Below are positions 1 to 64,000 of a stretch of 64,000 nt of DNA, one piece after another. This stretch comes from a virus, in IMG/VR virus record IMGVR_UViG_3300009103_000003, positions 96,001 through 160,000 of that record. One strand, 5' to 3'. The translations under genes and the position numbers were made by a program. Below the pieces are notes generated by a model. It did no database searches. It saw only the letters and a program-made list of their open reading frames with translations, and had not been told where the DNA came from. Numbering within the stretch: position 1 is the stretch's first letter; the number at the start of each line of letters is the position of its first letter.

Positions 1-1
1 A

Positions 2-1438
2 ACAGAGAGCAATACTGGCTTCGGACACCAAACTTTTTTAAATGCTGGGATCTACAGACACCATAAAAACAAGGACATTAACCGGTCTTTAGGGCAAATT
101 TGTCACGCGGTGTATAACCCTGTGATGCATAGGGTGGAATTGATCTTAAAGATTTGCCGCGAAAAAGCAGAGTTAGAGGGGTCCGGAGATCTCGTAAGAA
201 GGCTGGACGCCGGTGAGAACCCAGCCGTGAGCATGGGATGTAGAGTCAAGTATGATGTCTGCTCCATTTGTGGTCACAAGTCTAAAACTAGGGCTGACTA
301 CTGCCACCATACGAAAACAATGATGGGGAAAGTGTTCCCAGATGGCAGAAAGGTTTTCGTGTATAACCCAAACCCCAAGTTCTTTGACTTGAGCTTTGTT
401 GTTATTGGTGCTGATAGAACTAGTTATGCGATGGCTAAGGTTGCCTCTATCCACGGTTCTTCATCTGCCTTGGCAGCAGAGGAAGCAGGCATTCGGGATG
501 GGAGCGCGGTCAATTTGCTAAAAGAGAAAATGGCCGCTAAGAATAAAATCTCTAATATGTTAAAAGAGGTTCCGGCCATGTCTGCTAGGGTTATGCCCCG
601 CGTCACTCAAAGCGAGCCAGACCTTTCTCGAAATGTTTTATCTAGGATGGCATGTTGCCCTGTGGCCAATGCGCTAACAACTTCCGCTTCCGCAGGTATT
701 GTGCTAAAGCCCCGCGAGTACCAGAGAATTATTCTGATTCGGATAGGGAAAAAACCGTTGGCAGACAGACTGGATAATGCTGGCTGCACATTTTCACCCT
801 CTAATGATGTAGACAGGAGTGTTAGGATAGGCGCACCTAACCAGTTTTCGTCATCTATTAGAGATATGCTTATGGACATTATTCCCAAGCGTAGTATGTT
901 CGATCCAGTTATTACGAAGAGGATCACGATTATTAGACGCCCAAGTACTTCCACAGACCAACTAAGTCCTAGTATTCTAGGTCTGCGTAAAGAAGGTAGT
1001 ATTGGAAGTATTGATATTAGTCCTGACGAAATGGAGCTTCTTAATAGAATCTCCGCAGGATACAATGGTTATCGCGAGCAGCTAATGGAGAAAATAGGAA
1101 CCATTGTTGCTCATATTACAAGTAATGATATAGGATTGCTCTCGACCATTAATGGTCAAAGACTGGAAGATGAATTCATGTTGGAACCACAACTAACAAA
1201 AACAGCTAAGCTGCCTTTAGCGTTGGTTGGTGTTCTTCCCATGGCTTATCTTTACGGTGCGCACGTAAAATCTAAAAGACGGCGTACCCATCAGTCCACA
1301 GGCCCACTTGATCGGTTTATCGAGAAACATCCAATCTTAGCCACTTCGGTGTTTGTAGGCCTTACCCGTTTGGGTATGAACCTAAAAACGTCTGGGGCGT
1401 TCAACAAGTCGTTGAACAACCTAGCGGCTAAGTTTTAG
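2..1438 (+). CDS. Prohead (capsid maturation) serine protease with Zn-finger insertion and long C-terminal extension; 5' end lies outside the window
   Basis: Frame is open from base 2 (TESNTGFGHQTFLNAGIYRHHKNKD...YNPVMHRVEL). Motifs H..NKD, VSMGC, CSICG..C.H and FFDLSFVVIGAD resemble caudoviral prohead proteases. Lies upstream of scaffold and capsid genes. Confidence 0.7.
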   Translation, partial: TESNTGFGHQTFLNAGIYRHHKNKDINRSLGQICHAVYNPVMHRVELILKICREKAELEGSGDLVRRLDAGENPAVSMGCRVKYDVCSICGHKSKTRADYCHHTKTMMGKVFPDGRKVFVYNPNPKFFDLSFVVIGADRTSYAMAKVASIHGSSSALAAEEAGIRDGSAVNLLKEKMAAKNKISNMLKEVPAMSARVMPRVTQSEPDLSRNVLSRMACCPVANALTTSASAGIVLKPREYQRIILIRIGKKPLADRLDNAGCTFSPSNDVDRSVRIGAPNQFSSSIRDMLMDIIPKRSMFDPVITKRITIIRRPSTSTDQLSPSILGLRKEGSIGSIDISPDEMELLNRISAGYNGYREQLMEKIGTIVAHITSNDIGLLSTINGQRLEDEFMLEPQLTKTAKLPLALVGVLPMAYLYGAHVKSKRRRTHQSTGPLDRFIEKHPILATSVFVGLTRLGMNLKTSGAFNKSLNNLAAKF

Positions 1439-1530
1439 TAGTCCGTGGGTATCTAGATGAATACATTTATCAAAGATGATGCTGGGACGCAGTTAAACCA
1501 AGAAACCGTTCTAATTCTAAGGAGAACAAA

Positions 1531-2139
1531 ATGAACGAACTGCTAGCACAAGCGTACGGTACCCAGGGAAACATTGACACCAATTCAGGCGTCGAGAAGA
1601 CCGCTGAGGCCGCTTTAATTGACGAACTCGAAAAGGTTGCACAGGCCGAAGGCATCGACCTTAATGAGTTCAGTGACGATGATATCCTCGAAATCCTTGG
1701 CGAAGCCATGGGTGGTGAGGGTGTCGAGAAAACCGCAGGCGTAGAAGCTGCGGGCGAAGATGAGGACACCCAGGTTAAGCTTGCAGAAGCTGACTTCCTT
1801 GGTCGAACCATGGCGCACGCTTTCTACGACGAACTTACCGGCATTCAGCATGGTGGCACCGAGAAGACCGCAAGTGGTCGTCCCAGTGACGCTTTCCTGA
1901 AGACCGCTTCTGACGAAGAAGCTGGAACCGTTGATCCTGAGTTTGCCCAAGCTTTCGAAGAAACCGCTATTGAGCGTGCCAACGAAATTCTTGAGTTCTT
2001 GGACACCGGCTCCGTTAAGCAGTCTTCGGCAGCAATTGATGACGAGCAGCTTGACGCTGACGTGACTGAGCGTGCGGGACAGCTTCTCGCTGAGGCTGGT
2101 TACGATGTTGATGCAATTGCCCAAGCGTTGCAGGGGTAA
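1531..2139 (+). CDS. Acidic head assembly/scaffold-like protein
   Basis: Good RBS (AAGGAG), very acidic, repeated EKTA/KLA/KTA motifs, head-module position. Confidence 0.55.
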   Translation: MNELLAQAYGTQGNIDTNSGVEKTAEAALIDELEKVAQAEGIDLNEFSDDDILEILGEAMGGEGVEKTAGVEAAGEDEDTQVKLAEADFLGRTMAHAFYDELTGIQHGGTEKTASGRPSDAFLKTASDEEAGTVDPEFAQAFEETAIERANEILEFLDTGSVKQSSAAIDDEQLDADVTERAGQLLAEAGYDVDAIAQALQG

Positions 2140-2142
2140 TTA

Positions 2143-2325
2143 ATGCAGGCCGATGCAGTCAAAAAACTAAAGAAGCATTTCCAGCTTAGTAATAAGGTTG
2201 GGAGATCGTCTTTAGAAAAAAGCTGGTCTTTCTTGAAAAAGAGACCTGCGGAGGCTGCACTCTTTACGATATTAGCTGCTAATATTATAAAGAGGCGTAA
2301 CGGTAAGGCCACTAAGCAAGTTTGA
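2143..2325 (+). CDS. Small basic hypothetical protein
   Basis: 60-aa ORF packed between head genes. Confidence 0.45.
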   Translation: MQADAVKKLKKHFQLSNKVGRSSLEKSWSFLKKRPAEAALFTILAANIIKRRNGKATKQV

Positions 2326-2330
2326 GTACA

Positions 2331-2358
2331 GGTCCCGTCCGGGCAACCGGGCGGGGCC
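2331..2358 (+). other. 12-bp GC-rich hairpin with GCAA tetraloop, no U-tract
   Basis: GGTCCCGTCCGG-GCAA-CCGGGCGGGGCC in the intergenic gap. Confidence 0.6.
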
Positions 2359-2380
2359 AGTCTCTCAACAGGAGGATTGG

Positions 2381-3232
2381 ATGTCTTCACTAAATAAACT
2401 GATTGAAAAACTTGCTGGGTCTAACTCATCTACCGTGGCCGAGACCGATGAATCTGCACCTATCGCGCAGAATGCTACTGATCCGGTGTATGTAGAGAAG
2501 TTAGCTTCAGCAGTAGATTTTATTGTTGATAATATTGATACAACTTTTACTGAAGAACTCAGTCAGAAAGACAAAGTATCAATTATTAAAGAGGCTATTG
2601 CCCGTGACCCGGTAACAGGGCGTTTTGTTTCTGATGGAAACCCGACTTTAACTGTTCCCGAGCAGGTGGCCGAAGAGGCCCCGCCAGAGGAGCCCGAAAG
2701 TAATGTCACAGACATTACTGGTAAGCTACGAGATCGACTAAGAGCACGAATTACCGCAAAACAAGAGGCGGTAGCTGAGGAAGATCAAAAAATGGAGGAC
2801 TCTAAGGAGGAGAAACAAGAACTCCTACAGAGTGTTCTAGGAAAACTTAAAGAGCTTAAATCTGATAAGTCCGATCAATCTGATGCGGATACCCCAGAGG
2901 ACAGCGAGAACTTCTATAGCGGTTCTTCTGACGACCCTGTGTCTGAGGAAGAAATTTTTAACGTCGGTTCAACCGCGACTGACGACACGGAGAATTCAAC
3001 GGACGATAATAGTGACGTTGACGGCGAGATGGCGGTAAAGGCAGCTTCGGCTGGCCAAAGTCTTGCTGAGGTGCTGAATGCAGCACTTAGCTCTGATGGA
3101 CAATTTGACGAGAGTGCCTCAACAGGTGCAGAGACCGGCGATGTTCACGGTAGCGAAGGGCCCATGGCTCGTAAACAAGCCACCGACAGCCTGAAAAGGA
3201 AGTTGTTGGCTAAGATTGGTAAGGAGGCATAA
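2381..3232 (+). CDS. Acidic low-complexity scaffold-like head protein
   Basis: RBS GGAGG; D/E-rich; EKLA and KAA motifs; position. Confidence 0.5.
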   Translation: MSSLNKLIEKLAGSNSSTVAETDESAPIAQNATDPVYVEKLASAVDFIVDNIDTTFTEELSQKDKVSIIKEAIARDPVTGRFVSDGNPTLTVPEQVAEEAPPEEPESNVTDITGKLRDRLRARITAKQEAVAEEDQKMEDSKEEKQELLQSVLGKLKELKSDKSDQSDADTPEDSENFYSGSSDDPVSEEEIFNVGSTATDDTENSTDDNSDVDGEMAVKAASAGQSLAEVLNAALSSDGQFDESASTGAETGDVHGSEGPMARKQATDSLKRKLLAKIGKEA

Positions 3233-3234
3233 TC

Positions 3235-3585
3235 ATGAGTTCAATTGATAAAAACTCAGCCCAGGAAGTCCTGAAGCAGGTCCCGCAAACTTTGCGGAAG
3301 CTTGTGGAGGAAAATACCAAACTTGCGTCTGCTCTTGAGGAGTACCGTAAGCGGGAAGAGGCGGAAGAAGTTGTGGCCATGATGGATGCTCGTGGTTTCT
3401 CGGATCGCACAGTTCCTTTAAAGACGAAGGTGGCAGCATTGCTGGCTTCTAAGAAGGATTTGAACGTGGTCAAGGAAGCTCTTGCTCTTTCCCCACCCGA
3501 TCTGTCGTTTGCATCTGTTTCCGATTTGCCCGGTGATGGTGCAGTGAGCGCTTTCGAGAACTTTCTTCTCGGAAGTAATGAGTAA
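3235..3585 (+). CDS. Helical scaffold-like protein
   Basis: Coiled-coil-like ORF two genes upstream of the capsid gene. Confidence 0.5.
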   Translation: MSSIDKNSAQEVLKQVPQTLRKLVEENTKLASALEEYRKREEAEEVVAMMDARGFSDRTVPLKTKVAALLASKKDLNVVKEALALSPPDLSFASVSDLPGDGAVSAFENFLLGSNE

Positions 3586-3611
3586 ACGTTAACTAACTAA
3601 GGAGAACTAAA

Positions 3612-4196
3612 ATGGCTGCTGGAGCTTTTAGTGCCACCCGACGTAGGAACGTGAGCCCAATTTCGTCTACTTTAAGTGTTCAAACACGTGATGTGGATTG
3701 TTCTGGACTCGCGGCTGCTCCCGAGGATGGTGAATTTGTAACCCAGGACGGTGATAGTCCGACCGGCGTAGCGTTTCATGGCGCTAACAATGCTGCGATT
3801 ACCGCCGCCGATACTCAGGGATCTTCCCTGGCTATGGTGTGGGGTTCCGCACAACGGTCTGATCGTCAGGCCCTGGGTGATACTCGCGTAGCTGTGCTCG
3901 CGCATGGTGGAATCGATATCGATTGTATGCTTTACATCGCACCCGATAACACTCAGGCGTTGAACAACGCTGCTAACTACCCACTTGGCACGTTAGTGTC
4001 TGTCGCAGAAAATACCGCAATGGCTGTCGAAGGCAACGCCTCTCGACTGCTTCTTACCCCGATTGCCGATGGCACGTCTGGGTGGGCGGTAGGTTATGTG
4101 ACTCGTACTTCTGCCCAACTACCCGCTGCTGATCGAGCTATCGGTGTCTATCTTTATGATAAGCCCCGCAAGGTCGATGGCGCTGGTGCACCCTAG
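3612..4196 (+). CDS. Putative capsid decoration/cement protein
   Basis: RBS AAGGAG; A/G/T-rich 194-aa ORF directly before the major capsid gene. Confidence 0.5.
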   Translation: MAAGAFSATRRRNVSPISSTLSVQTRDVDCSGLAAAPEDGEFVTQDGDSPTGVAFHGANNAAITAADTQGSSLAMVWGSAQRSDRQALGDTRVAVLAHGGIDIDCMLYIAPDNTQALNNAANYPLGTLVSVAENTAMAVEGNASRLLLTPIADGTSGWAVGYVTRTSAQLPAADRAIGVYLYDKPRKVDGAGAP

Positions 4197-4214
4197 CCTT
4201 AAAGGAGGATAATC

Positions 4215-5420
4215 ATGTCTAGCGTACCTAGCGAAGTCCTCAACGAGCTTTTTGTCTCTAAGCTCGATACTGAGGCCGGAAAAGAAAAGATTGCTGCTCT
4301 TGGCGGTGATTTTATTAGAGACCGTCTGCGTGAGGAGAGCTTTGCTCGCAAGGTCCTCCCCCCGAAGACCGTCAGTCGTTCGGACCTCCAGGTCAGCGTC
4401 AATCACGATACCCTCGTGAAGGTCGTTGAAGTGGAGCCACAAAGCCGAGCCATGAGTATGTCATTCCGGGCACAGCCCACGGTGAGATACTACACTGGTC
4501 CGCGCTTTGAGGTACCGTTTCATACGGTTGGTTCGCAGCGTTATGAGCAAACTGAGCAGGAGCTTATGGCCTACGTGATGCCAATCACGGAGATCATCAA
4601 GCGTAACATTGTTAACGATATCCAAGAGATTGAGGACCGCGTGTTCTTGACTCACATGGAATCGGCCTGCCAGTCGTTACAGCAAGATGCACAGGGCCTC
4701 GCGTTCGGTGCTGCATACAACAACAGTGGTGCAACTGTTTTCTCGGCACGTAATGTGCTCGTGAACGGCATCCCTGAAGTTGGTAAGGTCAAAGGCGTAG
4801 ATGCCGCTGCCCTTACGGTTGCTGCAAACGATGTTGCTGGCGCTGACGAAGCCCTCGTCTTCCCTGTTCAGAAGGATGACTTTATTAAGTTGTTCCAGAC
4901 GTTCACAGGCGGCGGTGCTCGTGGCTCTCGACTGCGGTGTGATCAGTTCCTCATGACTGACACTGACTTCGAGGACCTGAATGCTTGGGCACATGCGGAT
5001 ATGGGAGATAAGATTGTTGGCGAGACTACTGTCGATGGATACAAGTACAAAACGGTTATTGGCCGTAAGTTCATTCGTACCCTGAAGACGGACATTCTTC
5101 GTCCTGGCAATATTTATGCTTTCACCGCACCCGAGTATTTGGGTGGCTTCCTTGTTCTCAACAAGACTAAGTTCTACGCCGATAAGGAACGGAACCGAAT
5201 CTCGTTTGAGGCTTGGGAAGACATTGGTATGTATGTCGGAAACGTGGCTGGTGTTCGTAAGCTTGAGCTTTACACTGGTTCCGTCGAGACTATTGCCGGT
5301 GGTGGTGCAACTAACGCGGTGACGCGTGCTGCACGTCTTCCTGTTGCGGAAGCTGACATGGGCGGGCGTAACCACCTCGTTAACGAGGGGCAAACGTTCC
5401 CTGCTGTAGCGCAGTTCTAG
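4215..5420 (+). CDS. Major capsid protein (HK97-fold expected)
   Basis: 401 aa, strong RBS AAGGAGG, follows protease/scaffold genes, followed by a strong terminator-like hairpin. Confidence 0.75.
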   Translation: MSSVPSEVLNELFVSKLDTEAGKEKIAALGGDFIRDRLREESFARKVLPPKTVSRSDLQVSVNHDTLVKVVEVEPQSRAMSMSFRAQPTVRYYTGPRFEVPFHTVGSQRYEQTEQELMAYVMPITEIIKRNIVNDIQEIEDRVFLTHMESACQSLQQDAQGLAFGAAYNNSGATVFSARNVLVNGIPEVGKVKGVDAAALTVAANDVAGADEALVFPVQKDDFIKLFQTFTGGGARGSRLRCDQFLMTDTDFEDLNAWAHADMGDKIVGETTVDGYKYKTVIGRKFIRTLKTDILRPGNIYAFTAPEYLGGFLVLNKTKFYADKERNRISFEAWEDIGMYVGNVAGVRKLELYTGSVETIAGGGATNAVTRAARLPVAEADMGGRNHLVNEGQTFPAVAQF

Positions 5421-5433
5421 GCTACTTTGGTGG

Positions 5434-5479
5434 GTGCCCCCTGGCTTCGGCTGGGGGGCACTTCACCTCATATTTTTTT
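5434..5479 (+). terminator. Terminator-like hairpin after the major capsid gene
   Basis: GTGCCCCCTGGC-TTCG-GCTGGGGGGCAC (12 bp, UUCG loop), then a T-rich tract. Confidence 0.7.
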
Positions 5480-5496
5480 ATTATTGGAGATAGGCG

Positions 5497-6027
5497 ATGC
5501 CATACAAAGTTACAAATCTGGTTAATTCCCGTAGAGACCCCAATAAGCGGAATCGGGGAAGAAGAGGCCCGGATATTAGACGAGCAGCAGTTCGGTTTAA
5601 GATCGGGGGGCGACGCCTACAAATCGGCAAGTCCATTATTATTAATGATAGCTTCTACGCCGCACACAAAAGTGTCATCGACACCTACGCCCTAGAGGGC
5701 CTTATCGCATTGCAGGCAACGGGGGGGACTGCTGAAGTCGAGTCTCAGATTCCTTTACATGCCCCTTCCCCAGAGCCGCCCGTGCCTACATCCCCACCCG
5801 AGGACTCCAAGGACACCGGAGGCCCCATCGTAATTGAGATGGCCCCGGAAAGTGACGAGTCGGATGAAGGCGCGGTTATATTGGAAGCGGCTCCCGAAGA
5901 GGCCCCAGAAGAGGCCCCGGAAAAGCCAGCCAAGAAGAAAGCTAGCTCTAAGAAGACTGAGGAAAAGAAGGAGGAGCCCAAGAAGCGCTCTTCCCGACGA
6001 AGCCGCAGAAAGTCTGAGGATGAATAA
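5497..6027 (+). CDS. Hypothetical virion-module protein with P/E/K-rich tail
   Basis: ORF with RBS; its stop overlaps the next start. Confidence 0.55.
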   Translation: MPYKVTNLVNSRRDPNKRNRGRRGPDIRRAAVRFKIGGRRLQIGKSIIINDSFYAAHKSVIDTYALEGLIALQATGGTAEVESQIPLHAPSPEPPVPTSPPEDSKDTGGPIVIEMAPESDESDEGAVILEAAPEEAPEEAPEKPAKKKASSKKTEEKKEEPKKRSSRRSRRKSEDE

Positions 6028-6446
6028 TGTATATCCGCTGCCTCACTAGATCTTTTAGGCTAGGAGATAAACGTCTTCGCGTTGGGGATTCTTGCGAGGT
6101 TTCAGAAGAAGTACTTGCTTCACTGAAAACCCTTGTGGACTTAGGGATTATCTCTGTCCACACAAAGGACCCTGAAGGAAACCGTAAGCGTCGAAAGGCG
6201 CATAAATCAGCATCAACAGTACCCGAGCCTGTGAGGGCGCGAACCGAAGATGGTCAATTTGTTCCAGATGACCCAGAGACGAAAGATGTTGATGAGGCAT
6301 GGGAAGGCGGAAAAGCTCCGGTCTCCACATCCGGGTTAAAGAAAAGTGAGCTTGTATCATTAGCTGATAATATGGGAATCTCTCTTACAGGTAGCGAGAC
6401 AAAGGCAGTTCTTATCGAGAAAATCGAAGAGGCCGGGGGAGAGTAA
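6027..6446 (+). CDS. Hypothetical protein with C-terminal Rho_N/HeH-like helical motif
   Basis: C-terminus LKKSELVSLADNMGISLTGSETKAVLIEKI. Confidence 0.55.
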   Translation: MYIRCLTRSFRLGDKRLRVGDSCEVSEEVLASLKTLVDLGIISVHTKDPEGNRKRRKAHKSASTVPEPVRARTEDGQFVPDDPETKDVDEAWEGGKAPVSTSGLKKSELVSLADNMGISLTGSETKAVLIEKIEEAGGE

Positions 6447-6449
6447 GAA

Positions 6450-6989
6450 GTGGCGAATGACCCAAAAGATCCAAACAGCAATATTACGGGTCCGGAAAAG
6501 ACGGTGTCCGAGGGTCTGCCTAAGGAGCTTCTTAATACTATCTCGCTTATCCGCGCCAAGATGCGCGACTTTCCTGAGCTTAATCGACTAATTGAGGGCC
6601 GAGAGACCTCCGACAGGGAGATCGCATTTGCGATAATGGAGTGCATAGACGACTTCAATATGACTCCCCCTCTTTTAGGTACTTTTACTGTGGCCAATTT
6701 TCCGTCAATATCATTGTTAATAAACGGCTCAATCATTAATATTATTACCTCCGTTGGGCTATTACAGACTAGGAATCATATGTCCTATTCAGACGGCCAA
6801 GGAGTGCAGGTAAGTGTTTCCGATAAGGGGCCCCAATTAATGAACTGGATGAATCTCTTCACACAAACTTATGAGCAAAAGAAGTTTCGTCTGAAGCAGG
6901 CTATTAACCTTGGCGAGGCTTTGAATGGCTCCGCTGTTTCCTCTGAATACGCGCTCGTCAACGGGTACTTTTCTCAGTTGGATTCTTAG
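6450..6989 (+). CDS. Putative head completion/head-tail adaptor
   Basis: 179-aa helical ORF in the neck position after the capsid gene. Confidence 0.5.
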   Translation: MANDPKDPNSNITGPEKTVSEGLPKELLNTISLIRAKMRDFPELNRLIEGRETSDREIAFAIMECIDDFNMTPPLLGTFTVANFPSISLLINGSIINIITSVGLLQTRNHMSYSDGQGVQVSVSDKGPQLMNWMNLFTQTYEQKKFRLKQAINLGEALNGSAVSSEYALVNGYFSQLDS

Positions 6990-6998
6990 GAGATAACG

Positions 6999-7418
6999 AT
7001 GCCAACTATTCCTAACAAACAAAGAGTATCGGTCACTGTTACCGCTCCGGGTAACGACACGACTGATGTTGTAGTCCCCAACTCACAGCATTATACGAAG
7101 TTTGCTATTTCTATCCCGTCTGTAGCCCCCAACTGTACTATCTCAGTTGTTGCAGCAATTCCTGGGACAAACGCAGACATTAACAACGGGGCGGTAGTGG
7201 ACGAAACGGCTCTCCCAATAGTGCGCCAGGGAATTAGCTCCGGGAACGCCTCGGAGATTTTGTTTGATCTTGCGGAATCCCAGACAAACATTTTCGATAC
7301 ACTGGTCCCGTTTCCGGGAGGGATTGCGCTCCGATTTGTAAATCCAAATGGTGGCGCAACCGCATCAATGTCTATTGGCGTCATGATGTATGACTCCGCA
7401 TTTAGTGCGAGACTGTAG
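6999..7418 (+). CDS. Putative virion structural protein (beta-rich)
   Basis: RBS GGAG; position in the morphogenesis operon. Confidence 0.45.
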   Translation: MPTIPNKQRVSVTVTAPGNDTTDVVVPNSQHYTKFAISIPSVAPNCTISVVAAIPGTNADINNGAVVDETALPIVRQGISSGNASEILFDLAESQTNIFDTLVPFPGGIALRFVNPNGGATASMSIGVMMYDSAFSARL

Positions 7419-7427
7419 GAGGCTTTG

Positions 7428-8630
7428 ATGGACCCGTTTGAAAAGTTACTACAGCAAGAAACAGACACGGATGAAAAGTTCGCTGCTGCCGCAGACTTCT
7501 TCACTGAGTTGAAGACGGCTGGCGTGAAGGTCCGACACAACGCCCAAAACAAGCAGCAGTCGAAGAAGGTTCGCTCGGAGTCCCGAGATAAAATTAGGCA
7601 GCTACTAGCGAGCCAGAAAGCTACTTCGGTAAAACTTCCCGTTCAGAAAGCACCTGCTTCCGCTAAGGCCGTAAAGCCTGTATCCCTCTCTGGTCAGGCA
7701 AGAACACCAGTTCGGGCTCCCTCAAAGAGCAAGGGCTACAAAGAAGTTTCTGTAAAAGACCAAAAGGTTCCGGACAAGAAGATTGCGGTACTCCCCGCTC
7801 TGAAGAAGAAGGTGAAGACCTCCTCCGTAACAAAGTCTGATCAAGCCGCTATTCTCACCAATGCCCTACTAGAAAAACAGGCGTTCTACCCATTCAGCGC
7901 AGCCGCTAGAGCCGCTAAGGGTGCTGTTGGTGCGGGGACCAAGGCACACGCTGTTGGCTCTGCTGCCGCAGAGGGAGCAAAGCTCGGACTCAAGCCCCAG
8001 GCATCTCGGTGGAGTCAAATAGGCGAAGCATTGAAAGGCGCGGGAAGCAAGATTGTCCCACAGCCCGTAAAAGACGTTGGTGGGGCTATTGCTAGGAAAT
8101 ACCGATCTGGCGCTACTAAATGGCAAAACTTTTGGGACCCAGGTTTAGCGGGAGCCCGGAAGCAGGGCCAAGGATATATTGACGATTTTATTGCTCAGCA
8201 GGGTTCTAGGGCCGCAGCAGCCAAGAAAAGTCCTGAAGCGCTCAAGGCTTGGGATGATGCTATGGCGGTGGCTGAGGGCAAACGGAACACTCTTGTTAAG
8301 GCCTTTGAAAAATCAAGAAGTATGAATCGAACTACAGGTCTTGGAAGCACGGCTTCTGAGATCATGACCGCAGTAAAAGGCGCAGACGGAAAGATCTCCC
8401 CCTCTAGCATATATAAGGGTCTGGAGAATCTCGGGCTTACTAGCCCGGAACAACTATTGGGTATGGGCATGGGTGCTGCTGGAGCCATTAAGGCTACACG
8501 CGCTTCTCGTGCCGCAGCAAAAGCACACAATCGGAATATGCTTATCGGTGGTGGTGCCGCTGGCCTTGGTGCATTAGCACTACTTAAGGGAAGAAAAAAC
8601 AGCGGTGACGCACAAGTCGTTATCCGGTAA
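7428..8630 (+). CDS. Basic putative internal head/ejection protein with Gly-rich hydrophobic C-terminus
   Basis: K/A-rich; KTAG, KTSS and EKQA motifs; C-terminal LIGGGAAGLGALALL. Confidence 0.45.
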   Translation: MDPFEKLLQQETDTDEKFAAAADFFTELKTAGVKVRHNAQNKQQSKKVRSESRDKIRQLLASQKATSVKLPVQKAPASAKAVKPVSLSGQARTPVRAPSKSKGYKEVSVKDQKVPDKKIAVLPALKKKVKTSSVTKSDQAAILTNALLEKQAFYPFSAAARAAKGAVGAGTKAHAVGSAAAEGAKLGLKPQASRWSQIGEALKGAGSKIVPQPVKDVGGAIARKYRSGATKWQNFWDPGLAGARKQGQGYIDDFIAQQGSRAAAAKKSPEALKAWDDAMAVAEGKRNTLVKAFEKSRSMNRTTGLGSTASEIMTAVKGADGKISPSSIYKGLENLGLTSPEQLLGMGMGAAGAIKATRASRAAAKAHNRNMLIGGGAAGLGALALLKGRKNSGDAQVVIR

Positions 8631-8641
8631 TAGGGGTTATA

Positions 8642-9151
8642 ATGAACGCACTAGAAAAATATGCAGCCAAGAAAAAGCTTACCGAAAAGCTTGTTGAATT
8701 CATCGGAAAGGTTGGACCAAAACATAAGTCCGATGCCGCTGAACGTTTAGCGAAAGCTCAGAAGGCTGCGAAGAATCGACCTAAGGCCAACAAAGGCACT
8801 ACTTCGCAGAAGAAAAGAAAGAAGAAGATTATCGCTGGCCAGAACGAACGCGTAGAAAGCGCCAAGGCTGGTGTGAGTCAAGCAGCCAAAGATTCGTCTC
8901 GCGCACGTAAGCAGGTAGCTGGCGGGTTTGCTGGCTTGGCTGGTTTAGCTGGGCTAGGACTCGGAGCAAAAGCTCTCGGTAAGCGTTCTGCTGGAAAGAC
9001 AGCCATCAAAGGAACTCAGTCCGCTGCTAAGCGACTTGGGGACATGGCGCGTAAACACAAGAAGCCCCTCGCAGTTGGGGGTGGAGTCACAGGCGGTGCT
9101 GTAGCACTTAATCAAATTCTTAAGGATAAGAAGAGCAAGAAGGCGGCTTAA
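8642..9151 (+). CDS. Basic putative internal head protein with two Gly-zipper-like segments
   Basis: Starts MNALEKYAA; contains GGFAGLAGLAGLGLG and VGGGVTGGAVAL. Confidence 0.45.
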   Translation: MNALEKYAAKKKLTEKLVEFIGKVGPKHKSDAAERLAKAQKAAKNRPKANKGTTSQKKRKKKIIAGQNERVESAKAGVSQAAKDSSRARKQVAGGFAGLAGLAGLGLGAKALGKRSAGKTAIKGTQSAAKRLGDMARKHKKPLAVGGGVTGGAVALNQILKDKKSKKAA

Positions 9152-10057
9152 TTGTTAGAGGTCACAAACATACGTATTCGCAGCTTTGACCTAGGTCATC
9201 TAGATGTCTATTGGGACATCGAGCCTAGTTTCGAAGATATTAGCGATTATGAATTTGTTGTCGAGAGATCCGACAATGAGTTTGGGCCGTACTATGATCT
9301 GACCGTCCCAATTATTGACCGGTACCACGTAAGAGACACATCAGTTCGCGGACACAAAAACTACTATAATAAAGTTTACTACCGTGTCCGGGTTCAAAAG
9401 CGTGGCAGCACAGAGCAGGCCGTCTACCCAGAAGTGGGTGGGGTAAAATTAGCGGCTATGCCGGATCTCGCTGCTTTGGAAATGGCAAGATTAAATAACC
9501 TAAAATTGAAAGAATTTTCAGGAAGAAAAATCTGGGTTTTTCCAAAAAAACAGTCCGGAGGGCGCTGTGCGCTATGTTGGGACCGTGTTGCGCAAAGACG
9601 AACTAGATCAGGTTGCGCTACGTGCTACGACACAAGCTGGGTTGGGGGTTATCATGCTCCTGTACAAACTTATGGAATGATTGTTTCTCCAAATGAACAA
9701 ACAATCCATGCGAACTTTGGAGAGGTCCAAACAGAGAATACAACTCTCATGTTGGGCAACTACCCGGAAATCTCAGAGGGCGATTTGATTATTGAGGCCG
9801 AAAACATTAGATGGAGAGTCGCTTCAACACTTGCAAAGGTGAAGAAGTCTCGCGCACTAATTCGGCAGCAAGTGGCTATCCATCGTGTACCTACCTCAGA
9901 TATAGAATATCGAATTCCGCTAAACTTGACTGACGAAGAAATAAAAGATTTGGTAGCCTCGCCCGAAAGAAATTATACAAACCCACAGACAATGGAGAGC
10001 ACGAAGCTTTCTAATGTTCTTGATAATGTGTTCGGTAAGGGGCAGGTAGCGCTATGA
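9152..10057 (+). CDS. Putative neck/head-closure protein with two CxxC pairs
   Basis: Beta-sandwich-like N-terminus; CALC...CATC; position before the tail genes. Confidence 0.5.
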   Translation: MLEVTNIRIRSFDLGHLDVYWDIEPSFEDISDYEFVVERSDNEFGPYYDLTVPIIDRYHVRDTSVRGHKNYYNKVYYRVRVQKRGSTEQAVYPEVGGVKLAAMPDLAALEMARLNNLKLKEFSGRKIWVFPKKQSGGRCALCWDRVAQRRTRSGCATCYDTSWVGGYHAPVQTYGMIVSPNEQTIHANFGEVQTENTTLMLGNYPEISEGDLIIEAENIRWRVASTLAKVKKSRALIRQQVAIHRVPTSDIEYRIPLNLTDEEIKDLVASPERNYTNPQTMESTKLSNVLDNVFGKGQVAL

Positions 10058-10689
10058 CTTCGTCTGTCACAAAAATAAATACCGATCCGACCCCATTCTC
10101 AGTGCCAGATGATTGTCTTCATGTGGCAACTAGAGCGTGGCTTATTTGGTTGCAGGGACTGTTTCGCACTCGACCTAGTGGTCATTACCGCTGGAGTGCT
10201 AATATGGATGAAACAGAGATTGTTATAACCGACCAAAACCCTGATAAGATCGAGAAGACGAATGTTCGTCCAGTTATTGCCACAGCCCGAGGACCGGCTA
10301 CTTGGGCAGGCACATCAATGGGGCAATCAATCCAACATAGTTTGGACTCCCCAGCGAAGACTTATACAGATATTATTGGTACCTCAATGACACTAAGTAT
10401 TGTAGCCAGAGAGGGTTTAGAGGCCCAAAACCTCGCTTATTTTATTTTTCGTATGATCCCTGTGTTTAAGGCCTCCATTCAGAGGCTTGGAAGAATACAC
10501 GCAATTAGTAACAGCATAACTTTGACACAAGAAAGTCAGCAGGGAGCCCTAGTTCCAGGATCATCGTCCCCAGAATGGAAGATGATTCAAGTAATTATAC
10601 CTTTCTATATTCAGGATGTAGTAACTGCTGATGAGAAGGACTTCTACTCATTAATGAGATCGGTTAATCTACATATGGGTTTGGAATAG
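10054..10689 (+). CDS. Putative tail completion/terminator protein
   Basis: ATGA-coupled to the previous gene; directly before the sheath gene. Confidence 0.45.
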   Translation: MTSSVTKINTDPTPFSVPDDCLHVATRAWLIWLQGLFRTRPSGHYRWSANMDETEIVITDQNPDKIEKTNVRPVIATARGPATWAGTSMGQSIQHSLDSPAKTYTDIIGTSMTLSIVAREGLEAQNLAYFIFRMIPVFKASIQRLGRIHAISNSITLTQESQQGALVPGSSSPEWKMIQVIIPFYIQDVVTADEKDFYSLMRSVNLHMGLE

Positions 10690-10711
10690 AGCCCCAACAG
10701 GAGTGATAAAT

Positions 10712-13700
10712 ATGGCAACGCTTCCACGACCCGGCGTAGAGATTTCCCAGGAAATCATCGTAGAATCGCCCACCGTCTTGACACCAGCACTGGTGCCTTG
10801 CATCGTTGGGCCCTGCTTTCAGATTGTTGACCCAATCGATGAAGACGGGGCTCTTAACCCACAGGCATCAGTATCAACTGCTGCCCGTGCAGTCAGCACT
10901 GCTGATCTGAACGAACCGCTGAATCTTCGCGGTCGTGAGTTCATTATTTCCGTTAATAATGGCGCAGATCAGATCATTAGCATGCCTGCGGCAGTTAATG
11001 GTGACTTCTCCATGAGCTTTGCCTTGGTCGTCAACACGATCAATAAGCAACTTACTGGTGCTATCGCTGAAATCACTCCCGGCGTAGTAGACGGTGTTGC
11101 TCAACCAAGCAGGCTTGTGTTCAGAACGAACGCTAAGGGACCAACCGCTGCTGTACTGCTAAAGGCGCACCCTGCTGGCGCAGCGTCTTCCGCTTATGGC
11201 GCAGGACCCGATGATATCGTTCAGATGAACGCTCTTGAGGGGATTAATATTACGGGACAGACGAACTACACGAACGTCGCCTACAATATCCCTTACACGA
11301 GCATGCCCTCCCCCATGACTAGCGCTGATGAGTGCGTCTGGGCAGGCGACGATATTACTGTTTATAGATTCTTTGCTAATAGTCTGTCCGAGCTATCGAC
11401 CGATAGTGCAACCAATTGGAATGCATTTACTCTTGGCGAGTCCACGGATGGCGGCGGTAACGCCACCTCCAGTGCTCACCAGCCTGTGATTGCTAATGGT
11501 AAGACTGTCCTTTGGGGCAAGCCTGGAACTGGCTCTAAGACAAACACATTGTGCAACCCAGGAACCCCTGCCAGCATCACTATTCCTTTGGCGCACAGCC
11601 TGAGCGCACAATACCCGTCCAGTCTTGTTGCTTGGCCTGATGTGAGTGGTGAAAACTTCTTGCATGTTGAAGCTCTTGGGCTCCAAACATACCTTGCCAC
11701 CCAAACCCCCGCAGATATCGGGAACTGGGTTGGTGCGGCTGGTAATGCCATTAACGTTGTCTTCGCTGAGAACGCGAATTTGACCGTTGCTTGGAACCCT
11801 GCTGGCACATTGACAATCAATTGTGATGAGACACATACGTTTGCTCAATTGGGCGCTGCGTTAGAGGACCCGGCATTTACGGCCTCGATTGCCTCTGACC
11901 TTATTATCACTTATGCGCCCGGACCAGATGCAGAATCCTTTAGAGGCTTCGCTGCTGGTCAGGCTCCCGCTCCGTGGGTTGGCGGTGCTCACACCTTGAA
12001 CCTTCACGGTGGAGCCGACCCAATCAACTTTGGGGTAGACGGCAACAATGCCGGTGGGCCTGCTAGTGGCGACGACGACCGGATGGCTTGGGTTTGTGGC
12101 GCTGTCGAGGTAGGAAACCTTACCGCAGATGCTTTGGGCCTAGGCGGTGAAATCCTCAATGTATCTATTGATGGTGCAGTCCCCTTGGCAATCACTCTTA
12201 CGGGTGGCGCACAGGTAAACACCACTATCAATAACGCTCTAGCCGGTATCGGTGGATGCACTAATGAAAACGTCGTTAACGCCTTGGGCGAGACGATTAG
12301 TGCTTTGCGGATTAACACTGTGTCTCAAAATGGTCACGACTCCACAATCGAGCTTTCCTCTCCGAATGCAGCAGTCATTGAAAGACTGTGGAGTGGGTTT
12401 GCTAGTGGGTCTGACACCATTGCGCAGGTGGCACTCGCAAATGCGGCTACGCCCCCACAGGCTCACGCCTCTCGTAGATTCTTGGTATCGGGTGGTATCG
12501 GAAACGACTACAACCTTCTTGCCCAATCACTTGGTGAGACAGCCATCCAGAATGGCTCCTTGACCATGATGGTCGATGGGCTTGCATTGGCGTCTCTCCG
12601 CTCTGGCCAAGTTAGTGACGCAGATGTTCTTGCAGCTTCTGCCGGTATGACTTGGGGAGCCGCAGTACCTTGTACGATTACAACCCAAACGGGTAACGAT
12701 GTAATCAACCTAGACCTTGCTGGAAATGTCTCCGGTGGGAGCGCAACCGTTGCTGACTTGATCGTAGAGATTGACACCCAGCTTCAGGCGGCAGGAAACA
12801 CTGGTGGCGAAGTTATTTGTCACGAAGCAAACGGTAGGATCTGTATTACCAGAACCTCTACTACCCACGCTGCTGGAGAAGATTGTTCATTTGAAACAGC
12901 CAACGCTGAATTGTCTGCCCTGTTGGGTGCAGGCATGACCACGGGAACGGCTGTCACGGCAGTGACTGAAGCAACCACCCTTATTATTAAGGATGATGGC
13001 GCAGGCAACTCCTTCCAGGTGAAGTCTTCAACCAGTGACCTAACTGGTCCTTGCCCAGCGAACACTCCTGACACAACTTCCGCTGGAGTCATGTCTGAGT
13101 ACTTCCTTGGTGGTGCACAGCTTGGAACGCCGCTTAACCGTGGTTTTGATCTAAGTCTGGCTGAATACTCTACGGGGGACGTGGCTGTTACGTTTGCTGG
13201 TGAGAACCAAAACGGCGCTCCTGCAAACGCTCTCCCATGCTCTTTTGCTCTTACGCCCGCTTCTGCGCTAACGATTTCTTACACAAGAAGTTGGCCCTGT
13301 GCATTCGGAGAGTCTTCTCCTTCGTATACCTCGCGTCTTTTCCACGGTCGAAGCAATCGGGTTATGACGAGTGATATGCTCTGGAATAAGGGCTCCGTCC
13401 TAGGTCGAGTTGTTCAAGTTAACAACTGGGCAATTGCTGGCGGATTCCCTGGAGCGGAATTGGTCATCTCTGAATTCGCCGCTGAAAAGGGCGTACATCT
13501 TGATGGTTGGTATGTTGTTGCAGAGAACCTTATTGGTGGAACCACCGATGACGCTGGTAACAACATTAGACCTGAACCAGAAGCAGAGTTTAATGATCTA
13601 ACCCAGGTCTACTCAATCAAGCCCGGTGTTAACCGAAATGCTCAAGGCATCGCGGCAGCGGGGTCGAGTGCTCCTGTTTATGCTCAGGTAAAGGCTCTCC

Positions 13701-15166
13701 GTAAGGATGTTACAGCCGATACTGCTAACCCAGGTCTTTTGGTGTTCTCTAGTGCCTCCGAGGTTGAAAGCCTCATTGGTCCTATTGATCCTTCTAACCC
13801 GTTGGCTTTCGGTCTCTACCTCGCATTCTTGAATACCTCTAACATTAACGTTAGCGCGTTCGGTGTTAGTAACGTGACTCCAGACGCTCCAAACGGAACG
13901 CTAGAGGCATACGCGGAGGCCCTTGATTTCTTGGCCCTCAACGAAGTCTATGCTCTTGCTCCGATGACGGACGACATGGAAGTCTTCAAGAAGTTTAGTC
14001 TTCACGTATCGGATTCGTCTGAGCCTCTGGCCAAGCATGAGCGAATGTTCTTATGCTGTCCTTCCCTCCCAACCGAAGAAGGATCTTCCTTGGTTGGTTC
14101 GGCAGACTTCAAGCTCTCTGACATTGGTGGCGGTAAGTTTGAACTCACCATCGCTGACGAGGCTGCTGCGGCTGCATTCAATATCCCGATGGCTATTGAT
14201 GGAAAGACAAATGCTGGCGGTAGTGTCCTTGGTGGCGGGAATGGTTCCTCATACCTCCCCTCGGACGGTATCTACGTAGACCGCGAAGGTGATGCATTTA
14301 GGTACTTGATTACCGGGACGCCCTCAGCGGACACGGTAGTTATTGAAACTGGCGATGTTTACGTTCCTGGCCTCTTTGGTCCAGCTACTTCCGGTAATGA
14401 TGATAGTTATTACCGAACGGGTACTGACGCTCTTGCGAATCTGTCTACTTTTGAATCCGATGGGGAGCTTTGCACCCTTAAGATTCGTCAGGCGGCAATT
14501 GACATGAGCGGAACCGCTGGGAAGCTCAAGGCTTGTGAGACTCTTGCAGAGATTGCTGGTGGACCTACCGGGTTTCAGAATCGAAGAATGGTTATGGTTC
14601 AACCCGAGCAGGTTGGGACCACCGTAAATGGTCTAGAGGTATTGGTTCCGGGGCACTTCTTGTGTGCTGGTATTGCTGGCATGATTGGCCAGCAGAACCC
14701 ATCTCAACCGTTTACCAATTTGCCGATGGTTGGCTTCACAAGACCTGTTGGTTCAAGCGATATTTTCAGCGAGAATCAAATGGCAACTGCTGCGGCTGGC
14801 GGTATCTACTGGGTCATTCAGGATACCCCTGGAGCCCCAATGGCTTCACGCCATCAGCTTACAACGGACGTGTCTTCTCTGAAGTCGCGTGAGTTGTCTA
14901 TTCTTAAAGCGGTTGATTTCGTGGCCAAGCTCATCCGAGCCCAGCTTCGTCGTTACATCGGAAGAAACAACATCACACAACAATTGCTAGAGACTGTTTC
15001 GCTCACAGCGCAAGCGGCTTTGGCTAGTGTGGCAGGCTCCGTGGTGGCGAGAGCTACTCTAGATTCTCTAGAGCAGTCCGCTAATAGCCCGGATGAAATT
15101 TTAGCAACGATTTCTATTACGCCATTTTACCCGGCCAATAGAATCAAGATTACAATCGTCGTATAA
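10712..15166 (+). CDS. Contractile tail sheath protein with very large internal insertion (~1484 aa)
   Basis: N-terminal LPRPGVEISQE and C-terminal GGIYWVIQD...RHQLTTD...RELSILKAVDFVAKLIR...YIG are sheath-like. Confidence 0.8.
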   Translation: MATLPRPGVEISQEIIVESPTVLTPALVPCIVGPCFQIVDPIDEDGALNPQASVSTAARAVSTADLNEPLNLRGREFIISVNNGADQIISMPAAVNGDFSMSFALVVNTINKQLTGAIAEITPGVVDGVAQPSRLVFRTNAKGPTAAVLLKAHPAGAASSAYGAGPDDIVQMNALEGINITGQTNYTNVAYNIPYTSMPSPMTSADECVWAGDDITVYRFFANSLSELSTDSATNWNAFTLGESTDGGGNATSSAHQPVIANGKTVLWGKPGTGSKTNTLCNPGTPASITIPLAHSLSAQYPSSLVAWPDVSGENFLHVEALGLQTYLATQTPADIGNWVGAAGNAINVVFAENANLTVAWNPAGTLTINCDETHTFAQLGAALEDPAFTASIASDLIITYAPGPDAESFRGFAAGQAPAPWVGGAHTLNLHGGADPINFGVDGNNAGGPASGDDDRMAWVCGAVEVGNLTADALGLGGEILNVSIDGAVPLAITLTGGAQVNTTINNALAGIGGCTNENVVNALGETISALRINTVSQNGHDSTIELSSPNAAVIERLWSGFASGSDTIAQVALANAATPPQAHASRRFLVSGGIGNDYNLLAQSLGETAIQNGSLTMMVDGLALASLRSGQVSDADVLAASAGMTWGAAVPCTITTQTGNDVINLDLAGNVSGGSATVADLIVEIDTQLQAAGNTGGEVICHEANGRICITRTSTTHAAGEDCSFETANAELSALLGAGMTTGTAVTAVTEATTLIIKDDGAGNSFQVKSSTSDLTGPCPANTPDTTSAGVMSEYFLGGAQLGTPLNRGFDLSLAEYSTGDVAVTFAGENQNGAPANALPCSFALTPASALTISYTRSWPCAFGESSPSYTSRLFHGRSNRVMTSDMLWNKGSVLGRVVQVNNWAIAGGFPGAELVISEFAAEKGVHLDGWYVVAENLIGGTTDDAGNNIRPEPEAEFNDLTQVYSIKPGVNRNAQGIAAAGSSAPVYAQVKALRKDVTADTANPGLLVFSSASEVESLIGPIDPSNPLAFGLYLAFLNTSNINVSAFGVSNVTPDAPNGTLEAYAEALDFLALNEVYALAPMTDDMEVFKKFSLHVSDSSEPLAKHERMFLCCPSLPTEEGSSLVGSADFKLSDIGGGKFELTIADEAAAAAFNIPMAIDGKTNAGGSVLGGGNGSSYLPSDGIYVDREGDAFRYLITGTPSADTVVIETGDVYVPGLFGPATSGNDDSYYRTGTDALANLSTFESDGELCTLKIRQAAIDMSGTAGKLKACETLAEIAGGPTGFQNRRMVMVQPEQVGTTVNGLEVLVPGHFLCAGIAGMIGQQNPSQPFTNLPMVGFTRPVGSSDIFSENQMATAAAGGIYWVIQDTPGAPMASRHQLTTDVSSLKSRELSILKAVDFVAKLIRAQLRRYIGRNNITQQLLETVSLTAQAALASVAGSVVARATLDSLEQSANSPDEILATISITPFYPANRIKITIVV

Positions 15167-15183
15167 GTCGAAGGAGTGTTACA

Positions 15184-16032
15184 ATGGGAAGCAGCAGTTT
15201 TGGGTCAGCAAGAAGACCGTCAGGAAAGAAGTTTCGTGATGGGACTATCGCGGAAGCGTTAGATGACCTTTATAGTGATATTGATGGAGCTTTTTCGGTA
15301 GCGGAAACTACCGGGGCTGCTCTTAGAGCAAACCTCCATATGGACGTGGTTCCTACGGCTGGTGACACTGTAAGCATTGGCGCGGACACCTATGAATTTC
15401 GTGGCGCGGCTGGACAGATGAGCAACGATGCTTTCATCGGTGTTCTTATTGGCGGCGATGCTCAGACAAGCTTGGCCAACCTGGGGAACGCTATTAATGG
15501 CGCTGGAACCGGAGCAACTGATGGCATTTTAGATAATGCTGGAACCGCTCCTTGCGCTCTTGTGAATGGTACTGAGCCCATTGGGGCGCTCGCTCCTGGT
15601 GCTAATGACATGCCCATTACATGTCTCGGCCCAGATGGGACAGAGACCGCTGGGTTTCCCGCTGCCAATATTGTCCTGGCGGACAACCTTAGTGACGGGG
15701 GCGACCAGTTTAATCTCCCTGCTCTTCCCGCAGCCAGTACGACGCAAACAGGTTCAAGATCTTGTGTTGTTGGCCCAGTGACTTATGACGCTGTGACTGT
15801 TGTTGCAGGTTCGCCTAGAACTATTGAGGGGGTCTTACCCTTTCTGCCTAGGACTCATACTATCGCTGTGTCCGGTGCTGCTGGCGTGGATGTTGCCACT
15901 GCGGGCGTCGCCGTTACTTACGCAGGCGGCGGCGGTGGTGCGGCTTATATAATCGATATTGGCGCTGGCGTAGACGCAGGTAGCCTTACCGCTGATGGTA
16001 CAGAATCCGTCACGGTAGTTTTCTTTGAATAG
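15184..16032 (+). CDS. Putative tail-associated structural protein
   Basis: G/A/T-rich ORF between sheath and tube. Confidence 0.5.
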   Translation: MGSSSFGSARRPSGKKFRDGTIAEALDDLYSDIDGAFSVAETTGAALRANLHMDVVPTAGDTVSIGADTYEFRGAAGQMSNDAFIGVLIGGDAQTSLANLGNAINGAGTGATDGILDNAGTAPCALVNGTEPIGALAPGANDMPITCLGPDGTETAGFPAANIVLADNLSDGGDQFNLPALPAASTTQTGSRSCVVGPVTYDAVTVVAGSPRTIEGVLPFLPRTHTIAVSGAAGVDVATAGVAVTYAGGGGGAAYIIDIGAGVDAGSLTADGTESVTVVFFE

Positions 16033-16064
16033 TTAGGGAATAAACCCGTTTAGGAGGATTTGAA

Positions 16065-16823
16065 ATGCCCGGATTAAGTGATTGGTCACCGTACAAAACT
16101 CATGTGCAGGGTGGCTTGCGAGAAGGTAACTTCCTAAACGGGCAGTTTATCCTTGTATGTGCAGGACCCCCATTTTTCTCTCAATTGGCGTCTGTAGAAG
16201 ATGCGGCAGTTTTCCCAATCGGGTTAACGCAGAATGTCGCTCTCTCGCAGAACAAGGCCATCAGCCGTATCTTTGAAATTGGTTCTGATCGAAGCTATTT
16301 CATCTCCGGTCGAAGTGTTGGTCAGTTGTCTCTAGGTCGCGTTGTGTACCACGGACCCTCCCTTCTCAGGGCTCTGTACGCTTACTACAACACAGCCGAT
16401 GATAACTCCCCCGGTGGTTATGCTATCGATAGTCTTTCAGGCTCTCCGACTAGCGCGGGTATTGCCCCGTTTACTACCACGGGCTCTGGTGTCAGTAGCT
16501 CCCTTCACTCTGTGAAAGTTCCTCCTGGCTACGGGAACATGTTCCTGAACTTGGCCTCGGACCTATTCAGTCAGCCGCTCGGTCTCATGCTTATCTTTAA
16601 GGATAACGCAGAGAACAACGTTGCTTCTGTGTACCTTGATCAGTGTTATGTGCCTCAGCACTCTATCGCTGTTGACGCGCAGGGTCTCATTGTTCAGGAG
16701 TCCGTAGGCATTCAATACGAAAGAATGCAGCCGATTAAGCAGACTCAAATTTCGTTACTCCATCCTATTCTAGAAGACGCAACAGGTGGGTTCGCGCCTC
16801 CTGCTGGCGGAACACTAGACTAA
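16065..16823 (+). CDS. Tail tube protein
   Basis: RBS AGGAGG; IGLTQNVALSQNK...IFEIGSDRSYFISGR and ESVGIQYERM are tube-like; follows the sheath. Confidence 0.7.
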   Translation: MPGLSDWSPYKTHVQGGLREGNFLNGQFILVCAGPPFFSQLASVEDAAVFPIGLTQNVALSQNKAISRIFEIGSDRSYFISGRSVGQLSLGRVVYHGPSLLRALYAYYNTADDNSPGGYAIDSLSGSPTSAGIAPFTTTGSGVSSSLHSVKVPPGYGNMFLNLASDLFSQPLGLMLIFKDNAENNVASVYLDQCYVPQHSIAVDAQGLIVQESVGIQYERMQPIKQTQISLLHPILEDATGGFAPPAGGTLD

Positions 16824-16835
16824 CTCGGAGTACAT

Positions 16836-17168
16836 ATGGACAAGGCCCTCGAAACAGCAAGCACTATACCGGAGTACTCTACCCTTCTTATTGTGTTGTT
16901 TCTTTGTGGTGTTATTTCCTATGGGATCACACAAGTTGTGAAAATCCCGTGCAGGAAGTACATCGGACCAGATATCAACTCAAAAGACCCGTGGTATTGG
17001 CAACTAATATTCCGGTTGATCCCATTAGCTGTTGGGGCCGGTACGGGGATGTTATTTATTCACTGGCCGTGGGGCGCTTCTGTTGGGTTAGTAGGGGCCA
17101 TTCTAAATGTGGCTCTGTATAAGCAGACATCAACAATCATAAGCAGCTTTAATCCGACTAAGAGGTAA
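16836..17168 (+). CDS. Holin-like membrane protein (3 hydrophobic segments)
   Basis: 110 aa with three apolar stretches and a charged tail. Confidence 0.5.
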   Translation: MDKALETASTIPEYSTLLIVLFLCGVISYGITQVVKIPCRKYIGPDINSKDPWYWQLIFRLIPLAVGAGTGMLFIHWPWGASVGLVGAILNVALYKQTSTIISSFNPTKR

Positions 17169-17171
17169 ATT

Positions 17172-17306
17172 ATGTTTGATACGATTATGTGGACCACCGC
17201 AGCGGTGGCCCCGATTTCTTATTTTCTAGGCAGCACACACGCTATCGGCAAACTCTTTGGTTACGCTAAAGATAAGTTTAGTGGGCTACTAGGGAAGCTG
17301 AAGTAA
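17172..17306 (+). CDS. Small hypothetical protein (44 aa)
   Basis: RBS GAGGT; MFDTIMWTTAAVAPISYFLG...LLGKLK. Confidence 0.45.
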   Translation: MFDTIMWTTAAVAPISYFLGSTHAIGKLFGYAKDKFSGLLGKLK

Positions 17307-17322
17307 ACGCCGAAGAAAGTAG

Positions 17323-17493
17323 ATGACCCGACAGTGCAACCACTGCGAGTCTTACTTCTACCAATCGGACGGAAATATCTATTGTCCGTACTGCTGGTCA
17401 ATTCCTAGGCAGAGAATACGCTATACCAATTGTGGCACCTGCGCCTATAGCAACCCCAACGATGGTCCAAAATACCGGGCTTTCAAATACTGA
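17323..17493 (+). CDS. Possible small Zn-ribbon protein (56 aa)
   Basis: MTRQCNHC...CPYC...; weak RBS; 3' half overlaps a minus-strand gene. Confidence 0.3.
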   Translation: MTRQCNHCESYFYQSDGNIYCPYCWSIPRQRIRYTNCGTCAYSNPNDGPKYRAFKY

Positions 17494-17817
17494 TGGTTTT
17501 GGTATCGGCTTAGCCATTAGAACGTCTATCTGATTTGACAAGTCTAGAGACCGCTGCCTCTCGCTTTTTAAGACAAGCTCATAGTAGTTTTTCTGACTTA
17601 AAAAGAGGTCTTGGTTGTATTTAAGCTCTAGCTTGAGTTTCGGAATATCCATGCGCAGACAGCGAAGACCTTCTTCTGCGGCTGACGTTGGGAGAAGTAC
17701 ACCCTTACATGGTGACGTAACAGCGGTAGGGGTTTCACACTCTTGTGCGAATGCCGTTGCAGGCATAGACAAGACGATCAACATTACAGACAAATAAACA
17801 CTAATCAGACTTCTCAT
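17398..17817 (-). CDS. Envelope protein with signal peptide and C-terminal TM (spanin-like, outer/unimolecular type)
   Basis: N-terminal hydrophobic signal, Cys residues, coiled coil, C-terminal FWTIVGVAIGAGATIGIAY. Confidence 0.45.
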   Translation of the reverse strand: MRSLISVYLSVMLIVLSMPATAFAQECETPTAVTSPCKGVLLPTSAAEEGLRCLRMDIPKLKLELKYNQDLFLSQKNYYELVLKSERQRSLDLSNQIDVLMAKPIPKPSVFESPVFWTIVGVAIGAGATIGIAYSLPRN

Positions 17818-18199
17818 TTTTCCTCCCCTTTAGGTATTCTGCCCAAGCATTAGCAATCCCCACGGGGCCCTTCTTGGCAGCTTCATCGATTTCTTTATCG
17901 ACTTGTTCGAGTTTCTTCTTCTCGCTTTCGAAGTCCGCTCGAATCTTGGCTCGCTCAGACTCTCTTTTGTCAGATGCTTCCTCCATCGCTTCTGCAAATT
18001 TTTTCTCAATTTGTACCTGCTCTGTTCGGACTTTCAGCTTTCTCTGACTAGAAGCGTACTTCTGGATTAGCCAATAGGCTACCGCAATTAGGGTAAAAAA
18101 TGCCACCATGGCCCAATGAGGAAGTTTTTTAATCGCCTCCCACGATTTCTTTGCGGCGGACTTAGTACCACTCCACAGGTTCAACCAAAACATACACAC
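17801..18199 (-). CDS. Membrane-anchored coiled-coil protein (i-spanin-like)
   Basis: TM WAMVAFFTLIAVAYWLI then a charged coiled coil; overlaps the next gene by 17 nt. Confidence 0.5.
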   Translation of the reverse strand: MCMFWLNLWSGTKSAAKKSWEAIKKLPHWAMVAFFTLIAVAYWLIQKYASSQRKLKVRTEQVQIEKKFAEAMEEASDKRESERAKIRADFESEKKKLEQVDKEIDEAAKKGPVGIANAWAEYLKGRKNEKSD

Positions 18200-18214
18200 C
18201 TCCTAGTTAAAAAT

Positions 18215-18238
18215 GTGCGGGAGGAAATCCCCCCGCAC
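18215..18238 (-). terminator. Terminator-like hairpin after the DUF1257-like gene
   Basis: Minus strand GTGCGGGGGGA-TT-TCCTCCCGCAC followed by ATTTTT. Confidence 0.55.
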
Positions 18239-18254
18239 TGTAGTTATTGCAAGG

Positions 18255-18668
18255 CTACCCTTTTGCAACAACTACGATCTTATTACCGTCTTTCTTTACT
18301 TTAGTCACGAGACCTTGTTTCTTCAAAGCCTTCTGAGCAACAACGGCTGCATACCACTGGTTGACACCGGATGAGAATTTAGTCCCAACCTTAGCGCCTA
18401 ATCGACCACCATCATCTAGATCATCAACGTAGACTTGGTAACTCCCGTTCTCGCCTTTAGCGAACCCAACGTCACCGTAACCACCGTGATATGACTTCTT
18501 AATTAGAATTTCTACTTTTGCGGACTGTCGTCCGTACCCCACAAGATCAAGTAGCTCACCAGGGCTAGCGACCTGAATTTCTTCACGGGGGACACCCAGC
18601 TTTTCAAGGGCTGTGATAACTGCATTCTGATCTTTCATGCAGGTCTCACAAGTAATTAGAGCACTCAT
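18255..18668 (-). CDS. DUF1257 (Ycf35-like) protein
   Basis: MS..ITCET.MKD...VI.AL..LG...YGDVGF...G.Y....DD pattern; linked to DUF2997-like and AAA genes. Confidence 0.7.
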   Translation of the reverse strand: MSALITCETCMKDQNAVITALEKLGVPREEIQVASPGELLDLVGYGRQSAKVEILIKKSYHGGYGDVGFAKGENGSYQVYVDDLDDGGRLGAKVGTKFSSGVNQWYAAVVAQKALKKQGLVTKVKKDGNKIVVVAKG

Positions 18669-19279
18669 TGCACCCTCCTTAATTCGTCCAAGGTACTCTT
18701 GTCTGGGAGCCCTGTTATCTTAACAAGGCCGTCTTCCCCACACGAGACTTCTACTCTTGGCAGATTGGTTAAATCAGTCTGCTCATAAGCAGGATTTATG
18801 TATATAATCTCTTGGTTGGATGAGGAAATTAGAGGCTTGTTGCACGCCAACTTTTCTACGTATGGCCCAGAAATGACCATCGAAACAAGGGTTTCATTCA
18901 TAAAGTACGGCATCCGCATGTCTTCCAGATAGCCAGATTTCTCTAGCCGTTCCTTTGTCCACCCAGTAAATATTACTACTGATAGTTCCTTGAACTCATC
19001 TGAAGGACCCCGGTTTAAAGTCAACATGCTTTTAATCATCAGCTTGATGTCCAACCACTGCTCCATAGGCTCTCCACCAGAGATCGTGACCCCGTCTGGG
19101 TTACCGGCTAGGAGCGCACTGGCGGCGTCTAGACGAGAGATCTCCTCACCCCCGGACTCTGGCCATGTGTGTTTGTTGAAGCACCCAGGACAGCCTATGG
19201 TGCATCCCTGAACGTGTAATACATTACGACGCCCAGGACCGTTGACATAACTGTCTCTAGTTATCCCCGCTATCCTCAT
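18665..19279 (-). CDS. NrdG-like radical SAM protein (single 4Fe-4S cluster)
   Basis: NGPGRR.VLHVQGCTIGCPGC (CxxxCxxC) and TISGGEP; start after GGAGG RBS. Confidence 0.85.
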   Translation of the reverse strand: MRIAGITRDSYVNGPGRRNVLHVQGCTIGCPGCFNKHTWPESGGEEISRLDAASALLAGNPDGVTISGGEPMEQWLDIKLMIKSMLTLNRGPSDEFKELSVVIFTGWTKERLEKSGYLEDMRMPYFMNETLVSMVISGPYVEKLACNKPLISSSNQEIIYINPAYEQTDLTNLPRVEVSCGEDGLVKITGLPDKSTLDELRRVQ

Positions 19280-19529
19280 CTTGGGCCTCCTCAACATCAG
19301 ACCACAGCAGCCAAGGGGCTATGATTGGTCCATCATCAGGGCTTGCGCACCCGTCACTATCTGGGGCCCAAACGTCAATAGAGATGCCCTCACTATTCGT
19401 GAGGATTCCTATGTCGGCTGATGTTTCACCGTCAGGACTCGTAACTCTTATCCAGACCCGTGCACCTTCGTGTGCTTTAGTACGTTCATACTCGGTGTCG
19501 CCCGTTTGTATCAGGGCGATGCCTTCCAT
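19257..19529 (-). CDS. Hypothetical protein
   Basis: Acidic 90-aa ORF coupled to both neighbours. Confidence 0.5.
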   Translation of the reverse strand: MEGIALIQTGDTEYERTKAHEGARVWIRVTSPDGETSADIGILTNSEGISIDVWAPDSDGCASPDDGPIIAPWLLWSDVEEAQDEDSGDN

Positions 19530-19714
19530 TATGACCCCGCCTTAACAGTGTCATCTGCTTGCTCATGGTATTCAGGTTTCTTCGTATCTGAAGTAACCTT
19601 TCCGCCTAGAGCTTTAACAACTGCATCGGTGTATTTGGTACACCCCGCGCCTTTGACCCCATCAACCTCTATCTCGGTTGACCCGTCAGGGTTCACTATC
19701 ACTTTGACTTCCAT
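19529..19714 (-). CDS. DUF2997 family protein
   Basis: VKVIVNPDGSTEIEVDGVKGAGCTKYT...LGG...KPEY is the typical pattern. Confidence 0.75.
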   Translation of the reverse strand: MEVKVIVNPDGSTEIEVDGVKGAGCTKYTDAVVKALGGKVTSDTKKPEYHEQADDTVKAGS

Positions 19715-20552
19715 AGAGTCTCCTCCAGTAACTGTTAAAATTTTGGCCGACTTGCTCAGCGGCTTCGTAGTACCCTGGACCTAAGTTATTTCCCTCAGGA
19801 TCAACAAAGTAAGCCCCAGATTGACGCAGTGTGTCACTAGCAATCAGAGCCCTCAGAAGCTCAAAGTTCCGGTCAAAACCTTTCTGGTTAAATATGAATC
19901 CATATGCGTTGCTTCCTGGCGGTGCGCTCAACGATCTAAACACAGAAAATTCTATCTTTGCGTAAGCCAATTCCCCATATTCTGTTCTTATCTGGTCCCT
20001 CCGATTACGAACCCTGGTGTCACATATATTATTAAGTACACCCTCAAAGGATGAGACAGGTGTCGGCACCAGAGCACCAATTGGAACCCGAAGCTGGCTT
20101 GTAACAAGCACGAGCGCTTCCTTCGCAATAGCTTCTTCACGTAGGGTGGAGAGGCCATGAAAAACAAGCTTTTTCTGTGCATAAGGCTCTCTTGAGCCTA
20201 CAGCGTAATTCAATTCAGTAAATGTTTCTAGGTTGGAAATGCTGTCGATAACGACAACTTTAGCGCCGTGCACCAAGGCAGAGAAAGCAGCTTCAATAGC
20301 TGCCTCCCCAAACCTTGGTGACACGACTACGCAGTCCGTAGGACCAGCGTCACTAAAATATACTTTGTCGGGCAAGCCTTCTGTGTAGACAAGAGCAGTC
20401 GGGTGACCATCAATTGAAGCTTCACGCATCACACTAAGGCATAGGGAGGTTTTGCCGCAAGCATCACCACCCACAATCTCAGACACACCAATCGGGAACC
20501 CCCCAAACAGTGCCTCATCTAACTGGCATACCCCAGTGCGAAACTTCTTCAA
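19686..20552 (-). CDS. Divergent RecA/UvsX-family ATPase
   Basis: TG...LDEALFGGFP, Walker A GGDACGKT, Walker B VVVIDSIS, TSQLR. Confidence 0.7.
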   Translation of the reverse strand: MKKFRTGVCQLDEALFGGFPIGVSEIVGGDACGKTSLCLSVMREASIDGHPTALVYTEGLPDKVYFSDAGPTDCVVVSPRFGEAAIEAAFSALVHGAKVVVIDSISNLETFTELNYAVGSREPYAQKKLVFHGLSTLREEAIAKEALVLVTSQLRVPIGALVPTPVSSFEGVLNNICDTRVRNRRDQIRTEYGELAYAKIEFSVFRSLSAPPGSNAYGFIFNQKGFDRNFELLRALIASDTLRQSGAYFVDPEGNNLGPGYYEAAEQVGQNFNSYWRRLYGSQSDSEP

Positions 20553-22126
20553 CTCATGATTCTCCTTCTGGTCTTTTTACTCGATGGTTTACGAATCTCC
20601 TTTTGGGAGTTGTCGTTTGCCATTATAGCTCGACCAGCCGCCCATTTACGCAGGCCCTCAATTTGAGTCTCCATAGTGGCGGAAAGTGGAACTGTGTTAA
20701 CAGCGGCTGATAGGTAGTCGTCTGCTGTAGGATCTCTTCCTTCAGGAAAAGCTTTATACATACCATCAATAATAATTTGCTCTAGCTCAGCGCCAGAGAA
20801 ACCATCTGTGGCATCGACTAGTGCGGCCATTCCAGTGTCATGTCCGGGGTAATCCCCAGTTAAAACGGAAGGGTCTCTACCGTATCTACCAAGATGGATA
20901 TTGATAATAGACTCCCGGTCTTCTTCCCCCGGAAGATCTACGAAAAACAGCTCATCAAAGCGACCTTTACGCAACATCTCTGGTGGAAGTGCCGATACAT
21001 CATTTGCTGTTGCAACGACGAACACCGGAGATGTCTTTTCTTGCATCCAACTCAGGAAGGAACCGAAGACCCTTGCGGTCGTCCCACTATCGGAGACTCC
21101 TGTAGAACTTCCTAGGCTTTTCTCAAGCTCGTCAATCCACAAGACACAAGGCGCTAAGGCCTCAGCAGTTTTAAGGGCTTTTCGCATGTTCGCTTCTGAT
21201 TGACCAACTAGCGAGCCAAATAGCGAGCCTACATCCATCCTTAAGACGGGCATACCCCAATCATGTCCGATGCACTTTGAGACAAGGCTTTTACCTGTTC
21301 CTGGGATTCCTACAATAAGAACTCCGCGTGGGTTAGGTAGTCCGTACTCTCGTGCTTCTTCACTGAACGAGCCGCCCCGTTGGTGCAGCCACTTCTTCAG
21401 ATTCTCAAGCCCCCCAACAGAGTTCATGTCTCTGTCAACATCGTAGAACTGGAGCACCCCACTCTTTCGGATGATGTGCTTTTTCTCCTCAATGATTATT
21501 TGGGGGTCGAGCATGCTCGCATGGGCTAGAGACTTCGCAAAGACGTTTTCGGCTTCAGCCAATGTTAGTCCGAGTGCTGCGTTTGACCCAATGTCCACCA
21601 TGTTGTTTCTAGCGTCCTCTTGCAAGGTTGCCGTGGCTGCACAGTCGGCCATCAAAAGATGTGCTGTCCCGTTTAGCTCTTGAATACTTGGTAGATCAAA
21701 ATCAACTACTGCAATAAGCTTCTCTAACCGAGGCGGGATCTCAAGCTCAGAGTCAACAATAACGATGTTGATTCCTGGGCCTAGATTAGAAAGGGTATCT
21801 CTCAGCTTACGCTGAACCAAATACTCTGGTCCGGTGTTAAGAAAATTAGCAAAGTCTCGTAATAGGAATACGCCGGATTCTCTATACCCCTGGATATAAT
21901 CCAGAACATCTAGAGGTCCGTCGAGTTCTGAAAGAACATTTTCACCGCAACGGCAACCTTCAGTGATTGACCAAACATGTAATTTGGAATTCAACCCCTG
22001 CTTGTTGTTCCGTCTCTCGATTATTCCTGATAAGCACTGCTCTACCCGACCTTCTTCGTAGGAAACTACAAAGATGGCCGGGTAGGCAGCACGAATCAGA
22101 AGGTCGAGTTCTTCGACCGACCTCAT
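20549..22126 (-). CDS. Ycf46-type AAA+ ATPase (degenerate N-terminal AAA plus active AAA)
   Basis: VGGLENLKKWL, GIPGTGKS, VLWIDELEK, ATAN, LPPEMLRKGRFDE. Confidence 0.9.
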   Translation of the reverse strand: MRSVEELDLLIRAAYPAIFVVSYEEGRVEQCLSGIIERRNNKQGLNSKLHVWSITEGCRCGENVLSELDGPLDVLDYIQGYRESGVFLLRDFANFLNTGPEYLVQRKLRDTLSNLGPGINIVIVDSELEIPPRLEKLIAVVDFDLPSIQELNGTAHLLMADCAATATLQEDARNNMVDIGSNAALGLTLAEAENVFAKSLAHASMLDPQIIIEEKKHIIRKSGVLQFYDVDRDMNSVGGLENLKKWLHQRGGSFSEEAREYGLPNPRGVLIVGIPGTGKSLVSKCIGHDWGMPVLRMDVGSLFGSLVGQSEANMRKALKTAEALAPCVLWIDELEKSLGSSTGVSDSGTTARVFGSFLSWMQEKTSPVFVVATANDVSALPPEMLRKGRFDELFFVDLPGEEDRESIINIHLGRYGRDPSVLTGDYPGHDTGMAALVDATDGFSGAELEQIIIDGMYKAFPEGRDPTADDYLSAAVNTVPLSATMETQIEGLRKWAAGRAIMANDNSQKEIRKPSSKKTRRRIMS

Positions 22127-23047
22127 TTATTCGCCTACTCGAATCTTCTTTCGACGCTTTTTCTTCACGGGTGCTGGGGCTTCTTCCTCAACGACCACAC
22201 CATCGGCCTCGTCAACTCGATACAACATATCTTCCGTATCTAGCTCACAAAAGTACCAACGGATTACTTGGGCCAAGGAACGACGATGTTCTTCATCAAC
22301 ACCGTCAGCATCAGCGGTCGCCAAGAGAGTACGAAGTTCTTCAACTTCTCGCTTAGACCTGTAGGTCTTTGCTCGCTTCCGCTGCTCGGTTGCAGGGATT
22401 CCCTTGTCTTCCGTAGTCAAGATCTGCTCAAGAATCTCTGTCTGCTTAGCAACATCAGGAGTTCCATCTTCCTTCAATACCCGTGACAGCTTCTTAGCCT
22501 GGGTAAGTCGGATGTTCCCGTGTCGCAGAGCTTCAAAAGCCTCCTTGCACAAACCTCGGTAGGTCGAGGTCATGACACTTACCTGAGGCTGTGAAACAGA
22601 TAGCATAGCTGCCACCTCTTCCTGATGCCCAACTCGATCAACGAGCTTGGCAATCGCCTCACACTGGTCTGCGTGATTCAGCGAACTTCGCTGCATATTT
22701 TCACTCAGGTTTAGCGCGAGAGCCTCTTCCAAGGACCCGGTAAATACCGAGCACTGGATTTGGTCATAGAATTTACTTGTATCCTCGTTCGCCTCCTTTA
22801 GAGCAGCACGCTCCTCAGAAATAGCTTGATAACGACGATAACCTGCGAGCAGAACCAGCCTCTCAGCCCCATCCTCGTCCTTATATACTCGGACGATGGG
22901 CGGGTTCAGAAGGCCGTCCCGCTTAATAGAGTCGCGTAGCTCTGCGACCTCGAATGCATTAGCCTTCCGACAATTCTGGAAGCCGTCTGCGTTTCTCTCA
23001 ATGTCGTCAAAATTAAACTTCTTCAGACGTAGTTGACGCTGCGTCAT
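22127..23047 (-). CDS. ParB/Spo0J-like protein
   Basis: LRDSIKRDGLLNPPIVR, LLAGYRRYQA, ENMQRSSL, then an HTH-like region. Confidence 0.8.
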   Translation of the reverse strand: MTQRQLRLKKFNFDDIERNADGFQNCRKANAFEVAELRDSIKRDGLLNPPIVRVYKDEDGAERLVLLAGYRRYQAISEERAALKEANEDTSKFYDQIQCSVFTGSLEEALALNLSENMQRSSLNHADQCEAIAKLVDRVGHQEEVAAMLSVSQPQVSVMTSTYRGLCKEAFEALRHGNIRLTQAKKLSRVLKEDGTPDVAKQTEILEQILTTEDKGIPATEQRKRAKTYRSKREVEELRTLLATADADGVDEEHRRSLAQVIRWYFCELDTEDMLYRVDEADGVVVEEEAPAPVKKKRRKKIRVGE

Positions 23048-23195
23048 TAGTTTCTCCTTACTTCGATCTCAGTGATTGTATTATTAAGTTGATATTACTA
23101 CGGGATAATACCGCAATAGCCGAGCAATAGTAATAATCCTCTAGTTTTACCTTTTGTAGCAATATCCACCCAAAGGTCTCAGCAAACATGCTTTT

Positions 23196-23310
23196 TGACA
23201 ACATACTTATTGTCAATGACAAGTCCTGCCTGTCAACTGAAAACATAGTGTTTACCTATATTTAGAGGATGTTTTCCGCTCGGCGGTAGGTGACAACAGA
23301 GTTATTGTCA
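23196..23310. repeat. Three TGACA-N9/10-TGTCA palindromic sites
   Basis: Sites at 23196-23215 (N10), 23217-23235 (N9), 23291-23310 (N10). Confidence 0.8.
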
Positions 23311-23317
23311 CCCATCC

Positions 23318-24430
23318 TTACTCATCTCCTTTTGTATAGATTGCTCTTCTCCTCCTACCCTGCGCCTTTACTGATGTAGATCCATCAATGAAAGGTTTTA
23401 ATGCCGCAGGGTCCCCAACAACCGTTACAGAACCATCTGGTAGCAGTTGTATCTTAATCCCTGGTAGCTCTAACCAGATTTGGTCAGAGACTGCCGTCAA
23501 CTTTTGTAGACTGGGATAGTACTGCTTCAGGTTCTGAAGCTCTGTTCCCAGAGCCATTAAGGTTGAGGGTCTGGCAGTAGTAGCAATCTCTCCAGAGTCT
23601 CTTCTATGCTTGTGAATAGCTTCTCTCTCTAACCTGTCAAAGTCTGTCCTTCTTAGGGTGTCCATTTCAGTTGTTAGAGTCGTAAACCACTCATTCGCTT
23701 CTATATAGGCTGTCTTTCTACCAGCCTCTAACTTTAATCTTCCAAGCATCTTCCCTAGGATTACTCTTTCTTCTCCTATGGATACCAGCCTCTCCCTTGA
23801 ATTGGAGAATGCTGTTAGGGCTTCCTGTAGTTTTTCATTTGAGTCAACAGGGTCCCCTGATGCTGAACAATACTTTTCTCTTAGCAGTGCAATACCGTTG
23901 GATGTTTCCTGAACGGTTGCTCTAGCTTCTTGGATACCACCTATGAGTGAAGTTACATCTACTTCATCTTTCTCAAGTAACCCACCAAGACTGGCTATAC
24001 GACTTCTAAAGGTAGTCAGAAACTCTCTAGTAAACTTAAATGTATGTAAGCAGCTTTTAGGGTTTCTGGCTAACTTGTCTAGCGCATATTGTTTACCTGT
24101 TACGAAGGGTGGTGTACTTCGGTATGTTTTACATCCCTTCAGAAGGGTAGCTGTTTCAGCATCCATTATTCTAAAAGGCATATAGATATGTACCCAGGCT
24201 TCGTTGTCCTCTTTCCAAAGGTATACGTGCCCACGTTCAATTGGTGTTAAATCTTGCTCATCCCAGGGAGCACCATCTACAGGGTCTATGAAATCATTTC
24301 TAGACCAGCGACTGGTATTTGAGGTAGGATGGCAAACCACTTGGATGTGAGGTTCAGCCCGGATGTTCAAAAGCTCATGTGCTGCCATTAAACCTCCTTC
24401 GGGGAATAAGTGTGTTAGGGTGACAGACAT
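23318..24430 (-). CDS. Hypothetical protein (370 aa) with coiled-coil middle
   Basis: Long intact ORF; no recognised motif. Confidence 0.7.
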   Translation of the reverse strand: MSVTLTHLFPEGGLMAAHELLNIRAEPHIQVVCHPTSNTSRWSRNDFIDPVDGAPWDEQDLTPIERGHVYLWKEDNEAWVHIYMPFRIMDAETATLLKGCKTYRSTPPFVTGKQYALDKLARNPKSCLHTFKFTREFLTTFRSRIASLGGLLEKDEVDVTSLIGGIQEARATVQETSNGIALLREKYCSASGDPVDSNEKLQEALTAFSNSRERLVSIGEERVILGKMLGRLKLEAGRKTAYIEANEWFTTLTTEMDTLRRTDFDRLEREAIHKHRRDSGEIATTARPSTLMALGTELQNLKQYYPSLQKLTAVSDQIWLELPGIKIQLLPDGSVTVVGDPAALKPFIDGSTSVKAQGRRRRAIYTKGDE

Positions 24431-24533
24431 TTGGTTGTCAACACACTTATACCAGATATCTGCTGTAAGTAGCCGTTAAACCTGGATTTCTGTGACAGCT
24501 TTGGGGTTGTCACTGACAACCACCCACTTGTCA
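24421..24533. repeat. Three TGACA-N10-TGTCA palindromic sites
   Basis: Sites at 24421-24440, 24493-24512, 24514-24533. Confidence 0.8.
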
Positions 24534-24541
24534 TTAATGAT

Positions 24542-24590
24542 AAAAAACAGAGTAGGGTGGGGACGCGACAAAAGTCACGCCCCCACCACT
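24542..24590 (-). terminator. Intrinsic terminator closing the Ubl/E2/JAB/E1 operon
   Basis: Imperfect GC stem (GGTGGGG..CGCGAC/GTCACGCCCCACC), followed on the minus strand by CTCTGTTTTTT. Confidence 0.6.
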
Positions 24591-24601
24591 AACATAGAAT
24601 A

Positions 24602-25423
24602 TTACTGACCTTCAACCACATTGTTGCTTGGGGTCTTGGAATGCTTCGGTGCAGCGGCCTTCACGGCATACTGACGAACCTTCTTAAACCTGAACCCATG
24701 CTCCCTCATCAAAGAGGTCTGTGCAGTTGACAGAGCAGATGTAATGGCTACCTGACTACTCTCGCTGTCCCAGGCACCCTCAACGCACTTGGCGTAGGTG
24801 GGCTGAACAAACTGAGCGATGTATTCAGGAACATCAACAACCAATTTCAGGCCCCGCTTTTCCGCGAGGTCGGAAAGATAGAATGGAACACCCATCAGGC
24901 CCAACGCCTTTGTGGTGGTCTCATCCATCACCCCCTCCTCCACAGAGAGGCCGGTGCCGCTTGCAACCAAGTCCTTCAGGGCTTCGAAGTTGTGAGGCTT
25001 CTCTTTGGCGTCTCGGTACTTGATAGCACACGAAAGAAACGCACAGATGAACTCCTCACGGGCTCGGGCCTTTTCAGCCTTGGTAGGCTTCTTGGAACCA
25101 CGCTTCCACCCACCCCTGGTGATGAAGTTCAACGCGGCAGAGCCGTCGAAGTAACCATCGCAGGACAGAGTGAACCCGAACTTGCATTGCCAAGTCCGCT
25201 TCCCATCGCTGTACTCTGGAACACCTGAGTAGTAAACCGCCTTGGTATCGGGGTCCACCACACGGAGCATCCGCGTGACAACGTTATTATAAGTAATAGT
25301 AATAACATCTGGTGCCCGCTCCGGGTCAATCAGATTCAGCATAGCTTGCCCCATACCGGGAAGCTTCCATTTGGACTTGTTTGGGCCAGTCTTCTGACCT
25401 TGGTTGTTATCGTTGGTAGCCAT
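24602..25423 (-). CDS. Hypothetical protein (273 aa), last gene of the ubiquitin-like operon
   Basis: RBS GAGGAG; intact ORF 31 nt after E1. Confidence 0.7.
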   Translation of the reverse strand: MATNDNNQGQKTGPNKSKWKLPGMGQAMLNLIDPERAPDVITITYNNVVTRMLRVVDPDTKAVYYSGVPEYSDGKRTWQCKFGFTLSCDGYFDGSAALNFITRGGWKRGSKKPTKAEKARAREEFICAFLSCAIKYRDAKEKPHNFEALKDLVASGTGLSVEEGVMDETTTKALGLMGVPFYLSDLAEKRGLKLVVDVPEYIAQFVQPTYAKCVEGAWDSESSQVAITSALSTAQTSLMREHGFRFKKVRQYAVKAAAPKHSKTPSNNVVEGQ

Positions 25424-25454
25424 AACACATCTCCTCTTATAAAATTTTTATAAG

Positions 25455-26120
25455 CTAGCTCGCAGAATTGCGATTTAAGTGGAAGTTGAGGAAGTCTACA
25501 TCCACTGAATAATTTATCTCATCACCGATAATACTTTTGGCAACGAGAGCACAAATAATACTTGAAATGCCATATGCGCAGAAAATTGTGCTTTTTTCTG
25601 TGCACGGTAGCTGCACCGCTTCTTCGTCAGGAAACAGACTTTGGTCGTAGTAGGAAACGCTGTTTGCATTTGATTTGTCTACATAGAAGACAGATCCTTC
25701 ACGCGCTCCCATACGACCGTCCAGGAAATACTTTGCTCCGCTGCTTACAAGAAAGCTTGACCAGATATCTGAGCGAGCAGACATATTGTCCACTGCTGAG
25801 ATTACATAGTCTTCTTGGAAGGTTTCACCCCCCTCGAACTTCCTGTCTTCAGCGATGATTTCCGCACCGGTTCCTTCCGATAGCCGTTGCTGCAAGGCTT
25901 CACATTTCTTATACCCAATTTCGGTCACGAAATAGCCTTGATTGGCTACGTTGTGAGACTCGACATCGTCAAAGTCATAGATGCGTATCTTTCGAATACC
26001 CATCTTGCACAAGGCTTCAGCAACATGGGACCCAATAGCCCCTGCGCCAACAATAGCTACAGAGCGGTTCTGTACGATTTCGTCTGGGATAATTCCGGAC
26101 TGGCGTGTGGTATCAATCAT
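25455..26120 (-). CDS. E1-like (ThiF/MoeB) Ubl-activating enzyme
   Basis: VAIVGAGAIGS, YDFDDVESHNVANQ, SAVDNMSAR, LDGRMG, candidate catalytic Cys in LPCTEKS. Confidence 0.9.
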   Translation of the reverse strand: MIDTTRQSGIIPDEIVQNRSVAIVGAGAIGSHVAEALCKMGIRKIRIYDFDDVESHNVANQGYFVTEIGYKKCEALQQRLSEGTGAEIIAEDRKFEGGETFQEDYVISAVDNMSARSDIWSSFLVSSGAKYFLDGRMGAREGSVFYVDKSNANSVSYYDQSLFPDEEAVQLPCTEKSTIFCAYGISSIICALVAKSIIGDEINYSVDVDFLNFHLNRNSAS

Positions 26121-27136
26121 ACTGCCACCCCAACCGGCTCATCTTCATCCTCGTCGTCTTCTCCAAACTCTGCTGCTAGGATTTTCTGGACTTCATCGTC
26201 CTGTTCTTCGTCGTCCTTTTTGCTTCCGACGTCGTAGTACAGTCCAGACAACTCATCCAAAATTTCCTCTGTGCTCATTTCTTTTGCGTACCACTTAGAG
26301 TGATATTCAATGACCTCTGTAAGATCTACGATGTTTTCTTCGTAGAGTTCTGCCAGAAGCTCTAGTTCATCGGGCAACCGCAGAGACTCTTTTACGTACT
26401 CAACATTCGCGATCAAGTCATCTTCGTCCGAAGCGCTTTCGCTTTTGTCGTCTCCAGCTTCTTTGCTTTGATGACCGCCGTCCCAGCCGATGTAGTCGTC
26501 GTCCCAGTGGCCGAAGAAGCTCTGGTGGCCGTTTACTTTTCCCGTGTATGAACCGGTAGTGTACTTTCTTGTGTGTTTGACAACATTTAGTTGCGTAGGC
26601 GCGGGTCGAGAGACGTGGTCTTCAACCATCTCCTTTGCCCAGCCGTCCTCCAAGATGCTTACCTGATCAACAGACCATCCACACTTTTCAAAGGAAAACC
26701 TGAACGGGTTGTACATATCTACCCGGACATTGAGGTCTCTCTTTTTGTTGGAGATTACGCTAATACAGACCTTATCAAAATTGAATTCTTCAATTTGTTT
26801 CTCGTCTGTTCCGGAATGACCGGTATCCATATTTACATGGGAGTGCCACCATACACAGATTTGGTCTGAACTTATCCCCTGGTCCCTAAGCTCCAAAGAC
26901 ACATCTGCATAAGAGTCCATATCGAAGACAGTACTGCCCCCAGTGCACTCTTGGTCTGGAACATAGAATTCTAGAACATAGAAAGGCTCTTTAATGCCCC
27001 ACTCATTTCGTTGAGCATCTGTGGCAATAATACCAATTGCTGATATCTCAATTGGGCACTCATCAGTCAATGCTGTCATTTGTTGATATGCTTTTTGTGT
27101 AAATCGGACGGTTGGCTTTGTTAGAACTTTAGTCAT
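26117..27136 (-). CDS. JAB/MPN+ metallo-isopeptidase with long acidic tail
   Basis: PIEISAIG...YVPDQEC...WWHSHVNMDTGHSGTD (E...HxH..S..D); start after GGAGG, overlapping the E2 stop. Confidence 0.85.
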   Translation of the reverse strand: MTKVLTKPTVRFTQKAYQQMTALTDECPIEISAIGIIATDAQRNEWGIKEPFYVLEFYVPDQECTGGSTVFDMDSYADVSLELRDQGISSDQICVWWHSHVNMDTGHSGTDEKQIEEFNFDKVCISVISNKKRDLNVRVDMYNPFRFSFEKCGWSVDQVSILEDGWAKEMVEDHVSRPAPTQLNVVKHTRKYTTGSYTGKVNGHQSFFGHWDDDYIGWDGGHQSKEAGDDKSESASDEDDLIANVEYVKESLRLPDELELLAELYEENIVDLTEVIEYHSKWYAKEMSTEEILDELSGLYYDVGSKKDDEEQDDEVQKILAAEFGEDDEDEDEPVGVAV

Positions 27137-28238
27137 TAGTTCCTCCTGGATTGGTTTGTTGTTGAGCGAAACGGGCTGCATACTCGTTTCTTGAGATGCA
27201 GGGTGTTCCGTTTATTCCTCTATATGATGCTGGCGGGTTTATCGGATGAACGTGATGAACCATGCAGCAGCTATGGCAGTGACCACAGCCGCTAAGGTCT
27301 TCTTGTTCTTGGATAGTTCCGCATTCGTTGCATCTAGGACACTCACAATCCGCCATGATGTGGTTCCCTGACTCACATACAGCGTTGTCCCATCTGTTTG
27401 GGCACCACGCAGATAAGTGTACGTACGGGTTCTCTCTATTATAATGTTGTAGAAAGTCCGTGAGCGTTTCGATTACTTTAGCGATATCCTTAACACCCAT
27501 ATCTTGTATTAGGGTGGGTTGGATATTGCCTAGGCATGCTGCACCATGCTCGTTTAGATGTGGGTGCGGATAGTTTCTCCTGTTACCCTCATCCGGGTTA
27601 ACGCTTTTGCAGTATACAGTGACTCGGTTTCCTCGAACGGGGTCACCGTTGTAAGTTACAGAGCAATCAAATTTACCAAAGTTGTGTGGGAGAACAGATC
27701 CGAAACCATCTTTTATGAAGATATCGTTAGTTCTCCAAGTTAGTTTTTGCTCATCTGCACTGATTGTGGAGAACTTGATTGGGACACGCGTATCGATGAG
27801 ACCCTCAATGAAACGAATCATCAACGCTCTTTTTTCGAAACCATCCTCTGTGTAGATTTCTCCGTTCAACTCCAAGCGCCTTTTTATCTGCGCAATAGCT
27901 CGCTCACACCTTTCCGCTCGGTCTCTTGCCTGAGAAGACTTTGAACTTCGGTCCATAAGCTTTTGTCTGGCAGCACGCGTTCTCGCTCTGGCACGGTCGT
28001 ACTCTGCCTCCTTGGCAGCAAGGCGTTGCTGGGCTCGGGTATAGATAGCCGACCTAGCAGAGACCTTATTGTTGTGCATTCGTTCTGCGGCACGCTCTCT
28101 TTCTAGCGCGGCAGACAATTTTATAAGCTCTTTTGAAGCAAGACTTTCTGAGTCGGTGATGATGGTCTGAAGTTGTTTGGCAATCAGAGCGTCGTCACCA
28201 TTAAAAGTTAGTTCGTAGTTTTTTGCTGTTGATGCCAT
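27129..28238 (-). CDS. Prokaryotic E2-like conjugating enzyme with N-terminal coiled coil and C-terminal Cys/His-rich region
   Basis: NYPHPHLNEHGAACLGN (HPH...G..CLG), then helix ...FLQHYNRENPY; start after GGAG RBS. Confidence 0.75.
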   Translation of the reverse strand: MASTAKNYELTFNGDDALIAKQLQTIITDSESLASKELIKLSAALERERAAERMHNNKVSARSAIYTRAQQRLAAKEAEYDRARARTRAARQKLMDRSSKSSQARDRAERCERAIAQIKRRLELNGEIYTEDGFEKRALMIRFIEGLIDTRVPIKFSTISADEQKLTWRTNDIFIKDGFGSVLPHNFGKFDCSVTYNGDPVRGNRVTVYCKSVNPDEGNRRNYPHPHLNEHGAACLGNIQPTLIQDMGVKDIAKVIETLTDFLQHYNRENPYVHLSAWCPNRWDNAVCESGNHIMADCECPRCNECGTIQEQEDLSGCGHCHSCCMVHHVHPINPPASYRGINGTPCISRNEYAARFAQQQTNPGGTND

Positions 28239-28248
28239 AGTTTCTCCA

Positions 28249-28286
28249 CAAAAAAATAGCGGATGCCCCCCGAAGGGGACACCCGC
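28249..28286 (-). terminator. Intrinsic terminator between Ubl and E2
   Basis: GCGGGTGTCCCC-TTCG-GGGGGCATCCGC followed by TATTTTTTT. Confidence 0.8.
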
Positions 28287-28351
28287 CACTTTTATTACTC
28301 GTTATATTATTGGTCAGGTATAACGAGTTTGGGTCAGGAGACTAGTAACGA

Positions 28352-28861
28352 CTACTGTCGTCCACCAGCAACCTTGTTACCAACCCAAATCTCATGCGGC
28401 CCTTCACCGAGAACGGTGCTGTTCGGGTCCGTAATGTCTGCGGTTTGGCCAGGGCCAACTCGTCGCTTGAAGGTGAGGCTGCGAATATCCCAGCCGCCCT
28501 CTTGCGTATTTAGCGTACTCACGATGTCTCCAAGAGTGGAGTCAGTGCGAACTTCAAGGCAACGGTCAGACTTACCATTTCGGATAAGCGTAACAACACA
28601 CATGTCAGCGGCGCTGACTGTGCTTGTGGACGGGGCGGCGAAGGAGATGTTTCCTCCTCCGTTAACACCACCAGAACCATTAGTTCCGTTGCTGTTCGTT
28701 GCTGATTCAAGTCGGCTTTGCGCCTCGTTTACAGCAGACTGGAGCGCCTGCAAGCGGTCGAGGTTGCTTCGACTGTAGTCTGTTCCCATGTTGGCAACGA
28801 AAGAATCTCGTGCTGAGGTTGCTGACCCCAACGTTTCGTTCAAGTAATCAATGTTTTGCAT
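28352..28861 (-). CDS. Ubiquitin-like (beta-grasp) protein with N-terminal helical domain, ending ...KVAGG-RQ
   Basis: C-terminal ~85 aa with VVTLIR...LEV..DSTLGDIV...LGEG..IWVGNKVAGGRQ; directly upstream of E2-JAB-E1. Confidence 0.7.
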   Translation of the reverse strand: MQNIDYLNETLGSATSARDSFVANMGTDYSRSNLDRLQALQSAVNEAQSRLESATNSNGTNGSGGVNGGGNISFAAPSTSTVSAADMCVVTLIRNGKSDRCLEVRTDSTLGDIVSTLNTQEGGWDIRSLTFKRRVGPGQTADITDPNSTVLGEGPHEIWVGNKVAGGRQ

Positions 28862-28876
28862 AACTAGTTAGTCTCC

Positions 28877-29236
28877 TTAGACTAGATCCCAACGGAAACC
28901 GTTGAAAATCTTTTGTAGCTTACCCGTTATTTCTTCCATGCTTTCTGCATTGAGGGTAACTACTGATGAATCATCAAAATCTACACGAATTGCTCGTGGT
29001 ACATTAGACATGTCTGGCGTTTGGCTTTTGCCGATATCGCCTGCTGTAGCGTAAACGCTATACTCTATAAATGTCACATTATCGTTCTCGAAGGATGGTC
29101 TCCGTCCCACATAGCAGGTCAAATCCCAGCCCTTGTGTGACGCTGTTTTAACCTTCTTTCGGTTCTCCAAAACTTTAGATATTAGCGCATAATAATCTTC
29201 ACGCCCAGTTTCCGGAGTGTCAGTTCTCTCAACCAT
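28877..29236 (-). CDS. Hypothetical protein
   Basis: 119-aa ORF with RBS, directly upstream of Ubl. Confidence 0.6.
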   Translation of the reverse strand: MVERTDTPETGREDYYALISKVLENRKKVKTASHKGWDLTCYVGRRPSFENDNVTFIEYSVYATAGDIGKSQTPDMSNVPRAIRVDFDDSSVVTLNAESMEEITGKLQKIFNGFRWDLV

Positions 29237-29257
29237 TGATCCTCTTTTTCTGCTCGG

Positions 29258-29878
29258 CTATCGCTTCTGAGAGGGGTGGTCCTTAAATAAAACCGAATAT
29301 TTTCTTTTTAGGAATCGAATATGTTTTTTGACGCTATTTGAATACCTCGCCGGTCGAGTACATTTCCTACACTGGGAATCGGTACCACACTTGTCGAGGC
29401 ATTTATTTTGGACATACTTCCAGCCTTGCCCGCCGTTGTAGCAGGCAAACACTTTGGTACCACGACACTGCCTATAATTTTTCCGAAATAATGAGATTAA
29501 GAGAAGAGACGCTTTCATATTATTCTCTACGACAAGCATGTCCTTCTCACAGTCATTAAATCCGAAAACCTTTTTTAGTCGTTTTCTGTGGATGCGGCAG
29601 TTAACCTGCATCAGCCCATAATCACCGGTGTGGCTAATAGCCCGATCAGTGAGACCGGACTCAACCATCCCAATACCGATAATTTCGTATGCGTCATACT
29701 CGCCAGGAATAAGCGGGAGAACCCTCTTGATCTGAGAGATATGTCTTTCGCTCAGAGACTTTGGGGGATTCCTTCCGGAACCACTGTACTTGGCCTTTTT
29801 TACTTGGGCCATAGAAATACTTAAACAAGCAGCGCTCATAAAACCGAACGCAAAAAGTGTTAGTAAAGTTCTCCTCAT
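29258..29878 (-). CDS. Lytic transglycosylase (SLT-like) with N-terminal signal/anchor
   Basis: IGMVESG catalytic Glu, GDYGLMQVN, ACYNGG. Confidence 0.85.
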   Translation of the reverse strand: MRRTLLTLFAFGFMSAACLSISMAQVKKAKYSGSGRNPPKSLSERHISQIKRVLPLIPGEYDAYEIIGIGMVESGLTDRAISHTGDYGLMQVNCRIHRKRLKKVFGFNDCEKDMLVVENNMKASLLLISLFRKNYRQCRGTKVFACYNGGQGWKYVQNKCLDKCGTDSQCRKCTRPARYSNSVKKHIRFLKRKYSVLFKDHPSQKR

Positions 29879-29884
29879 TATACT

Positions 29885-30315
29885 CTCCTGGTTACGTTTC
29901 CGTTGCCCCCAGCAGTCCGCACAGACAAGCTATTGCTTCTTGCTGTATCCCAACAAGAAACTTTCCATTCGGTGCGAAGCTACAGGATTCAAGGCCCTGT
30001 TTTGGCGGGCCAGCCTAGTCAAGCATTTCTCAGAAACAATGGTGAAACCAACTTTGGATTTACACTGAAACCTACTTACTCTTAGAGCGGTCTTTTCCCG
30101 ACTGTCAGCGTATCTTTCCCACGAATGGGACTGGCTACGCGCAGACAATGAAGCTTCTTTAACATCCGATCATAAGATGAACCTAGGGCCTGACAGGTGT
30201 GCCCCTGTTGTTTGAATTGCCACCTACCTAGGATGGCAGCGTAAAAACAACTTTGGTGACAGTGACCTCGGTTTCCGTGTCATCATGAAAGGAACTAACG
30301 TAAATTAGCCTTCAT
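29885..30315 (-). ncRNA. Candidate structured non-coding RNA/long leader
   Basis: ~430 nt with no credible ORF, many hairpins, downstream of a promoter-like site. Confidence 0.35.
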
Positions 30316-30322
30316 CAGTGTT

Positions 30323-30350
30323 ATTATACCTTAGTAATTCTGTAATTTGC
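30323..30350 (-). promoter_or_regulatory. Promoter-like GCAAAT-N16-TATAAT
   Basis: Matches a motif recurring upstream of several genes. Confidence 0.5.
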
Positions 30351-30380
30351 ACTACATCCGGCGAACGCACACTCCTTGTG

Positions 30381-30809
30381 TTAGGGCCTCGTAAACCTGA
30401 GTCCGCCGATAAGTATGGACTTTTTTATAGACATAGAGGCTTTCTTAGACATAGCAGCCAACGCCTTTCGGTCCCACTCAGGAGTCACCTCGTCTTTTAC
30501 AGGTGAGAGCGGCTCCCTATAGTCAGCTACCATTTCCTCGCCCGGAGCGATATCTTTAGTGGCATAGGCAATAAGTTTTTTGCCGGATTTCCGTAAACCC
30601 ACATTGGCCACAGGTGAGTGGTTGAAGTAATCCCCCAGAAGGGTTTGGTGATAGTCCTTATAAACATCACCCGTGGGCTTACCGCTCTTTCTTATTAAGG
30701 CAACGCCGAGGACTTCCCCAGCCTTGTGGCCGCGCACACTGAAGCTCCCGGTCCCATCGATGGGGGACCGCTTGTGCTTTATCCGACCGTTTTCAACATG
30801 AGATAACAT
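30381..30809 (-). CDS. SET-domain lysine methyltransferase-like protein
   Basis: IDGTGSF, YFNHSPVAN, YATKDIAPGEEMVADY match SET motifs. Confidence 0.8.
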   Translation of the reverse strand: MLSHVENGRIKHKRSPIDGTGSFSVRGHKAGEVLGVALIRKSGKPTGDVYKDYHQTLLGDYFNHSPVANVGLRKSGKKLIAYATKDIAPGEEMVADYREPLSPVKDEVTPEWDRKALAAMSKKASMSIKKSILIGGLRFTRP

Positions 30810-30858
30810 ACTGTCCACCAGTATAACTGATAATACAAAAAATGGTCCAGCTAAAGAG

Positions 30859-31173
30859 CTAACCTTTCTTGTCAGTCTTCTTACTACGTTTTTCTGTAAA
30901 TATCGAGTTTATCGTTTGGTGGAGCAATAAACCAAAAACTTGGATGGACTTATGTTCCATCTCGGCTTCTGAGAAGAAGTTAATAGCTTCAACTACTTCG
31001 TGCCATAAGGTTTCCCACGCCATGGTGTTGCTTAGGGATGCATCGATGGTGATCGTTAGATCAACCCCATCGAAGATCCCATAAGCATCAAAATCGTCCA
31101 GCAGTCCCTTTTTCCGTAGTACTTTAAGAGTGTGTCCACCAATTGAGATTGCTTTCGGAAGTTGCCTTTTCAC
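30859..31173 (-). CDS. Small zincin-like (HExxE) phage protein
   Basis: YG.F......I.ID...ETLWHEVVEAI. Confidence 0.55.
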   Translation of the reverse strand: MKRQLPKAISIGGHTLKVLRKKGLLDDFDAYGIFDGVDLTITIDASLSNTMAWETLWHEVVEAINFFSEAEMEHKSIQVFGLLLHQTINSIFTEKRSKKTDKKG

Positions 31174-31182
31174 GGTGGGCTC

Positions 31183-31410
31183 CTATTCGTCAGAGGCAGC
31201 GTCGCCTTCAGTTGCGTCAGACTTACCTACGTCCCCAGCGGTGCTTCCGGCGTCTGGTTGACTCGCAGCGGAGTCATCATCATCTCCGGAAAGCTTAGCA
31301 ATGCTTTCTGGTGTATCGATAACACCGAAGAACATTCCTGCTCCCGCACCGGCCCCGGCAATCAGGCCGAGAAGGGCGGCTACACTCAAAATTTTCAAGA
31401 GCTTTTTCAT
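31183..31410 (-). CDS. Small membrane-anchored protein with acidic tail
   Basis: N-terminal hydrophobic segment; RBS GGAGG. Confidence 0.5.
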   Translation of the reverse strand: MKKLLKILSVAALLGLIAGAGAGAGMFFGVIDTPESIAKLSGDDDDSAASQPDAGSTAGDVGKSDATEGDAASDE

Positions 31411-31430
31411 TTTGTTTCCTCCAGATTAAG

Positions 31431-31700
31431 CTACTCAAGCTGGCGCAAGCCGTTATGGCATTCCGCATATGCGTTGGCCAGAGAGATGAGCTTAACCCCC
31501 CTAGCTTCTTTGTAGTAGCCCGTGTCCAGAGTACACAAATGCTTGTGTACCTGTTCCGCTGCGTAGTACAGCTTTTCTAGGTTGGGAATATCATAAGCTC
31601 TCGGGAATAGTCCAGCTTTATCAAGCACTTGCGCGAACTCTGAAAATTTTTTTAATTCTTCTTTAGATTCTTGTGTATCTTTATTTACTTCATTACTCAT
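31431..31700 (-). CDS. Hypothetical protein
   Basis: Coupled ORF. Confidence 0.5.
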   Translation of the reverse strand: MSNEVNKDTQESKEELKKFSEFAQVLDKAGLFPRAYDIPNLEKLYYAAEQVHKHLCTLDTGYYKEARGVKLISLANAYAECHNGLRQLE

Positions 31701-32241
31701 TATCGTCCTCCATTTGCTCTAGGTAATCTACTCGCTCTGCACAGAAGTCAAATTCATCCGGCTTACCCTCTTTGCAGTCGTGCATTCCCCCATCTTTCCA
31801 AGTCATCGCCCCAGCGAACCAGCACCCGTATTCAACAAATTCGAGGCAGAACTCTAGGTCTGGGTTGTCCTCCGAAACTTTGTGGAGCCACGCCACTGGC
31901 GGACTCCACGCGCTCATGAAGCTCACGGTCCACGTTTTATCTTCTGGGGTTAGGTCGCAATAACTGAGGTCTTCGTTCGGGATATCCCACTTGGTTCCCC
32001 AGTTATGGACCTTCCAATAGTACCAAGCCTTATCCAGGGTAGGCTCTTTATCAGTCCCAATACTTCTTCGAATTTCGTGCAGAAAGCAGTCTTCGCTTTC
32101 GTTTAATTGCTGAACCTTTGATTCGGGCATTGGGTAGTGCGCTGACAACAGCCCATCACCCTCTTTTATCTTAGAAACAAAAAGGGCCAGCTTGTCGGCT
32201 GGCCCAGATATCTCGATATTATTTTCACACCAGTTTGGCAT
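31693..32241 (-). CDS. DUF1281/Api92-like ferredoxin-fold phage protein
   Basis: MPNWCENNIEISG, WYYW...NWGTKWD, F.SAWSPP. Confidence 0.7.
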   Translation of the reverse strand: MPNWCENNIEISGPADKLALFVSKIKEGDGLLSAHYPMPESKVQQLNESEDCFLHEIRRSIGTDKEPTLDKAWYYWKVHNWGTKWDIPNEDLSYCDLTPEDKTWTVSFMSAWSPPVAWLHKVSEDNPDLEFCLEFVEYGCWFAGAMTWKDGGMHDCKEGKPDEFDFCAERVDYLEQMEDDNE

Positions 32242-32250
32242 GGATTCTCC

Positions 32251-32484
32251 TTAATCAGTATCTTCGTATCCCCCCCAGACACCCATGGTGCCCGAAGACA
32301 AATCGAAGACATCAATATGTCTGTTCCTAGCGTTCTCTGGGGCCTGGTTTCTTTCCCTATAGACCTCTTCTATTAGGGACCGGGCCTGCTGCAAGGACAT
32401 GGTGAATGTAGAAATACTTGGGCTTGTATTCCGCACTTCGCGGAGCATACAACCAAGCTCGTCGTTACTTATTTGGTAGGTCAT
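32251..32484 (-). CDS. Hypothetical protein
   Basis: Coupled small ORF. Confidence 0.45.
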   Translation of the reverse strand: MTYQISNDELGCMLREVRNTSPSISTFTMSLQQARSLIEEVYRERNQAPENARNRHIDVFDLSSGTMGVWGGYEDTD

Positions 32485-32689
32485 TGAAGTCCACGCTCAT
32501 TAGGGTTATTTGATTTTCGATGTCTGTAATAGTGATACCACGATTACTAACAGAAACAGAAATTCTTCTGTTATTAACGACTTTTTCGTTTGGTAACACA
32601 TCAATACGATTTGTATCGTGCGCCTCCCCACTTTCTCCGAGGTACACTGTTAGTGGCTTGTCCTCGTAAACAGAATTATTGTCTCTCAT
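32465..32689 (-). CDS. Hypothetical protein
   Basis: Small ORF in the gene array. Confidence 0.45.
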   Translation of the reverse strand: MRDNNSVYEDKPLTVYLGESGEAHDTNRIDVLPNEKVVNNRRISVSVSNRGITITDIENQITLMSVDFNDLPNK

Positions 32690-32704
32690 CGTCTAACCCC
32701 TAAG

Positions 32705-33319
32705 TTAGTTATGTAAATCTACAGCAACCAGATACTGGTGTTCTGGGCTTTCCTCACAACGGTGCATTGTATCCTGCACTCGCGTTCCGTAAATAACGGC
32801 ATCGAAAAAATAGGACTCGAAGCAGTACCTTCCACTCAGAGACTGACCTATCTTTATAAGATAGAAGCCCAACATACCAAACCCCATAGGGCCATCGTCT
32901 TCGGGCAATTTATCCAAGTCTTTGAGTGCGGAGAACTTCTCCCCAAACTCCTTGTTACTTTCGCTGATTCGTTCAGCAGCACCTTTTTTGTCGTGGACTT
33001 CCAGGCCCCACAGATTCCTGACATCCGCCTCGGTGATCGTTCGGCCAAAGACCTTATCAACGTTTTCTGTGAATTCCCTGTTCTGCGATTCGGCCACACG
33101 AGCAAGGGATTTCCTGAATTGCTCAGGGTCTTCTGAGAACTGTAATACGTTTTTATCGGTTCCGTCTTCATTCAAACCGAACAGCCCCTTCCAGCGCCCT
33201 CCGACTGAGTACCAGTCCCAGACTTGTCCGTCTCCGTAGGGCTCTATGGCTGCTTCCGCCATCTCTACTGCTTCTTCTTTGCTGTCCGCTTCAACAGCTA
33301 TTAAGTGTAATACATGCAT
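32705..33319 (-). CDS. Conserved phage hypothetical protein
   Basis: WDWYSVGGRWKG...LVAVDLHN pattern. Confidence 0.6.
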   Translation of the reverse strand: MHVLHLIAVEADSKEEAVEMAEAAIEPYGDGQVWDWYSVGGRWKGLFGLNEDGTDKNVLQFSEDPEQFRKSLARVAESQNREFTENVDKVFGRTITEADVRNLWGLEVHDKKGAAERISESNKEFGEKFSALKDLDKLPEDDGPMGFGMLGFYLIKIGQSLSGRYCFESYFFDAVIYGTRVQDTMHRCEESPEHQYLVAVDLHN

Positions 33320-33576
33320 TAGTCTTCCTCCTCGTCTTCGAGTATAATAACGTCTACTGGGTTGTGTGTTTCAATCCAGACTTTGGCCCCACAACCCAGG
33401 GGTTTGTCCGGTCGATATATTACTTTGGCCACCTCTCGACCATCTTGGTCAAATAGGATAGCTTCATGTCCGTAAACGTTTTGTTTATAAGTTTTTACGG
33501 TAAGAACAGGATCTCGGAGATCCTTCTTGGCATTCTTTTTAATCACGTGCTGGTTAACGTGTATTATAGTCTTCAT
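33319..33576 (-). CDS. Conserved phage hypothetical protein
   Basis: IHVNQHVIKKN...PVLTVK...KPLGCGAKVWIET. Confidence 0.6.
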   Translation of the reverse strand: MKTIIHVNQHVIKKNAKKDLRDPVLTVKTYKQNVYGHEAILFDQDGREVAKVIYRPDKPLGCGAKVWIETHNPVDVIILEDEEED

Positions 33577-33623
33577 TCCACGCCCCGGCCTTCTGCTGTA
33601 GCATACGCGTGAGAGGTATCACG

Positions 33624-34493
33624 ATGTTTGAGTTACTCAATAAATATCTAATTAGAAAATCGCACGTCAAGCTGGCCGCGTTTGGTGATGACCAATTTAA
33701 GAAGGGTCCAAAGGATTCTGCTGCACACGCTTTAGAGAGATTAATGCAGAGGGGAAACTCCTCTAATCCTTCTGATGTGGCCAAGCAGGTAAAGGATCTC
33801 ATCCAAAGATTGGGTGCCCGACCCGAATCCATCCGACTTACGGGTGCAGACGGTAAGATCTATTCCTCAAGCGCAAAAAATGTGAGCAAGCTCCCCAACC
33901 AGATTGGCCTCAGGTTCCCTGGTCAGGATGGGTATGTCGTCCTGGAGAACAGGCGTGCTGCCGGGTTACCACCAAACTACACATTCAATACCGTTAGGAC
34001 GAAGGAGATGGGCCTTCGGCAAGGCACTGTTGCGATGGGGTGGAACAAGTTTAGAAATATGCTTGTCCCAGAAACCAAGGACACGACCCCAAAACCGAGG
34101 TCAGAGGCCTGGAGGACCGCACAACCCGAAAGAATCCAACGAGACTTTGGGTACAGGGCTCAAGGAAAGAAGGCTAAGCTTACCAAGGCAATGCAGCCCA
34201 AGTTTGAAGAAGCCCTTAAAGCTGTAGCTGAGACCAAGAAAAATTTACCTGCTGAACGGGCAGCGCTGGGGCTTCCAGAACTAGCTGGAGAGCCCCTAAC
34301 GCACAAACCCGGCCCAGTCCCCACAATTGCGGGCATGTCTAAGAATCGGGCACGTAAGTTTACCCGAGCAGCTTTAGCACTCGCCTCCAAAGGGAAGCTT
34401 AAGCTTGGATTTATTAATGCGCTTCGCCAATCACATCTTCAAGACGCTCTGGCTTTCCATTTGGGCCGAACGATATTCTCCACCCGTCAGTGA
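33624..34493 (+). CDS. Basic protein, putative internal head protein, isolated on the + strand
   Basis: RBS GAGAGG; N-terminal HVKLAA motif as in head proteins; K/R-rich. Confidence 0.55.
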   Translation: MFELLNKYLIRKSHVKLAAFGDDQFKKGPKDSAAHALERLMQRGNSSNPSDVAKQVKDLIQRLGARPESIRLTGADGKIYSSSAKNVSKLPNQIGLRFPGQDGYVVLENRRAAGLPPNYTFNTVRTKEMGLRQGTVAMGWNKFRNMLVPETKDTTPKPRSEAWRTAQPERIQRDFGYRAQGKKAKLTKAMQPKFEEALKAVAETKKNLPAERAALGLPELAGEPLTHKPGPVPTIAGMSKNRARKFTRAALALASKGKLKLGFINALRQSHLQDALAFHLGRTIFSTRQ

Positions 34494-34761
34494 GACACGT
34501 GAAGTAGATACCGTCCCAACACATCTCTAAGCGCTCTCCCTTCTTAGGCCCTTCTAGCATTGCGAAGGTCCAAGTTCCTGGGGGAAAGTGTGTAGCAGTG
34601 TCGGTTGACCATGTACCTAGACCGAGCTTTTCGCCATCATTTCCGGCTAGCGGCTCGAATAAAAACGTTTCAAAGCAATACTCTGCTTGCTCCAATACTA
34701 ACCAATTATCCTCATCAATTGTTGCTGAGAAGTTGGCTACTAATTTGCCATTTTTTTCCAT
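34414..34761 (-). CDS. Hypothetical protein
   Basis: ATG after AGGAGG; 3' end overlaps the convergent gene by 80 nt. Confidence 0.5.
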   Translation of the reverse strand: MEKNGKLVANFSATIDEDNWLVLEQAEYCFETFLFEPLAGNDGEKLGLGTWSTDTATHFPPGTWTFAMLEGPKKGERLEMCWDGIYFTCLTDGWRISFGPNGKPERLEDVIGEAH

Positions 34762-34782
34762 AAGTAACCTCCTTGTTATGTA

Positions 34783-35292
<510 letters not shown>

Positions 35293-35300
35293 AACAACTC

Positions 35301-35768
35301 CTATTTGTTCGTGATGTCCTTTCGGATATCCGGATTCGATAAGTCTATAAATTTAATGTCCCCACAAAGAACTTTCGGGGTCCATTGCTTCTCCAGCTTT
35401 TCACTAAAAAAGCAGAGAGTCATACTTCTTCCCCGTTCTTCTAACAGGCGGAAGACGCCCAAAAGGGCTTGGTCGTTTGAGAGGATGGTAATCTCTTTAT
35501 CCTCAGAGAGAGCGGCCATAGCCGAGATCTCTGCTGTAAAGGCGTCTGCCTGGGTTGTTACGTCATACACATGTAGGTTGTAACCCAGGTCCTCTAAACG
35601 CTTTAAAAATTTACTTTGGTTTACATTCTTTGGATCAGCCTTCGTAAAGGCCTCCACGGTCTCACTGTTTGTCTTTTCTTTTAAGACGGTAAGCAGCTTT
35701 TCGTAATTTATCGTGACGTTTAGATCACGAATTGCGAAGTATAATCTGCTTAAATCAATACAAATCAT
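35301..35768 (-). CDS. Degenerate NYN/LabA (PIN-like) domain protein
   Basis: ICIDLSRLY...INYEKLL...ILSND..L...L.ERG resembles the NYN layout; acidic residues partly missing. Confidence 0.45.
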   Translation of the reverse strand: MICIDLSRLYFAIRDLNVTINYEKLLTVLKEKTNSETVEAFTKADPKNVNQSKFLKRLEDLGYNLHVYDVTTQADAFTAEISAMAALSEDKEITILSNDQALLGVFRLLEERGRSMTLCFFSEKLEKQWTPKVLCGDIKFIDLSNPDIRKDITNK

Positions 35769-35898
35769 TTCTTATCCCCTGGAGTCAGTTAAGTCCCATT
35801 GTTCTATAATACACACGTAATAAATTTACCCTGAGACCCCAGCCCAACCAGAGGCTGGGCCGGGGACAGGGTTATTTATTAGGGATGATAATACAGGA

Positions 35899-36213
35899 TC
35901 ATTTGCTCGGCACCATAGTTGTTGTGGAAAAACCATTTCCTTCCATAGTCACCGAATAACCCACACTGCTTTTTTCAAGCGCCATCACCCTTGAGAAGAC
36001 TTCTTTAACTGATTGAGTTACAAGAATTTCTCTTCCGTTGGACAACAACACCTTGGCCAAATCAGCTTTTTCTTCCCAGCAGCAAACAGGACCTCCCATA
36101 GAGAAGTCTTCTGCAACCGCCTGATTTGGTTCGGAAATTAGAACAATGTCATCTGCTCGAACCAGGGTGAGGACCCATTCCTCGTCATCGTAGGCCGTGA
36201 GTTCAATGAACAT
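35899..36213 (-). CDS. Hypothetical protein
   Basis: RBS GGAGG; MFIELT...LVRADDIVLI...V.QSV.EV pattern. Confidence 0.5.
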   Translation of the reverse strand: MFIELTAYDDEEWVLTLVRADDIVLISEPNQAVAEDFSMGGPVCCWEEKADLAKVLLSNGREILVTQSVKEVFSRVMALEKSSVGYSVTMEGNGFSTTTMVPSK

Positions 36214-36338
36214 GTGATGTCTCCTCCATTAATGTAGGTGAGACTATGCTCACTACAATCCTGCTCAGAGCAATACATAACCCTGTGCCTTCCCATATTA
36301 CCAACCATTAGCGGCTTTTCGCAAAGAATACAACGCAT
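36138..36338 (-). CDS. Small Cys-containing hypothetical protein
   Basis: GGAGG RBS; MRCILC...YCSEQDC. Confidence 0.35.
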   Translation of the reverse strand: MRCILCEKPLMVGNMGRHRVMYCSEQDCSEHSLTYINGGDITCSLNSRPTMTRNGSSPWFEQMTLF

Positions 36339-36378
36339 CCGATCCTCCTTAGTTTGTGGGGTGTTTCCCATCAAAGTT

Positions 36379-36407
36379 CTTATACCCAGGAGGCGGGTGC
36401 ATATTGC
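36379..36407 (-). promoter_or_regulatory. Promoter-like GCAATA-N17-TATAAG
   Basis: Recurring motif, 41 nt upstream of an ATG. Confidence 0.45.
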
Positions 36408-36412
36408 GCTTG

Positions 36413-36823
36413 TTATATGAGCGGCTCCCAACGAGAAATCATTTTGTCGATTGCCTCTTTAGGGACTCCATGAATGGAGCCAAAGTCGTTTTGGCACTCA
36501 ATGACGTATAGAGCATATCCATACTTTTTGGCGAGCACAAAATAAGGCTCTGCTTCCCATCTCATAGAGAAGGTGTTGTGCACCGCGAGTGGTGTCCTCT
36601 TGTTTGCCATCGCGCTTTCCAGGTTGTTTCTACACTCCTCGTGTGCCTCCGGAAGAAGCGCTGGGTTGAATATGTAAGCCCCTGACTTCTCAAAGAAATC
36701 ATCTGCTGCAAACATATCCATCTTGCTCTCAACCAGCCTCTTGGCCACAGTGGTCTTTCCACTCCCAGGCAAGCCCCGGATCAGAAAAAGACATCCTTTA
36801 TGTTGTTGGCTGCTTTCTGCCAT
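36413..36823 (-). CDS. P-loop kinase (AAA_33/N4BP2-like polynucleotide kinase family)
   Basis: LIRGLPGSGKTT, ADDFF, VHNTF, IHGVP...I..M..RWE. Confidence 0.85.
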   Translation of the reverse strand: MAESSQQHKGCLFLIRGLPGSGKTTVAKRLVESKMDMFAADDFFEKSGAYIFNPALLPEAHEECRNNLESAMANKRTPLAVHNTFSMRWEAEPYFVLAKKYGYALYVIECQNDFGSIHGVPKEAIDKMISRWEPLI

Positions 36824-37203
36824 GTGTTCTCCTCTCTAATATCCAATAATTCCCAGTTGCCATGCCAGTTAGTGAATCTAACCTCGGATATTCTTTTGTT
36901 GGCTATCTTCTTTGCGCATAGGCAACAGGGTTTTGCCATAGTGAATGTTCCATCTTTCAGGAACCTTATTATCTCTAAAGTGTCACCCGGCTCAGAAAAC
37001 CGGAGAACGTTCATTTCGGCGTGCATGGCGTAGGAGGCATGCCCATCCATATATAGCCGCCCACAGTTGGGGTGGGTCTTGCTTGAGTTAACACCAATAC
37101 GTACGACTTTGCCACGCCGCTTAAGGATTGCGGCTATGTGGTATCGTTGCTTATTGGATAGGGCTCGCTTAGCAGCGAGATAGTACACCTTTTGACACAG
37201 CAA
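36781..37203 (-). CDS. Zn-dependent cytidine/dCMP-type deaminase family protein
   Basis: HIAAIL..G...IGVN, HAE, KPCCLC; start codon uncertain. Confidence 0.8.
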   Translation of the reverse strand: MLCQKVYYLAAKRALSNKQRYHIAAILKRRGKVVRIGVNSSKTHPNCGRLYMDGHASYAMHAEMNVLRFSEPGDTLEIIRFLKDGTFTMAKPCCLCAKKIANKRISEVRFTNWHGNWELLDIREENTWQKAANNIKDVFF

Positions 37204-37220
37204 CCTCCTAAGAAAATAGT

Positions 37221-37296
37221 TGGTGGGCCCCCTGGGATTCGAACCCAGGACCTACCGGTTATGAGCCGGGGGCTCTAACCACTGAGCTAGAGGCCC
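37221..37296 (-). tRNA. tRNA with CAU anticodon, most likely tRNA-Ile2
   Basis: GGGCCTC TA GCTC AGTGGTTA GAGC...CCGG CTCATAA CCGG...A CCA; G1-C72 pair (not initiator); Ile-like D-arm. Confidence 0.85.
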
Positions 37297-37306
37297 ATAC
37301 AAGAAT

Positions 37307-37392
37307 TGGTGGGGCTGGAGGGACTCGAACCCTCAATCCCATAGGGCGTCAGATTTTAAGTCTGATGCGTATACCAGTTCCGCCACAACCCC
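37307..37392 (-). tRNA. trnL: tRNA-Leu(UAA), long variable arm
   Basis: GGGGTTG...TCAGA CTTAAAA TCTGA...GGTTCGAGTCC...A CCA. Confidence 0.95.
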
Positions 37393-37401
37393 AAAATCGT
37401 A

Positions 37402-37716
37402 CTAGTTAATGTACCGTTTATCTAAGGGAGTTGGAGCCTCTTCTATGATGACCCCCGTATCTTTCAGCACGTCCTTCAAAAAGTTGATGCGCTGCTCATG
37501 ACACCTAAGGCATTCTAGTGCGTCCATAAGAAGGTGTGAGATTAGGGGGTACTCGCTCTGGAATGTCGTGGCTTCCTTAAACAGGTTCAAGACAAACTCG
37601 GAAGTACCGTCTTCCTCATTCTCGTTTTCTATTGTTCTTACAAAGTCCATAAATCCGGGCAAGACTTCTTCTATCAGCTTTCTGATATCCTCTGGTGTTT
37701 TACTATCCTGAGTCAT
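37402..37716 (-). CDS. Hypothetical protein between tRNA genes
   Basis: 104-aa acidic helical ORF with RBS. Confidence 0.55.
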   Translation of the reverse strand: MTQDSKTPEDIRKLIEEVLPGFMDFVRTIENENEEDGTSEFVLNLFKEATTFQSEYPLISHLLMDALECLRCHEQRINFLKDVLKDTGVIIEEAPTPLDKRYIN

Positions 37717-37735
37717 AAGTGACCCCTCTCCTTGT

Positions 37736-37830
37736 TGGTAGGCCCGGTGGGATTTGAACCCACGACCTTGTGCTTATCAGACACTACACCGGGTATAAGC
37801 CGGTTGCTCTAACCACTGAGCTACGAGCCT
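37736..37830 (-). tRNA. Atypical 95-nt tRNA-Ile with two anticodon-like arms (UAU and GAU)
   Basis: AGGCTCG TA GCTC AGTGGTTA GAGC A ACCGG CTTATAC CCGGT GTA GTGT CTGATAA GCAC AAGGTC GTGGG TTCAAAT CCCAC CGGGCCT A CCA. Confidence 0.85.
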
Positions 37831-37837
37831 AGGTTGG

Positions 37838-37942
37838 CTACAATAAGGTTATTAGTTTTAAAATTACTGCTAATACAGCAGCAAATAAGAATATTGGCAC
37901 CCGCGATTTCAGGTGCTCTCGCATATCAAATTTTTGTGTCAT
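37838..37942 (-). CDS. Small membrane protein (34 aa)
   Basis: MTQKFDMREHLKSRVPIFLFAAVLAVILKLITLL. Confidence 0.35.
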   Translation of the reverse strand: MTQKFDMREHLKSRVPIFLFAAVLAVILKLITLL

Positions 37943-37960
37943 GGCTAACTGTTCAGACCT

Positions 37961-37988
37961 CTTATACCCGCACAAGTGTTTATTTTGC
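37961..37988 (-). promoter_or_regulatory. Promoter-like GCAAAA-N16-TATAAG upstream of the tRNA cluster
   Basis: Recurring motif. Confidence 0.5.
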
Positions 37989-37994
37989 GGTGGG

Positions 37995-38207
37995 TTACCA
38001 TGGCACGATTGCGACCGTTCCACCAGCGTACGGGGAGCGTAGCTCAACTGGATCTGAGTTACTAGCGAAAGCATCTTCGAGGTAATCACCCTCAAGACCA
38101 AAAATTCGAGATGTTCCGGGGTCCCTATATATTTCTACCCGCACGGTCTCCCCGGTATCGGGATCGTCTACGTAAACATCTTTCACATATTCTGCTTGTC
38201 TACTCAT
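37995..38207 (-). CDS. Hypothetical protein
   Basis: Coupled small ORF. Confidence 0.5.
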   Translation of the reverse strand: MSRQAEYVKDVYVDDPDTGETVRVEIYRDPGTSRIFGLEGDYLEDAFASNSDPVELRSPYAGGTVAIVPW

Positions 38208-38562
38208 CGTCCTTCTCTTTAGGCCCTTCTCTTTTTAGCGTTTCATGTTCGTGACGCAGTGCGTCTCTAGCCTCATCTTTCCTTGGTCCATCAAAAATAA
38301 CCTCTAATGCCATAGAGGAGAGCATGTGGAGATAGCAACCACAATTTTCTGTGCAGGGGAAGTTTTCGGTCTCCAGGCTTTTCTTGCAGTTGCTATCAAA
38401 CTCTCCCCGGTATTTGGTGGCCATGTTTATGGAGGACATCGCAATGATAAGGTCATACGCGTCTCCCTCTGAAAGACTGATCTTATCAGGCATGCTCTCT
38501 GTTTCAACCTTCCTTGTTGGGAAGGGTATTATTGTTGCCGTTTTATCTCCGTCATCATCCAT
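38200..38562 (-). CDS. Hypothetical protein with CxxxCxC
   Basis: IIPFP motif; CTENCGC. Confidence 0.55.
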   Translation of the reverse strand: MDDDGDKTATIIPFPTRKVETESMPDKISLSEGDAYDLIIAMSSINMATKYRGEFDSNCKKSLETENFPCTENCGCYLHMLSSMALEVIFDGPRKDEARDALRHEHETLKREGPKEKDDE

Positions 38563-38856
38563 ATTTTACCCCATATCGTTGGAGACACCTACTGCATCAT
38601 ATCCCTCAACGAGGGTAGGGTCGTAGTACCCAGAGCGCAACGTATTATCCGTAATATTGGTATACAAAGAAGTACACAGTGATACTTGGTAAGTGTTGTT
38701 ACATATTGGGTTTTATGGAGCCTGTATATCTAACGCGGCCAATCCAGCCCTCTCGTAGATATCGGGCCTTTCCTGGTATAAGCTATTTAGAACCCCCCTA
38801 CTGTCCATTCCTACATACCTTGTTAATTCTTTTAGTAGCCAAACAGGAGGCTCATA

Positions 38857-39333
38857 ATGAACTACAATCTAACGACAGTGTCCGAGACTCTTTTCGGAAA
38901 ATTCTTGAGTTGTGCATTGATGGCAGATCCGGAACGGATTTCCGATCATGACATGACCAAACTAAATTTTACTCTTTCTTTGGACGGGAAAAGCTTGGAC
39001 TTCCAAGCAGTATTCTCTGCCTTTGAGAATCAGATTAACAATGGCAAACCACTTGCCGCCCCATCCCCGGATTACTCCCTGGGAGACATTATCTCTACGC
39101 TGGAACAGGCAAGAGATGAGGCTAGACGAGTAGACTCGATGGTTGAGAGCAGCGTGGGCGATGTGATTTCAGCAGCGTCTTCCGTGGCTGCGGATTGCGC
39201 ATCAGACTACGCGAGCGAGCGAGTTTCGGAGGACGCATGGGAGCACTCTCCTGGAGACAACGTTAATTACGAGGTCTCTAATAACCTAGAGTCTGCTTTA
39301 GATATGCTCAACACGCTTAACGGACGCGGGTAA
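38857..39333 (+). CDS. Hypothetical protein
   Basis: RBS GGAGG; GGTATAAG upstream; convergent with nrdJ. Confidence 0.6.
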   Translation: MNYNLTTVSETLFGKFLSCALMADPERISDHDMTKLNFTLSLDGKSLDFQAVFSAFENQINNGKPLAAPSPDYSLGDIISTLEQARDEARRVDSMVESSVGDVISAASSVAADCASDYASERVSEDAWEHSPGDNVNYEVSNNLESALDMLNTLNGRG

Positions 39334-39351
39334 AAACATGTGGCTAAGTGA

Positions 39352-39376
39352 GACCCCCTGGAAAATCCAGGGGGTC
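39352..39376. terminator. Hairpin between convergent genes
   Basis: GACCCCCTGGA-AAA-TCCAGGGGGTC perfect 11-bp stem. Confidence 0.65.
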
Positions 39377-39383
39377 CACTTGG

Positions 39384-41399
39384 TTACTCACCAATTTTTA
39401 TCTCGCACTTGTCGCCATCACAGAATTTATCAGTCACCTCATGAATCGAGGCGGTGAAATCGATTGGCGTAATCCCTTTGGAGAGCTTCTCGTATTCCTT
39501 CTCTGTGATTTCTATATATGGGGCTTGAACATATCCGTGGTCTGAGTCATTCAGAGGAAGGAGAGATACAGACTTCAGCCTTGTCTCATACACCTCTAGA
39601 CAAGTCTTGATATCTTTATGCTCCCCGTTCTGGAATGAAACAGTTATGCTGACTTGGTTGTCTGCCCAATGCTTTTGCAGGTCTCCCGCGTTAGCGAACT
39701 GTTCCCAGATTGAGACATCCCTTTTCCCTTTTGAGAAGTGCTTCTCTTTCACAGGGAAACTAACCACCGATGTGTCTTGAGCATACGTATCGTCTTCAAC
39801 CACATAGCCAGCCTCTCTGGCAGCGGACACAAGAGGAGACGTATTGGCAACACGGATGTTTCGGATATAAAACTCGGAATGGGGGTAGTGAATGCCAGGG
39901 GTAGAACCACACAACAAGCTGACAGTCCCGCTGGGCTTGACGCTAGTCATTTTGACTGATCGTGGGATACACAACCAGTCACTATAGGTCCTGTCCAGTT
40001 CACGAATGTACTCGTATCCCTCGTCACACCATCGAAGGTATTCTCTTCGGCCCAGCTTGTTGATTGCTTGGACAATCCCAGACTGAGAACAACCTATGCG
40101 ACGATTCCTCATCATCACGGCGTTTGTCCTTTGGTCATGGGTGGTGATTAGCGTAACACTCTTGGCATATAGGTAAGCGAACTTAAGAGTCCTGATGTAG
40201 TCTTCTAGGTCCTCGTGGTGCGCAGGAAACGTTTCTACGAGACAGCATAACTCAAAACTTTCGAGTGACTGTTCAGAGCATGGGTTGGACCCCATTACCC
40301 GCATGTCGTAACGACCGCGTTCCCCGTTCATTCGACGGTAGTGTTGCATATTGTCTAGCCAGATCACACCGGGCTCGCCATTAACAGCAATGCTTTCGGC
40401 AACTCCCGAGTAGTCCATACCGACAGTACCAAAGACACTGTTGTTGGAGGCCCACCTGTGACTCCTAAGCTTTTCCTCATCCTGCTTCAGGGTGATGAAA
40501 TCTAGGTCGTCTGGGTCACCAAACATAATTTCAGCAGTCCTCCGGATACCGCCAGAGACAACGCACTTGCCAACTAAGTTGAAGATATCAACGATAATAG
40601 CTGACGTGATCTTATAAGACTCCCCATCCTTGGGCATCAGAAGCTCAGTTAGCTCATCAACTAAATCTATTAGTGGCTGGGGACCAGAGGCAACCCCACC
40701 AAACCCATTTATCTTAGCGCCCCGCTTTCTTACCTGGGAGTAGTCAGGGTTAGCTGGGTATGCAGTTGAAGGAGGGTTACCGGCTCTCCCCACGAAACTG
40801 TTGAGAACATCTCGGACAAGCTCTACCCACCCCTCACGGCTGTCCTTAACCACGTAAGGCTCAGTGCTCATTTTAGGAACTTCGATTTTCACTTTTCCAG
40901 CGCCACGGGTGTCCCCACCAACGCCTACCCCCAACATGCTCATATCCATCAGGAATGTGAAGGGTGCCGCGAAGTCTACGTCGATTTCCTCGGTAGACAC
41001 GAATGCGCAGTTATTCAGGGCAGCGCCACCTTTATCGAAAATCATTTCTGTGCCCATGGCCCATAAGCCGCGTCCCGGAGGGAGCCACTTAAAGTCCCAC
41101 ATGCGAGTGAACATTTCTTGAGCACTCTTTTGGGCCTTCTTTTCTTTCCAAGGAAGGCGCAGTTGGCGACAATGAATTTTTTGTATGTTGAAGGCTCCCT
41201 CAACAACTCTTTTACAAGTTTCCCACCATTCCTCTGTTGTTCCATCCTCTTTTGGTCGGGCGTAGGTTCTTTTATACGTGAAGTACCCCAAGGGCCCCCA
41301 CAAGGGCTGCTCCCCCTCGAACTTTTGTGTGAAAGCCGCACTCAATGAAAAGGTGCGTACTTTTCGTCCTTCTGATGAAGAAACTTGGTCTAATATCAT
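39384..41399 (-). CDS. nrdJ: Class II (adenosylcobalamin-dependent) ribonucleotide reductase, monomeric RTPR-like
   Basis: LPPGRGLW, ALNNCAF, SGGIRRTA, SNPCSEQ.LE..ELCCLVE, TSVKPSGTVS, C-terminal FCDGDKC. Confidence 0.9.
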   Translation of the reverse strand: MILDQVSSSEGRKVRTFSLSAAFTQKFEGEQPLWGPLGYFTYKRTYARPKEDGTTEEWWETCKRVVEGAFNIQKIHCRQLRLPWKEKKAQKSAQEMFTRMWDFKWLPPGRGLWAMGTEMIFDKGGAALNNCAFVSTEEIDVDFAAPFTFLMDMSMLGVGVGGDTRGAGKVKIEVPKMSTEPYVVKDSREGWVELVRDVLNSFVGRAGNPPSTAYPANPDYSQVRKRGAKINGFGGVASGPQPLIDLVDELTELLMPKDGESYKITSAIIVDIFNLVGKCVVSGGIRRTAEIMFGDPDDLDFITLKQDEEKLRSHRWASNNSVFGTVGMDYSGVAESIAVNGEPGVIWLDNMQHYRRMNGERGRYDMRVMGSNPCSEQSLESFELCCLVETFPAHHEDLEDYIRTLKFAYLYAKSVTLITTHDQRTNAVMMRNRRIGCSQSGIVQAINKLGRREYLRWCDEGYEYIRELDRTYSDWLCIPRSVKMTSVKPSGTVSLLCGSTPGIHYPHSEFYIRNIRVANTSPLVSAAREAGYVVEDDTYAQDTSVVSFPVKEKHFSKGKRDVSIWEQFANAGDLQKHWADNQVSITVSFQNGEHKDIKTCLEVYETRLKSVSLLPLNDSDHGYVQAPYIEITEKEYEKLSKGITPIDFTASIHEVTDKFCDGDKCEIKIGE

Positions 41400-41531
41400 C
41401 AGCAAACCTCCTTAGTTAACTGTCGCTAATTACTCTTTATAAGATAAAAATTTGAATTCCTTTACCGCCTCAACCCGAACACTTTTCTGTGTCTTACTAG
41501 GGAGATATGCTCATAAATCTCATTCAACATC

Positions 41532-41559
41532 CTTATACCCGACATGGCCGCAGTTTTGT
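41532..41559 (-). promoter_or_regulatory. Promoter-like ACAAAA-N16-TATAAG upstream of nrdJ
   Basis: Variant of the recurring motif. Confidence 0.4.
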
Positions 41560-41780
41560 GGGCGAGATTGGTATAAGCAAGTTGAGTCCCCATTACATCC
41601 TAAATAAATCATCCGCGCAAACATACACTGAGGAGAGCTATTATGGGAGCATCATTCCCATCACTGAGAAAATTTTTGTCAACTCCTGGAGGCTTCCTCT
41701 CCAGAAATTTTGTTAATACACTCTGTGTATTCCATACACCATTTATGGCAAGAAGACTTTATGCAAGTTCTTTGTCGTTA

Positions 41781-42245
41781 ATGTCTCAGCAAGGTTTTAA
41801 GCTTAACCTGCCAGAACAGATGATACGGTCATACATCACGCCAGCCCCGTTCTATGGTAATTCGCTAACCCCGCTAGGCTATGCCCCATCTCCCCAAGCA
41901 CCTTCTGGGATTGCTATTACCGATGACATTGGGGGGAGCTTCCATGCGGGGTACGCCTTGCCCTACGGCTCTACAGAGACAAATCGCTGGAACAACGATT
42001 CAGCTTATCGGATGGGGCGTAGCGTTATTGCAAATGCGAGAATCAGATGCGAACGTGAATACGACGTTTTAGAACAGACATTTGGAAGGGTCTTCGACCT
42101 CCTTGCCTCTAGCGAGTATGATATGACTGATGTGAACGCTGTTTTGCCCCTGTTGGACACAAGTCCAAATGATCCGGGGCCATACAGCCAAATTGAAGAA
42201 TTATGGAGTACCCGTGCGCTGAGGCCTACAGACATTAAACGGTAA
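41781..42245 (+). CDS. Hypothetical protein (start uncertain; frame open from 41643)
   Basis: Intact ORF followed by a hairpin near 42257-42278. Confidence 0.5.
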   Translation: MSQQGFKLNLPEQMIRSYITPAPFYGNSLTPLGYAPSPQAPSGIAITDDIGGSFHAGYALPYGSTETNRWNNDSAYRMGRSVIANARIRCEREYDVLEQTFGRVFDLLASSEYDMTDVNAVLPLLDTSPNDPGPYSQIEELWSTRALRPTDIKR

Positions 42246-42397
42246 GCAGAGAAGGCTCCCCAGGGTATCCTGGGGGGCTACTCTCCGTAAATTATTACCT
42301 ATAATGTGTATTCGTAGACGACTACCACCTCCCGAAGGCCAGCACAGATCTAAATTTAGAACCATTATACGGAGGTAGTATTTTTACGGAGGCGAAT

Positions 42398-43882
42398 TTG
42401 AGCGAGGTTACGATACCAGAAGATTGGGAGCGGCTTGAGAAGGAGCACGGGGACCGCCTTCTAGCGCAGCTTCAGAAACGCGACTGGAAAAGGCTCCACT
42501 CTCGGTACGGGGAGCGGTTTGGGTTTTCTTACGAGGAGTTTGTTAAGTGGGGTAAATGGGTTGTGTCTTCTCGGAAAGGCACGGAGGAGGCGAAGCCAGA
42601 GGAAGAAAAACCAGAGAAGGTAGAGCTAAAGCAGTTTATAACCGATAAGCGGGTCTGGTACGACGAAGAGGCAGACGTGTACACCACCTACCTCCCAGGG
42701 GAACCACATGCTTTAGCCATCCCAGGGTCTATCCACAGAGAGATATGCCGCGCCTATAGCAACTACGACTCTAACCCTGCCTCGGTAAACGAGCTTTCTA
42801 GAACATTCAAATTACCCAGGAACACCCTAACAAAGTACCTCCGGGTGCATGGCATTACTCATGATAGAGAGCCATTTACCCCTGAGGAGATCATGTCTAG
42901 GTCGGAAGACGACTTAGCGGAGGAAGCACTACAGATTAGGCGAGCCGCTATTTATAGGCGTATCGAGGGTGATCGATGGAAGGAAGTAAGAAAGGACGCA
43001 GCCCAATGGCGTAACTTCGATGACACCCTGTTTAGGGAATTCCTCTCTCTTATGTCGGATAGGCCCGACACACCCCCAACCAGACTAGACCTAAAGCCAA
43101 CAAAAAGACCTTACGCAGCCGTGATAGGGCTTAGCGACTTCCACTGGGGCAAGTACTCAGACGCAGGTGAAAACTGGGAGCAGTTTGATCGGGAAATCGC
43201 TGCTAAGAGGCTCTTTGATTGCACAGAAGAGGTTCTGTCCAGAATGGCCCAGTTTGGTGCACCAGAGAAGTTATATGTCCCCGTTGGGAGCGACTTCTTC
43301 CAAATAGACAATCAGCAAGGGACGACCACCAGAGGAACTGTCCAAGACATGGACGGGACTCCAGCAGAAATCTTAGTTTCTGGTTGTGAGTTCATGGTTA
43401 GCTGGGTGAATCGTCTTAGGCAGGTTTGCCCGGTTGAGTTGGTGCTTATGAGCGGCAACCACGACCGCCATTCCGGCTTAGCGCTGCTTCTTTACTTGGA
43501 TGCGTATTACCGAACCTCAATTGATGTGACAGTAAACAGGACCAGGACACCCCGTGTATACACAAGGTATGGGGAGAACTTGATTGGTTTTGTTCACGGG
43601 GATAAGGTCGGGAAAACGAAGGACCTTGCCGGGTTAATGGCAAGAGAAGCTAAAGAAGACTGGTCGGCTAATCATAGAACTATCTATACAGGCCACTTAC
43701 ATTATGAGAAAACGGAGACAGATGTTTCTTATGGAGTTACAAGAAGACAGCTACCCAGCCTGTCCGGACCAGACAGGTGGCACGCTGCTTCCGGGTATGT
43801 TGGGGCTCCCAAGTCTCTCCCGGTTTATTTACATGATAAAGACAAAGGCCTTGTTGCGGTTATCCACGGGCCAGCAGACTAA
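42398..43882 (+). CDS. Calcineurin-like metallophosphoesterase with N-terminal helical/HTH region
   Basis: SDFHWG, GSDFF, SGNHD, HGDK, GHLH. Confidence 0.85.
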   Translation: MSEVTIPEDWERLEKEHGDRLLAQLQKRDWKRLHSRYGERFGFSYEEFVKWGKWVVSSRKGTEEAKPEEEKPEKVELKQFITDKRVWYDEEADVYTTYLPGEPHALAIPGSIHREICRAYSNYDSNPASVNELSRTFKLPRNTLTKYLRVHGITHDREPFTPEEIMSRSEDDLAEEALQIRRAAIYRRIEGDRWKEVRKDAAQWRNFDDTLFREFLSLMSDRPDTPPTRLDLKPTKRPYAAVIGLSDFHWGKYSDAGENWEQFDREIAAKRLFDCTEEVLSRMAQFGAPEKLYVPVGSDFFQIDNQQGTTTRGTVQDMDGTPAEILVSGCEFMVSWVNRLRQVCPVELVLMSGNHDRHSGLALLLYLDAYYRTSIDVTVNRTRTPRVYTRYGENLIGFVHGDKVGKTKDLAGLMAREAKEDWSANHRTIYTGHLHYEKTETDVSYGVTRRQLPSLSGPDRWHAASGYVGAPKSLPVYLHDKDKGLVAVIHGPAD

Positions 43883-43891
43883 GAGGGATGC

Positions 43892-44413
43892 ATGGAAGAT
43901 TTCGAAAAGGTATTACCTGTAATAGCCAAGTCAGGGCCCGCAGACGACAAGCATGAAAGTAAGTGTGAAAGATGTGGCGTTGGGTGCCACGCTACTGTCA
44001 ACATTAACGGTCACGATGTGGTTGTTGAGGGCTTACACTGCAAGTTCCTCGAAGACACCGGAGAAGGCCCACTGGAGGACCTTGGACGAGGGCGATTTCA
44101 GTGCTCAGTATATGAGGACCGGATGGAAGTAGCCCCTTGGTGCGGGCACACAGACTACGCTAAAGACAGAGGCTGGCTTAGGAAGGGGTGCCCATATGTC
44201 TCCGAGGACTTTAGTGGGGGCAAGGAGAGGTTACCTCCTAATAGGTACGATAACTTGTGGCCCCATATCCTTAAAGAGGTATTAGCAACCGAGTGGCATG
44301 AGCACACATCCCATACCAGTTTCGTAGCCACACAGCTTTCAAAGAGGGAGCCGGGTGATTGGCAGGTCTCTCCTGGGAGCACAGAAGGAACCGTTGTTTT
44401 TGATAAGCTGTAG
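43892..44413 (+). CDS. YkgJ-like cysteine-cluster (Zn/Fe-S) protein
   Basis: CERCGVGC...CKFL...CSVYEDR...C...CPY. Confidence 0.65.
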   Translation: MEDFEKVLPVIAKSGPADDKHESKCERCGVGCHATVNINGHDVVVEGLHCKFLEDTGEGPLEDLGRGRFQCSVYEDRMEVAPWCGHTDYAKDRGWLRKGCPYVSEDFSGGKERLPPNRYDNLWPHILKEVLATEWHEHTSHTSFVATQLSKREPGDWQVSPGSTEGTVVFDKL

Positions 44414-44415
44414 GT

Positions 44416-44444
44416 AAAAAAGTGTGCCCCGTAGGACACACTTT
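44416..44444. terminator. Hairpin between convergent genes
   Basis: AAAGTGTG(C)CC-CGTA-GG(A)CACACTTT with flanking A/T tracts. Confidence 0.6.
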
Positions 44445-44448
44445 AATC

Positions 44449-45261
44449 TCAAGCGCTTTGCTTGAGGATTTCTAGACCTGCACGATTCGGTATGACCACT
44501 TCCTGCCAGTATTGTCTGGCGTCGAACAGTTGGTTTTTCATATCGATGTGTGCCCGGATCTCTTCCGGAATGTTGTCATTATCCGGAATTGTAATCTTTG
44601 CGTCTGGCGCGAAGAGCGATGTCATATCTTTAGCGTCTATGTCCTCGTACCCCGCCAACCAACGAGTGATAGCTTTGTACTTAGGCGAACAGATTCGGTA
44701 GTTCATCAACGTAATACACGGGTCCACAGACCAGTAGATATCTGAATTTGACTCCGGATCGAATACAGCAACACGGGTGATTGCTTCTGGTGGGATGTCA
44801 CCAAGGTGGCAGCAGTTACCCAGGTGCTCTACTGAGTGTTCCCATAGATGTGCGAAAAGCAGCGGCGCGTTATCTCTATAGAAAGTTGTTCGCGCTTTCA
44901 TACGTTCGGCACCATCGGGTAGCTCATTCGCATCCCTAAGGTCATCGAAGAAGTGCCCCATGTCATCATCGTCCGGAGGCACTTCATTTCTGCTGGCTTG
45001 CTCTAAGAAGTCTTCATCCGGGAGGAGGTAGTCTTCGTCAAGCAGGTCAGTATCAATTTCAACGATACCCCATTTCTCACCGTTTTCTGCCGCGCAGTTG
45101 GCAAAGTATCCAGCGTATGCAACCGATAGGTAGACGCGGTCACCCGCAGAATCGACTGAGTGCTCCCAGTTACCTTTAGAGCCAGTGCTGTCCTTGGTTT
45201 TTAATCCTTCCGCCATCGATAGGCGGGCAACTTTTTCTGAAGTTCCGTGGTAGAGCTTCAT
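44449..45261 (-). CDS. ADP-ribosyltransferase-fold (HGT-motif) protein
   Basis: MKLYHGTS...EGL...RVYLS..YA.YFA; start set by ATGA overlap with the upstream gene. Confidence 0.55.
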   Translation of the reverse strand: MKLYHGTSEKVARLSMAEGLKTKDSTGSKGNWEHSVDSAGDRVYLSVAYAGYFANCAAENGEKWGIVEIDTDLLDEDYLLPDEDFLEQASRNEVPPDDDDMGHFFDDLRDANELPDGAERMKARTTFYRDNAPLLFAHLWEHSVEHLGNCCHLGDIPPEAITRVAVFDPESNSDIYWSVDPCITLMNYRICSPKYKAITRWLAGYEDIDAKDMTSLFAPDAKITIPDNDNIPEEIRAHIDMKNQLFDARQYWQEVVIPNRAGLEILKQSA

Positions 45262-45677
45262 GTGGCTGACCCGCCCGCAATCCTTCGCCAACCGAATTGC
45301 GTCTTTTCGAGCCTCGACAAGTCGTGCCAATCACCCTCACCGTCAACAATGGCCTCGATGACCTTGTCAGAGATGTCTTTGTAGGCGTGTTCGGCGTAGG
45401 CGTACAGGTTTTCCTTGGTACTGGGGCACCACTTGTTTGCGTCCGCGTAGTCACCAGCAATCACGATTCTGTCGCCAGCCCATGTTCCGATGATCGGGTG
45501 CTCACTTCTTAGGTCCCCTCCACCACGTCCGTTGCCATCTGCTAGTAGAACGGCTAGACCAGTCATCGCTGACTGCCCGTCATTACCAAACTCCATTAGC
45601 TTTAAACCTGATCCAAACTTGTGGGGACACAGGTATTCCTCTTTATCAATATTAGTGATTTTATAGTATTGTCCCAT
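45258..45677 (-). CDS. Conserved phage hypothetical protein
   Basis: MGQYYKITNIDKEEYL.P...G.KLME...G.WAGDRIVI.GDY. Confidence 0.65.
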   Translation of the reverse strand: MGQYYKITNIDKEEYLCPHKFGSGLKLMEFGNDGQSAMTGLAVLLADGNGRGGGDLRSEHPIIGTWAGDRIVIAGDYADANKWCPSTKENLYAYAEHAYKDISDKVIEAIVDGEGDWHDLSRLEKTQFGWRRIAGGSAT

Positions 45678-45883
45678 CACGTCTCCTTTGTCTGGCACAG
45701 CCCTTCTTCAATAAGCCGTACCGCCATTCTTCCGTAGTGGCCTTGTAGATTCCAAGCCATTCCGGAGTTAATCAATTCTTGAAAGAAACTAATTTCCTCC
45801 TCTTGAGACATCTCGTCAGCCTCATAGGACATGATCTTGTTGACCAAACTAGCTTCTTTGTTTTTATTACAGACTTCGTCCAT
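45677..45883 (-). CDS. Small conserved phage protein
   Basis: FQELINSG.AWNLQG.YGR.A..LIE.G. Confidence 0.6.
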   Translation of the reverse strand: MDEVCNKNKEASLVNKIMSYEADEMSQEEEISFFQELINSGMAWNLQGHYGRMAVRLIEEGLCQTKET

Positions 45884-45924
45884 TACCTACTCCTTAGGTA
45901 AACTTGTATACGAGGTGTCGCCCA

Positions 45925-46212
45925 ATGACTAAGAACTCTTTGATATTCTTTGTGGATTTCCCCGTAGGGGGTGCCACATGGAAAATTCAGTGCAGTGTCA
46001 CTAACTTTGGTGACGAAGGAATTCTCTTGCCTGAGGAGGACATAGATGTAGTCAGGATTATGAACGCCCAGCATAACGGAGTTAGGCTAGATGAAAGTTC
46101 CTGGAAGGCCCTATTAGAGGATAACAACCTATTGGGCAGCTTTTGCGAGAAAATGCTTTCTACGCTGTCTTTTGTGCAGTGGACTCTTTCTGGTCCAATG
46201 GCAGAGGCGTAG
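45925..46212 (+). CDS. Hypothetical protein
   Basis: GAGG RBS; fills the gap between minus-strand genes. Confidence 0.4.
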   Translation: MTKNSLIFFVDFPVGGATWKIQCSVTNFGDEGILLPEEDIDVVRIMNAQHNGVRLDESSWKALLEDNNLLGSFCEKMLSTLSFVQWTLSGPMAEA

Positions 46213-46265
46213 TGTCAAATATGAAGGACTGCTCATAGTCCGGATATTGTTGGCACATCTCTTTT

Positions 46266-46472
46266 TTATCTAGAGGGTTCACCGACGCCTCTGAAATTGT
46301 AGTCCCCGGATTTGATTGCGGCAACATCCGCATCACGGGCTTTTCTATAATCATCACGCTTCTCTTCTTTGCTTTTACAGTCCATGCAGATAAGTAATTC
46401 AGAATACATGGACATAATATGACAATTGGTCTTTGTGTAGCAGCGTTGACAGCTACCGTTCCATTCTCTCAT
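46266..46472 (-). CDS. Small Zn-finger-like protein
   Basis: CQRC...IMSMY..LICMDC...GDYNF.GVG. Confidence 0.6.
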   Translation of the reverse strand: MREWNGSCQRCYTKTNCHIMSMYSELLICMDCKSKEEKRDDYRKARDADVAAIKSGDYNFRGVGEPSR

Positions 46473-46582
46473 TGTTTCTCCTAAAGGGGCGAGAAACCCA
46501 GCGCCAGAAAGCGTTTAGTTTATCGCATAGCCAGAGTATGGCATCTCGTCGTTCTTCATAAGTTTTTCTATCTAAGTACATT

Positions 46583-46786
46583 CTATTCCCAGCTTGCCTT
46601 AAAGGTTTCTGTTTGCTGCAAGGCCGTACGGACAGCAGACATCTCCGCAGAGAAGTTTAGGGGGTGGCCATGGTCATCGGTAATACCTGAGCTATTTCGG
46701 ACCATATATTCATTAACTATGTACAGTAATGTTTTCACTGCCATCTCCAACTTTTTGATTTCTGCTTGGTAGTCATCCTCATTCAT
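46583..46786 (-). CDS. Hypothetical protein
   Basis: ATG overlapping the upstream stop. Confidence 0.45.
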   Translation of the reverse strand: MNEDDYQAEIKKLEMAVKTLLYIVNEYMVRNSSGITDDHGHPLNFSAEMSAVRTALQQTETFKASWE

Positions 46787-47078
46787 TTGACGCCCCCTTA
46801 CGAGTTTTGTGTCTATACCTAGCATTTTTATTAGAGCAATCTCTAGAGCAATATTTACTATTCTCCCTGGAGAATGCCCCCTTGCCATCAAAACCCTTAT
46901 CACACATATGCCATGCACAAATATCGGTGTTGGGGACAGGTCGTTCGACCATAGGGGGGCGTTGCTCACAGTTTAGGTACCAACATTTTTCAAGTTTTAT
47001 TGGATACCTAGGTGATGGTATGTGGTTGGGGCAGACCCACTCATCCAAGTTTAGCCAGCGGGATTTTTCGCGTCCCAT
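46779..47078 (-). CDS. Cys-rich Zn-finger protein
   Basis: CAWHMC...KYCSRDC. Confidence 0.55.
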   Translation of the reverse strand: MGREKSRWLNLDEWVCPNHIPSPRYPIKLEKCWYLNCEQRPPMVERPVPNTDICAWHMCDKGFDGKGAFSRENSKYCSRDCSNKNARYRHKTRKGASNE

Positions 47079-47118
47079 TCTATCTCCAAGTTATTAGCGT
47101 TTATCTAACCGGGGGTTG

Positions 47119-47613
47119 TTACTCCTCGGCTTGCTCTCGTAGTTTAGTGAATATTTTGCAGACCTTACTGTAGGCCCGCATCATTTCTCTAAGTTTAGGT
47201 TTATCTCTCGCGTAAAGCAGCCCGTTCATGTCTATACGCGCAATAGGAGTCCCATCACTGTCGGTTGCCATTTCGTAGTAATAGTACCCTCCAGATGGGT
47301 GGCTAGGGTTAAGCACCCCAGTACCAAAAGTACAGCCATGTCCGTATTCACCACCAGCACCGTTGTAGGCGATGAATCTGCAACCGGCTACGCCCATCTC
47401 TCCAAGCTCGTCGTACCAACCATAGTTGGCCTCGTATTCCTCTATAATAAGAGCACCGTGTTCGAAGGATACCTCGTCAGCCCAGAAATCTCCGGAGGAG
47501 GTGTCTCCCAGAGCGTCTGGCCAGCTTTGGTATGTTTTAGGCTCTAGGTGCTCTTTAGCGATTAGATAATCGTCAGGATGAATCTGAATCCTCAAGTAGC
47601 AGCGGTCACCCAC
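47119..47613 (-). CDS. Hypothetical protein
   Basis: Coupled ORF. Confidence 0.55.
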   Translation of the reverse strand: MGDRCYLRIQIHPDDYLIAKEHLEPKTYQSWPDALGDTSSGDFWADEVSFEHGALIIEEYEANYGWYDELGEMGVAGCRFIAYNGAGGEYGHGCTFGTGVLNPSHPSGGYYYYEMATDSDGTPIARIDMNGLLYARDKPKLREMMRAYSKVCKIFTKLREQAEE

Positions 47614-47848
47614 GGGCCACCATCATCATAGGTGATGCCCATGGACATGCAGGACACCCAAAGTAGGTACCTTTTCCTGCGCCACCCTTCAAGAGTTCTT
47701 GCTCAACATCTACGGTGATTTCCATCACCTCTTTACATCCGCAATGAGGACATCCCTCCTTACGAAGCTCTTCCGGTGCCTCTTTAGCAGTAGGCACTCC
47801 TACAGGGTTGCTGTCTACAAACCCGTAGTCTCTAATGTTATCGGTCAT
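47606..47848 (-). CDS. Zn-ribbon protein
   Basis: CPHCGC...GCPACPW. Confidence 0.55.
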   Translation of the reverse strand: MTDNIRDYGFVDSNPVGVPTAKEAPEELRKEGCPHCGCKEVMEITVDVEQELLKGGAGKGTYFGCPACPWASPMMMVARG

Positions 47849-48266
47849 TTTTTCCTCCGAATTGTTTGTCTACTTTTCTAAGCCAGTCCCAGTCAATGGC
47901 GTCACAGATCTCGCTACAACGACTTCTACCAAACAAGGTAAGCTCGTGACCTTCTTCTGTAGCGGCATCTAGGACCATGCGAACAGCGCCGACAGCTTCA
48001 CGCTCAACGTGAGCGAGGTGCTCACCCATATCCGACTTGGCATCATCTACTCCCACGGCGTAAGCCTCGTGGATGACGTACTCAAGCATTCTATGGATGC
48101 CCTCAATGGGCTCACCCGAAGCGGTTACTTCGTTGTGTAGTATCTCCTCGAAGTCCTCTAGGTAGGGGTACTTCTCGTAGATTTTGTCGTACAGTGCGGC
48201 CAGGGGAGTATCCCCTGTTACATAGTCAGGCGGGTCTTGGTCGTTTGGTGATCTAGTCATCATCAA
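47838..48266 (-). CDS. Hypothetical protein
   Basis: Acidic coupled ORF. Confidence 0.55.
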   Translation of the reverse strand: MMMTRSPNDQDPPDYVTGDTPLAALYDKIYEKYPYLEDFEEILHNEVTASGEPIEGIHRMLEYVIHEAYAVGVDDAKSDMGEHLAHVEREAVGAVRMVLDAATEEGHELTLFGRSRCSEICDAIDWDWLRKVDKQFGGKNDR

Positions 48267-48450
48267 ACCCGACTATTTTGTAGCCCTTGCCTTCTATAAA
48301 CTCGATGGCTTCTTGCTCTATAGCGTCACCAATCATGTTTGCATCATAATCTTTATCTGTGCTGTCCGGGTGGTTGTCTACCCACCCAAGAGACTCCGCG
48401 AACTCCAGGGTCTCCCCGAAGCATTCATAGTTATATATTTTCTCTGTCAT
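48253..48450 (-). CDS. Hypothetical protein
   Basis: Start overlaps the upstream stop. Confidence 0.5.
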   Translation of the reverse strand: MTEKIYNYECFGETLEFAESLGWVDNHPDSTDKDYDANMIGDAIEQEAIEFIEGKGYKIVGFDDD

Positions 48451-48656
48451 ACACTCATCCTTTCGTTCGTTACTTCTGACTGATACCAGCGGAGTTCCGC
48501 CCGGTTTATCCACTGGCTCTTGCATTCCACACAAGAGCATCGCTCATACGCCTCCGTCATAGGAGGCTCTTCATCGTTGCCTAGCCCCTCGCTCTCGATA
48601 TTATCGCTAGCGCAGACCGGGCATCTCTTAGGGATTACGGTGTCCTCAAACATCAT
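48447..48656 (-). CDS. Zn-ribbon protein
   Basis: CPVC...CVEC; GGAGG RBS. Confidence 0.5.
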   Translation of the reverse strand: MMFEDTVIPKRCPVCASDNIESEGLGNDEEPPMTEAYERCSCVECKSQWINRAELRWYQSEVTNERMSV

Positions 48657-48867
48657 CCATCTCCTCCAGGAACTCGTCATCAAAATCAGAAGCAAATTCT
48701 TCTTCTTCCTCGGCTCTTCGTTCCATGTAGTTAACAAGCTCCTCTACCCGCTCGTGCGCTTCGTGGCTCGGGGAAAGGAGTGTTTCGATAAAATCGCTGA
48801 GCACGCTGACCGTTGTCCGGTCAGTCCACCCCATCCTCATTTGATATTTTAAGACTGTCTCATACAT
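48646..48867 (-). CDS. Hypothetical protein
   Basis: Coupled small ORF. Confidence 0.45.
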   Translation of the reverse strand: MYETVLKYQMRMGWTDRTTVSVLSDFIETLLSPSHEAHERVEELVNYMERRAEEEEEFASDFDDEFLEEMDDV

Positions 48868-49054
48868 CATCCACCTCATAGGTATCGCAAAGACCAAAGG
48901 CTTCTGTGCAACCCTCACGTTCTATGTCATCAAGCCTCGCCCTAGCTCTTGCAAGTAGTGCGGGCATATTTTCTTTATTGAAGATGGCTTCTTCGTCAGC
49001 CTCGGTTTCGATACTGAACGCCATGTCCATCATGTGGTTATATTTAATCGCCAT
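48860..49054 (-). CDS. Hypothetical protein
   Basis: Coupled small ORF. Confidence 0.5.
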   Translation of the reverse strand: MAIKYNHMMDMAFSIETEADEEAIFNKENMPALLARARARLDDIEREGCTEAFGLCDTYEVDDV

Positions 49055-49244
49055 CTTCGTCCCCCGACTTCAGGCTTAAGCCATCCATAGCCCCAAGGGT
49101 TTCGATGACCTCCCAACCGCTTTTACACATGTGGGATTCAATATGTTTTCTATTGTTAGTTAGGAACTCTTCTGCTTCTGATTCGGTCACATCAAACATG
49201 TCGAGCACGTCCTGTGCCACGAATGCACATGTCGCCTTAACCAT
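49044..49244 (-). CDS. Hypothetical protein
   Basis: Coupled small ORF. Confidence 0.5.
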   Translation of the reverse strand: MVKATCAFVAQDVLDMFDVTESEAEEFLTNNRKHIESHMCKSGWEVIETLGAMDGLSLKSGDEDGD

Positions 49245-49482
49245 TTTCGGCCTCCGTTTTCCAGTGACTAAACGCGTCTTCTATCTCTTCTTTGGTGGGG
49301 ACTCCGCGACCATCATCATGCCAGGGCTCTCCCTCATTTAGGCAGAACCCCTTTTCATCATAGAGGTCATAAAAGCGATCCCCGTCACTTTCGGGGTCAT
49401 CCCCCTGCCAGCACAGGTCTACCTCTACCTTCCGTCCATGTATCACGTACTTCGCAACACATTGATTATGTAGACCCCCCAT
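49237..49482 (-). CDS. Hypothetical protein
   Basis: FYDLYDEKG.CLNEG.PW pattern. Confidence 0.5.
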   Translation of the reverse strand: MGGLHNQCVAKYVIHGRKVEVDLCWQGDDPESDGDRFYDLYDEKGFCLNEGEPWHDDGRGVPTKEEIEDAFSHWKTEAENG

Positions 49483-49904
49483 CAGTATTCACACGAGGTG
49501 CTCATCGGATCACCAAGGCCGTTCAGGGTTTCACATACCCACCTGTTTAGGTCGTAATGTTCGATTGCTTCGGGCGTGACCACCGCTGCTGTGCCCACTA
49601 CATATCTATACTTCTCAGCACCAACTTCCATAAACGTTATGGACCATCCATCAGCGATGTGGGGCTGCATTTCTTTGAAGATGTCTAGGTCGTGATGTTC
49701 ACCCGTATCTTCGTCCTCTACCCAGCAGGGGATGCTCCCGCAATCGCTGTTAGGACCAAAAAGAAACCCGTATAGTCTACCGTGTTCCTCTGTTTCATGA
49801 GTGATGACCTCCGCTTCAGGAATTGTCTCAGCCCACCGGAGGAACACCGCCTCGTCTTTAACTTTCACGTAGCTCGTTCGAGCCGTTGCATAATAATTGG
49901 CCAT
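49482..49904 (-). CDS. Conserved phage hypothetical protein
   Basis: MANYYATARTSYVKVKD...EVGAEK.RYV.G. Confidence 0.6.
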   Translation of the reverse strand: MANYYATARTSYVKVKDEAVFLRWAETIPEAEVITHETEEHGRLYGFLFGPNSDCGSIPCWVEDEDTGEHHDLDIFKEMQPHIADGWSITFMEVGAEKYRYVVGTAAVVTPEAIEHYDLNRWVCETLNGLGDPMSTSCEY

Positions 49905-49960
49905 GTGGCATCTCCTCAAAAGAAGGTGTCCGGTCTTACACCCCGGACACCTATTAGTAG

Positions 49961-50341
49961 TTATTCTTCTTTTAGTTTCTTGAGACCGAAACAGTATTGG
50001 CACCCACCCGGATGACCGGGCGGCTGAATCTCGCGATCACACATACATAACCATAGATATTCGTTAACTAGGGTTTCTAGCCAACAGAATTCTATGGCGT
50101 CTTTGTAGGCTTCCTCAGCAGTTCTGTAGGGCCCAACTTTTTCCTTAACAATATATGAGTCTTGATAATCACAGCCATCCTTGAAAACCGCGTAGAACCA
50201 TTCCGCAGAAACTTGTGTTACACGGAACTTGAATGACGCAACACAAGCCCCAACCCCATCGCCTACAATGACCTCCCCTCCCCGAAGTGGGTCAGGGTAT
50301 GAGTCTATCCAATTAAACCACAGGGGAAGTTGGCTACTCAT
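49961..50341 (-). CDS. Hypothetical protein
   Basis: ORF in the small-gene array. Confidence 0.5.
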   Translation of the reverse strand: MSSQLPLWFNWIDSYPDPLRGGEVIVGDGVGACVASFKFRVTQVSAEWFYAVFKDGCDYQDSYIVKEKVGPYRTAEEAYKDAIEFCWLETLVNEYLWLCMCDREIQPPGHPGGCQYCFGLKKLKEE

Positions 50342-50351
50342 CGTCGTCTCA

Positions 50352-50714
50352 TTACTTTTGCCCCACAACCTTTACTGGTTGACCGTGTCGGTCCATCACA
50401 GTGAAAAATGAGTGGGCGGCAGCAACGCTATCGAGCAGGTAAGTCCGCAGGTCCCAATCCCAACATTCTGGTCTGTCCCTAGCGGGTACCCACACCACAA
50501 CGGGCGTGTAGTCCACAAACCTAGGACTCTCAATATCCCCACCAGAGTACGTCTCAATCTCACAGTCAGGAAAGGAGTCCTGGCAAGCCTCCTTACTGTG
50601 ATAGACATCGAAAGACGTTAGTTGACCCTCGGGAAGATTCCCATCCACTAACGCTGGTTGGTAGTACTCTCCGTATACCTCATATAGTTTTGGTGTATTG
50701 TCTGTGTATGACAT
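50352..50714 (-). CDS. Hypothetical protein
   Basis: RBS AAGGA; intact ORF. Confidence 0.5.
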   Translation of the reverse strand: MSYTDNTPKLYEVYGEYYQPALVDGNLPEGQLTSFDVYHSKEACQDSFPDCEIETYSGGDIESPRFVDYTPVVVWVPARDRPECWDWDLRTYLLDSVAAAHSFFTVMDRHGQPVKVVGQK

Positions 50715-50791
50715 TTATTTTCTTTCCTTCGGTGCGCTGGGACCGCACCCTTTAGATCCCCGGTGCGCCTCCGCACCGTGTCCAGCATCAC

Positions 50792-50827
50792 AAAAAAGAA
50801 AGGCCGGATGGGTTCCCCCACCCGGCC
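50792..50827 (-). terminator. Intrinsic terminator
   Basis: GGCCGG.TGGG/CCCA.CCGGCC stem followed on the minus strand by TTTCTTTTTT. Confidence 0.65.
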
Positions 50828-50862
50828 CTCCGGTTAATGTACTTATGTATTCTTGGTAGAGG

Positions 50863-51144
50863 CTACCGCTTCTTAATTCCCCAAGCTTCAGGGCAAGACC
50901 AGAGCCAATCACTATCTGCCCACTCGGCCCATTGACTAGTTACCGGTGGCCTGGGCTCAGACTCTACATATTCTAGTAGGTATTCCGCATATGATTTGAG
51001 GACAGGCTTCCCTTCAAAGTTAAAGTAGTCCTCACCAACATGCTCACATTCAGCGTAAGCCTCTTTGAATGCCTTTACTTTTTCGGGAGCTAACCACGTA
51101 GAACTCCTGTTTGTTTGCTTAGCTATTAATCTTTCTATAGGCAT
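50863..51144 (-). CDS. Conserved phage hypothetical protein
   Basis: FKEAY...YFNFEG..VLK.YAEYLLEY pattern. Confidence 0.5.
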   Translation of the reverse strand: MPIERLIAKQTNRSSTWLAPEKVKAFKEAYAECEHVGEDYFNFEGKPVLKSYAEYLLEYVESEPRPPVTSQWAEWADSDWLWSCPEAWGIKKR

Positions 51145-51154
51145 TAGAACCTCC

Positions 51155-52501
51155 TTATTTACCCGCTTTAGCGGTAAGCTCCAAATGGAGCCCGTCTTCT
51201 ATACGGGCATCTTCTTCACTATTAATCAACCTGAGTTCCCACTCAGGAGTATACACAATATTGCCCCACCCAGAGTACATTGGCTGTATGTCTAATGGCG
51301 CACCGAACTGTCTACCAGCCGAGCTAATCCAAAGTGGATTACGTTCGGTGCCCTCCTTGAAAGCTTCGTCATACTCAATACGCCTAGACTCGTTACCAGA
51401 CTCTGAGGCTACTCGAAGTCCTGAACGGTTATGCCGTATATCTTTGTATGTACCACGAGTTTCATGAGCACGCCAAGCTATAACTGTTTCCGGGGGGATA
51501 TCGAACAGATTTCCAACGGTTTTCGATGGGAGGCCGTGGGCAGCACTTAGTGCAAAATTGCGTAGAGCGCTCTGGCTTTCCCTGCCTGGGATGGCTTCAA
51601 AACACATGAGGCTGGGCGAGTAAGTAAAGAGGTACTGCTCATAGACTTGAAGCTCGTGCAGCTTCGCAACTATGAAGTTCCCGCAGACAAATGGTGTACC
51701 GTTACTATGATTGGATTTGCTGTGGTAGCAAAGCGCCATAACAGGTACGACCCCAAGCCCATGCTCCAGTAAGAGGACATTCAGACAACTTCGGAAAGCA
51801 TCCATTCTAATCAGCCCGGTACCGAGCGGTGTAAGCTTCCCATTCTTTACAGCGCTACGTAACCAATTGTCTGATTCATCATACCAGCCTGGGCCGTTTG
51901 CGTGGCTTAGCAAGCGCTTTCGTGCTCGCCCAATACACACTTTCGGGTCAAACATCTTTCCACGCATAAGGAGTTGATCTCCTGCTGAGTGACCAAACTT
52001 CTTACCCGCCTTCATAAGGTCCTTACGAATCTTTCTGGGGATGTTTGGGTGTAGGTGTTTATTCAGCTTAGCCGGGGCTTCTCGACCCTTCATCATGGTG
52101 ATCCCCAAACACATAGGATATGTGCCAGCACCTAAAATTACTTTTCTGGCTGTATCTATGTTTTCGAGGGTTATTCCATTACAAAAATCTAGATGGGCTC
52201 CGTTATAGTCAACACAGCCTGCCCACTCCCCAGCTTCACCAGCCAGGGTGGTAATTCCTGGGTACAGTTCGCCACAGAAGTTTGCATATTCTGGATCTAG
52301 GTCTACTGCGGTGATTGTCTCAGGCTTAAACCCAAGCGCTTTTAGGGTGGAAACATCCCCACCCTCACCTGCCAAGACATAGGCACCTCGGTATTGGACA
52401 TCCAGCGCTGTCATAACCATGCCAGCGTTGAGCCAAAGTCTCGCCCGAGCAACCTTCTTACCTGGGCTGTCGCCCTTGTAAGTGCTGTGTGTTCCGCTCA
52501 T
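51155..52501 (-). CDS. Putative class I SAM-dependent methyltransferase-like protein with C-terminal HTH-like motif
   Basis: VLAGEGGD (motif I-like), AVDLDP, HLDFC; C-terminal VGNLFDIPPETVIAWRAH. Confidence 0.45.
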   Translation of the reverse strand: MSGTHSTYKGDSPGKKVARARLWLNAGMVMTALDVQYRGAYVLAGEGGDVSTLKALGFKPETITAVDLDPEYANFCGELYPGITTLAGEAGEWAGCVDYNGAHLDFCNGITLENIDTARKVILGAGTYPMCLGITMMKGREAPAKLNKHLHPNIPRKIRKDLMKAGKKFGHSAGDQLLMRGKMFDPKVCIGRARKRLLSHANGPGWYDESDNWLRSAVKNGKLTPLGTGLIRMDAFRSCLNVLLLEHGLGVVPVMALCYHSKSNHSNGTPFVCGNFIVAKLHELQVYEQYLFTYSPSLMCFEAIPGRESQSALRNFALSAAHGLPSKTVGNLFDIPPETVIAWRAHETRGTYKDIRHNRSGLRVASESGNESRRIEYDEAFKEGTERNPLWISSAGRQFGAPLDIQPMYSGWGNIVYTPEWELRLINSEEDARIEDGLHLELTAKAGK

Positions 52502-52510
52502 TGCGCCCCC

Positions 52511-52855
52511 CTAGTAATCTTCTGGCAGAAGAATCGTGGTTGCACTGCGGTCCCATTCAGTGATTACCCAGAATTTTAGAGGCTCTTCCCCACTTTCCCA
52601 GTTGTACACAGAAAGCAACCTATTGCCGTTTTCTAGAGCGTGGTCATTTGTTTTAGAGTCTTCCGGGCAGCAATCTCCCCAGTCACCGCTTTGGTGTCGA
52701 ATGAGTGCCAATTGAATAACCTCATCTGCGTTAATATCTTCGATTTCTTTTATTCGACTTATAAAGTTGCTCGTTGCAACCACTTGTCCCAAACAAAATT
52801 TGGGCTCACCTAAATCCGCTATTAGCGGGTAATAACCGTTAATAATTGTTTCCAT
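52511..52855 (-). CDS. Conserved plasmid/phage protein (RH..GDWG...LLPEDY family)
   Basis: F.LGQVVAT, RHQSGDWG, RLLSVY, WVITEWDRS.TTILLPEDY. Confidence 0.7.
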   Translation of the reverse strand: METIINGYYPLIADLGEPKFCLGQVVATSNFISRIKEIEDINADEVIQLALIRHQSGDWGDCCPEDSKTNDHALENGNRLLSVYNWESGEEPLKFWVITEWDRSATTILLPEDY

Positions 52856-52867
52856 ACTATCCTCTTA

Positions 52868-53599
52868 TCAATACCACGTGTACATCCCGTGCCCACGCTC
52901 ACCCCAGAAGCGACACCAGTTGGCCGCATCCCTTATGATTTTAAGCTCCTCTTTAATTTCCGCAGTTACCTGCTCACAATTTGCTTCGTAGTGGTCCGCT
53001 GCTTTATCTAGCGAAACCCCTAGTTCATACAATTCATCTGCATTCCTATCCGCATAACAATCTTCATCAAAACCCATCTCATGGAGACAAGCCATGTTGG
53101 CAATCTCCTTGCCCCGGAAACTTTCTGCGCCGGTAAAAATCCCGGTCACGGTGGCAATCCCATCAGAGGACACCAATTGAGGCACATAGAATCCTTTTCT
53201 GTCCTCCAAGAACTGCTCTATTGTTGGGAATAGCTCCCTAAGCTTCTCTGACTCCCCGTACTGCTTTTTGGCGTACTCCGTAGCAATATCGTCATAACCA
53301 ACTCTAGGAGCCCCAAGGGTCTCCATAGGGCTTGTCACATTAGGTTCTCGCACACTTTCCCAATGACTTCGTTTCTTATCTAGTTCTTTGAAAATATCCG
53401 TTTTTCTAAACGCATCATCCACCGGGTTGGGGAAAATATGCGTTGAGACCTCAGGGTTTTCTTGCAATGCTTTATCAGCGTATTTTGCCCACTCCTCTGT
53501 GATCTCACTGTTTACCTTTTTCAGATGAGCTTCCGCGAATTTCACAGAAGCATCCATACCGGCGTTCACTTTGTCTCTCACACACCAATCCAGACCCAT
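52868..53599 (-). CDS. Hypothetical protein
   Basis: MGLD start; AA.WC.FW.ERGHG...W end pattern. Confidence 0.6.
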   Translation of the reverse strand: MGLDWCVRDKVNAGMDASVKFAEAHLKKVNSEITEEWAKYADKALQENPEVSTHIFPNPVDDAFRKTDIFKELDKKRSHWESVREPNVTSPMETLGAPRVGYDDIATEYAKKQYGESEKLRELFPTIEQFLEDRKGFYVPQLVSSDGIATVTGIFTGAESFRGKEIANMACLHEMGFDEDCYADRNADELYELGVSLDKAADHYEANCEQVTAEIKEELKIIRDAANWCRFWGERGHGMYTWY

Positions 53600-53722
53600 A
53601 GTTATCCTCCTTTAAGAGATAGGGTTATCACTTTACTTATACTGAAATATGGTTAATGTTTGCTGTAATGTTTGATATGTTATATACACATCACAGTAAA
53701 GTGCTTGTTAATAGGTAAATAT

Positions 53723-54250
53723 ATGCTTGAAAAAGAACGCGGGCCTTTTGTACACACCTGGACCGGGAGACGGTTCTACCTCACAGACCCAAAACCAGAA
53801 GAAGTTTTTATTGAAGATATCGCCCATGCACTGTCTTTACAGTGTAGGTTTAACGGGCACATTGACGAGCACTACTCGGTGGCCGAGCATAGCGTTATGG
53901 TTTCTAATATAGTTGAACAAGAAACAAATGACGCGCAGCTAGCTTTGGCTGGGCTTCTTCATGACGCCGCTGAGGCATACCTGGGGGACGTAGTCAGTCC
54001 TCTTAAGAAATTATTACCCACTTATAAAGATTTTGAGAAGTCTGTAGAGAGTTGTATTGCCTCTAGATTTTCCCTTATCTACCCGTTTCCTGAGGCCATC
54101 CATGATGCGGATCGAACTGCCTTGGAGCAGGAATTTAAGTTTCTTTCCCCGTTTGTGCAGGAGCCTGACTATCCGTTTTGTCCCCTTTTGCCCAAAACCG
54201 CAGAGAAAGAGTTTCTGGCGCGGTACAACTTATTGATGGGGAGGGGATAA
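53723..54250 (+). CDS. HD-domain phosphohydrolase (YfbR-like)
   Basis: IEDIAHALS..CRFNGH...YSVAEHS...LLHDAAEAYLGD..SPLK. Confidence 0.85.
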   Translation: MLEKERGPFVHTWTGRRFYLTDPKPEEVFIEDIAHALSLQCRFNGHIDEHYSVAEHSVMVSNIVEQETNDAQLALAGLLHDAAEAYLGDVVSPLKKLLPTYKDFEKSVESCIASRFSLIYPFPEAIHDADRTALEQEFKFLSPFVQEPDYPFCPLLPKTAEKEFLARYNLLMGRG

Positions 54251-54510
54251 TGGTACGGGCCGGTGAGCAGTGGAATCTGTGGGATTTCGTGGGGAGGGCG
54301 ACTTCCAAGGAGACGGAAGCCCGGAATAAGATGGGGCCTTTTCGACTATCGGTTGACGATAACGTGATACCGAGACATATGGATTGCGGTAATTATGACG
54401 CCTGTTTATCATACGCGTCTAAACATCGTTGGCCATCCTTTGGTTGTGATGGCTGTAGAAGAACACAGCATGGACGCTTTGTGGATGAAGTCCGTAGGAG
54501 AGATAAATGA
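54250..54510 (+). CDS. Small Cys-cluster protein
   Basis: CGNYDACL...W..FGCDGC. Confidence 0.55.
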   Translation: MVRAGEQWNLWDFVGRATSKETEARNKMGPFRLSVDDNVIPRHMDCGNYDACLSYASKHRWPSFGCDGCRRTQHGRFVDEVRRRDK

Positions 54511-55355
54511 CAGCCGATGAATATAACGCTAGGAGCATGTCTAAACTGGGGTGGACCAGGGAACACCTTGGGCTAGAAGACACTGCAACTCTTACAGAGA
54601 TCTCGGACGCGGTTAGAGATTTTCAGAAAGAGCAGGAGTTAGTTGTTGATGGCAAGTGTGGCCCGAATACGTGGAGAAGACTCCAAACCCAGGCAGAGTT
54701 TATTGCACATGAGCGCTATCCGGACGCTGAAGGGTTTATCACTGTCGGGGGTATTCTTAAGCCTGTCCCATTTAAGAGTATCCCGTGCACACCCGACTCA
54801 GCATACTCGCTAATTGGCGGGGGCCACTCTACCCGAAGAAAGGCACCAACCTCTGTTGTGTGGCATTGGGACGCAGCCCTTAGCGCAGAGTCTTGTTATA
54901 AGATTCTCAAAAAGCGCGGTATATCTTGTCATGGTAGTATTGATAATGACGGGACACTCCTCCAACATCTTGATTTCCATGACCATGTAGGGTGGCACGC
55001 TGGGCATCGTAAGGTGAACAAGGTGTCCCTTGGTTTCGAGATTTCCGACGCGGTTTATATGAAGTACCAGAAGTATTACGAAAAACGTTGGGGACCACGC
55101 CCTGTATGGACAGCTAAGGTGCATGACAGCACTCCTACCTTCCTAGGATTGTACGAATCTCAAATTCAGACTTGTATAGCTTTAAGTAATTTCATATATA
55201 ACGAATTCGGTATTCCATTGGTGCACCCAAACTCAAACACTGTTATTGATGAGCCTGAAAATTTTGAGGGGCACCTAGCACACTTCCATATCACCAAAAG
55301 AAAGTGGGATGTGGCTGGATTTCCCTTTGACCGAGTTATGGAGGAGGCACGCTAA
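54507..55355 (+). CDS. Endolysin: peptidoglycan-binding domain plus N-acetylmuramoyl-L-alanine amidase (Amidase_2)
   Basis: FQ....L.VDGKCGPNTW; VVWHWDA...ISCH..IDNDG...WHAG...N..SLGFEIS; HFH...KWD. Confidence 0.85.
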   Translation: MTADEYNARSMSKLGWTREHLGLEDTATLTEISDAVRDFQKEQELVVDGKCGPNTWRRLQTQAEFIAHERYPDAEGFITVGGILKPVPFKSIPCTPDSAYSLIGGGHSTRRKAPTSVVWHWDAALSAESCYKILKKRGISCHGSIDNDGTLLQHLDFHDHVGWHAGHRKVNKVSLGFEISDAVYMKYQKYYEKRWGPRPVWTAKVHDSTPTFLGLYESQIQTCIALSNFIYNEFGIPLVHPNSNTVIDEPENFEGHLAHFHITKRKWDVAGFPFDRVMEEAR

Positions 55356-56081
55356 ATGTCATCAAGTAAGAAGCCGGATTTAAGTAAAATAAAGAAGAAG
55401 ATCTCGGGAGAAGAACCCGAGCCACCCCCTCCCGTAGAGGAGCCAGAGGCCCCAAGGATTCGTCCGGAAACAATGCAGCAGATGCACGCGTACGCCAAGG
55501 ACGTGGAAGCCATGCGCAAGGAGGACGAGGAGATTGCTGCGGAGCAGCACCGCGTAGAGCTTGAGGAATTACCAGAAGCGGTAAAAGAGGAAGCCGCCAA
55601 GTATCAAGCCGAGTCCATCTATTATAGAGGCACCCCAACAGACAACCCCGAAATTAGGGCGGCTATTGAGGAGCACTGTACTGGGATGGATTTCTCTGAT
55701 CTCGTCCTAACGGGGCGTGTATCACAGCATGTACCCATATTAGAGGACAAGCTTGTTGTCAGATATCGGTCCCTTCTCGCTTCGGAGAACTTTTGGATTG
55801 AGCGTCGCGCAGAAGGTGAGGCGGCGACTGACTGGGGGCTGCGAAGCTGGATGGGCTATGCGCGTCTTGTGTTGTCCGTCGATTCTATTAACGGTAATGC
55901 CTTCCCCCCATACGAGGTGAAGGAGGGAGAGATTGACAGCGATGCTTTTAATGATCGCTTCAAGAAGGTCATGAATATGGGGGAGAAGCTTGTTGAGCTT
56001 CTCCTTATCCACCTTCATTGGTTCAATGATCGCGTTGATCGTTTGTATACCGATGATTTTGAGAAACTAAAAAATGGGTAG
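55356..56081 (+). CDS. Putative tail/baseplate assembly chaperone
   Basis: Ends in slippery A AAA AAT two codons before the stop. Confidence 0.5.
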   Translation: MSSSKKPDLSKIKKKISGEEPEPPPPVEEPEAPRIRPETMQQMHAYAKDVEAMRKEDEEIAAEQHRVELEELPEAVKEEAAKYQAESIYYRGTPTDNPEIRAAIEEHCTGMDFSDLVLTGRVSQHVPILEDKLVVRYRSLLASENFWIERRAEGEAATDWGLRSWMGYARLVLSVDSINGNAFPPYEVKEGEIDSDAFNDRFKKVMNMGEKLVELLLIHLHWFNDRVDRLYTDDFEKLKNG

Positions 56082-56425
56082 AGTCTCCTATAGGCTGGGC
56101 ACGTGCCAATTTGTTTTACGACAAAGTGGTTGCTCCACCCCGTCCTGGCAGCTTGCAGGAGGCTCTTTGCATATTGGTCCAACGATACCGGCAGGAGCAA
56201 GGTTTTTACCTTTCGTTGGCGCAACTGCATACGCAGGGCTCAAAAGAACAACAGGAAATGTTTGATGCGTATAAACGGGCAGCATATCCGTATATCGAGG
56301 CAACCGGAAGAAGCCATCGAGATCGTACAGCAGAGATTTTGGAGAGGGCGTTTGTGCAGGGGCCCTTTGTTATTAAGAATCTGTCTGACAAAGAAAAGTA
56401 TGAGGTAAAAGAAGATGACCAATGA
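56063..56425 (+). CDS. -1 frame extension of the upstream chaperone (predicted frameshift product)
   Basis: -1 frame is open from 56063 through the slippery site; the only start near its 5' end is a TTG without RBS. Confidence 0.6.
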   Translation, partial: ETKKWVESPIGWARANLFYDKVVAPPRPGSLQEALCILVQRYRQEQGFYLSLAQLHTQGSKEQQEMFDAYKRAAYPYIEATGRSHRDRTAEILERAFVQGPFVIKNLSDKEKYEVKEDDQ

Positions 56426-56777
56426 GATAAACAGCGGAATACTTATTATTGGGGTTAGCTCCACGGTTCTGTTTGACGGAGAAACATCCACAACAGAACT
56501 TATACTGCTCAATTTAGCTACCGGAGTTGATTTTTCTTTGCCGGTTTCTGATGAGCAAGCTGGCCATGTGATGGCCCACTTAGAACCCATGATCCCGGAA
56601 GACGAGTCGGCTGGTCCCGCCCCAGAGGAGGCGCAGCCGTCTAACATTTCAGCGTTGGCGGGCCTTGTGGACCAACAAAGTGCGGAAGCATTTGCCAGGA
56701 AGATTGGTGTTGGCATGGGAGGTGCGGATGGCTCGGGCAATCCACCACAAGAAGCTGACGAGACACCGCAATTTTAA
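56415..56777 (+). CDS. Hypothetical protein
   Basis: Overlaps the previous stop; acidic. Confidence 0.55.
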   Translation: MTNEINSGILIIGVSSTVLFDGETSTTELILLNLATGVDFSLPVSDEQAGHVMAHLEPMIPEDESAGPAPEEAQPSNISALAGLVDQQSAEAFARKIGVGMGGADGSGNPPQEADETPQF

Positions 56778-57333
56778 TAAATACTGGGTATGCGCATCAT
56801 GTGGTCAACCAAGACGAAAAAAATCCCCCCAAACAAAGGCTTGCAAGCAATGCAGGTCCACGCTTCCCCCGCGAGTCCGGTTAACGACTCGGAGAGGGGA
56901 GGGGGACATAGCTCACCAGGACTCGAAGCGTTCAAAAGAGCTAATGAAGGCAGCGAACATTGTCCGCGAGGGTCTTCGGTTCGGGCACGGGAAATTCCCG
57001 CCAGCATTTCCGTCCAGAGAGATACTGGACTCCATAAAAGATTATTCACCAAACCCAAGAAGCAGGTTGTGGCTTTGTCAGGTATTCCTCGATGGGATCA
57101 CCTACAAGGGCACTTTAGAACAGGAGATCTGTTTGTTGAGTGTCGTAGAGGAGGTAGCAGAAGCTATGCTGTCTGAAAAAAAGATGATGCAAATTCGTAT
57201 ATCGTCCGATTTACATAAATGGTTAAAACTCCATGCCGCAAAGCATGACACAACCATGACGGATATTATTATTCAATACTTAGAGTACCTCAGACGGAAG
57301 TCTAGCAAGACCGTAAAGGTGGAGCAGATATGA
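56728..57333 (+). CDS. Zn-ribbon plus C-terminal ribbon-helix-helix DNA-binding protein
   Basis: GGAGG RBS; CASC...CKQC; MMQIRISSDLHKWLKLHAAKHDTTMTDIIIQYL. Confidence 0.6.
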   Translation: MARAIHHKKLTRHRNFNKYWVCASCGQPRRKKSPQTKACKQCRSTLPPRVRLTTRRGEGDIAHQDSKRSKELMKAANIVREGLRFGHGKFPPAFPSREILDSIKDYSPNPRSRLWLCQVFLDGITYKGTLEQEICLLSVVEEVAEAMLSEKKMMQIRISSDLHKWLKLHAAKHDTTMTDIIIQYLEYLRRKSSKTVKVEQI

Positions 57334-57890
57334 AGGACGGCTCAGCAGAGGACAGGTCAGCATCGTTGATGCTCTCAGTGGAGGAGATAGACACACCGCC
57401 TACTGTTGAGGGGATACTCTCTGTAATGAAGCGGGTCCTATCCAAGCCCTATGTCCAATCAATTATCCTAAGGACTGGGAGACCTATAGAGATCTCCTGG
57501 TACAAGGCCATTTCGGATTCCTTGCGTATCGGTGAGCCCGAGGACTCCGCAGATGTTGTTTTGGCCCGGATTGACCTCGAAGAGTTTTCCACATCCAAAT
57601 CACCCAAAGAAACTCTCTTGGAAGCACTTATGGCTTTGTCACATAGACAACTATTTTCGAGTCATTTGTTTGTGGGCTCCGTGCCTTTCTTCCGAGACTG
57701 GGTGGGCATCCCGTCTGTGCTCCCCCTGAATCAGGTAGACACTTTGGACGACCAGAAGGCCTATAATTTTATTGGGCTCAATCTTATTGAAGTTGAATCT
57801 CTAGCCGAAGACGTAGTTGTCCTTCTTGGGGCTGGGGCAAAAAACGCAACAATGACAGAGGTCAGCTTTGGCCTAAAAATCGTCACATAG
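57330..57890 (+). CDS. Hypothetical protein
   Basis: ATGA-coupled. Confidence 0.6.
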   Translation: MKDGSAEDRSASLMLSVEEIDTPPTVEGILSVMKRVLSKPYVQSIILRTGRPIEISWYKAISDSLRIGEPEDSADVVLARIDLEEFSTSKSPKETLLEALMALSHRQLFSSHLFVGSVPFFRDWVGIPSVLPLNQVDTLDDQKAYNFIGLNLIEVESLAEDVVVLLGAGAKNATMTEVSFGLKIVT

Positions 57891-57900
57891 GAGATATGAC

Positions 57901-58374
57901 ATGGCTAGAAAAAAACAAGCACAGAAAAGTAAACCAGCAGTTTCGCTAGAGAAGCTTCAACTCGAAATGAAGGAGACCTTATCCGCCTTAGGTGGGTGCA
58001 TTGAGGTTGTTACCGCATCCAGCAGAAACGGGGATGTCCGTTTTCTTTGTCGTGTTCACGATGACGATTACTGGCTAAAGGTTCTGGCAGACTTTCTTGA
58101 GAACGAGGGGAGTTGGTACTCCTTTGTTGGTAAGAAATACTTTATGAGTAAAGGGAAGCTTGTTTTTGGCTGGGTCTTGATTTTTGAGTCGGAAGAAATT
58201 GACCGGTCTATCCAAGAAATTCGCAAGCTCCTCCTCTCTATTCACACGAACCTTCGACCTAGCGCAGAACTGGCTCCCGGCGATGAGCCTGGGATGATCG
58301 AAGTGCCCCTTCCTTTTGTAGAGGGCTCTGGGTATGAGGACGAAATGCAGCAGCGGGTCCGCCCCACTAGATAA
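57901..58374 (+). CDS. Hypothetical protein
   Basis: RBS AGGAG. Confidence 0.6.
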   Translation: MARKKQAQKSKPAVSLEKLQLEMKETLSALGGCIEVVTASSRNGDVRFLCRVHDDDYWLKVLADFLENEGSWYSFVGKKYFMSKGKLVFGWVLIFESEEIDRSIQEIRKLLLSIHTNLRPSAELAPGDEPGMIEVPLPFVEGSGYEDEMQQRVRPTR

Positions 58375-58386
58375 CGGTGTAATACG

Positions 58387-59028
58387 ATGCCTATTGTTGA
58401 TCCTAAATCAGTTCTTGCAGACTATGTTTTACAAGTAAGTGTTCACCATAGACCAAAGTCTATGAACCTACTTGGCTCTTTTCATATTTGGAAGAAGAGC
58501 GCTTGGTTTGGAAATGCTGATGAACTCCTAAAGTTTTGCTCGGAAGGGGGCTGCAAAGGGACCTTCAGTGATACGTTCACTCTTCCCGAGAGCGCCTTGG
58601 AAGCAATAGGCGAGGACAACATTGACGACCCCAGCAAGTGGCCTGCTCAGTACCAACGAGCGTATGATAATTGGTTCGTTTCCCCCGTCCTTTGCCCGAT
58701 CTGTGGCAATGTCGCTATCCGAGAGGAGTTGCCCGATACGTATGGGTTCAATATGCCAACGGCCCGAATCGCTACTAGGATGGCCGAGTTCTTTACGGTG
58801 TTACAGGGCTCTGCCGATGTGTATCTTGTTCGCACAAAAGAAGACCATGTCTTTCAGAAAGCGCGTTCAATGATAGGCGAAGCGGGGTTTAATTTTGACA
58901 AGTACAAGAAAACGCTAGAGCTAGGGAGAGACAGGGACTGTGTCTTCTACTCACTGAAGAGTATTATCGGTGATACTGCAAGCGGTGGTGATTTAGCCCT
59001 GCGCTTTAAGGCTCTCTTGGAGGCATAG
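58387..59028 (+). CDS. Hypothetical protein with CxxxxC/CxxC
   Basis: FCSEGGC...LCPICG. Confidence 0.6.
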   Translation: MPIVDPKSVLADYVLQVSVHHRPKSMNLLGSFHIWKKSAWFGNADELLKFCSEGGCKGTFSDTFTLPESALEAIGEDNIDDPSKWPAQYQRAYDNWFVSPVLCPICGNVAIREELPDTYGFNMPTARIATRMAEFFTVLQGSADVYLVRTKEDHVFQKARSMIGEAGFNFDKYKKTLELGRDRDCVFYSLKSIIGDTASGGDLALRFKALLEA

Positions 59029-59029
59029 C

Positions 59030-59368
59030 ATGAAGATTGAGGAAGTACTGGCCAAAATTACGGTTTTACAACACAGAATTGAGGTATATCGAGAGTTAGG
59101 GGCTTGCTTAGAGGAGTTTCTGCCTAATGATACGGGTGAGGACCCGGAACCATTAGAAGTTACTGACACTAGTTGTATAACCCCAAGAGTTACTTATGAG
59201 GCCATAGAGTTTGTCCTCAACGAGGTTAATAAGTTAAAGGTTTCTGAAGAGGAAGCACTAAAGGCGTTGAACGCCATGGAGACTAAAGATGGAAAATCCA
59301 AACCCGCAGCAAAACGCACAAGAAAACCCCCAGCAAAGTCAAAGCGCACAACAAAACCAAAGCGGTAA
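59030..59368 (+). CDS. Hypothetical protein with basic tail
   Basis: GGAGG RBS. Confidence 0.55.
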   Translation: MKIEEVLAKITVLQHRIEVYRELGACLEEFLPNDTGEDPEPLEVTDTSCITPRVTYEAIEFVLNEVNKLKVSEEEALKALNAMETKDGKSKPAAKRTRKPPAKSKRTTKPKR

Positions 59369-59726
59369 TGGCGCAGCGCCAGCACCTCCGCTCCCTCCGG
59401 AGTTCGTTGGACTACCTCCCGCAACCGAGGTTGAGGGCGGCGCTCTGAATCCCGAGCAGAGACTGCAAGTGGCTGAGCGGTATATTGCGGAGCTTTTAAA
59501 GGGTTACCAGATGGCTGGTAACGCAATTAACCGTCTGGAGACAAATTGCTTTGCTCTTGTGAAGATCATTTTAGACAATGATGTGTCCACTTGGGATGGT
59601 TTTGTTCGAGCACAGAAGGATCTTCAGGGATATGAAGACCTGCTTGTTTACTGGGGAATCAAAGAAGTTCCGGTGCCTGACGGTGCTGAAGACGCCGAAA
59701 AAGATAATTCGGACACTTCGTCATAG
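59289..59726 (+). CDS. Hypothetical protein with Q/N-rich N-terminus
   Basis: GGAG RBS; overlaps the upstream gene by 80 nt. Confidence 0.55.
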   Translation: MENPNPQQNAQENPQQSQSAQQNQSGNGAAPAPPLPPEFVGLPPATEVEGGALNPEQRLQVAERYIAELLKGYQMAGNAINRLETNCFALVKIILDNDVSTWDGFVRAQKDLQGYEDLLVYWGIKEVPVPDGAEDAEKDNSDTSS

Positions 59727-59801
59727 GTCTGAGTTTATATATAATCAATTCAGACCCGAGGCTATTATGCCTCCTTTAGCGATATGTTATAAGAGGTACG
59801 T

Positions 59802-60086
59802 ATGGCCGCTGATGCCGACAACTGGGTGCAGATAATCACAATATTTATTACCGTAGTTGGTACGATAGTACCGGCTATCTGGTTTTTATCCACACGGATT
59901 CAGGCATTAGCCGGTGAAGTCAGTATCAATACTACGCGTATAGAAGAGAAGCTGAACAGCATGCAGGAGATGCACTCCCTACATAGGGAGATGCTGAAAG
60001 AAGCCATTGCTGAGCAAGAGAACTTCCGTGAACGATTAGCTATCGCTGAGGTCCAAGTCAAAGACTTGAGGGCAAAGATCTCCTAA
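59802..60086 (+). CDS. Single-TM coiled-coil membrane protein (holin/XhlA-like)
   Basis: WVQIITIFITVVGTIVPAIWFL followed by a coiled coil. Confidence 0.5.
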   Translation: MAADADNWVQIITIFITVVGTIVPAIWFLSTRIQALAGEVSINTTRIEEKLNSMQEMHSLHREMLKEAIAEQENFRERLAIAEVQVKDLRAKIS

Positions 60087-60099
60087 CAACTTTTTTGCG

Positions 60100-60142
60100 T
60101 CTTCCTCGCTCCTACCAGTAGTTGCTAAAACTATAGGTAGGA
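60100..60142 (+). repeat. 43-nt element, copy 1 (promoter-like)
   Basis: 34 of 43 positions match 61395-61436. Confidence 0.55.
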
Positions 60143-60149
60143 GTTTTTC

Positions 60150-60389
60150 ATGACGGAGTACCGCAAACTTAGGAAATATTCAGGACGGTTTTCCGGAGTG
60201 GATGTTTGCCACCCAAAAATAGGTCAACTAGTAGAAGTTGTAGAGGGTGACTTTGTCGGAGATACTTTTGAGGTGACTGACTTACGCGGTCACCTGTATA
60301 ATTTGGCGTACCGTGTCTATGTGAAAACCCCTGACGGTATTCCCACGTGGTATTGGCCGTGGAATCTAAAGTTTGCAGAAAATGACTAG
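60150..60389 (+). CDS. Small KOW/SH3-like protein
   Basis: IGQLVEVVEGDFVGDTFEV. Confidence 0.5.
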   Translation: MTEYRKLRKYSGRFSGVDVCHPKIGQLVEVVEGDFVGDTFEVTDLRGHLYNLAYRVYVKTPDGIPTWYWPWNLKFAEND

Positions 60390-61353
60390 ACCTTGTTGCT
60401 TAGTTCTAAGTGGTGCTGGAGGGAGGCTTCCTTATCTATACGCGATAGCGAATGAGATAAAGAAGGCACTACAAGAAAGAGACATTGAGGTTGCTGCTTA
60501 TGCGGGTGACTCGGCAGGAGCCCTTGTTGGCGCTTGGCTTGCTTCTGATGTTGAGTTTGACGAGCTAACCATTTTTAGTGAGGCGGATAACCTTTCTCGT
60601 CACGCTCGGATTGGTGGGAGCATATGTCGAGTAATAAGCCACGTGTATTACATGCTCAAGGATGGTGGGATAATTAGCTCCCCCAAGCTATACAAGCATG
60701 CCATAAGCAAACCCAATTTTTTCCCAAAACCAATCAAAGCTCCCTGCTACATTAACGCTTACTCGTTAACGCAAGGGAAAGAGGTTGTTTGCAATCTCCA
60801 AGATCTTTCACCCGAAGCGTGGCGAAAGTTTGCTTTAGGAAGCTGTTGTATCCCAGGCGTGTTTACACCATTTCCTTTTGATGAGGCCGATTACCCAGAC
60901 TACGTTAAGGATGGCATGCCGTTGGAGCATCGTTTCGACGTAGACCTTCTCGTTGATGGTGGTGTTTCGTCGTACTTCCCCGCAGATTTTGTTTTAGCTG
61001 TCCCTGAACTGGAGAAGCGAAACCCATTGGTGATTGGTGTTATTTTGGATAATCCAACACCTGGGCATAACCATTCTGTTAAGAAAGAGCCTTTCCATAA
61101 AATAGTTGTTCGTGGGTGTATGGCCGCTATAAAGGCAAACATTCACGAAGACATTGAGGACGTGCGCTCAGCCGGGTTAGACTTAGAAATCGTATATGCC
61201 CCGACTCCAGATAAATGGTCTGACTACGCGACACAATTTTACTACACGGAATCTGAGGCGTTTGATTTTTACAAAGCTGGCGTTAAATCTGCTGTAAATT
61301 TATTGCCTGATCTTATGAAGCGTGTAGAGGCAAAAATTATTTTGGGCGATTGA
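60382..61353 (+). CDS. Patatin-like phospholipase
   Basis: LVLSGAGG, AGDSAGA (G-x-S-x-G), VDGG. Confidence 0.85.
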   Translation: MTRPCCLVLSGAGGRLPYLYAIANEIKKALQERDIEVAAYAGDSAGALVGAWLASDVEFDELTIFSEADNLSRHARIGGSICRVISHVYYMLKDGGIISSPKLYKHAISKPNFFPKPIKAPCYINAYSLTQGKEVVCNLQDLSPEAWRKFALGSCCIPGVFTPFPFDEADYPDYVKDGMPLEHRFDVDLLVDGGVSSYFPADFVLAVPELEKRNPLVIGVILDNPTPGHNHSVKKEPFHKIVVRGCMAAIKANIHEDIEDVRSAGLDLEIVYAPTPDKWSDYATQFYYTESEAFDFYKAGVKSAVNLLPDLMKRVEAKIILGD

Positions 61354-61394
61354 GCGCCCTAACCTTAAAAGCGCGGTAATAAATTTATAGGACT

Positions 61395-61436
61395 TCTTCC
61401 TCGTCGTTACTTGTAGCTGTAAAACTATAAGTAGGA
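61395..61436 (+). repeat. 43-nt element, copy 2
   Basis: Near-duplicate of 60100-60142. Confidence 0.55.
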
Positions 61437-61565
61437 ATTCTCGTAGTGGGAACGTCAAGGTTCTAATTAATTAGAGCCTAGTTAGAACACTGATGCCCTC
61501 ATGGTGAGGGGCCCTCTACGTGAATACTGTTAGTGACGCTAACAATACCGATGAGGAGGTAAATT

Positions 61566-62954
61566 ATGTCACATAAATTGAGAGTATTAAGGGAACAAAT
61601 CGAGCAGGCGGCTCGGAACAAGGAGCACGAAGGTGGGCTAGATCTAGTCAACCAGACTGAACTTGGTTCCGTAAAGTCTACGCTGGAAGCGGCTGTCGCT
61701 GAAGAGGCTAAAAAGCGCGGAGCGATGGACACTAAGATCCGAAAGGATTTTAAGGCTGCTGACGCTAAGATTACAGAGGCTTTTGGAGCCGCTGATGCAT
61801 CGCTTACTGAAAAGCTCGAAGAGCTTAGCGCGTCAATGGTGGAGCGGTTCGCGGGACTACAAGTTTCGTGGGTCGAATCTGTAGACGGTGCTTACAAGTA
61901 CGCTAGTGAGGCACCTGCCCCGCAGACCGGTGATCGTTTCATCGTCAAGCCACTTGGAGACTCACCAGCACAGCCTGAAGACCCCTTCAATGGTTACGCT
62001 GGGTACATCGCTCAGAAAACTGAGGGTGGTTGGGACTTGCAAGAGCAGCCAGAAGGGAACTGTGTCTACAATGACGCTTCCAATCTGGTCCAGTTAAGTA
62101 CTGGTGATCCGGCTACTGGCTTCGTTGACGTTGCCAAGTTTGTTGGTGAAGAGCTTGCTACTGATGCTGAGCTTAAAGCTGCGGTTGACTCCGCGAGAAA
62201 GGATGCTGCAACAGCTACTGCTGCTGTCGCTTCTGATCTTGAGGATGCGGAAGAGACGTTGCGTGCTGAGGCGGTGGCTGAGTTTGCTGCGGTGCGTACT
62301 GAATCCAAAGAGGCCGATGCGGAACTTGGAAGGCAGATTGCGACAAATGCGAATCAGATCAATAAGAAGGTCGATGCCCATATCAAGAACTCCGGTAAGC
62401 TGAATGCGCAGCAGGATGCAAATATCCAGTTGAACAGTGACCGCACTCTTTCCAATAAGGGCAAGATTGAGAGTAATTACCAACAGGTGACCTCGCAGGC
62501 CGATAAGGACAGAGCGTTCAGTATGAGCATGGACAAAACGATCTTGAAGATCATGGATCGCAGGATTCATGAACTTGAGGACGCTTTGTACAGTTGGGAA
62601 ACCATCTCTGGTGACGAGAAGTATGAATGTGACTTTGGCAGAAGTGAGCGACATAACTTTGTTATGCAGCCGCTATCCGCTGACGTTGTGTTCCGACTTC
62701 CCGATGAAGGTCGCTTCCATCGTGATAGAGACTACACCAAGGACCCTACAGTGGAGCGTTGCGAGCCTACGGGAAGATGTGATCTTGAGGGCAGTCAGAT
62801 TATTCTGAAGCTCACCAAGACTAATGGCTACTCTGTTACTGTTTCTGGTGGCAATATTGCCATTGACGGTAACACTGATGGGTACACGTTAGACCTTGAT
62901 GATGCCTGCGTTACCTTCATCCATGCTGGTGCAATGGGTTGGATCATGAAGTAA
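61566..62954 (+). CDS. Coiled-coil fibre-like virion protein with DUF2793-like segment
   Basis: Heptad helices; P.P.TGDRFIV...F.G....IA.....GW....P.EG. Confidence 0.5.
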   Translation: MSHKLRVLREQIEQAARNKEHEGGLDLVNQTELGSVKSTLEAAVAEEAKKRGAMDTKIRKDFKAADAKITEAFGAADASLTEKLEELSASMVERFAGLQVSWVESVDGAYKYASEAPAPQTGDRFIVKPLGDSPAQPEDPFNGYAGYIAQKTEGGWDLQEQPEGNCVYNDASNLVQLSTGDPATGFVDVAKFVGEELATDAELKAAVDSARKDAATATAAVASDLEDAEETLRAEAVAEFAAVRTESKEADAELGRQIATNANQINKKVDAHIKNSGKLNAQQDANIQLNSDRTLSNKGKIESNYQQVTSQADKDRAFSMSMDKTILKIMDRRIHELEDALYSWETISGDEKYECDFGRSERHNFVMQPLSADVVFRLPDEGRFHRDRDYTKDPTVERCEPTGRCDLEGSQIILKLTKTNGYSVTVSGGNIAIDGNTDGYTLDLDDACVTFIHAGAMGWIMK

Positions 62955-62982
62955 TATAACCAAGTAATAGTTCTACTATTCG

Positions 62983-63016
62983 GGGCGGGGTGGCTTATGC
63001 TGCCCCGTCCTTTTTT
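62983..63016 (+). terminator. Intrinsic terminator
   Basis: GGGCGGGGTGGC-TTAT-GCTGCCCCGTCC followed by TTTTTT. Confidence 0.8.
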
Positions 63017-63025
63017 GTGCTAGGT

Positions 63026-63056
63026 AAAAAAAGCCGGGGGATTGCTCCCCCGACTT
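63026..63056 (-). terminator. Intrinsic terminator (opposite strand)
   Basis: CGGGGGA-TTGC-TCCCCCG stem with an A7 tract. Confidence 0.7.
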
Positions 63057-63104
63057 CCGACAAACGGCGTTCTTTATAAGCAGCATGACCTGCTCACCGC
63101 TCGT

Positions 63105-63224
63105 CTACATGCAGAACATCAACACGGTGAACACATACAGACCCACCATGATAAAGCATGCCCCGCCAAGCTCCTGCCAGAATGTTTTAGGGTCCTCTCG
63201 GTAAAGCTCCAGTAGCTCTTTCAT
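63105..63224 (-). CDS. Small membrane protein (39 aa)
   Basis: MKELLELYREDPKTFWQELGGACFIMVGLYVFTVLMFCM. Confidence 0.45.
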   Translation of the reverse strand: MKELLELYREDPKTFWQELGGACFIMVGLYVFTVLMFCM

Positions 63225-63226
63225 AG

Positions 63227-63817
63227 CTACACCTCGTGGTGGTCAGCAACCACTCGCCATTCAGACCAGTAGCTGTTGATTACCTCAGCGCGACTCCGAA
63301 TCTCATTAGCATCCCACTCCAAGGCTTCCTTGTTCCCACCAGCGAGGTTGGAAACGAAGCGGTGAGTCGTCAGCGGAGACTGGGGACCGGCGAAGGCGAG
63401 AACGGCGACGATGACATGGGTAACCCCGTCACACTGCATTGCAGCATTCTCAGGGGCTAACACATCCACCTCCGGGTCAGCCGCGTAGGCATCCCAGGTG
63501 TAGACGATAGCTGCAACACCATCCGCATCAGCCGCATGGGCGCGGTGAAGATAGCAGTTAACCTCACCGCGATGTTCACGGACAACGAAGTGCTCGACCG
63601 GTTGACCTTCCACCCGACCAACACCGGCGGACACCATGCTGACAGCGGCCTCGGGGAGTTGCACAAAGTGTTGCCCCTCAACACGGTCACCAGAAGTGTC
63701 GTGTGACTGAAGGGCCTCATCAACCACAGCGAGAAAGTCGCCTTGGTTCATGACACGAGTGCCGATTACGTTATTACCAAAAGCAGAACAAATAGAACTG
63801 ATTCCAAACTTAGTCAT
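63227..63817 (-). CDS. Conserved hypothetical protein (weak resemblance to DUF3228)
   Basis: AGGAGGG RBS; V.AIVYT..AY...P.T.HR...N..GGN. Confidence 0.55.
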   Translation of the reverse strand: MTKFGISSICSAFGNNVIGTRVMNQGDFLAVVDEALQSHDTSGDRVEGQHFVQLPEAAVSMVSAGVGRVEGQPVEHFVVREHRGEVNCYLHRAHAADADGVAAIVYTWDAYAADPEVDVLAPENAAMQCDGVTHVIVAVLAFAGPQSPLTTHRFVSNLAGGNKEALEWDANEIRSRAEVINSYWSEWRVVADHHEV

Positions 63818-63858
63818 AGTTTCCCTCCTAGGAAAGTAAGTGTGCTTCTTGCACAACT

Positions 63859-63887
63859 CTTATACCCAGGGTGTTACTACTTTTTGC
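63859..63887 (-). promoter_or_regulatory. Promoter-like GCAAAA-N17-TATAAG
   Basis: Recurring motif, 42 nt upstream of an ATG. Confidence 0.5.
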
Positions 63888-63895
63888 AGGGCTTG

Positions 63896-63999
63896 TCAGG
63901 GCGGTCTTTGTCCCAACCAAGTTCTTTCCAGGCTCTCAGTAAAGCCCGACAGAGAAGGACAATGAAGGCATTCTTATCCGTGAAGATGTTTAGTTCTCT
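63896..63999 (-). CDS. 3' end of a gene truncated by the window edge
   Basis: Open frame ...RELNIFTDKNAFIVLLCRALLRAWKELGWDKDRP*. Confidence 0.3.
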
Positions 64000-64000
64000 G

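What the first reader, a model, noticed from the sequence alone, without database searches (positions are those of the whole stretch)
25455..28861. Complete phage-encoded ubiquitin-like conjugation pathway: Ubl - E2 - JAB - E1
Seen: four adjacent minus-strand genes, with E2/JAB/E1 coupled by overlapping stop/start codons. They are a beta-grasp-like protein ending VAGG-RQ; an E2-like protein with HPH...G..CLG; a JAB protease with E...HSH..S..D; and a ThiF/E1 with GxGxxG, DxDxVxxxNxxxQ and a Cys in LPCT. No thiamine, molybdopterin or cysteine-synthesis genes are nearby. Known: Ubl/E1/E2/JAB operons occur in bacteria, and the Bil antiphage systems conjugate Ubl to phage proteins. Inference: here the virus carries the full writer, tag and eraser set. 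It could tag host defence or envelope proteins, modify its own virion proteins, exclude competing phages, or decoy and strip host Bil-type conjugates.
Basis: partly seen in the sequence, partly recalled or inferred. Interest (0 to 1): 0.92.

Follow-up and report, generated by a model that had tools for sequence, protein, structure and literature searches.

The report
Phage-encoded ubiquitin-like protein-tagging cassette
A complete 181-kb marine phage carries its own four-gene ubiquitin-style tagging kit (tag, activating enzyme, carrier enzyme, trimming protease); the proteins belong to undescribed families that recur in many other phages and some bacteria, and what the kit tags is unknown.

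Summary
Four co-directional minus-strand genes encode four parts.

- **Ubl:** a ubiquitin-like protein with a beta-grasp fold. All 24 family members end in GG plus 0-3 extra residues.
- **E2:** it has a UBC fold with an invariant HPH-x7-Cys site.
- **JAB protease:** it has an invariant E...HxH-x7-S-x2-D motif.
- **E1:** a minimal 221-residue enzyme with an intact adenylation site and an invariant Cys in a CTxK motif.

The genome is a complete myovirus-type phage with terminal repeats. It has no rhodanese, PP-loop sulfurtransferase or cysteine desulfurase.

New here:
- A strong intrinsic terminator sits between the Ubl and E2 genes. It is conserved in six sister phages with different stem sequences, which implies excess tag over enzymes.
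- The same cassette occurs in about 30 unrelated viral contigs, including complete 42-47 kb phages, mostly beside replication genes.
- It also occurs in Myxococcota, Planctomycetota and other bacterial assemblies, so it is not virus-only.

It has the gene order of the Bil systems, but it fails Bil's E1 and E2 defining features. I found no paper on it. Earlier notes of this scan reached the same reading on sister phages. The target and biological role remain inferred.

The parts
28352..28861 (-). Ubl precursor (169 aa). N-terminal helical hairpin (residues 2-57), Asn/Gly-rich disordered linker (59-83), one beta-grasp domain (87-162), tail KVAGG followed by RQ.
   Evidence: AF2 model. Foldseek PDB hits are all SUMO, ubiquitin or UBL domains, TM by target 0.6-0.68. 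In the 24-member family G166 and G167 are invariant and 0-3 variable residues follow them.
28250..28293 (-). Intrinsic terminator between Ubl and E2: GC-rich hairpin with a UUCG loop, then a run of 7 U. It ends about 10 nt before the E2 ribosome-binding site.
   Evidence: Folding energy -32.1 kcal/mol, z = -5.9 against shuffles. A hairpin plus T-run sits at the same place in L002, L003 and L006-L009, each with a different stem sequence. The consensus terminator scan missed it.
27129..28238 (-). E2 (369 aa). One long charged helix (16-128, net charge +10), UBC core (about 134-284) with H225-P226-H227-x7-C235, and a Cys/His-rich C-terminal module (285-350).
26117..27136 (-). JAB/JAMM metalloprotease (339 aa from the corrected start). 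N-terminal MPN+ domain followed by an acidic C-terminal region with a conserved KWYAKE helix.
   Evidence: E45, H113, H115, S123 and D126 (ORF numbering) are invariant in 16 aligned relatives. Pfam Prok-JAB scores only E 0.073 here and 1.9e-5 for a distant family member. The only PDB profile hits are Rpn11/PSMD14, E 0.017. Start and 8-nt overlap with E2.
25455..26120 (-). Minimal E1 (221 aa). A single ThiF-type adenylation domain with the candidate catalytic Cys173 in LPCTEK. It has no CxxC zinc pairs, no inactive adenylation domain, no helical Cys-domain insertion and no ubiquitin-fold domain.
   Evidence: Pfam ThiF E 1.3e-22. R6, GxGxxG, D49, N57, Q61, K72, D111, R116, D134, R136, C173 and T174 are invariant. 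C173 is present in 33 of 33 viral relatives. Best PDB profile hits are the Uba1 active adenylation domain (2e-16) and UBA5 (3e-16). ATGA overlap with JAB.
28877..29878 (-). Upstream genes probably co-transcribed with the Ubl gene: a secreted SLT lytic transglycosylase (29258-29878) and orf119 (28877-29236). The gaps are 21 and 15 nt, each with a ribosome-binding site.
   Evidence: Pfam SLT 2.1e-10. Junction sequence. Both genes are conserved only in the sister phages.
24602..25423 (-). orf273, 31 nt downstream of E1 with its own ribosome-binding site. Function unknown. It is a candidate accessory factor or substrate in this phage lineage only.
   Evidence: Junction. No Pfam hit. Conserved in L003 and L006-L009 but not in the distant cassettes.

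Best explanation
This is a working ubiquitin-like conjugation cascade that the phage expresses during infection.

Proposed steps:
1. The JAB protease trims the two residues after the diglycine of the Ubl precursor.
2. The small E1, probably a homodimer like MoeB and UBA5, adenylates the exposed Gly167 and takes the Ubl onto Cys173 as a thioester.
3. The Ubl passes to Cys235 of the E2, beside the HPH loop.
4. The E2 transfers it to lysines of target proteins. Its long basic helix and its Cys/His module would act as a built-in adaptor or E3-like part.
5. The JAB protease can also reverse the tagging.

A leaky terminator after the Ubl gene keeps the tag in excess over the three translationally coupled enzymes.

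Shown here: the folds, the catalytic motifs and their invariance, the gene coupling, the terminator and its conservation, and the phage origin and wide distribution.

Inferred: all the chemistry, the adaptor role of the E2 extensions, and the target. I think the most likely targets are host or phage proteins handled in the early, replication phase. The reason is that the cassette sits in replication modules in unrelated phages.
For: - All four folds or motifs are confirmed.
- The catalytic residues do not vary across deep divergence. E2 P226, H227 and C235 are invariant in 66 sequences at 18% mean identity. E1 C173 is present in 33 of 33 relatives, together with the full set of adenylation residues. 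The JAMM motif is invariant.
- The Ubl diglycine is invariant and the extension after it varies, as in precursor Ubls.
- E2/JAB and JAB/E1 have overlapping stop and start codons.
- The terminator keeps its position and structure in six phages while the stem sequence changes.
- The cassette Ubl(..VKGG)-E2-JAB-E1 recurs in about 30 viral contigs, among them complete 42-47 kb genomes.
- Its recurrent neighbours there are a D5-type primase-helicase (12 loci) and an SNF2 helicase (6 loci). In this window the neighbours are RecA-like, ParB and AAA genes.
- The phage genome has no sulfur-transfer partners.
- In Bil systems, bacterial cassettes of the same gene order have been shown to conjugate (10.1101/2023.09.26.559546, 10.1101/2023.09.04.556158). 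A JAMM-trimmed pro-ubiquitin with an HPN-type E2 has been shown to work in Caldiarchaeum (PMC5654768).
Against: - There is no biochemical or expression evidence. No RNA run was listed.
- The JAB profile support is weak. The case rests on the motif.
- A 221-residue E1 lacks every accessory domain that canonical E1s use to hand the Ubl to an E2, so the transfer geometry is unknown.
- Distant Ubls of the family hit Pfam ThiS (5.3e-7). That is also what a sulfur carrier would look like.
- The target is unknown. The replication-module context is only an association.
Confidence: 0.7

Rival explanations
1. The cassette has the same chemistry, but it serves as a weapon against other phages. Like Bil, it would tag a structural protein of co-infecting or superinfecting phages, or it would be a defence cassette merely carried by phages and prophages. 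On this reading it does not modify host or own proteins as part of the phage's own cycle.
For: - Bil systems, which share the gene order, tag the central tail fibre of infecting phages (10.1101/2023.09.04.556158).
- The family also occurs on bacterial assemblies. These include Mb-scale Myxococcota contigs, one chromosome with three copies, and tandem duplicates. That spread resembles a mobile defence module.
- E2 N-terminal regions vary greatly in length (317-812 aa), as expected for diversifying target recognition.
Against: - The cassette is a conserved core block in a family of 150-180 kb lytic-type phages.
- It takes up about 10% of complete 42-47 kb phage genomes.
- It sits in replication modules rather than at variable genome ends or in moron-like positions.
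- No PADLOC defence model hits the Ubl, E2 or JAB.
- The phage would have to spare its own virion.
Confidence: 0.17
2. The cassette is a sulfur-carrier system. E1 would adenylate a ThiS/MoaD-like protein that becomes a thiocarboxylate and donates sulfur to tRNA, DNA or a cofactor. The E2-like protein would be a relay or a scaffold, and the JAB protease would only mature the carrier.
For: - The E1 has the size of ThiF and MoeB.
- A distant Ubl of the family scores above the Pfam ThiS cut-off (30.5 bits).
- The cassette lies among nucleic-acid metabolism genes, and the phage carries tRNA genes.
- Databases annotate related phage E1s as 'thiamine biosynthesis protein'.
Against: - The complete phage genome has no rhodanese, PP-loop ATPase or cysteine desulfurase.
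- None is in the conserved neighbourhood of the distant cassettes either.
- An E2 with an invariant HPH-Cys site always accompanies the cassette, and sulfur-carrier systems lack one.
- The E1 lacks the CxxC zinc pairs and the rhodanese fusion that are typical of MoeB- and ThiF-type sulfur systems (Iyer 2006, PMC1779556).
Confidence: 0.07
3. The pathway is partly inactive or works in an unusual way. The E2-like protein might not form a thioester and might serve only as an adaptor, with E1 conjugating directly as in the archaeal SAMP/UbaA system. Alternatively the cascade might use non-cysteine intermediates, as the Bub systems do.
For: - E2-less conjugation and oxyester cascades both exist in prokaryotes (PMC11601596, PMC4443979).
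- The E1 is minimal and has no obvious E2-docking domain.
Against: Both the E1 Cys173 and the E2 Cys235 are invariant across the whole family, and the HPH loop is kept with them. That conservation is not expected if the cysteines were dispensable.
Confidence: 0.06

Closest known systems
Bil systems (BilABCD, Type I and II; bacterial ISG15-like anti-phage systems)
   Same: - Four separate genes in the same order: Ubl, E2, JAB, E1.
- No separate E3.
- The Ubl is sometimes made with a short extension after the Gly that the JAB removes.
- Some Type II BilA proteins have an N-terminal coiled coil or an Asn/Gly-rich region before a single beta-grasp domain (PMC11601603). This Ubl has both.
   Different: - BilD is a roughly 500-residue E1 with an inactive adenylation domain, an active one and a helical Cys-domain insertion (Cys417). 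This E1 is a single 221-residue domain.
- Type II BilB carries a Cys followed by E-H-H ('CEHH') with no upstream HPN. This E2 has HPH eight residues before the Cys, plus a fused zinc-type module and a 113-residue helix.
- No PADLOC model hits this Ubl, E2 or JAB.
- The cassette is carried by phages as a conserved block.
Caldiarchaeum/Asgard eukaryote-like Ub-E1-E2-srfp(RING)-Rpn11 operon (PMC5654768)
   Same: - The Ubl is made as a precursor with residues after the GG, and a JAMM/Rpn11-like protease sits next to it.
- The E2 has an HPN-type loop before the catalytic Cys.
- This JAB profile hits only Rpn11 in the PDB, and this E1 profile scores best against Uba1 and UBA5.
   Different: - There is no separate small RING protein. 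At most, a Cys/His module is fused to the E2, and its fold was not tested.
- The E1 is much smaller.
- The Ubl and E2 are too diverged for Pfam to recognise.
- The host is a bacteriophage.
Type II CBASS Cap2/Cap3
   Same: E1, E2 and JAB chemistry appears in a prokaryote-phage conflict setting. The only PADLOC hits of this E1 are Cap2 'E1-E2' models (1.7e-15, covering the first 70 residues only).
   Different: - Cap2 is an E2-E1 fusion.
- Its substrate is the C-terminus of a CD-NTase, not a beta-grasp Ubl.
- No CD-NTase or effector is present here.
Lambda/T1 tail-assembly TAPI (Ubl) with TAPK (JAB + NlpC/P60), the only phage Ubl-JAB pairing in Iyer et al. 2006 (PMC1779556)
   Same: A phage-encoded beta-grasp protein with a conserved C-terminal Gly, next to a JAB peptidase.
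   Different: That system has no E1 or E2, lies in the tail module, and is thought to involve proteolytic processing only.

Membership tests
Bil (BilABCD) | Four genes in the order Ubl - E2 - JAB - E1 | tested here: met
   The order is as given in PMC11601603 and 10.1101/2023.09.26.559546.
Bil (BilABCD) | E1 (BilD) with an inactive plus an active adenylation domain and a mobile helical Cys domain (about 500 aa) | tested here: not met
   The E1 is 221 aa with one ThiF domain spanning residues 17-215. The family length is 217-236 aa in most viral relatives. BilD is not among the PDB hits at E <= 1e-4.
Bil (BilABCD) | E2 (BilB) active site: Cys with a downstream His (CEHH in Type II), lacking the classical upstream His | tested here: not met
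   The invariant motif is H225-P226-H227-x7-C235, followed by LGN. No E/H/H pattern follows the Cys.
Bil (BilABCD) | Match to defence-system profile models of Bil/ISG15-like proteins | tested here: inconclusive
   PADLOC gives no hit at E <= 1 for the Ubl, E2 or JAB, and the 25 E1 hits shown (of 34) are all Cap2 'E1-E2' models. I could not verify which Bil models that release holds.
Bil (BilABCD) | Protects a bacterium against phage by tagging a phage structural protein | not testable with these tools
   This needs infection assays.
UBC/E2 superfamily | UBC fold (N-terminal helix, four-strand meander, crossover helices) | tested here: met
UBC/E2 superfamily | HPN-type loop and catalytic Cys | tested here: met
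   HPH-x7-C is invariant or nearly so in 66 relatives. That this spacing equals the HPN-x7-Cys85 of UbcH5 is my own knowledge and was not aligned here.
UBC/E2 superfamily | Forms a Ubl~Cys thioester | not testable with these tools
   This needs biochemistry.
E1 / ThiF-MoeB adenylating enzymes | Rossmann GxGxxG, Arg finger, Mg-binding Asp, ThiF profile | tested here: met
   Pfam ThiF 80.6 bits against a cut-off of 28.1. R6, G25, G27, G30, D49, D111, R116 and D134 are invariant.
E1 / ThiF-MoeB adenylating enzymes | Catalytic Cys for thioester formation (E1 proper) | tested here: inconclusive
   C173-T174 is invariant in 33 of 33 relatives.
JAMM/MPN+ metalloproteases | E ... HxH-x7-S-x2-D zinc site | tested here: met
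   E45, H113, H115, S123 and D126 are invariant.
JAMM/MPN+ metalloproteases | Profile match above the curated threshold | tested here: inconclusive
   Prok-JAB scores 13.4 bits here and 24.9 bits in relative L022, against a cut-off of 25. The profile scores E 0.017 against Rpn11.
ThiS/MoaD sulfur-carrier systems | Partner sulfur donor or transferase (rhodanese, cysteine desulfurase, PP-loop ATPase) in the operon or genome | tested here: not met
   No match in the complete phage genome, while the controls were found in 13-14 of 14 genomes.
Archaeal/eukaryote-like E1-E2-RING operon | RING-type E3 (separate srfp) | tested here: inconclusive
   The sequence searches run identified no RING or other E3-like protein among the cassette proteins or the neighbouring genes scanned. 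The E2 residues 285-350 carry at least 10 conserved Cys/His. Pfam finds nothing there, and the fold of that module could not be searched on its own.

The most novel reading that the evidence does not exclude
Phages of many lineages run their own ubiquitin-like tagging pathway as a host-takeover or counter-defence tool. They would mark host proteins, or replication-associated proteins, early in infection. In this 150-180 kb marine lineage the pathway would be paired with a phage-encoded Cdc48/VAT-like AAA unfoldase 3 kb downstream, forming a minimal viral tag-and-extract system analogous to ubiquitin-Cdc48. The eukaryote-like HPx-Cys E2 and Rpn11-like JAB of this family would then be a large, virus-borne reservoir of ubiquitin machinery.
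Probability: 0.2. Interest if true: 0.9.

Novelty: new variant of a known kind. Interest (0 to 1): 0.78.

Why it matters
Prokaryotic ubiquitin-like conjugation has so far been studied as a cellular weapon against phages (Bil, type II CBASS, Bub). Here the virus owns a complete pathway.

It is not a one-off. The cassette is a conserved core block of a family of large marine phages, and it takes up about a tenth of some complete 42-47 kb phage genomes. That argues for a strong benefit to the phage.

The parts are unusually simple and eukaryote-like in their active sites: a 221-residue E1, an E2 with an HPH-Cys site, and an Rpn11-like JAB. This gives a small, tractable system in which to study how a minimal E1 hands a Ubl to an E2. 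It also adds a viral branch to the history of ubiquitin machinery.

The conserved terminator that sets the tag-to-enzyme ratio is a concrete regulatory feature that can be tested.

Tried and rejected
- blastn of the cassette, and tblastn of the E2, against 50,697 phage records: no match.
- E2 profile against PDB sequences: nothing meaningful.
- VIA wide search with the whole E2 model: swamped by the 113-residue helix, so it says nothing about the UBC core or the Cys/His module.
- Pfam on E2 residues 280-369 alone: no hit.
- JAB-pattern scan of genome contigs: none. The later E2-motif DNA scan did find bacterial copies, so 'virus-only' is rejected.
- The genome search 'relatives' is not available for a virus record.
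- A Cdc48-like AAA ATPase as an obligate partner: rejected. It is absent from six complete 42-47 kb cassette-bearing phages.
- A phage-encoded ClpP or proteasome: none.
- A second Ubl or E2 copy in the genome: none.
- My E2 and Ubl profiles did not detect partners of the E1-JAB pairs in crAss001, Fpv1 or PhiXhv-16. Those cultured phages are more distant relatives, not members of this cassette family as tested.
- Six literature searches and several full-text look-ups found no paper on a phage-encoded complete Ubl cascade.


Full report
**Where the window lies.** The window is bases 96001-160000 of a single 181,199-bp contig. The record is classed as a virus with direct terminal repeats and 100% estimated completeness. 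It encodes a tail-sheath protein, ribonucleotide reductase, an SbcCD-like exonuclease and four tRNAs. It is a complete large myovirus-type phage. DNA runs that hold it are marine metagenomes.

**The observation.** Four minus-strand ORFs occupy 25455-28861. Two starts need correction.
- The E2 begins at the ATG at 28238 (369 aa), as in the gene call and in all homologues. The upstream GTG lies inside a terminator hairpin.
- The JAB begins at the ATG at 27136, six bases after a GGAGGA site, and this matches the N-termini of all homologues.

E2/JAB overlap by 8 nt (ATGACTAA) and JAB/E1 by 4 nt (ATGA). Ubl and E2 are not coupled.

**Ubl.** Sequence profiles find nothing. A family of 24 proteins shows an invariant KRRVGPG core and invariant G166-G167, followed by 0-3 variable residues. 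This is the hallmark of a Ubl made as a precursor. The AF2 model has three parts: a helical hairpin (2-57), a disordered Asn/Gly-rich linker, and a beta-beta-alpha-beta-beta-beta domain at pLDDT about 90. Its Foldseek PDB hits are SUMO, ubiquitin, ISG15 and UBL/UBX domains, with TM by target 0.6-0.68. An N-terminal coiled coil and N/G-rich regions have been described for some Type II Bil and Bub Ubls (PMC11601603).

**E2.** Word-indexed search gave 8 close relatives. An exhaustive profile search gave 656 cluster representatives at E <= 1e-3 and 45 at <= 1e-30. In 66 aligned relatives with 18% mean column identity, the only invariant residues are P226, H227 and C235, and H225, G237, Y266 and N267 are nearly invariant.

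The model (pLDDT 91.9) has three parts:
- One 113-residue charged helix with net charge +10.
- A core at residues 134-284.
- A Cys/His-rich tail.

The HPH-x7-Cys spacing equals the HPN-x7-Cys of UbcH5; this is my own knowledge and was not aligned here. In the wider family the conserved core sits at the C-terminus, behind N-terminal regions of very different length. That pattern fits a variable recognition part in front of a constant catalytic part.

**JAB.** E45, H113, H115, S123 and D126 are invariant. Profile support is weak but specific. Pfam Prok-JAB gives 0.073 here and 1.9e-5 in a distant member, and the family profile hits only Rpn11/PSMD14 in the PDB.

**E1.** Pfam ThiF scores 1.3e-22. 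Across 33 viral relatives the Arg finger, GxGxxG, DxD, N57, Q61, K72, D111, R116, D134 and R136 are kept, and C173 is present in 33 of 33 within a C-T-x-K motif. There are no CxxC zinc pairs. The best PDB profile hits are the active adenylation domain of Uba1 and UBA5. At 221 residues it lacks every accessory domain of BilD and of eukaryotic E1s.

**Regulatory anatomy (new).** Between the Ubl stop and the E2 ribosome-binding site lies a hairpin of -32.1 kcal/mol (z = -5.9) with a UUCG loop and a run of seven U. Six sister phages have a GC-rich hairpin plus T-run at the same place, each with a different stem sequence. There is no room for a promoter after it, so E2-JAB-E1 must be read through. 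The design gives more tag than enzyme, or lets an antiterminator time the enzymes. Upstream, a secreted SLT transglycosylase and orf119 are joined to the Ubl gene by 21- and 15-nt gaps.

**Distribution.**
- *Viral contigs.* A JAB-pattern scan of IMG/VR gave 35 loci. My profiles find E2-JAB-E1 (sometimes E2-E1-JAB) in about 30 of them. A 65-90-residue ORF ending in VKGG or VKGA plus 0-4 residues lies just upstream of the E2 in most, and one of these scores above the Pfam ThiS cut-off.
- *Shared genes.* Only the four genes are shared between the sister phages and the distant contigs. The recurrent neighbours in the distant contigs are a D5-type primase-helicase (12 loci) and an SNF2 helicase (6 loci).
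- *Small complete phages.* Several carriers are complete 42-47 kb genomes.
- *Bacterial assemblies.* A DNA scan for the E2 active-site motif in one genome per prokaryote species gave 100 stretches. 66 encode family E2s, and 30 of those show E2-JAB-E1 within the excerpt. They include Mb-scale Myxococcota contigs (three copies on one chromosome), Planctomycetota, Patescibacteria and Gammaproteobacteria assemblies, with upstream ORFs ending PKV[ED]GG.

So the family is abundant in viruses but not confined to them. I did not determine whether the bacterial copies sit in prophages.

**Comparison with known systems.** The gene order is that of BilABCD (PMC11601603). However, BilD's two-domain-plus-Cys-insertion architecture and BilB's Cys-then-His site (10.1101/2023.09.26.559546) are both absent here, and PADLOC models do not hit the Ubl, E2 or JAB. 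None of the operon classes 6a-6e of Iyer et al. 2006 fits, and their only phage case is the tail-assembly Ubl-JAB pair (PMC1779556). The HPx-Cys E2, the Rpn11-like JAB and the trimmed pro-Ubl recall the Caldiarchaeum operon (PMC5654768), but no separate RING protein was found.

**Rivals.**
- *Sulfur carrier.* This role is disfavoured. The complete genome lacks rhodanese, PP-loop ATPase and cysteine desulfurase, and an E2 with an invariant cysteine always accompanies the cassette.
- *Degradation pathway.* The genome has no ClpP or proteasome. The Cdc48/VAT-like AAA ATPase 3 kb downstream (E 2e-46) is conserved only in the sister phages and is absent from six complete small carriers. It is at most a lineage-specific partner.
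- *Weapon against rival phages.* Whether the cassette serves the phage's own cycle or acts against rival phages cannot be decided here.

**Literature and earlier notes.** Searches of the held library found no description of a phage-encoded complete Ubl cascade. Earlier notes of this scan reached the same reading on sister marine phages. I treat them as leads, and I re-derived every component call here.

**Verdict.** This is a new, mainly viral variant of the prokaryotic Ubl-E2-JAB-E1 theme, with an unknown target.

Noticed in passing
window 20549-22126 (-): A 525-aa AAA ATPase whose AAA domain is very similar to the D2 ring of Cdc48/p97 and to archaeal VAT (E 2e-46). It lies 3 kb downstream of the cassette on the same strand, after ParB. 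It is conserved in the sister phages but absent from six complete 42-47 kb phages that carry the cassette.
   Followed up: partly
JAB relatives P0185, P0187, P0188, P0190, P0194, P0198, P0202; L003:7058-8167; window 26117-26140: About a third of the close JAB orthologues end in a Ubl-like tail (VVGGSE, VVGGSK, VVGGAK, ALGGSK) after an acidic linker. This phage's copy ends PVGVAV. The tail could be a pseudo-substrate that occupies the protease site, or a second substrate for E1.
   Followed up: partly
L046, L070, L116 (all on OZ223209.1, a 5.98-Mb Myxococcota chromosome); L094; L090: One Myxococcota chromosome carries three copies of the Ubl-E2-JAB part with no E1 detected next to two of them. 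One Gammaproteobacteria contig has two complete E2-JAB-E1 cassettes in tandem. Another contig has two E2 genes in a row.
   Followed up: no
L141 (Bacteroides phage crAss001, gp76-gp78); L142 (Flavobacterium phage Fpv1, gp53-gp54); L143 (Xanthomonas phage PhiXhv-16): Cultured phages carry a related small E1, annotated 'thiamine biosynthesis protein'. In crAss001 and Fpv1 it sits directly after a protein with an exact HSH-x7-S-x2-D JAMM motif. In crAss001 and PhiXhv-16 replication genes (primase/UDG, topoisomerase) lie nearby. In PhiXhv-16 a 140-aa ORF ending ..KASGG lies upstream. My E2 and Ubl profiles did not detect partners there.
   Followed up: partly
window 25424-25454: An AT-rich perfect palindrome (CTTATAAAAATTTTATAAG) lies between the E1 stop and the ribosome-binding site of orf273.
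   Followed up: no
window 30381-30818 (-) and 31693-32241 (-): A SET-domain protein (Pfam 1.6e-6) and a protein with the ferredoxin-like DUF1281_C/Api92-like domain (2.5e-7) lie just upstream of the operon.
   Followed up: no
L097 (8-kb contig binned as Promethearchaeota) and L102 (Thermoplasmatota MAG): Full cassettes very close to the viral type (E1 profile E 4e-89 in L097) sit on short contigs binned into archaeal MAGs. These are probably viral contigs, and if so they suggest archaeal-virus carriers or mis-binning.
   Followed up: no

Follow-up and report, generated by a model that had tools for sequence, protein, structure and literature searches.

The window analysed here is a stretch of 64,000 nucleotides that corresponds to bases 96001-160000 of a viral record of 181,199 bp, which has direct terminal repeats and is rated complete. 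Four tRNAs are encoded in this phage genome, namely an Arg(UCU), a Leu(UAA), a CAU and an Ile(UAU) tRNA, the last of which is present in one full-length copy and carries two hairpins between its D and T arms, hereafter referred to as arm 1 and arm 2. AUA accounts for 21% of the isoleucine codons of the phage (11.0 per 1000 codons). The phage has few PHROG matches, and its best cultured relatives are Mycobacterium, Vibrio and Pseudomonas phages with around 33% protein identity. A scan for promoters and terminators yielded nothing informative. The tRNA genes of the window and the parts of the tRNA-Ile(UAU) gene are the following:

37736-37830, minus strand: whole tRNA-Ile(UAU) gene with encoded CCA (ARAGORN, RF00005 and direct reading)
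37824-37830, minus strand: 5' strand of the acceptor stem, AGGCUCG, forming 7 bp with 37740-37746, one of them G-U
37806-37821, minus strand: D arm with a 4-bp stem (GCUC/GAGC) and the loop AGUGGUUA (sequence reading, Rfam and family alignment)
37805, minus strand: A26, a single nucleotide 3' of the D arm (sequence reading)
37788-37804, minus strand: arm 1, the decoding anticodon arm, ACCGG/CUUAUAC/CCGGU, with a 5-bp stem (anticodon placed by Rfam and ARAGORN)
37785-37787, minus strand: linker GUA between arm 1 and arm 2 (sequence reading)
37770-37784, minus strand: arm 2, GUGU/CUGAUAA/GCAC, with a 4-bp stem, a 7-nt loop with central GAU and a flanking A.A mismatch (sequence reading and covariation)
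37764-37769, minus strand: tail of A plus AGGUC, which reads like an ordinary 5-nt variable loop of class I (sequence reading)
37747-37763, minus strand: T arm, GUGGG/UUCAAAU/CCCAC, 5 bp (sequence reading, Rfam and family alignment)
37736-37746, minus strand: 3' strand of the acceptor stem (37740-37746), A73 (37739) and CCA (37736-37738) (sequence reading)
37307-37392, minus strand: tRNA-Leu(UAA) (ARAGORN and Rfam)
37221-37296, minus strand: CAU tRNA of the Met or Ile2 type (ARAGORN and Rfam)
34783-34859, minus strand: tRNA-Arg(UCU) (ARAGORN)

The gene at 37736-37830 is called by ARAGORN as a tRNA-Ile(tat) of 95 nt on the minus strand. It reaches 64.4 bits against the Rfam family RF00005, whose gathering score is 29, and the match spans model positions 1-71 and thus the full length of the model; its membership in the tRNA family rests on the cloverleaf, on the score above the gathering threshold and on the agreement of ARAGORN. 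An insertion of 20 nt is assigned to the variable region by the Rfam alignment, giving a variable region of 24 nt that includes the second hairpin, and all five helices are retained in the thermodynamic fold. No other Rfam family gave a significant match in the tRNA region, and neither group I intron nor archaeal bulge-helix-bulge features were found at the insertion; the extra 20 nt are a simple hairpin and a linker. The loop of arm 1 contains the anticodon UAU together with U33, A37 and C38, and the loop of arm 2, CUGAUAA, is fully canonical, with U33 and A37 present. The core is of the G15-C48 type with a body like that of tRNA-Ile(GAU), and the minor isoleucine determinants of E. coli are found as C-G at 4-69, U-A at 12-23 and C-G at 29-41 of arm 1. 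A preliminary description of the locus, made from the letters alone, had noted all of these arms and had equated the second loop and the AGGTC that follows it with the anticodon loop and the variable loop of tRNA-Ile(GAU); its coordinates and sequences proved correct throughout on direct reading, and the likeness to tRNA-Ile(GAU) holds for the window gene. The CAU tRNA of the phage shares 89% identity with the five-arm tRNA over the D arm and arm 1.

Searches of the cultured-phage collection, E. coli genomes and plasmids gave no match over the full length of the window tRNA, and an exact 30-mer across both loops had no match in the viral contigs. Pattern searches, however, extended the five-helix layout to another 92 distinct genes with 54 distinct second arms, whose sources are bacterial chromosomes, viral contigs and cultured phages of Synechococcus and Acinetobacter; these sequences are related by descent, so that their number overstates the count of independent events. 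It is near certain that the window gene and the five-helix family are real, and since the layout recurs in complete genomes of cultured phages and bacteria, two tRNA genes joined by mis-assembly are excluded. The cultured carriers include the Synechococcus phage SynMITS9220M01 (95 nt) and the Acinetobacter phage vB_AbaS_qsb1 (88 nt), whose genes are labelled simply as tRNA-Ile in GenBank, and the Synechococcus phage DSL-LC02 is a further cultured system. In a slice of the viral collection, about 62 ordinary class I tRNA-Ile(UAU) genes were counted versus four to six five-arm genes, and 20-odd genes of the same slice have a third architecture without a D arm; the extra arm is one option and no necessity for phage UAU tRNAs. 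Extra variable hairpins were also observed in phage tRNAs of other isotypes, where they end in tetraloops and show no 7-nt anticodon-like loop.

The first search pattern imposed both loops and the T arm and led to about 15 more five-arm genes from unrelated viral contigs. Since both loops were imposed by this pattern, two further scans were carried out, each of which was blind to one loop. The first of these was blind to loop 2 and required a T arm at a distance of 26-40 nt from a UAU loop; it gave 26 distinct long tRNA-Ile(UAU) genes called by ARAGORN, and 25 of them possess a 7-nt hairpin loop. In 23 of the 26, the stem has at least 3 bp and the 7-nt loop is centred on GAU, while shuffled variable regions predict 0.32, and the variable arms of control Leu, Ser and Tyr tRNAs from the same loci have such a loop in one of 58 cases. 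The second loops obtained in this way are CAGAUUA, CUGAUUA, UAGAUAA, UAGAUUA, UAGAUUG, UAGAUCG and CUGAUAA. One of the 26 long genes, L083, is of the same lineage type and has a long variable region without GAU, which indicates that loss of GAU is possible but rare. In the second scan, which was blind to loop 1 (YWGAUWA between a D-stem strand, set off by a gap, and a T arm), UAU occupied loop 1 of every non-redundant two-hairpin match (38 clean matches and around eight in a shifted register), and no other anticodon was found in loop 1 among these matches; the remaining matches were ordinary tRNA-Ile(GAU) genes with a chance match upstream. GAU in arm 2 is under selection and is linked to UAU in arm 1. 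The suspicion that two isoleucine triplets would hardly meet in one gene by chance was thereby borne out.

The architecture is also supported by covariation. From 28 full-length members in an unfitted MAFFT alignment, RNAalifold derives five helices and no others, with compensatory changes in 22 of 25 pairs. All seven acceptor pairs and all five pairs of arm 1 covary across the family, and both stems of the 7/5 acceptor/T arrangement have covariation support. For arm 2, 55 distinct 17-mers including that of the window were compared; G, A and U form the only invariant columns in this set, for which a 7-nt GAU-centred loop was the selection rule. The four stem pairs are paired in 95.5% of cases and all four show compensatory changes, with 63 double changes versus 13.9 in shuffles and a covariation score of 0.92 versus 0.215 in shuffles and 0.07-0.22 in slid controls; the selection imposed pairing of the inner three pairs, but not covariation itself. 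In L009, the nearest relative of the window gene, arm 1 is identical, and arm 2 (GCGU/GCGC) is set apart by a compensatory exchange of U-A to C-G. Of the 54 distinct second arms, 36 have a stem of 4 bp, which in most cases is flanked by A.A, A.G or U.G, and eight have one of 5 bp. The linker between the two arms is 2-4 nt long in 52 of 54, and the 3' tail measures 5-6 nt in 49 of 54 and often has the sequence of an ordinary variable loop. Judged by these features, arm 2 and its tail resemble an entire anticodon arm that ends in the natural 3' junction; the natural 5' junction, the single nucleotide 26, is kept by arm 1. Two additional contacts of arm 2 were considered and rejected: a GAU triloop closed by pairing of positions 33 and 37 has no support, because all four A/U combinations are common, and for a pairing of GAU with the T loop the complementary AUC is not conserved in the family alignment.

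The two loops differ in what they preserve. Loop 1 reads NUUAUNN in all 91 parsed members, with U33 in 90 and A37 in all 91. Arm 2 has A at position 33 in 37 of 54 distinct arms and U or C at position 37 in 31 of 54, and U37 is found in about half of the second loops. The letters that are kept in arm 2 are the anticodon triplet that is read by IleRS and A38, and positions 32, 33 and 37, which carry more weight for ribosomal decoding, drift. As loop positions 33 and 37 vary, arm 2 would provide no decoding anticodon, and family-wide it does not appear to be built to decode. A73 is present in all 91 members, and the pairs 4-69 and 29-41 vary across the family.

Decoding of AUA by UAU creates a problem at the step of aminoacylation. 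A73 and the anticodon are strong isoleucine identity determinants, and t6A37 is a determinant for bacterial-type IleRS (PMC9976931). A UAU variant is charged poorly by E. coli IleRS, which is relieved by the substitution W905R (PMC3575796), and bacterial IleRS2 has a dedicated G34 pocket and a stringency even above that of type 1 (bioRxiv 10.64898/2026.02.03.703510). Thus, a UAU decoder faces a real charging problem. The window tRNA has UAU and C38 in its decoding arm, and the letters GAU, A37 and A38 in arm 2. In E. coli, A38 is a determinant for IleRS. If the determinants are provided by arm 2, arm 1 is expected to be free of their constraint, a prediction that was tested at position 38. Among 71 ordinary class I tRNA-Ile(UAU) genes of viruses, 44 have A38 and seven C38, whereas of 42 viral five-arm genes, 28 have C38 and 12 have A38 in arm 1; the Fisher test gives p = 4e-10 for C38 and p = 9e-4 for A38, both uncorrected for relatedness, and arm 2 carries A at position 38. 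The modification t6A37 is impossible in many arm 2 loops owing to U37. It is likely that the five-arm tRNA is charged with isoleucine.

Five-arm genes are not restricted to phages. A scan of one bacterial genome per species identified carriers among Actinomyces chromosomes, Acidobacteriota tRNA arrays, Planctomycetota, Ruegeria and others. Many bacterial matches turned out to be ordinary tRNA-Ile(GAU) genes whose acceptor stem starts with GGGCUUAUAGC; they were betrayed by a match span of 60 nt and were discarded. In the order that contains Actinomyces, six of 301 sampled genomes carry a five-arm gene, all of them closely similar, and one of the six has a compensatory change in arm 2 (GUGU/ACAC versus GUGC/GCAC). 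TilS was not found above the curated cut-off in any of nine Actinomyces carriers, but was present in 55 of 59 non-carriers (from a sample of 61 genomes of the same order) and in all bacterial controls; the absence from the nine carriers may go back to a single ancestral loss and would then represent one event rather than nine. In the TilS-negative non-carriers G033, G046 and G062, two of which are highly fragmented assemblies, no UAU tRNA was found by pattern or BLAST. A. timonensis has 52 tRNA genes, of which only the initiator and the elongator tRNA-Met have the anticodon CAU and one is tRNA-Ile(GAU), and a five-arm Ile(UAU) of 93 nt is the only tRNA able to read AUA. The IleRS of this species belongs to type 2, and the Actinomyces enzyme is devoid of the zinc-binding domain context. 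In 400 kb of Actinomyces sequence, AUA has a frequency of about 0.76 per 1000 codons, and the orthologue residues at 23 such codons, a small sample from these 400 kb, are Ile in eight, Val in four, Ala in four, Leu in two and Ser in none, which points weakly to isoleucine.

As the only AUA reader in TilS-less Actinomyces, arm 1 has to be present and functional in the mature tRNA, and it is in all likelihood arm 1 that reads AUA throughout the family. A role that is peculiar to the conflict between phage and host is unlikely, since the gene is the sole AUA decoder in Actinomyces chromosomes. The five-arm family explains how Actinomyces does without TilS. Actinomyces has an IleRS of the eukaryote-like type, as do the TilS-less Bifidobacterium and Neorickettsia, for which this type is noted by Taniguchi et al. 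(PMC3575796). Should the eukaryote-like IleRS2 of Actinomyces accept UAU directly, the mimic may be unneeded there.

It is very probable that arm 2 is kept by selection for a job tied to the five-arm tRNA. That this job is recognition by IleRS is what we infer from the kept letters, with a confidence slightly below even. Arm 1 would then be the ribosomal reader of AUA, thereby giving the phage an AUA decoder that is independent of host TilS, and arm 2 would act as a surrogate anticodon arm, with a stem of about five layers, a 7-nt loop containing G34-A35-U36 and A38, and a normal 5-nt variable loop after it, which would offer IleRS the determinants that are absent from the UAU loop. The preliminary description had proposed, as one of three models, a UAU decoder whose variable arm presents GAU to IleRS. 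GAU and UAU are indeed tied to each other, as seen in 55 distinct arms and in the scans, and this model is the best supported of the three, but its literal form is unlikely for reasons of geometry: a class I synthetase comes in along the D-arm side, and a static variable arm would point away from it and lie far from the anticodon-binding domain. The junction of the five-arm tRNA is nearly symmetric, with 1 nt, arm 1, 2-4 nt, arm 2 and 5-6 nt, so that each of the two hairpins might take the stacked position beneath the D stem. A swap at this junction would be the most economical mechanism: with arm 2 stacked, GAU would be read by the enzyme, and with arm 1 stacked, UAU would be read by the ribosome. 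Neither state could miscode, since both triplets mean isoleucine. A conformational swap that serves charging only is attractive; that IleRS reads GAU on arm 2 and the ribosome UAU on arm 1, with the hairpins swapping under the D stem, is nevertheless a tentative and rather doubtful proposal when taken as a whole.

Arm 2 might instead be read by a partner other than IleRS, such as a modification enzyme, a phage or host protein, or, if it serves as a decoy, an anticodon nuclease aimed at tRNA-Ile(GAU). GAU is selected, yet nothing names its reader, and a position in the variable arm suits proteins that approach from the variable side; extra variable hairpins are likewise borne by phage tRNAs of other isotypes, although the tetraloops of those hairpins are unlike the 7-nt anticodon-like loop of arm 2. 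We consider such a partner unlikely, as the arm is kept in the chromosomal sole AUA decoders of Actinomyces, which argues for an ordinary role in translation, and as the kept letters G34, A35, U36 and A38 are those that IleRS reads.

The preliminary description had also considered a switch between two decoders, in which either arm enters the A site, so that UAU would read AUA and GAU would read AUC and AUU. The window gene and its subfamily invite this reading, since they have the perfect tRNA-Ile(GAU) loop CUGAUAA with U33 and A37, a normal variable loop follows arm 2 as its tail, and no miscoding would arise from two isoleucine triplets. Across the family, however, the switch is disfavoured: most arm 2 loops have A33 and/or U37, which are incompatible with the U-turn and with the purine-37 rule of decoding loops, the stem of arm 2 is usually only 4 bp long, and hosts are already rich in tRNA-Ile(GAU), as exemplified by A. 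timonensis. Dual decoding is thus quite improbable. A similarly low probability is assigned to the view that the anticodon arm was duplicated long ago and that arm 2 is an inert remnant of this event, with a structural role only and with a GAU that persists by ancestry. A single common ancestor of all members is possible, and most phage UAU tRNAs function without arm 2; on the other hand, stems, acceptor arms and loop positions 32, 33 and 37 have freely diverged, yet G-A-U is invariant in the 55 arms, and loss of GAU is as rare as one long gene in 26 (L083).

A substrate of LeuRS or SerRS that resembles class II tRNAs, with AUA being read as leucine or serine, could account for the long variable region; A73 is also the discriminator of tRNA-Leu, and UAU tRNAs with a variable arm have precedents (PMC5389517 and PMC3333845). 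This explanation is very improbable in view of the 7/5 rather than 8/4 arrangement of acceptor and T stems, of A73 instead of the G73 of bacterial tRNA-Ser, of the G15-C48 core in a tRNA-Ile(GAU) body, and of the orthologue residues at AUA codons in the small Actinomyces sample. We know of no bacterial enzyme that excises such an arm, and a precursor from which one arm is excised, the third model of the preliminary description, or an assembly artefact that fused two tRNA genes has a negligible probability, given that no supporting evidence was found, that the 92 further genes come from independent metagenomes, cultured phages and complete chromosomes, that the region is free of group I intron and bulge-helix-bulge features, and that excision of arm 1 would strip TilS-less Actinomyces of its AUA reader.

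How AUA can be read as isoleucine and AUG not be misread, with an IleRS that checks base 34, is a long-standing problem of the genetic code; it is known to be solved by lysidine, agmatidine, pseudouridine and inosine in eukaryotes, and by an altered IleRS in Mycoplasma. If recognition of arm 2 by IleRS holds true, a spare copy of an accepted anticodon arm would constitute a further solution on the side of the tRNA, by which phages and TilS-less bacteria would decode AUA without lysidine and without an altered IleRS. It would amount to a natural uncoupling of the anticodon recognition by a synthetase from codon reading; to our knowledge, there is no other natural case in which the elements read by the synthetase and by the ribosome are located on two anticodon-type arms. 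The family shows what some large phages bring along for the translation of AUA-rich genes, and it might serve as a template for orthogonal tRNAs in which the anticodon can be changed while charging is kept. The proposal is directly testable, as cultured carriers exist (vB_AbaS_qsb1, SynMITS9220M01, DSL-LC02 and Actinomyces species).

A full-text literature search, which included few subscription journals, returned no description of a tRNA with a second anticodon-like arm; several known systems nevertheless share individual features with the five-arm family. The nearest of them are the class I tRNA-Ile(UAU) of TilS-less bacteria, the allo-tRNAs with UAU and the nematode nev-tRNA-Ile(UAU), each of which has a defining trait that is absent from the five-arm family. 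In class II tRNAs (Leu, Ser and bacterial Tyr), an extra helix is likewise located between the anticodon and T arms and is placed in the variable region by gene finders. The class II arm joins the T stem after 1-3 nt in standard numbering, and the control arms from the same loci mostly have loops of 3-6 nt. The five-arm hairpin, unlike these, has a 7-nt GAU loop, a stem of four to five layers and a tail of 5-6 nt, and it stands in a tRNA with the isoleucine anticodon UAU and A73. Allo-tRNAs, which are found in bacteria and phages, possess a long variable arm, and UAU is among their commonest anticodons (Mukai et al. 2017, PMC5389517). They have 8/4 or 9/3 branches and a Ser- or Ala-type identity that is independent of the anticodon, whereas the five-arm family has a 7/5 arrangement, A73 and an Ile-type body. 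The nematode nev-tRNA-Ile(UAU) combines UAU with a long variable arm in a manner similar to the five-arm tRNA (Hamashima et al. 2012, PMC3333845); however, it is eukaryotic, is charged with leucine via its class II architecture and has an unrelated sequence context, and the abstract of that paper mentions no GAU loop.

The usual system of bacteria and T4-type phages, tRNA-Ile2, whose CAU anticodon is converted to lysidine by TilS, does the same job of reading AUA as isoleucine. It needs the TilS of the host, and the modified base is a determinant for IleRS, whereas the five-arm tRNA would need no lysidine. A tRNA-Ile(UAU) that is independent of TilS has been described for M. mobile, and similar ones for lactic acid bacteria, Bifidobacterium and Neorickettsia (Taniguchi et al. 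2013, PMC3575796). The five-arm tRNA resembles the M. mobile type in that UAU is located in the canonical anticodon arm, AUA would be read without lysidine and A73 is present, and its Actinomyces homologues alone decode AUA in a tilS-less genome. The tRNA-Ile(UAU) of M. mobile is reportedly an ordinary class I tRNA; the five-arm tRNA differs in its variable region, which comprises 24 nt in the window gene and contains an extra arm of 19-21 nt with GAU, in place of a 4-5-nt variable loop. The answer of M. mobile to the charging of UAU is Arg865 of its IleRS, the effect of which is mimicked by W905R in the E. coli enzyme (PMC3575796). This comparison suggests that M. mobile solves the charging problem on the side of the enzyme, and that the five-arm design is a solution on the side of the tRNA.

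In the family of tRNA-Ile(UAU) genes that share the five-helix layout of the window gene, in which the UAU anticodon arm (arm 1) is accompanied by a second hairpin with a loop centred on GAU (arm 2), position 72 of the acceptor stem was assessed using the family alignment A2 and 91 parsed members. U72 is present in 54 of the 91 members and forms a G1.U72 pair in 48 of them and an A1-U72 pair in five, one of which is the window gene. A G1.U72 wobble topping the acceptor stem looks unusual, and it may be part of the identity set of the five-arm family.

Several variants of the layout were found. In one subfamily (L028, L052, L056, L068, L079, L102 and L269), the stem of arm 2 is extended to 5-7 bp and its loop reads UAGAUAA or CAGAUAA. 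ARAGORN either does not call these genes or assigns them a 4-base anticodon. Any count of the family that relies on gene finders will be too low. In a six-helix variant, the UAU arm is separated from the GAU arm (loop CUGAUUA) by an additional small hairpin whose loop is GAAA. Three identical long tRNA-Ile(UAU) genes (L083, L113 and L118) possess a 20-nt variable region without a GAU loop; this gene is the sole clear exception among the long genes called by ARAGORN in the scan that asked nothing of the second loop. Phage UAU tRNA-like genes also occur, abundantly, in a third layout of around 77 nt.

L040:861-919 (+), six-helix variant of the five-arm layout
L031:5395-5471 (+), example of the third layout
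L026, L031, L035, L038, L041, L043, L054, L061, L069, L072 and many more, loci with the third layout

In genes with the third layout, the acceptor stem is 7 bp long, the D arm is missing from its usual site, a 3-bp helix (CYC/GRG) encloses the UAU arm, the variable loop is replaced by a small hairpin whose GG loop is conserved, and a normal T arm is followed by A73. They lack the GAU loop, are not called by ARAGORN and reach an Rfam tRNA score of just 29.3 bits.

At least three of the four tRNAs of the phage read A-ending codons (AGA, UUA and AUA), each of which is used around 11-12 times per 1000 codons in the phage.

34783-34859, tRNA-Arg(UCU)
37221-37296 (-), CAU tRNA, especially 37254-37289
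37307-37392, tRNA-Leu(UAA)
37736-37830 (-), five-arm tRNA-Ile(UAU)

Over the region of the D arm and arm 1, the CAU tRNA shares 89% identity with the five-arm tRNA, from which it differs at base 34 (C versus U) and base 38 (A versus C). Rather than a Met tRNA, it may be a paralogue of the Ile2 type that requires lysidine; if so, it would be a second reader of AUA, and the phage would possess two AUA routes.

Extra hairpins in the variable region are also found in normally class I isotypes of phage and tRNA-array tRNAs, namely Asn GUU, Arg ACG and UCU, Cys GCA, Asp GUC, Thr UGU, Gln UUG and Lys UUU.

L005:2259-2346, extra-hairpin tRNA
L070:2502-2590, extra-hairpin tRNA
L109:45-133, extra-hairpin tRNA
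L093:4532-4622, extra-hairpin tRNA
L012:2906-3003, extra-hairpin tRNA
L285:3681-3770, extra-hairpin tRNA, and others

An 89-nt tRNA-Gly(UCC) (L030:4956-5044, (-)) has an 18-nt variable region starting with UCAGAUAAGG, which contains GAU but forms no hairpin. The loops of the extra hairpins in the other isotypes comprise 3-6 nt, are frequently GNRA-like and in no case look like an anticodon loop. Variable regions with an extra arm seem to be common in mobile tRNA genes.
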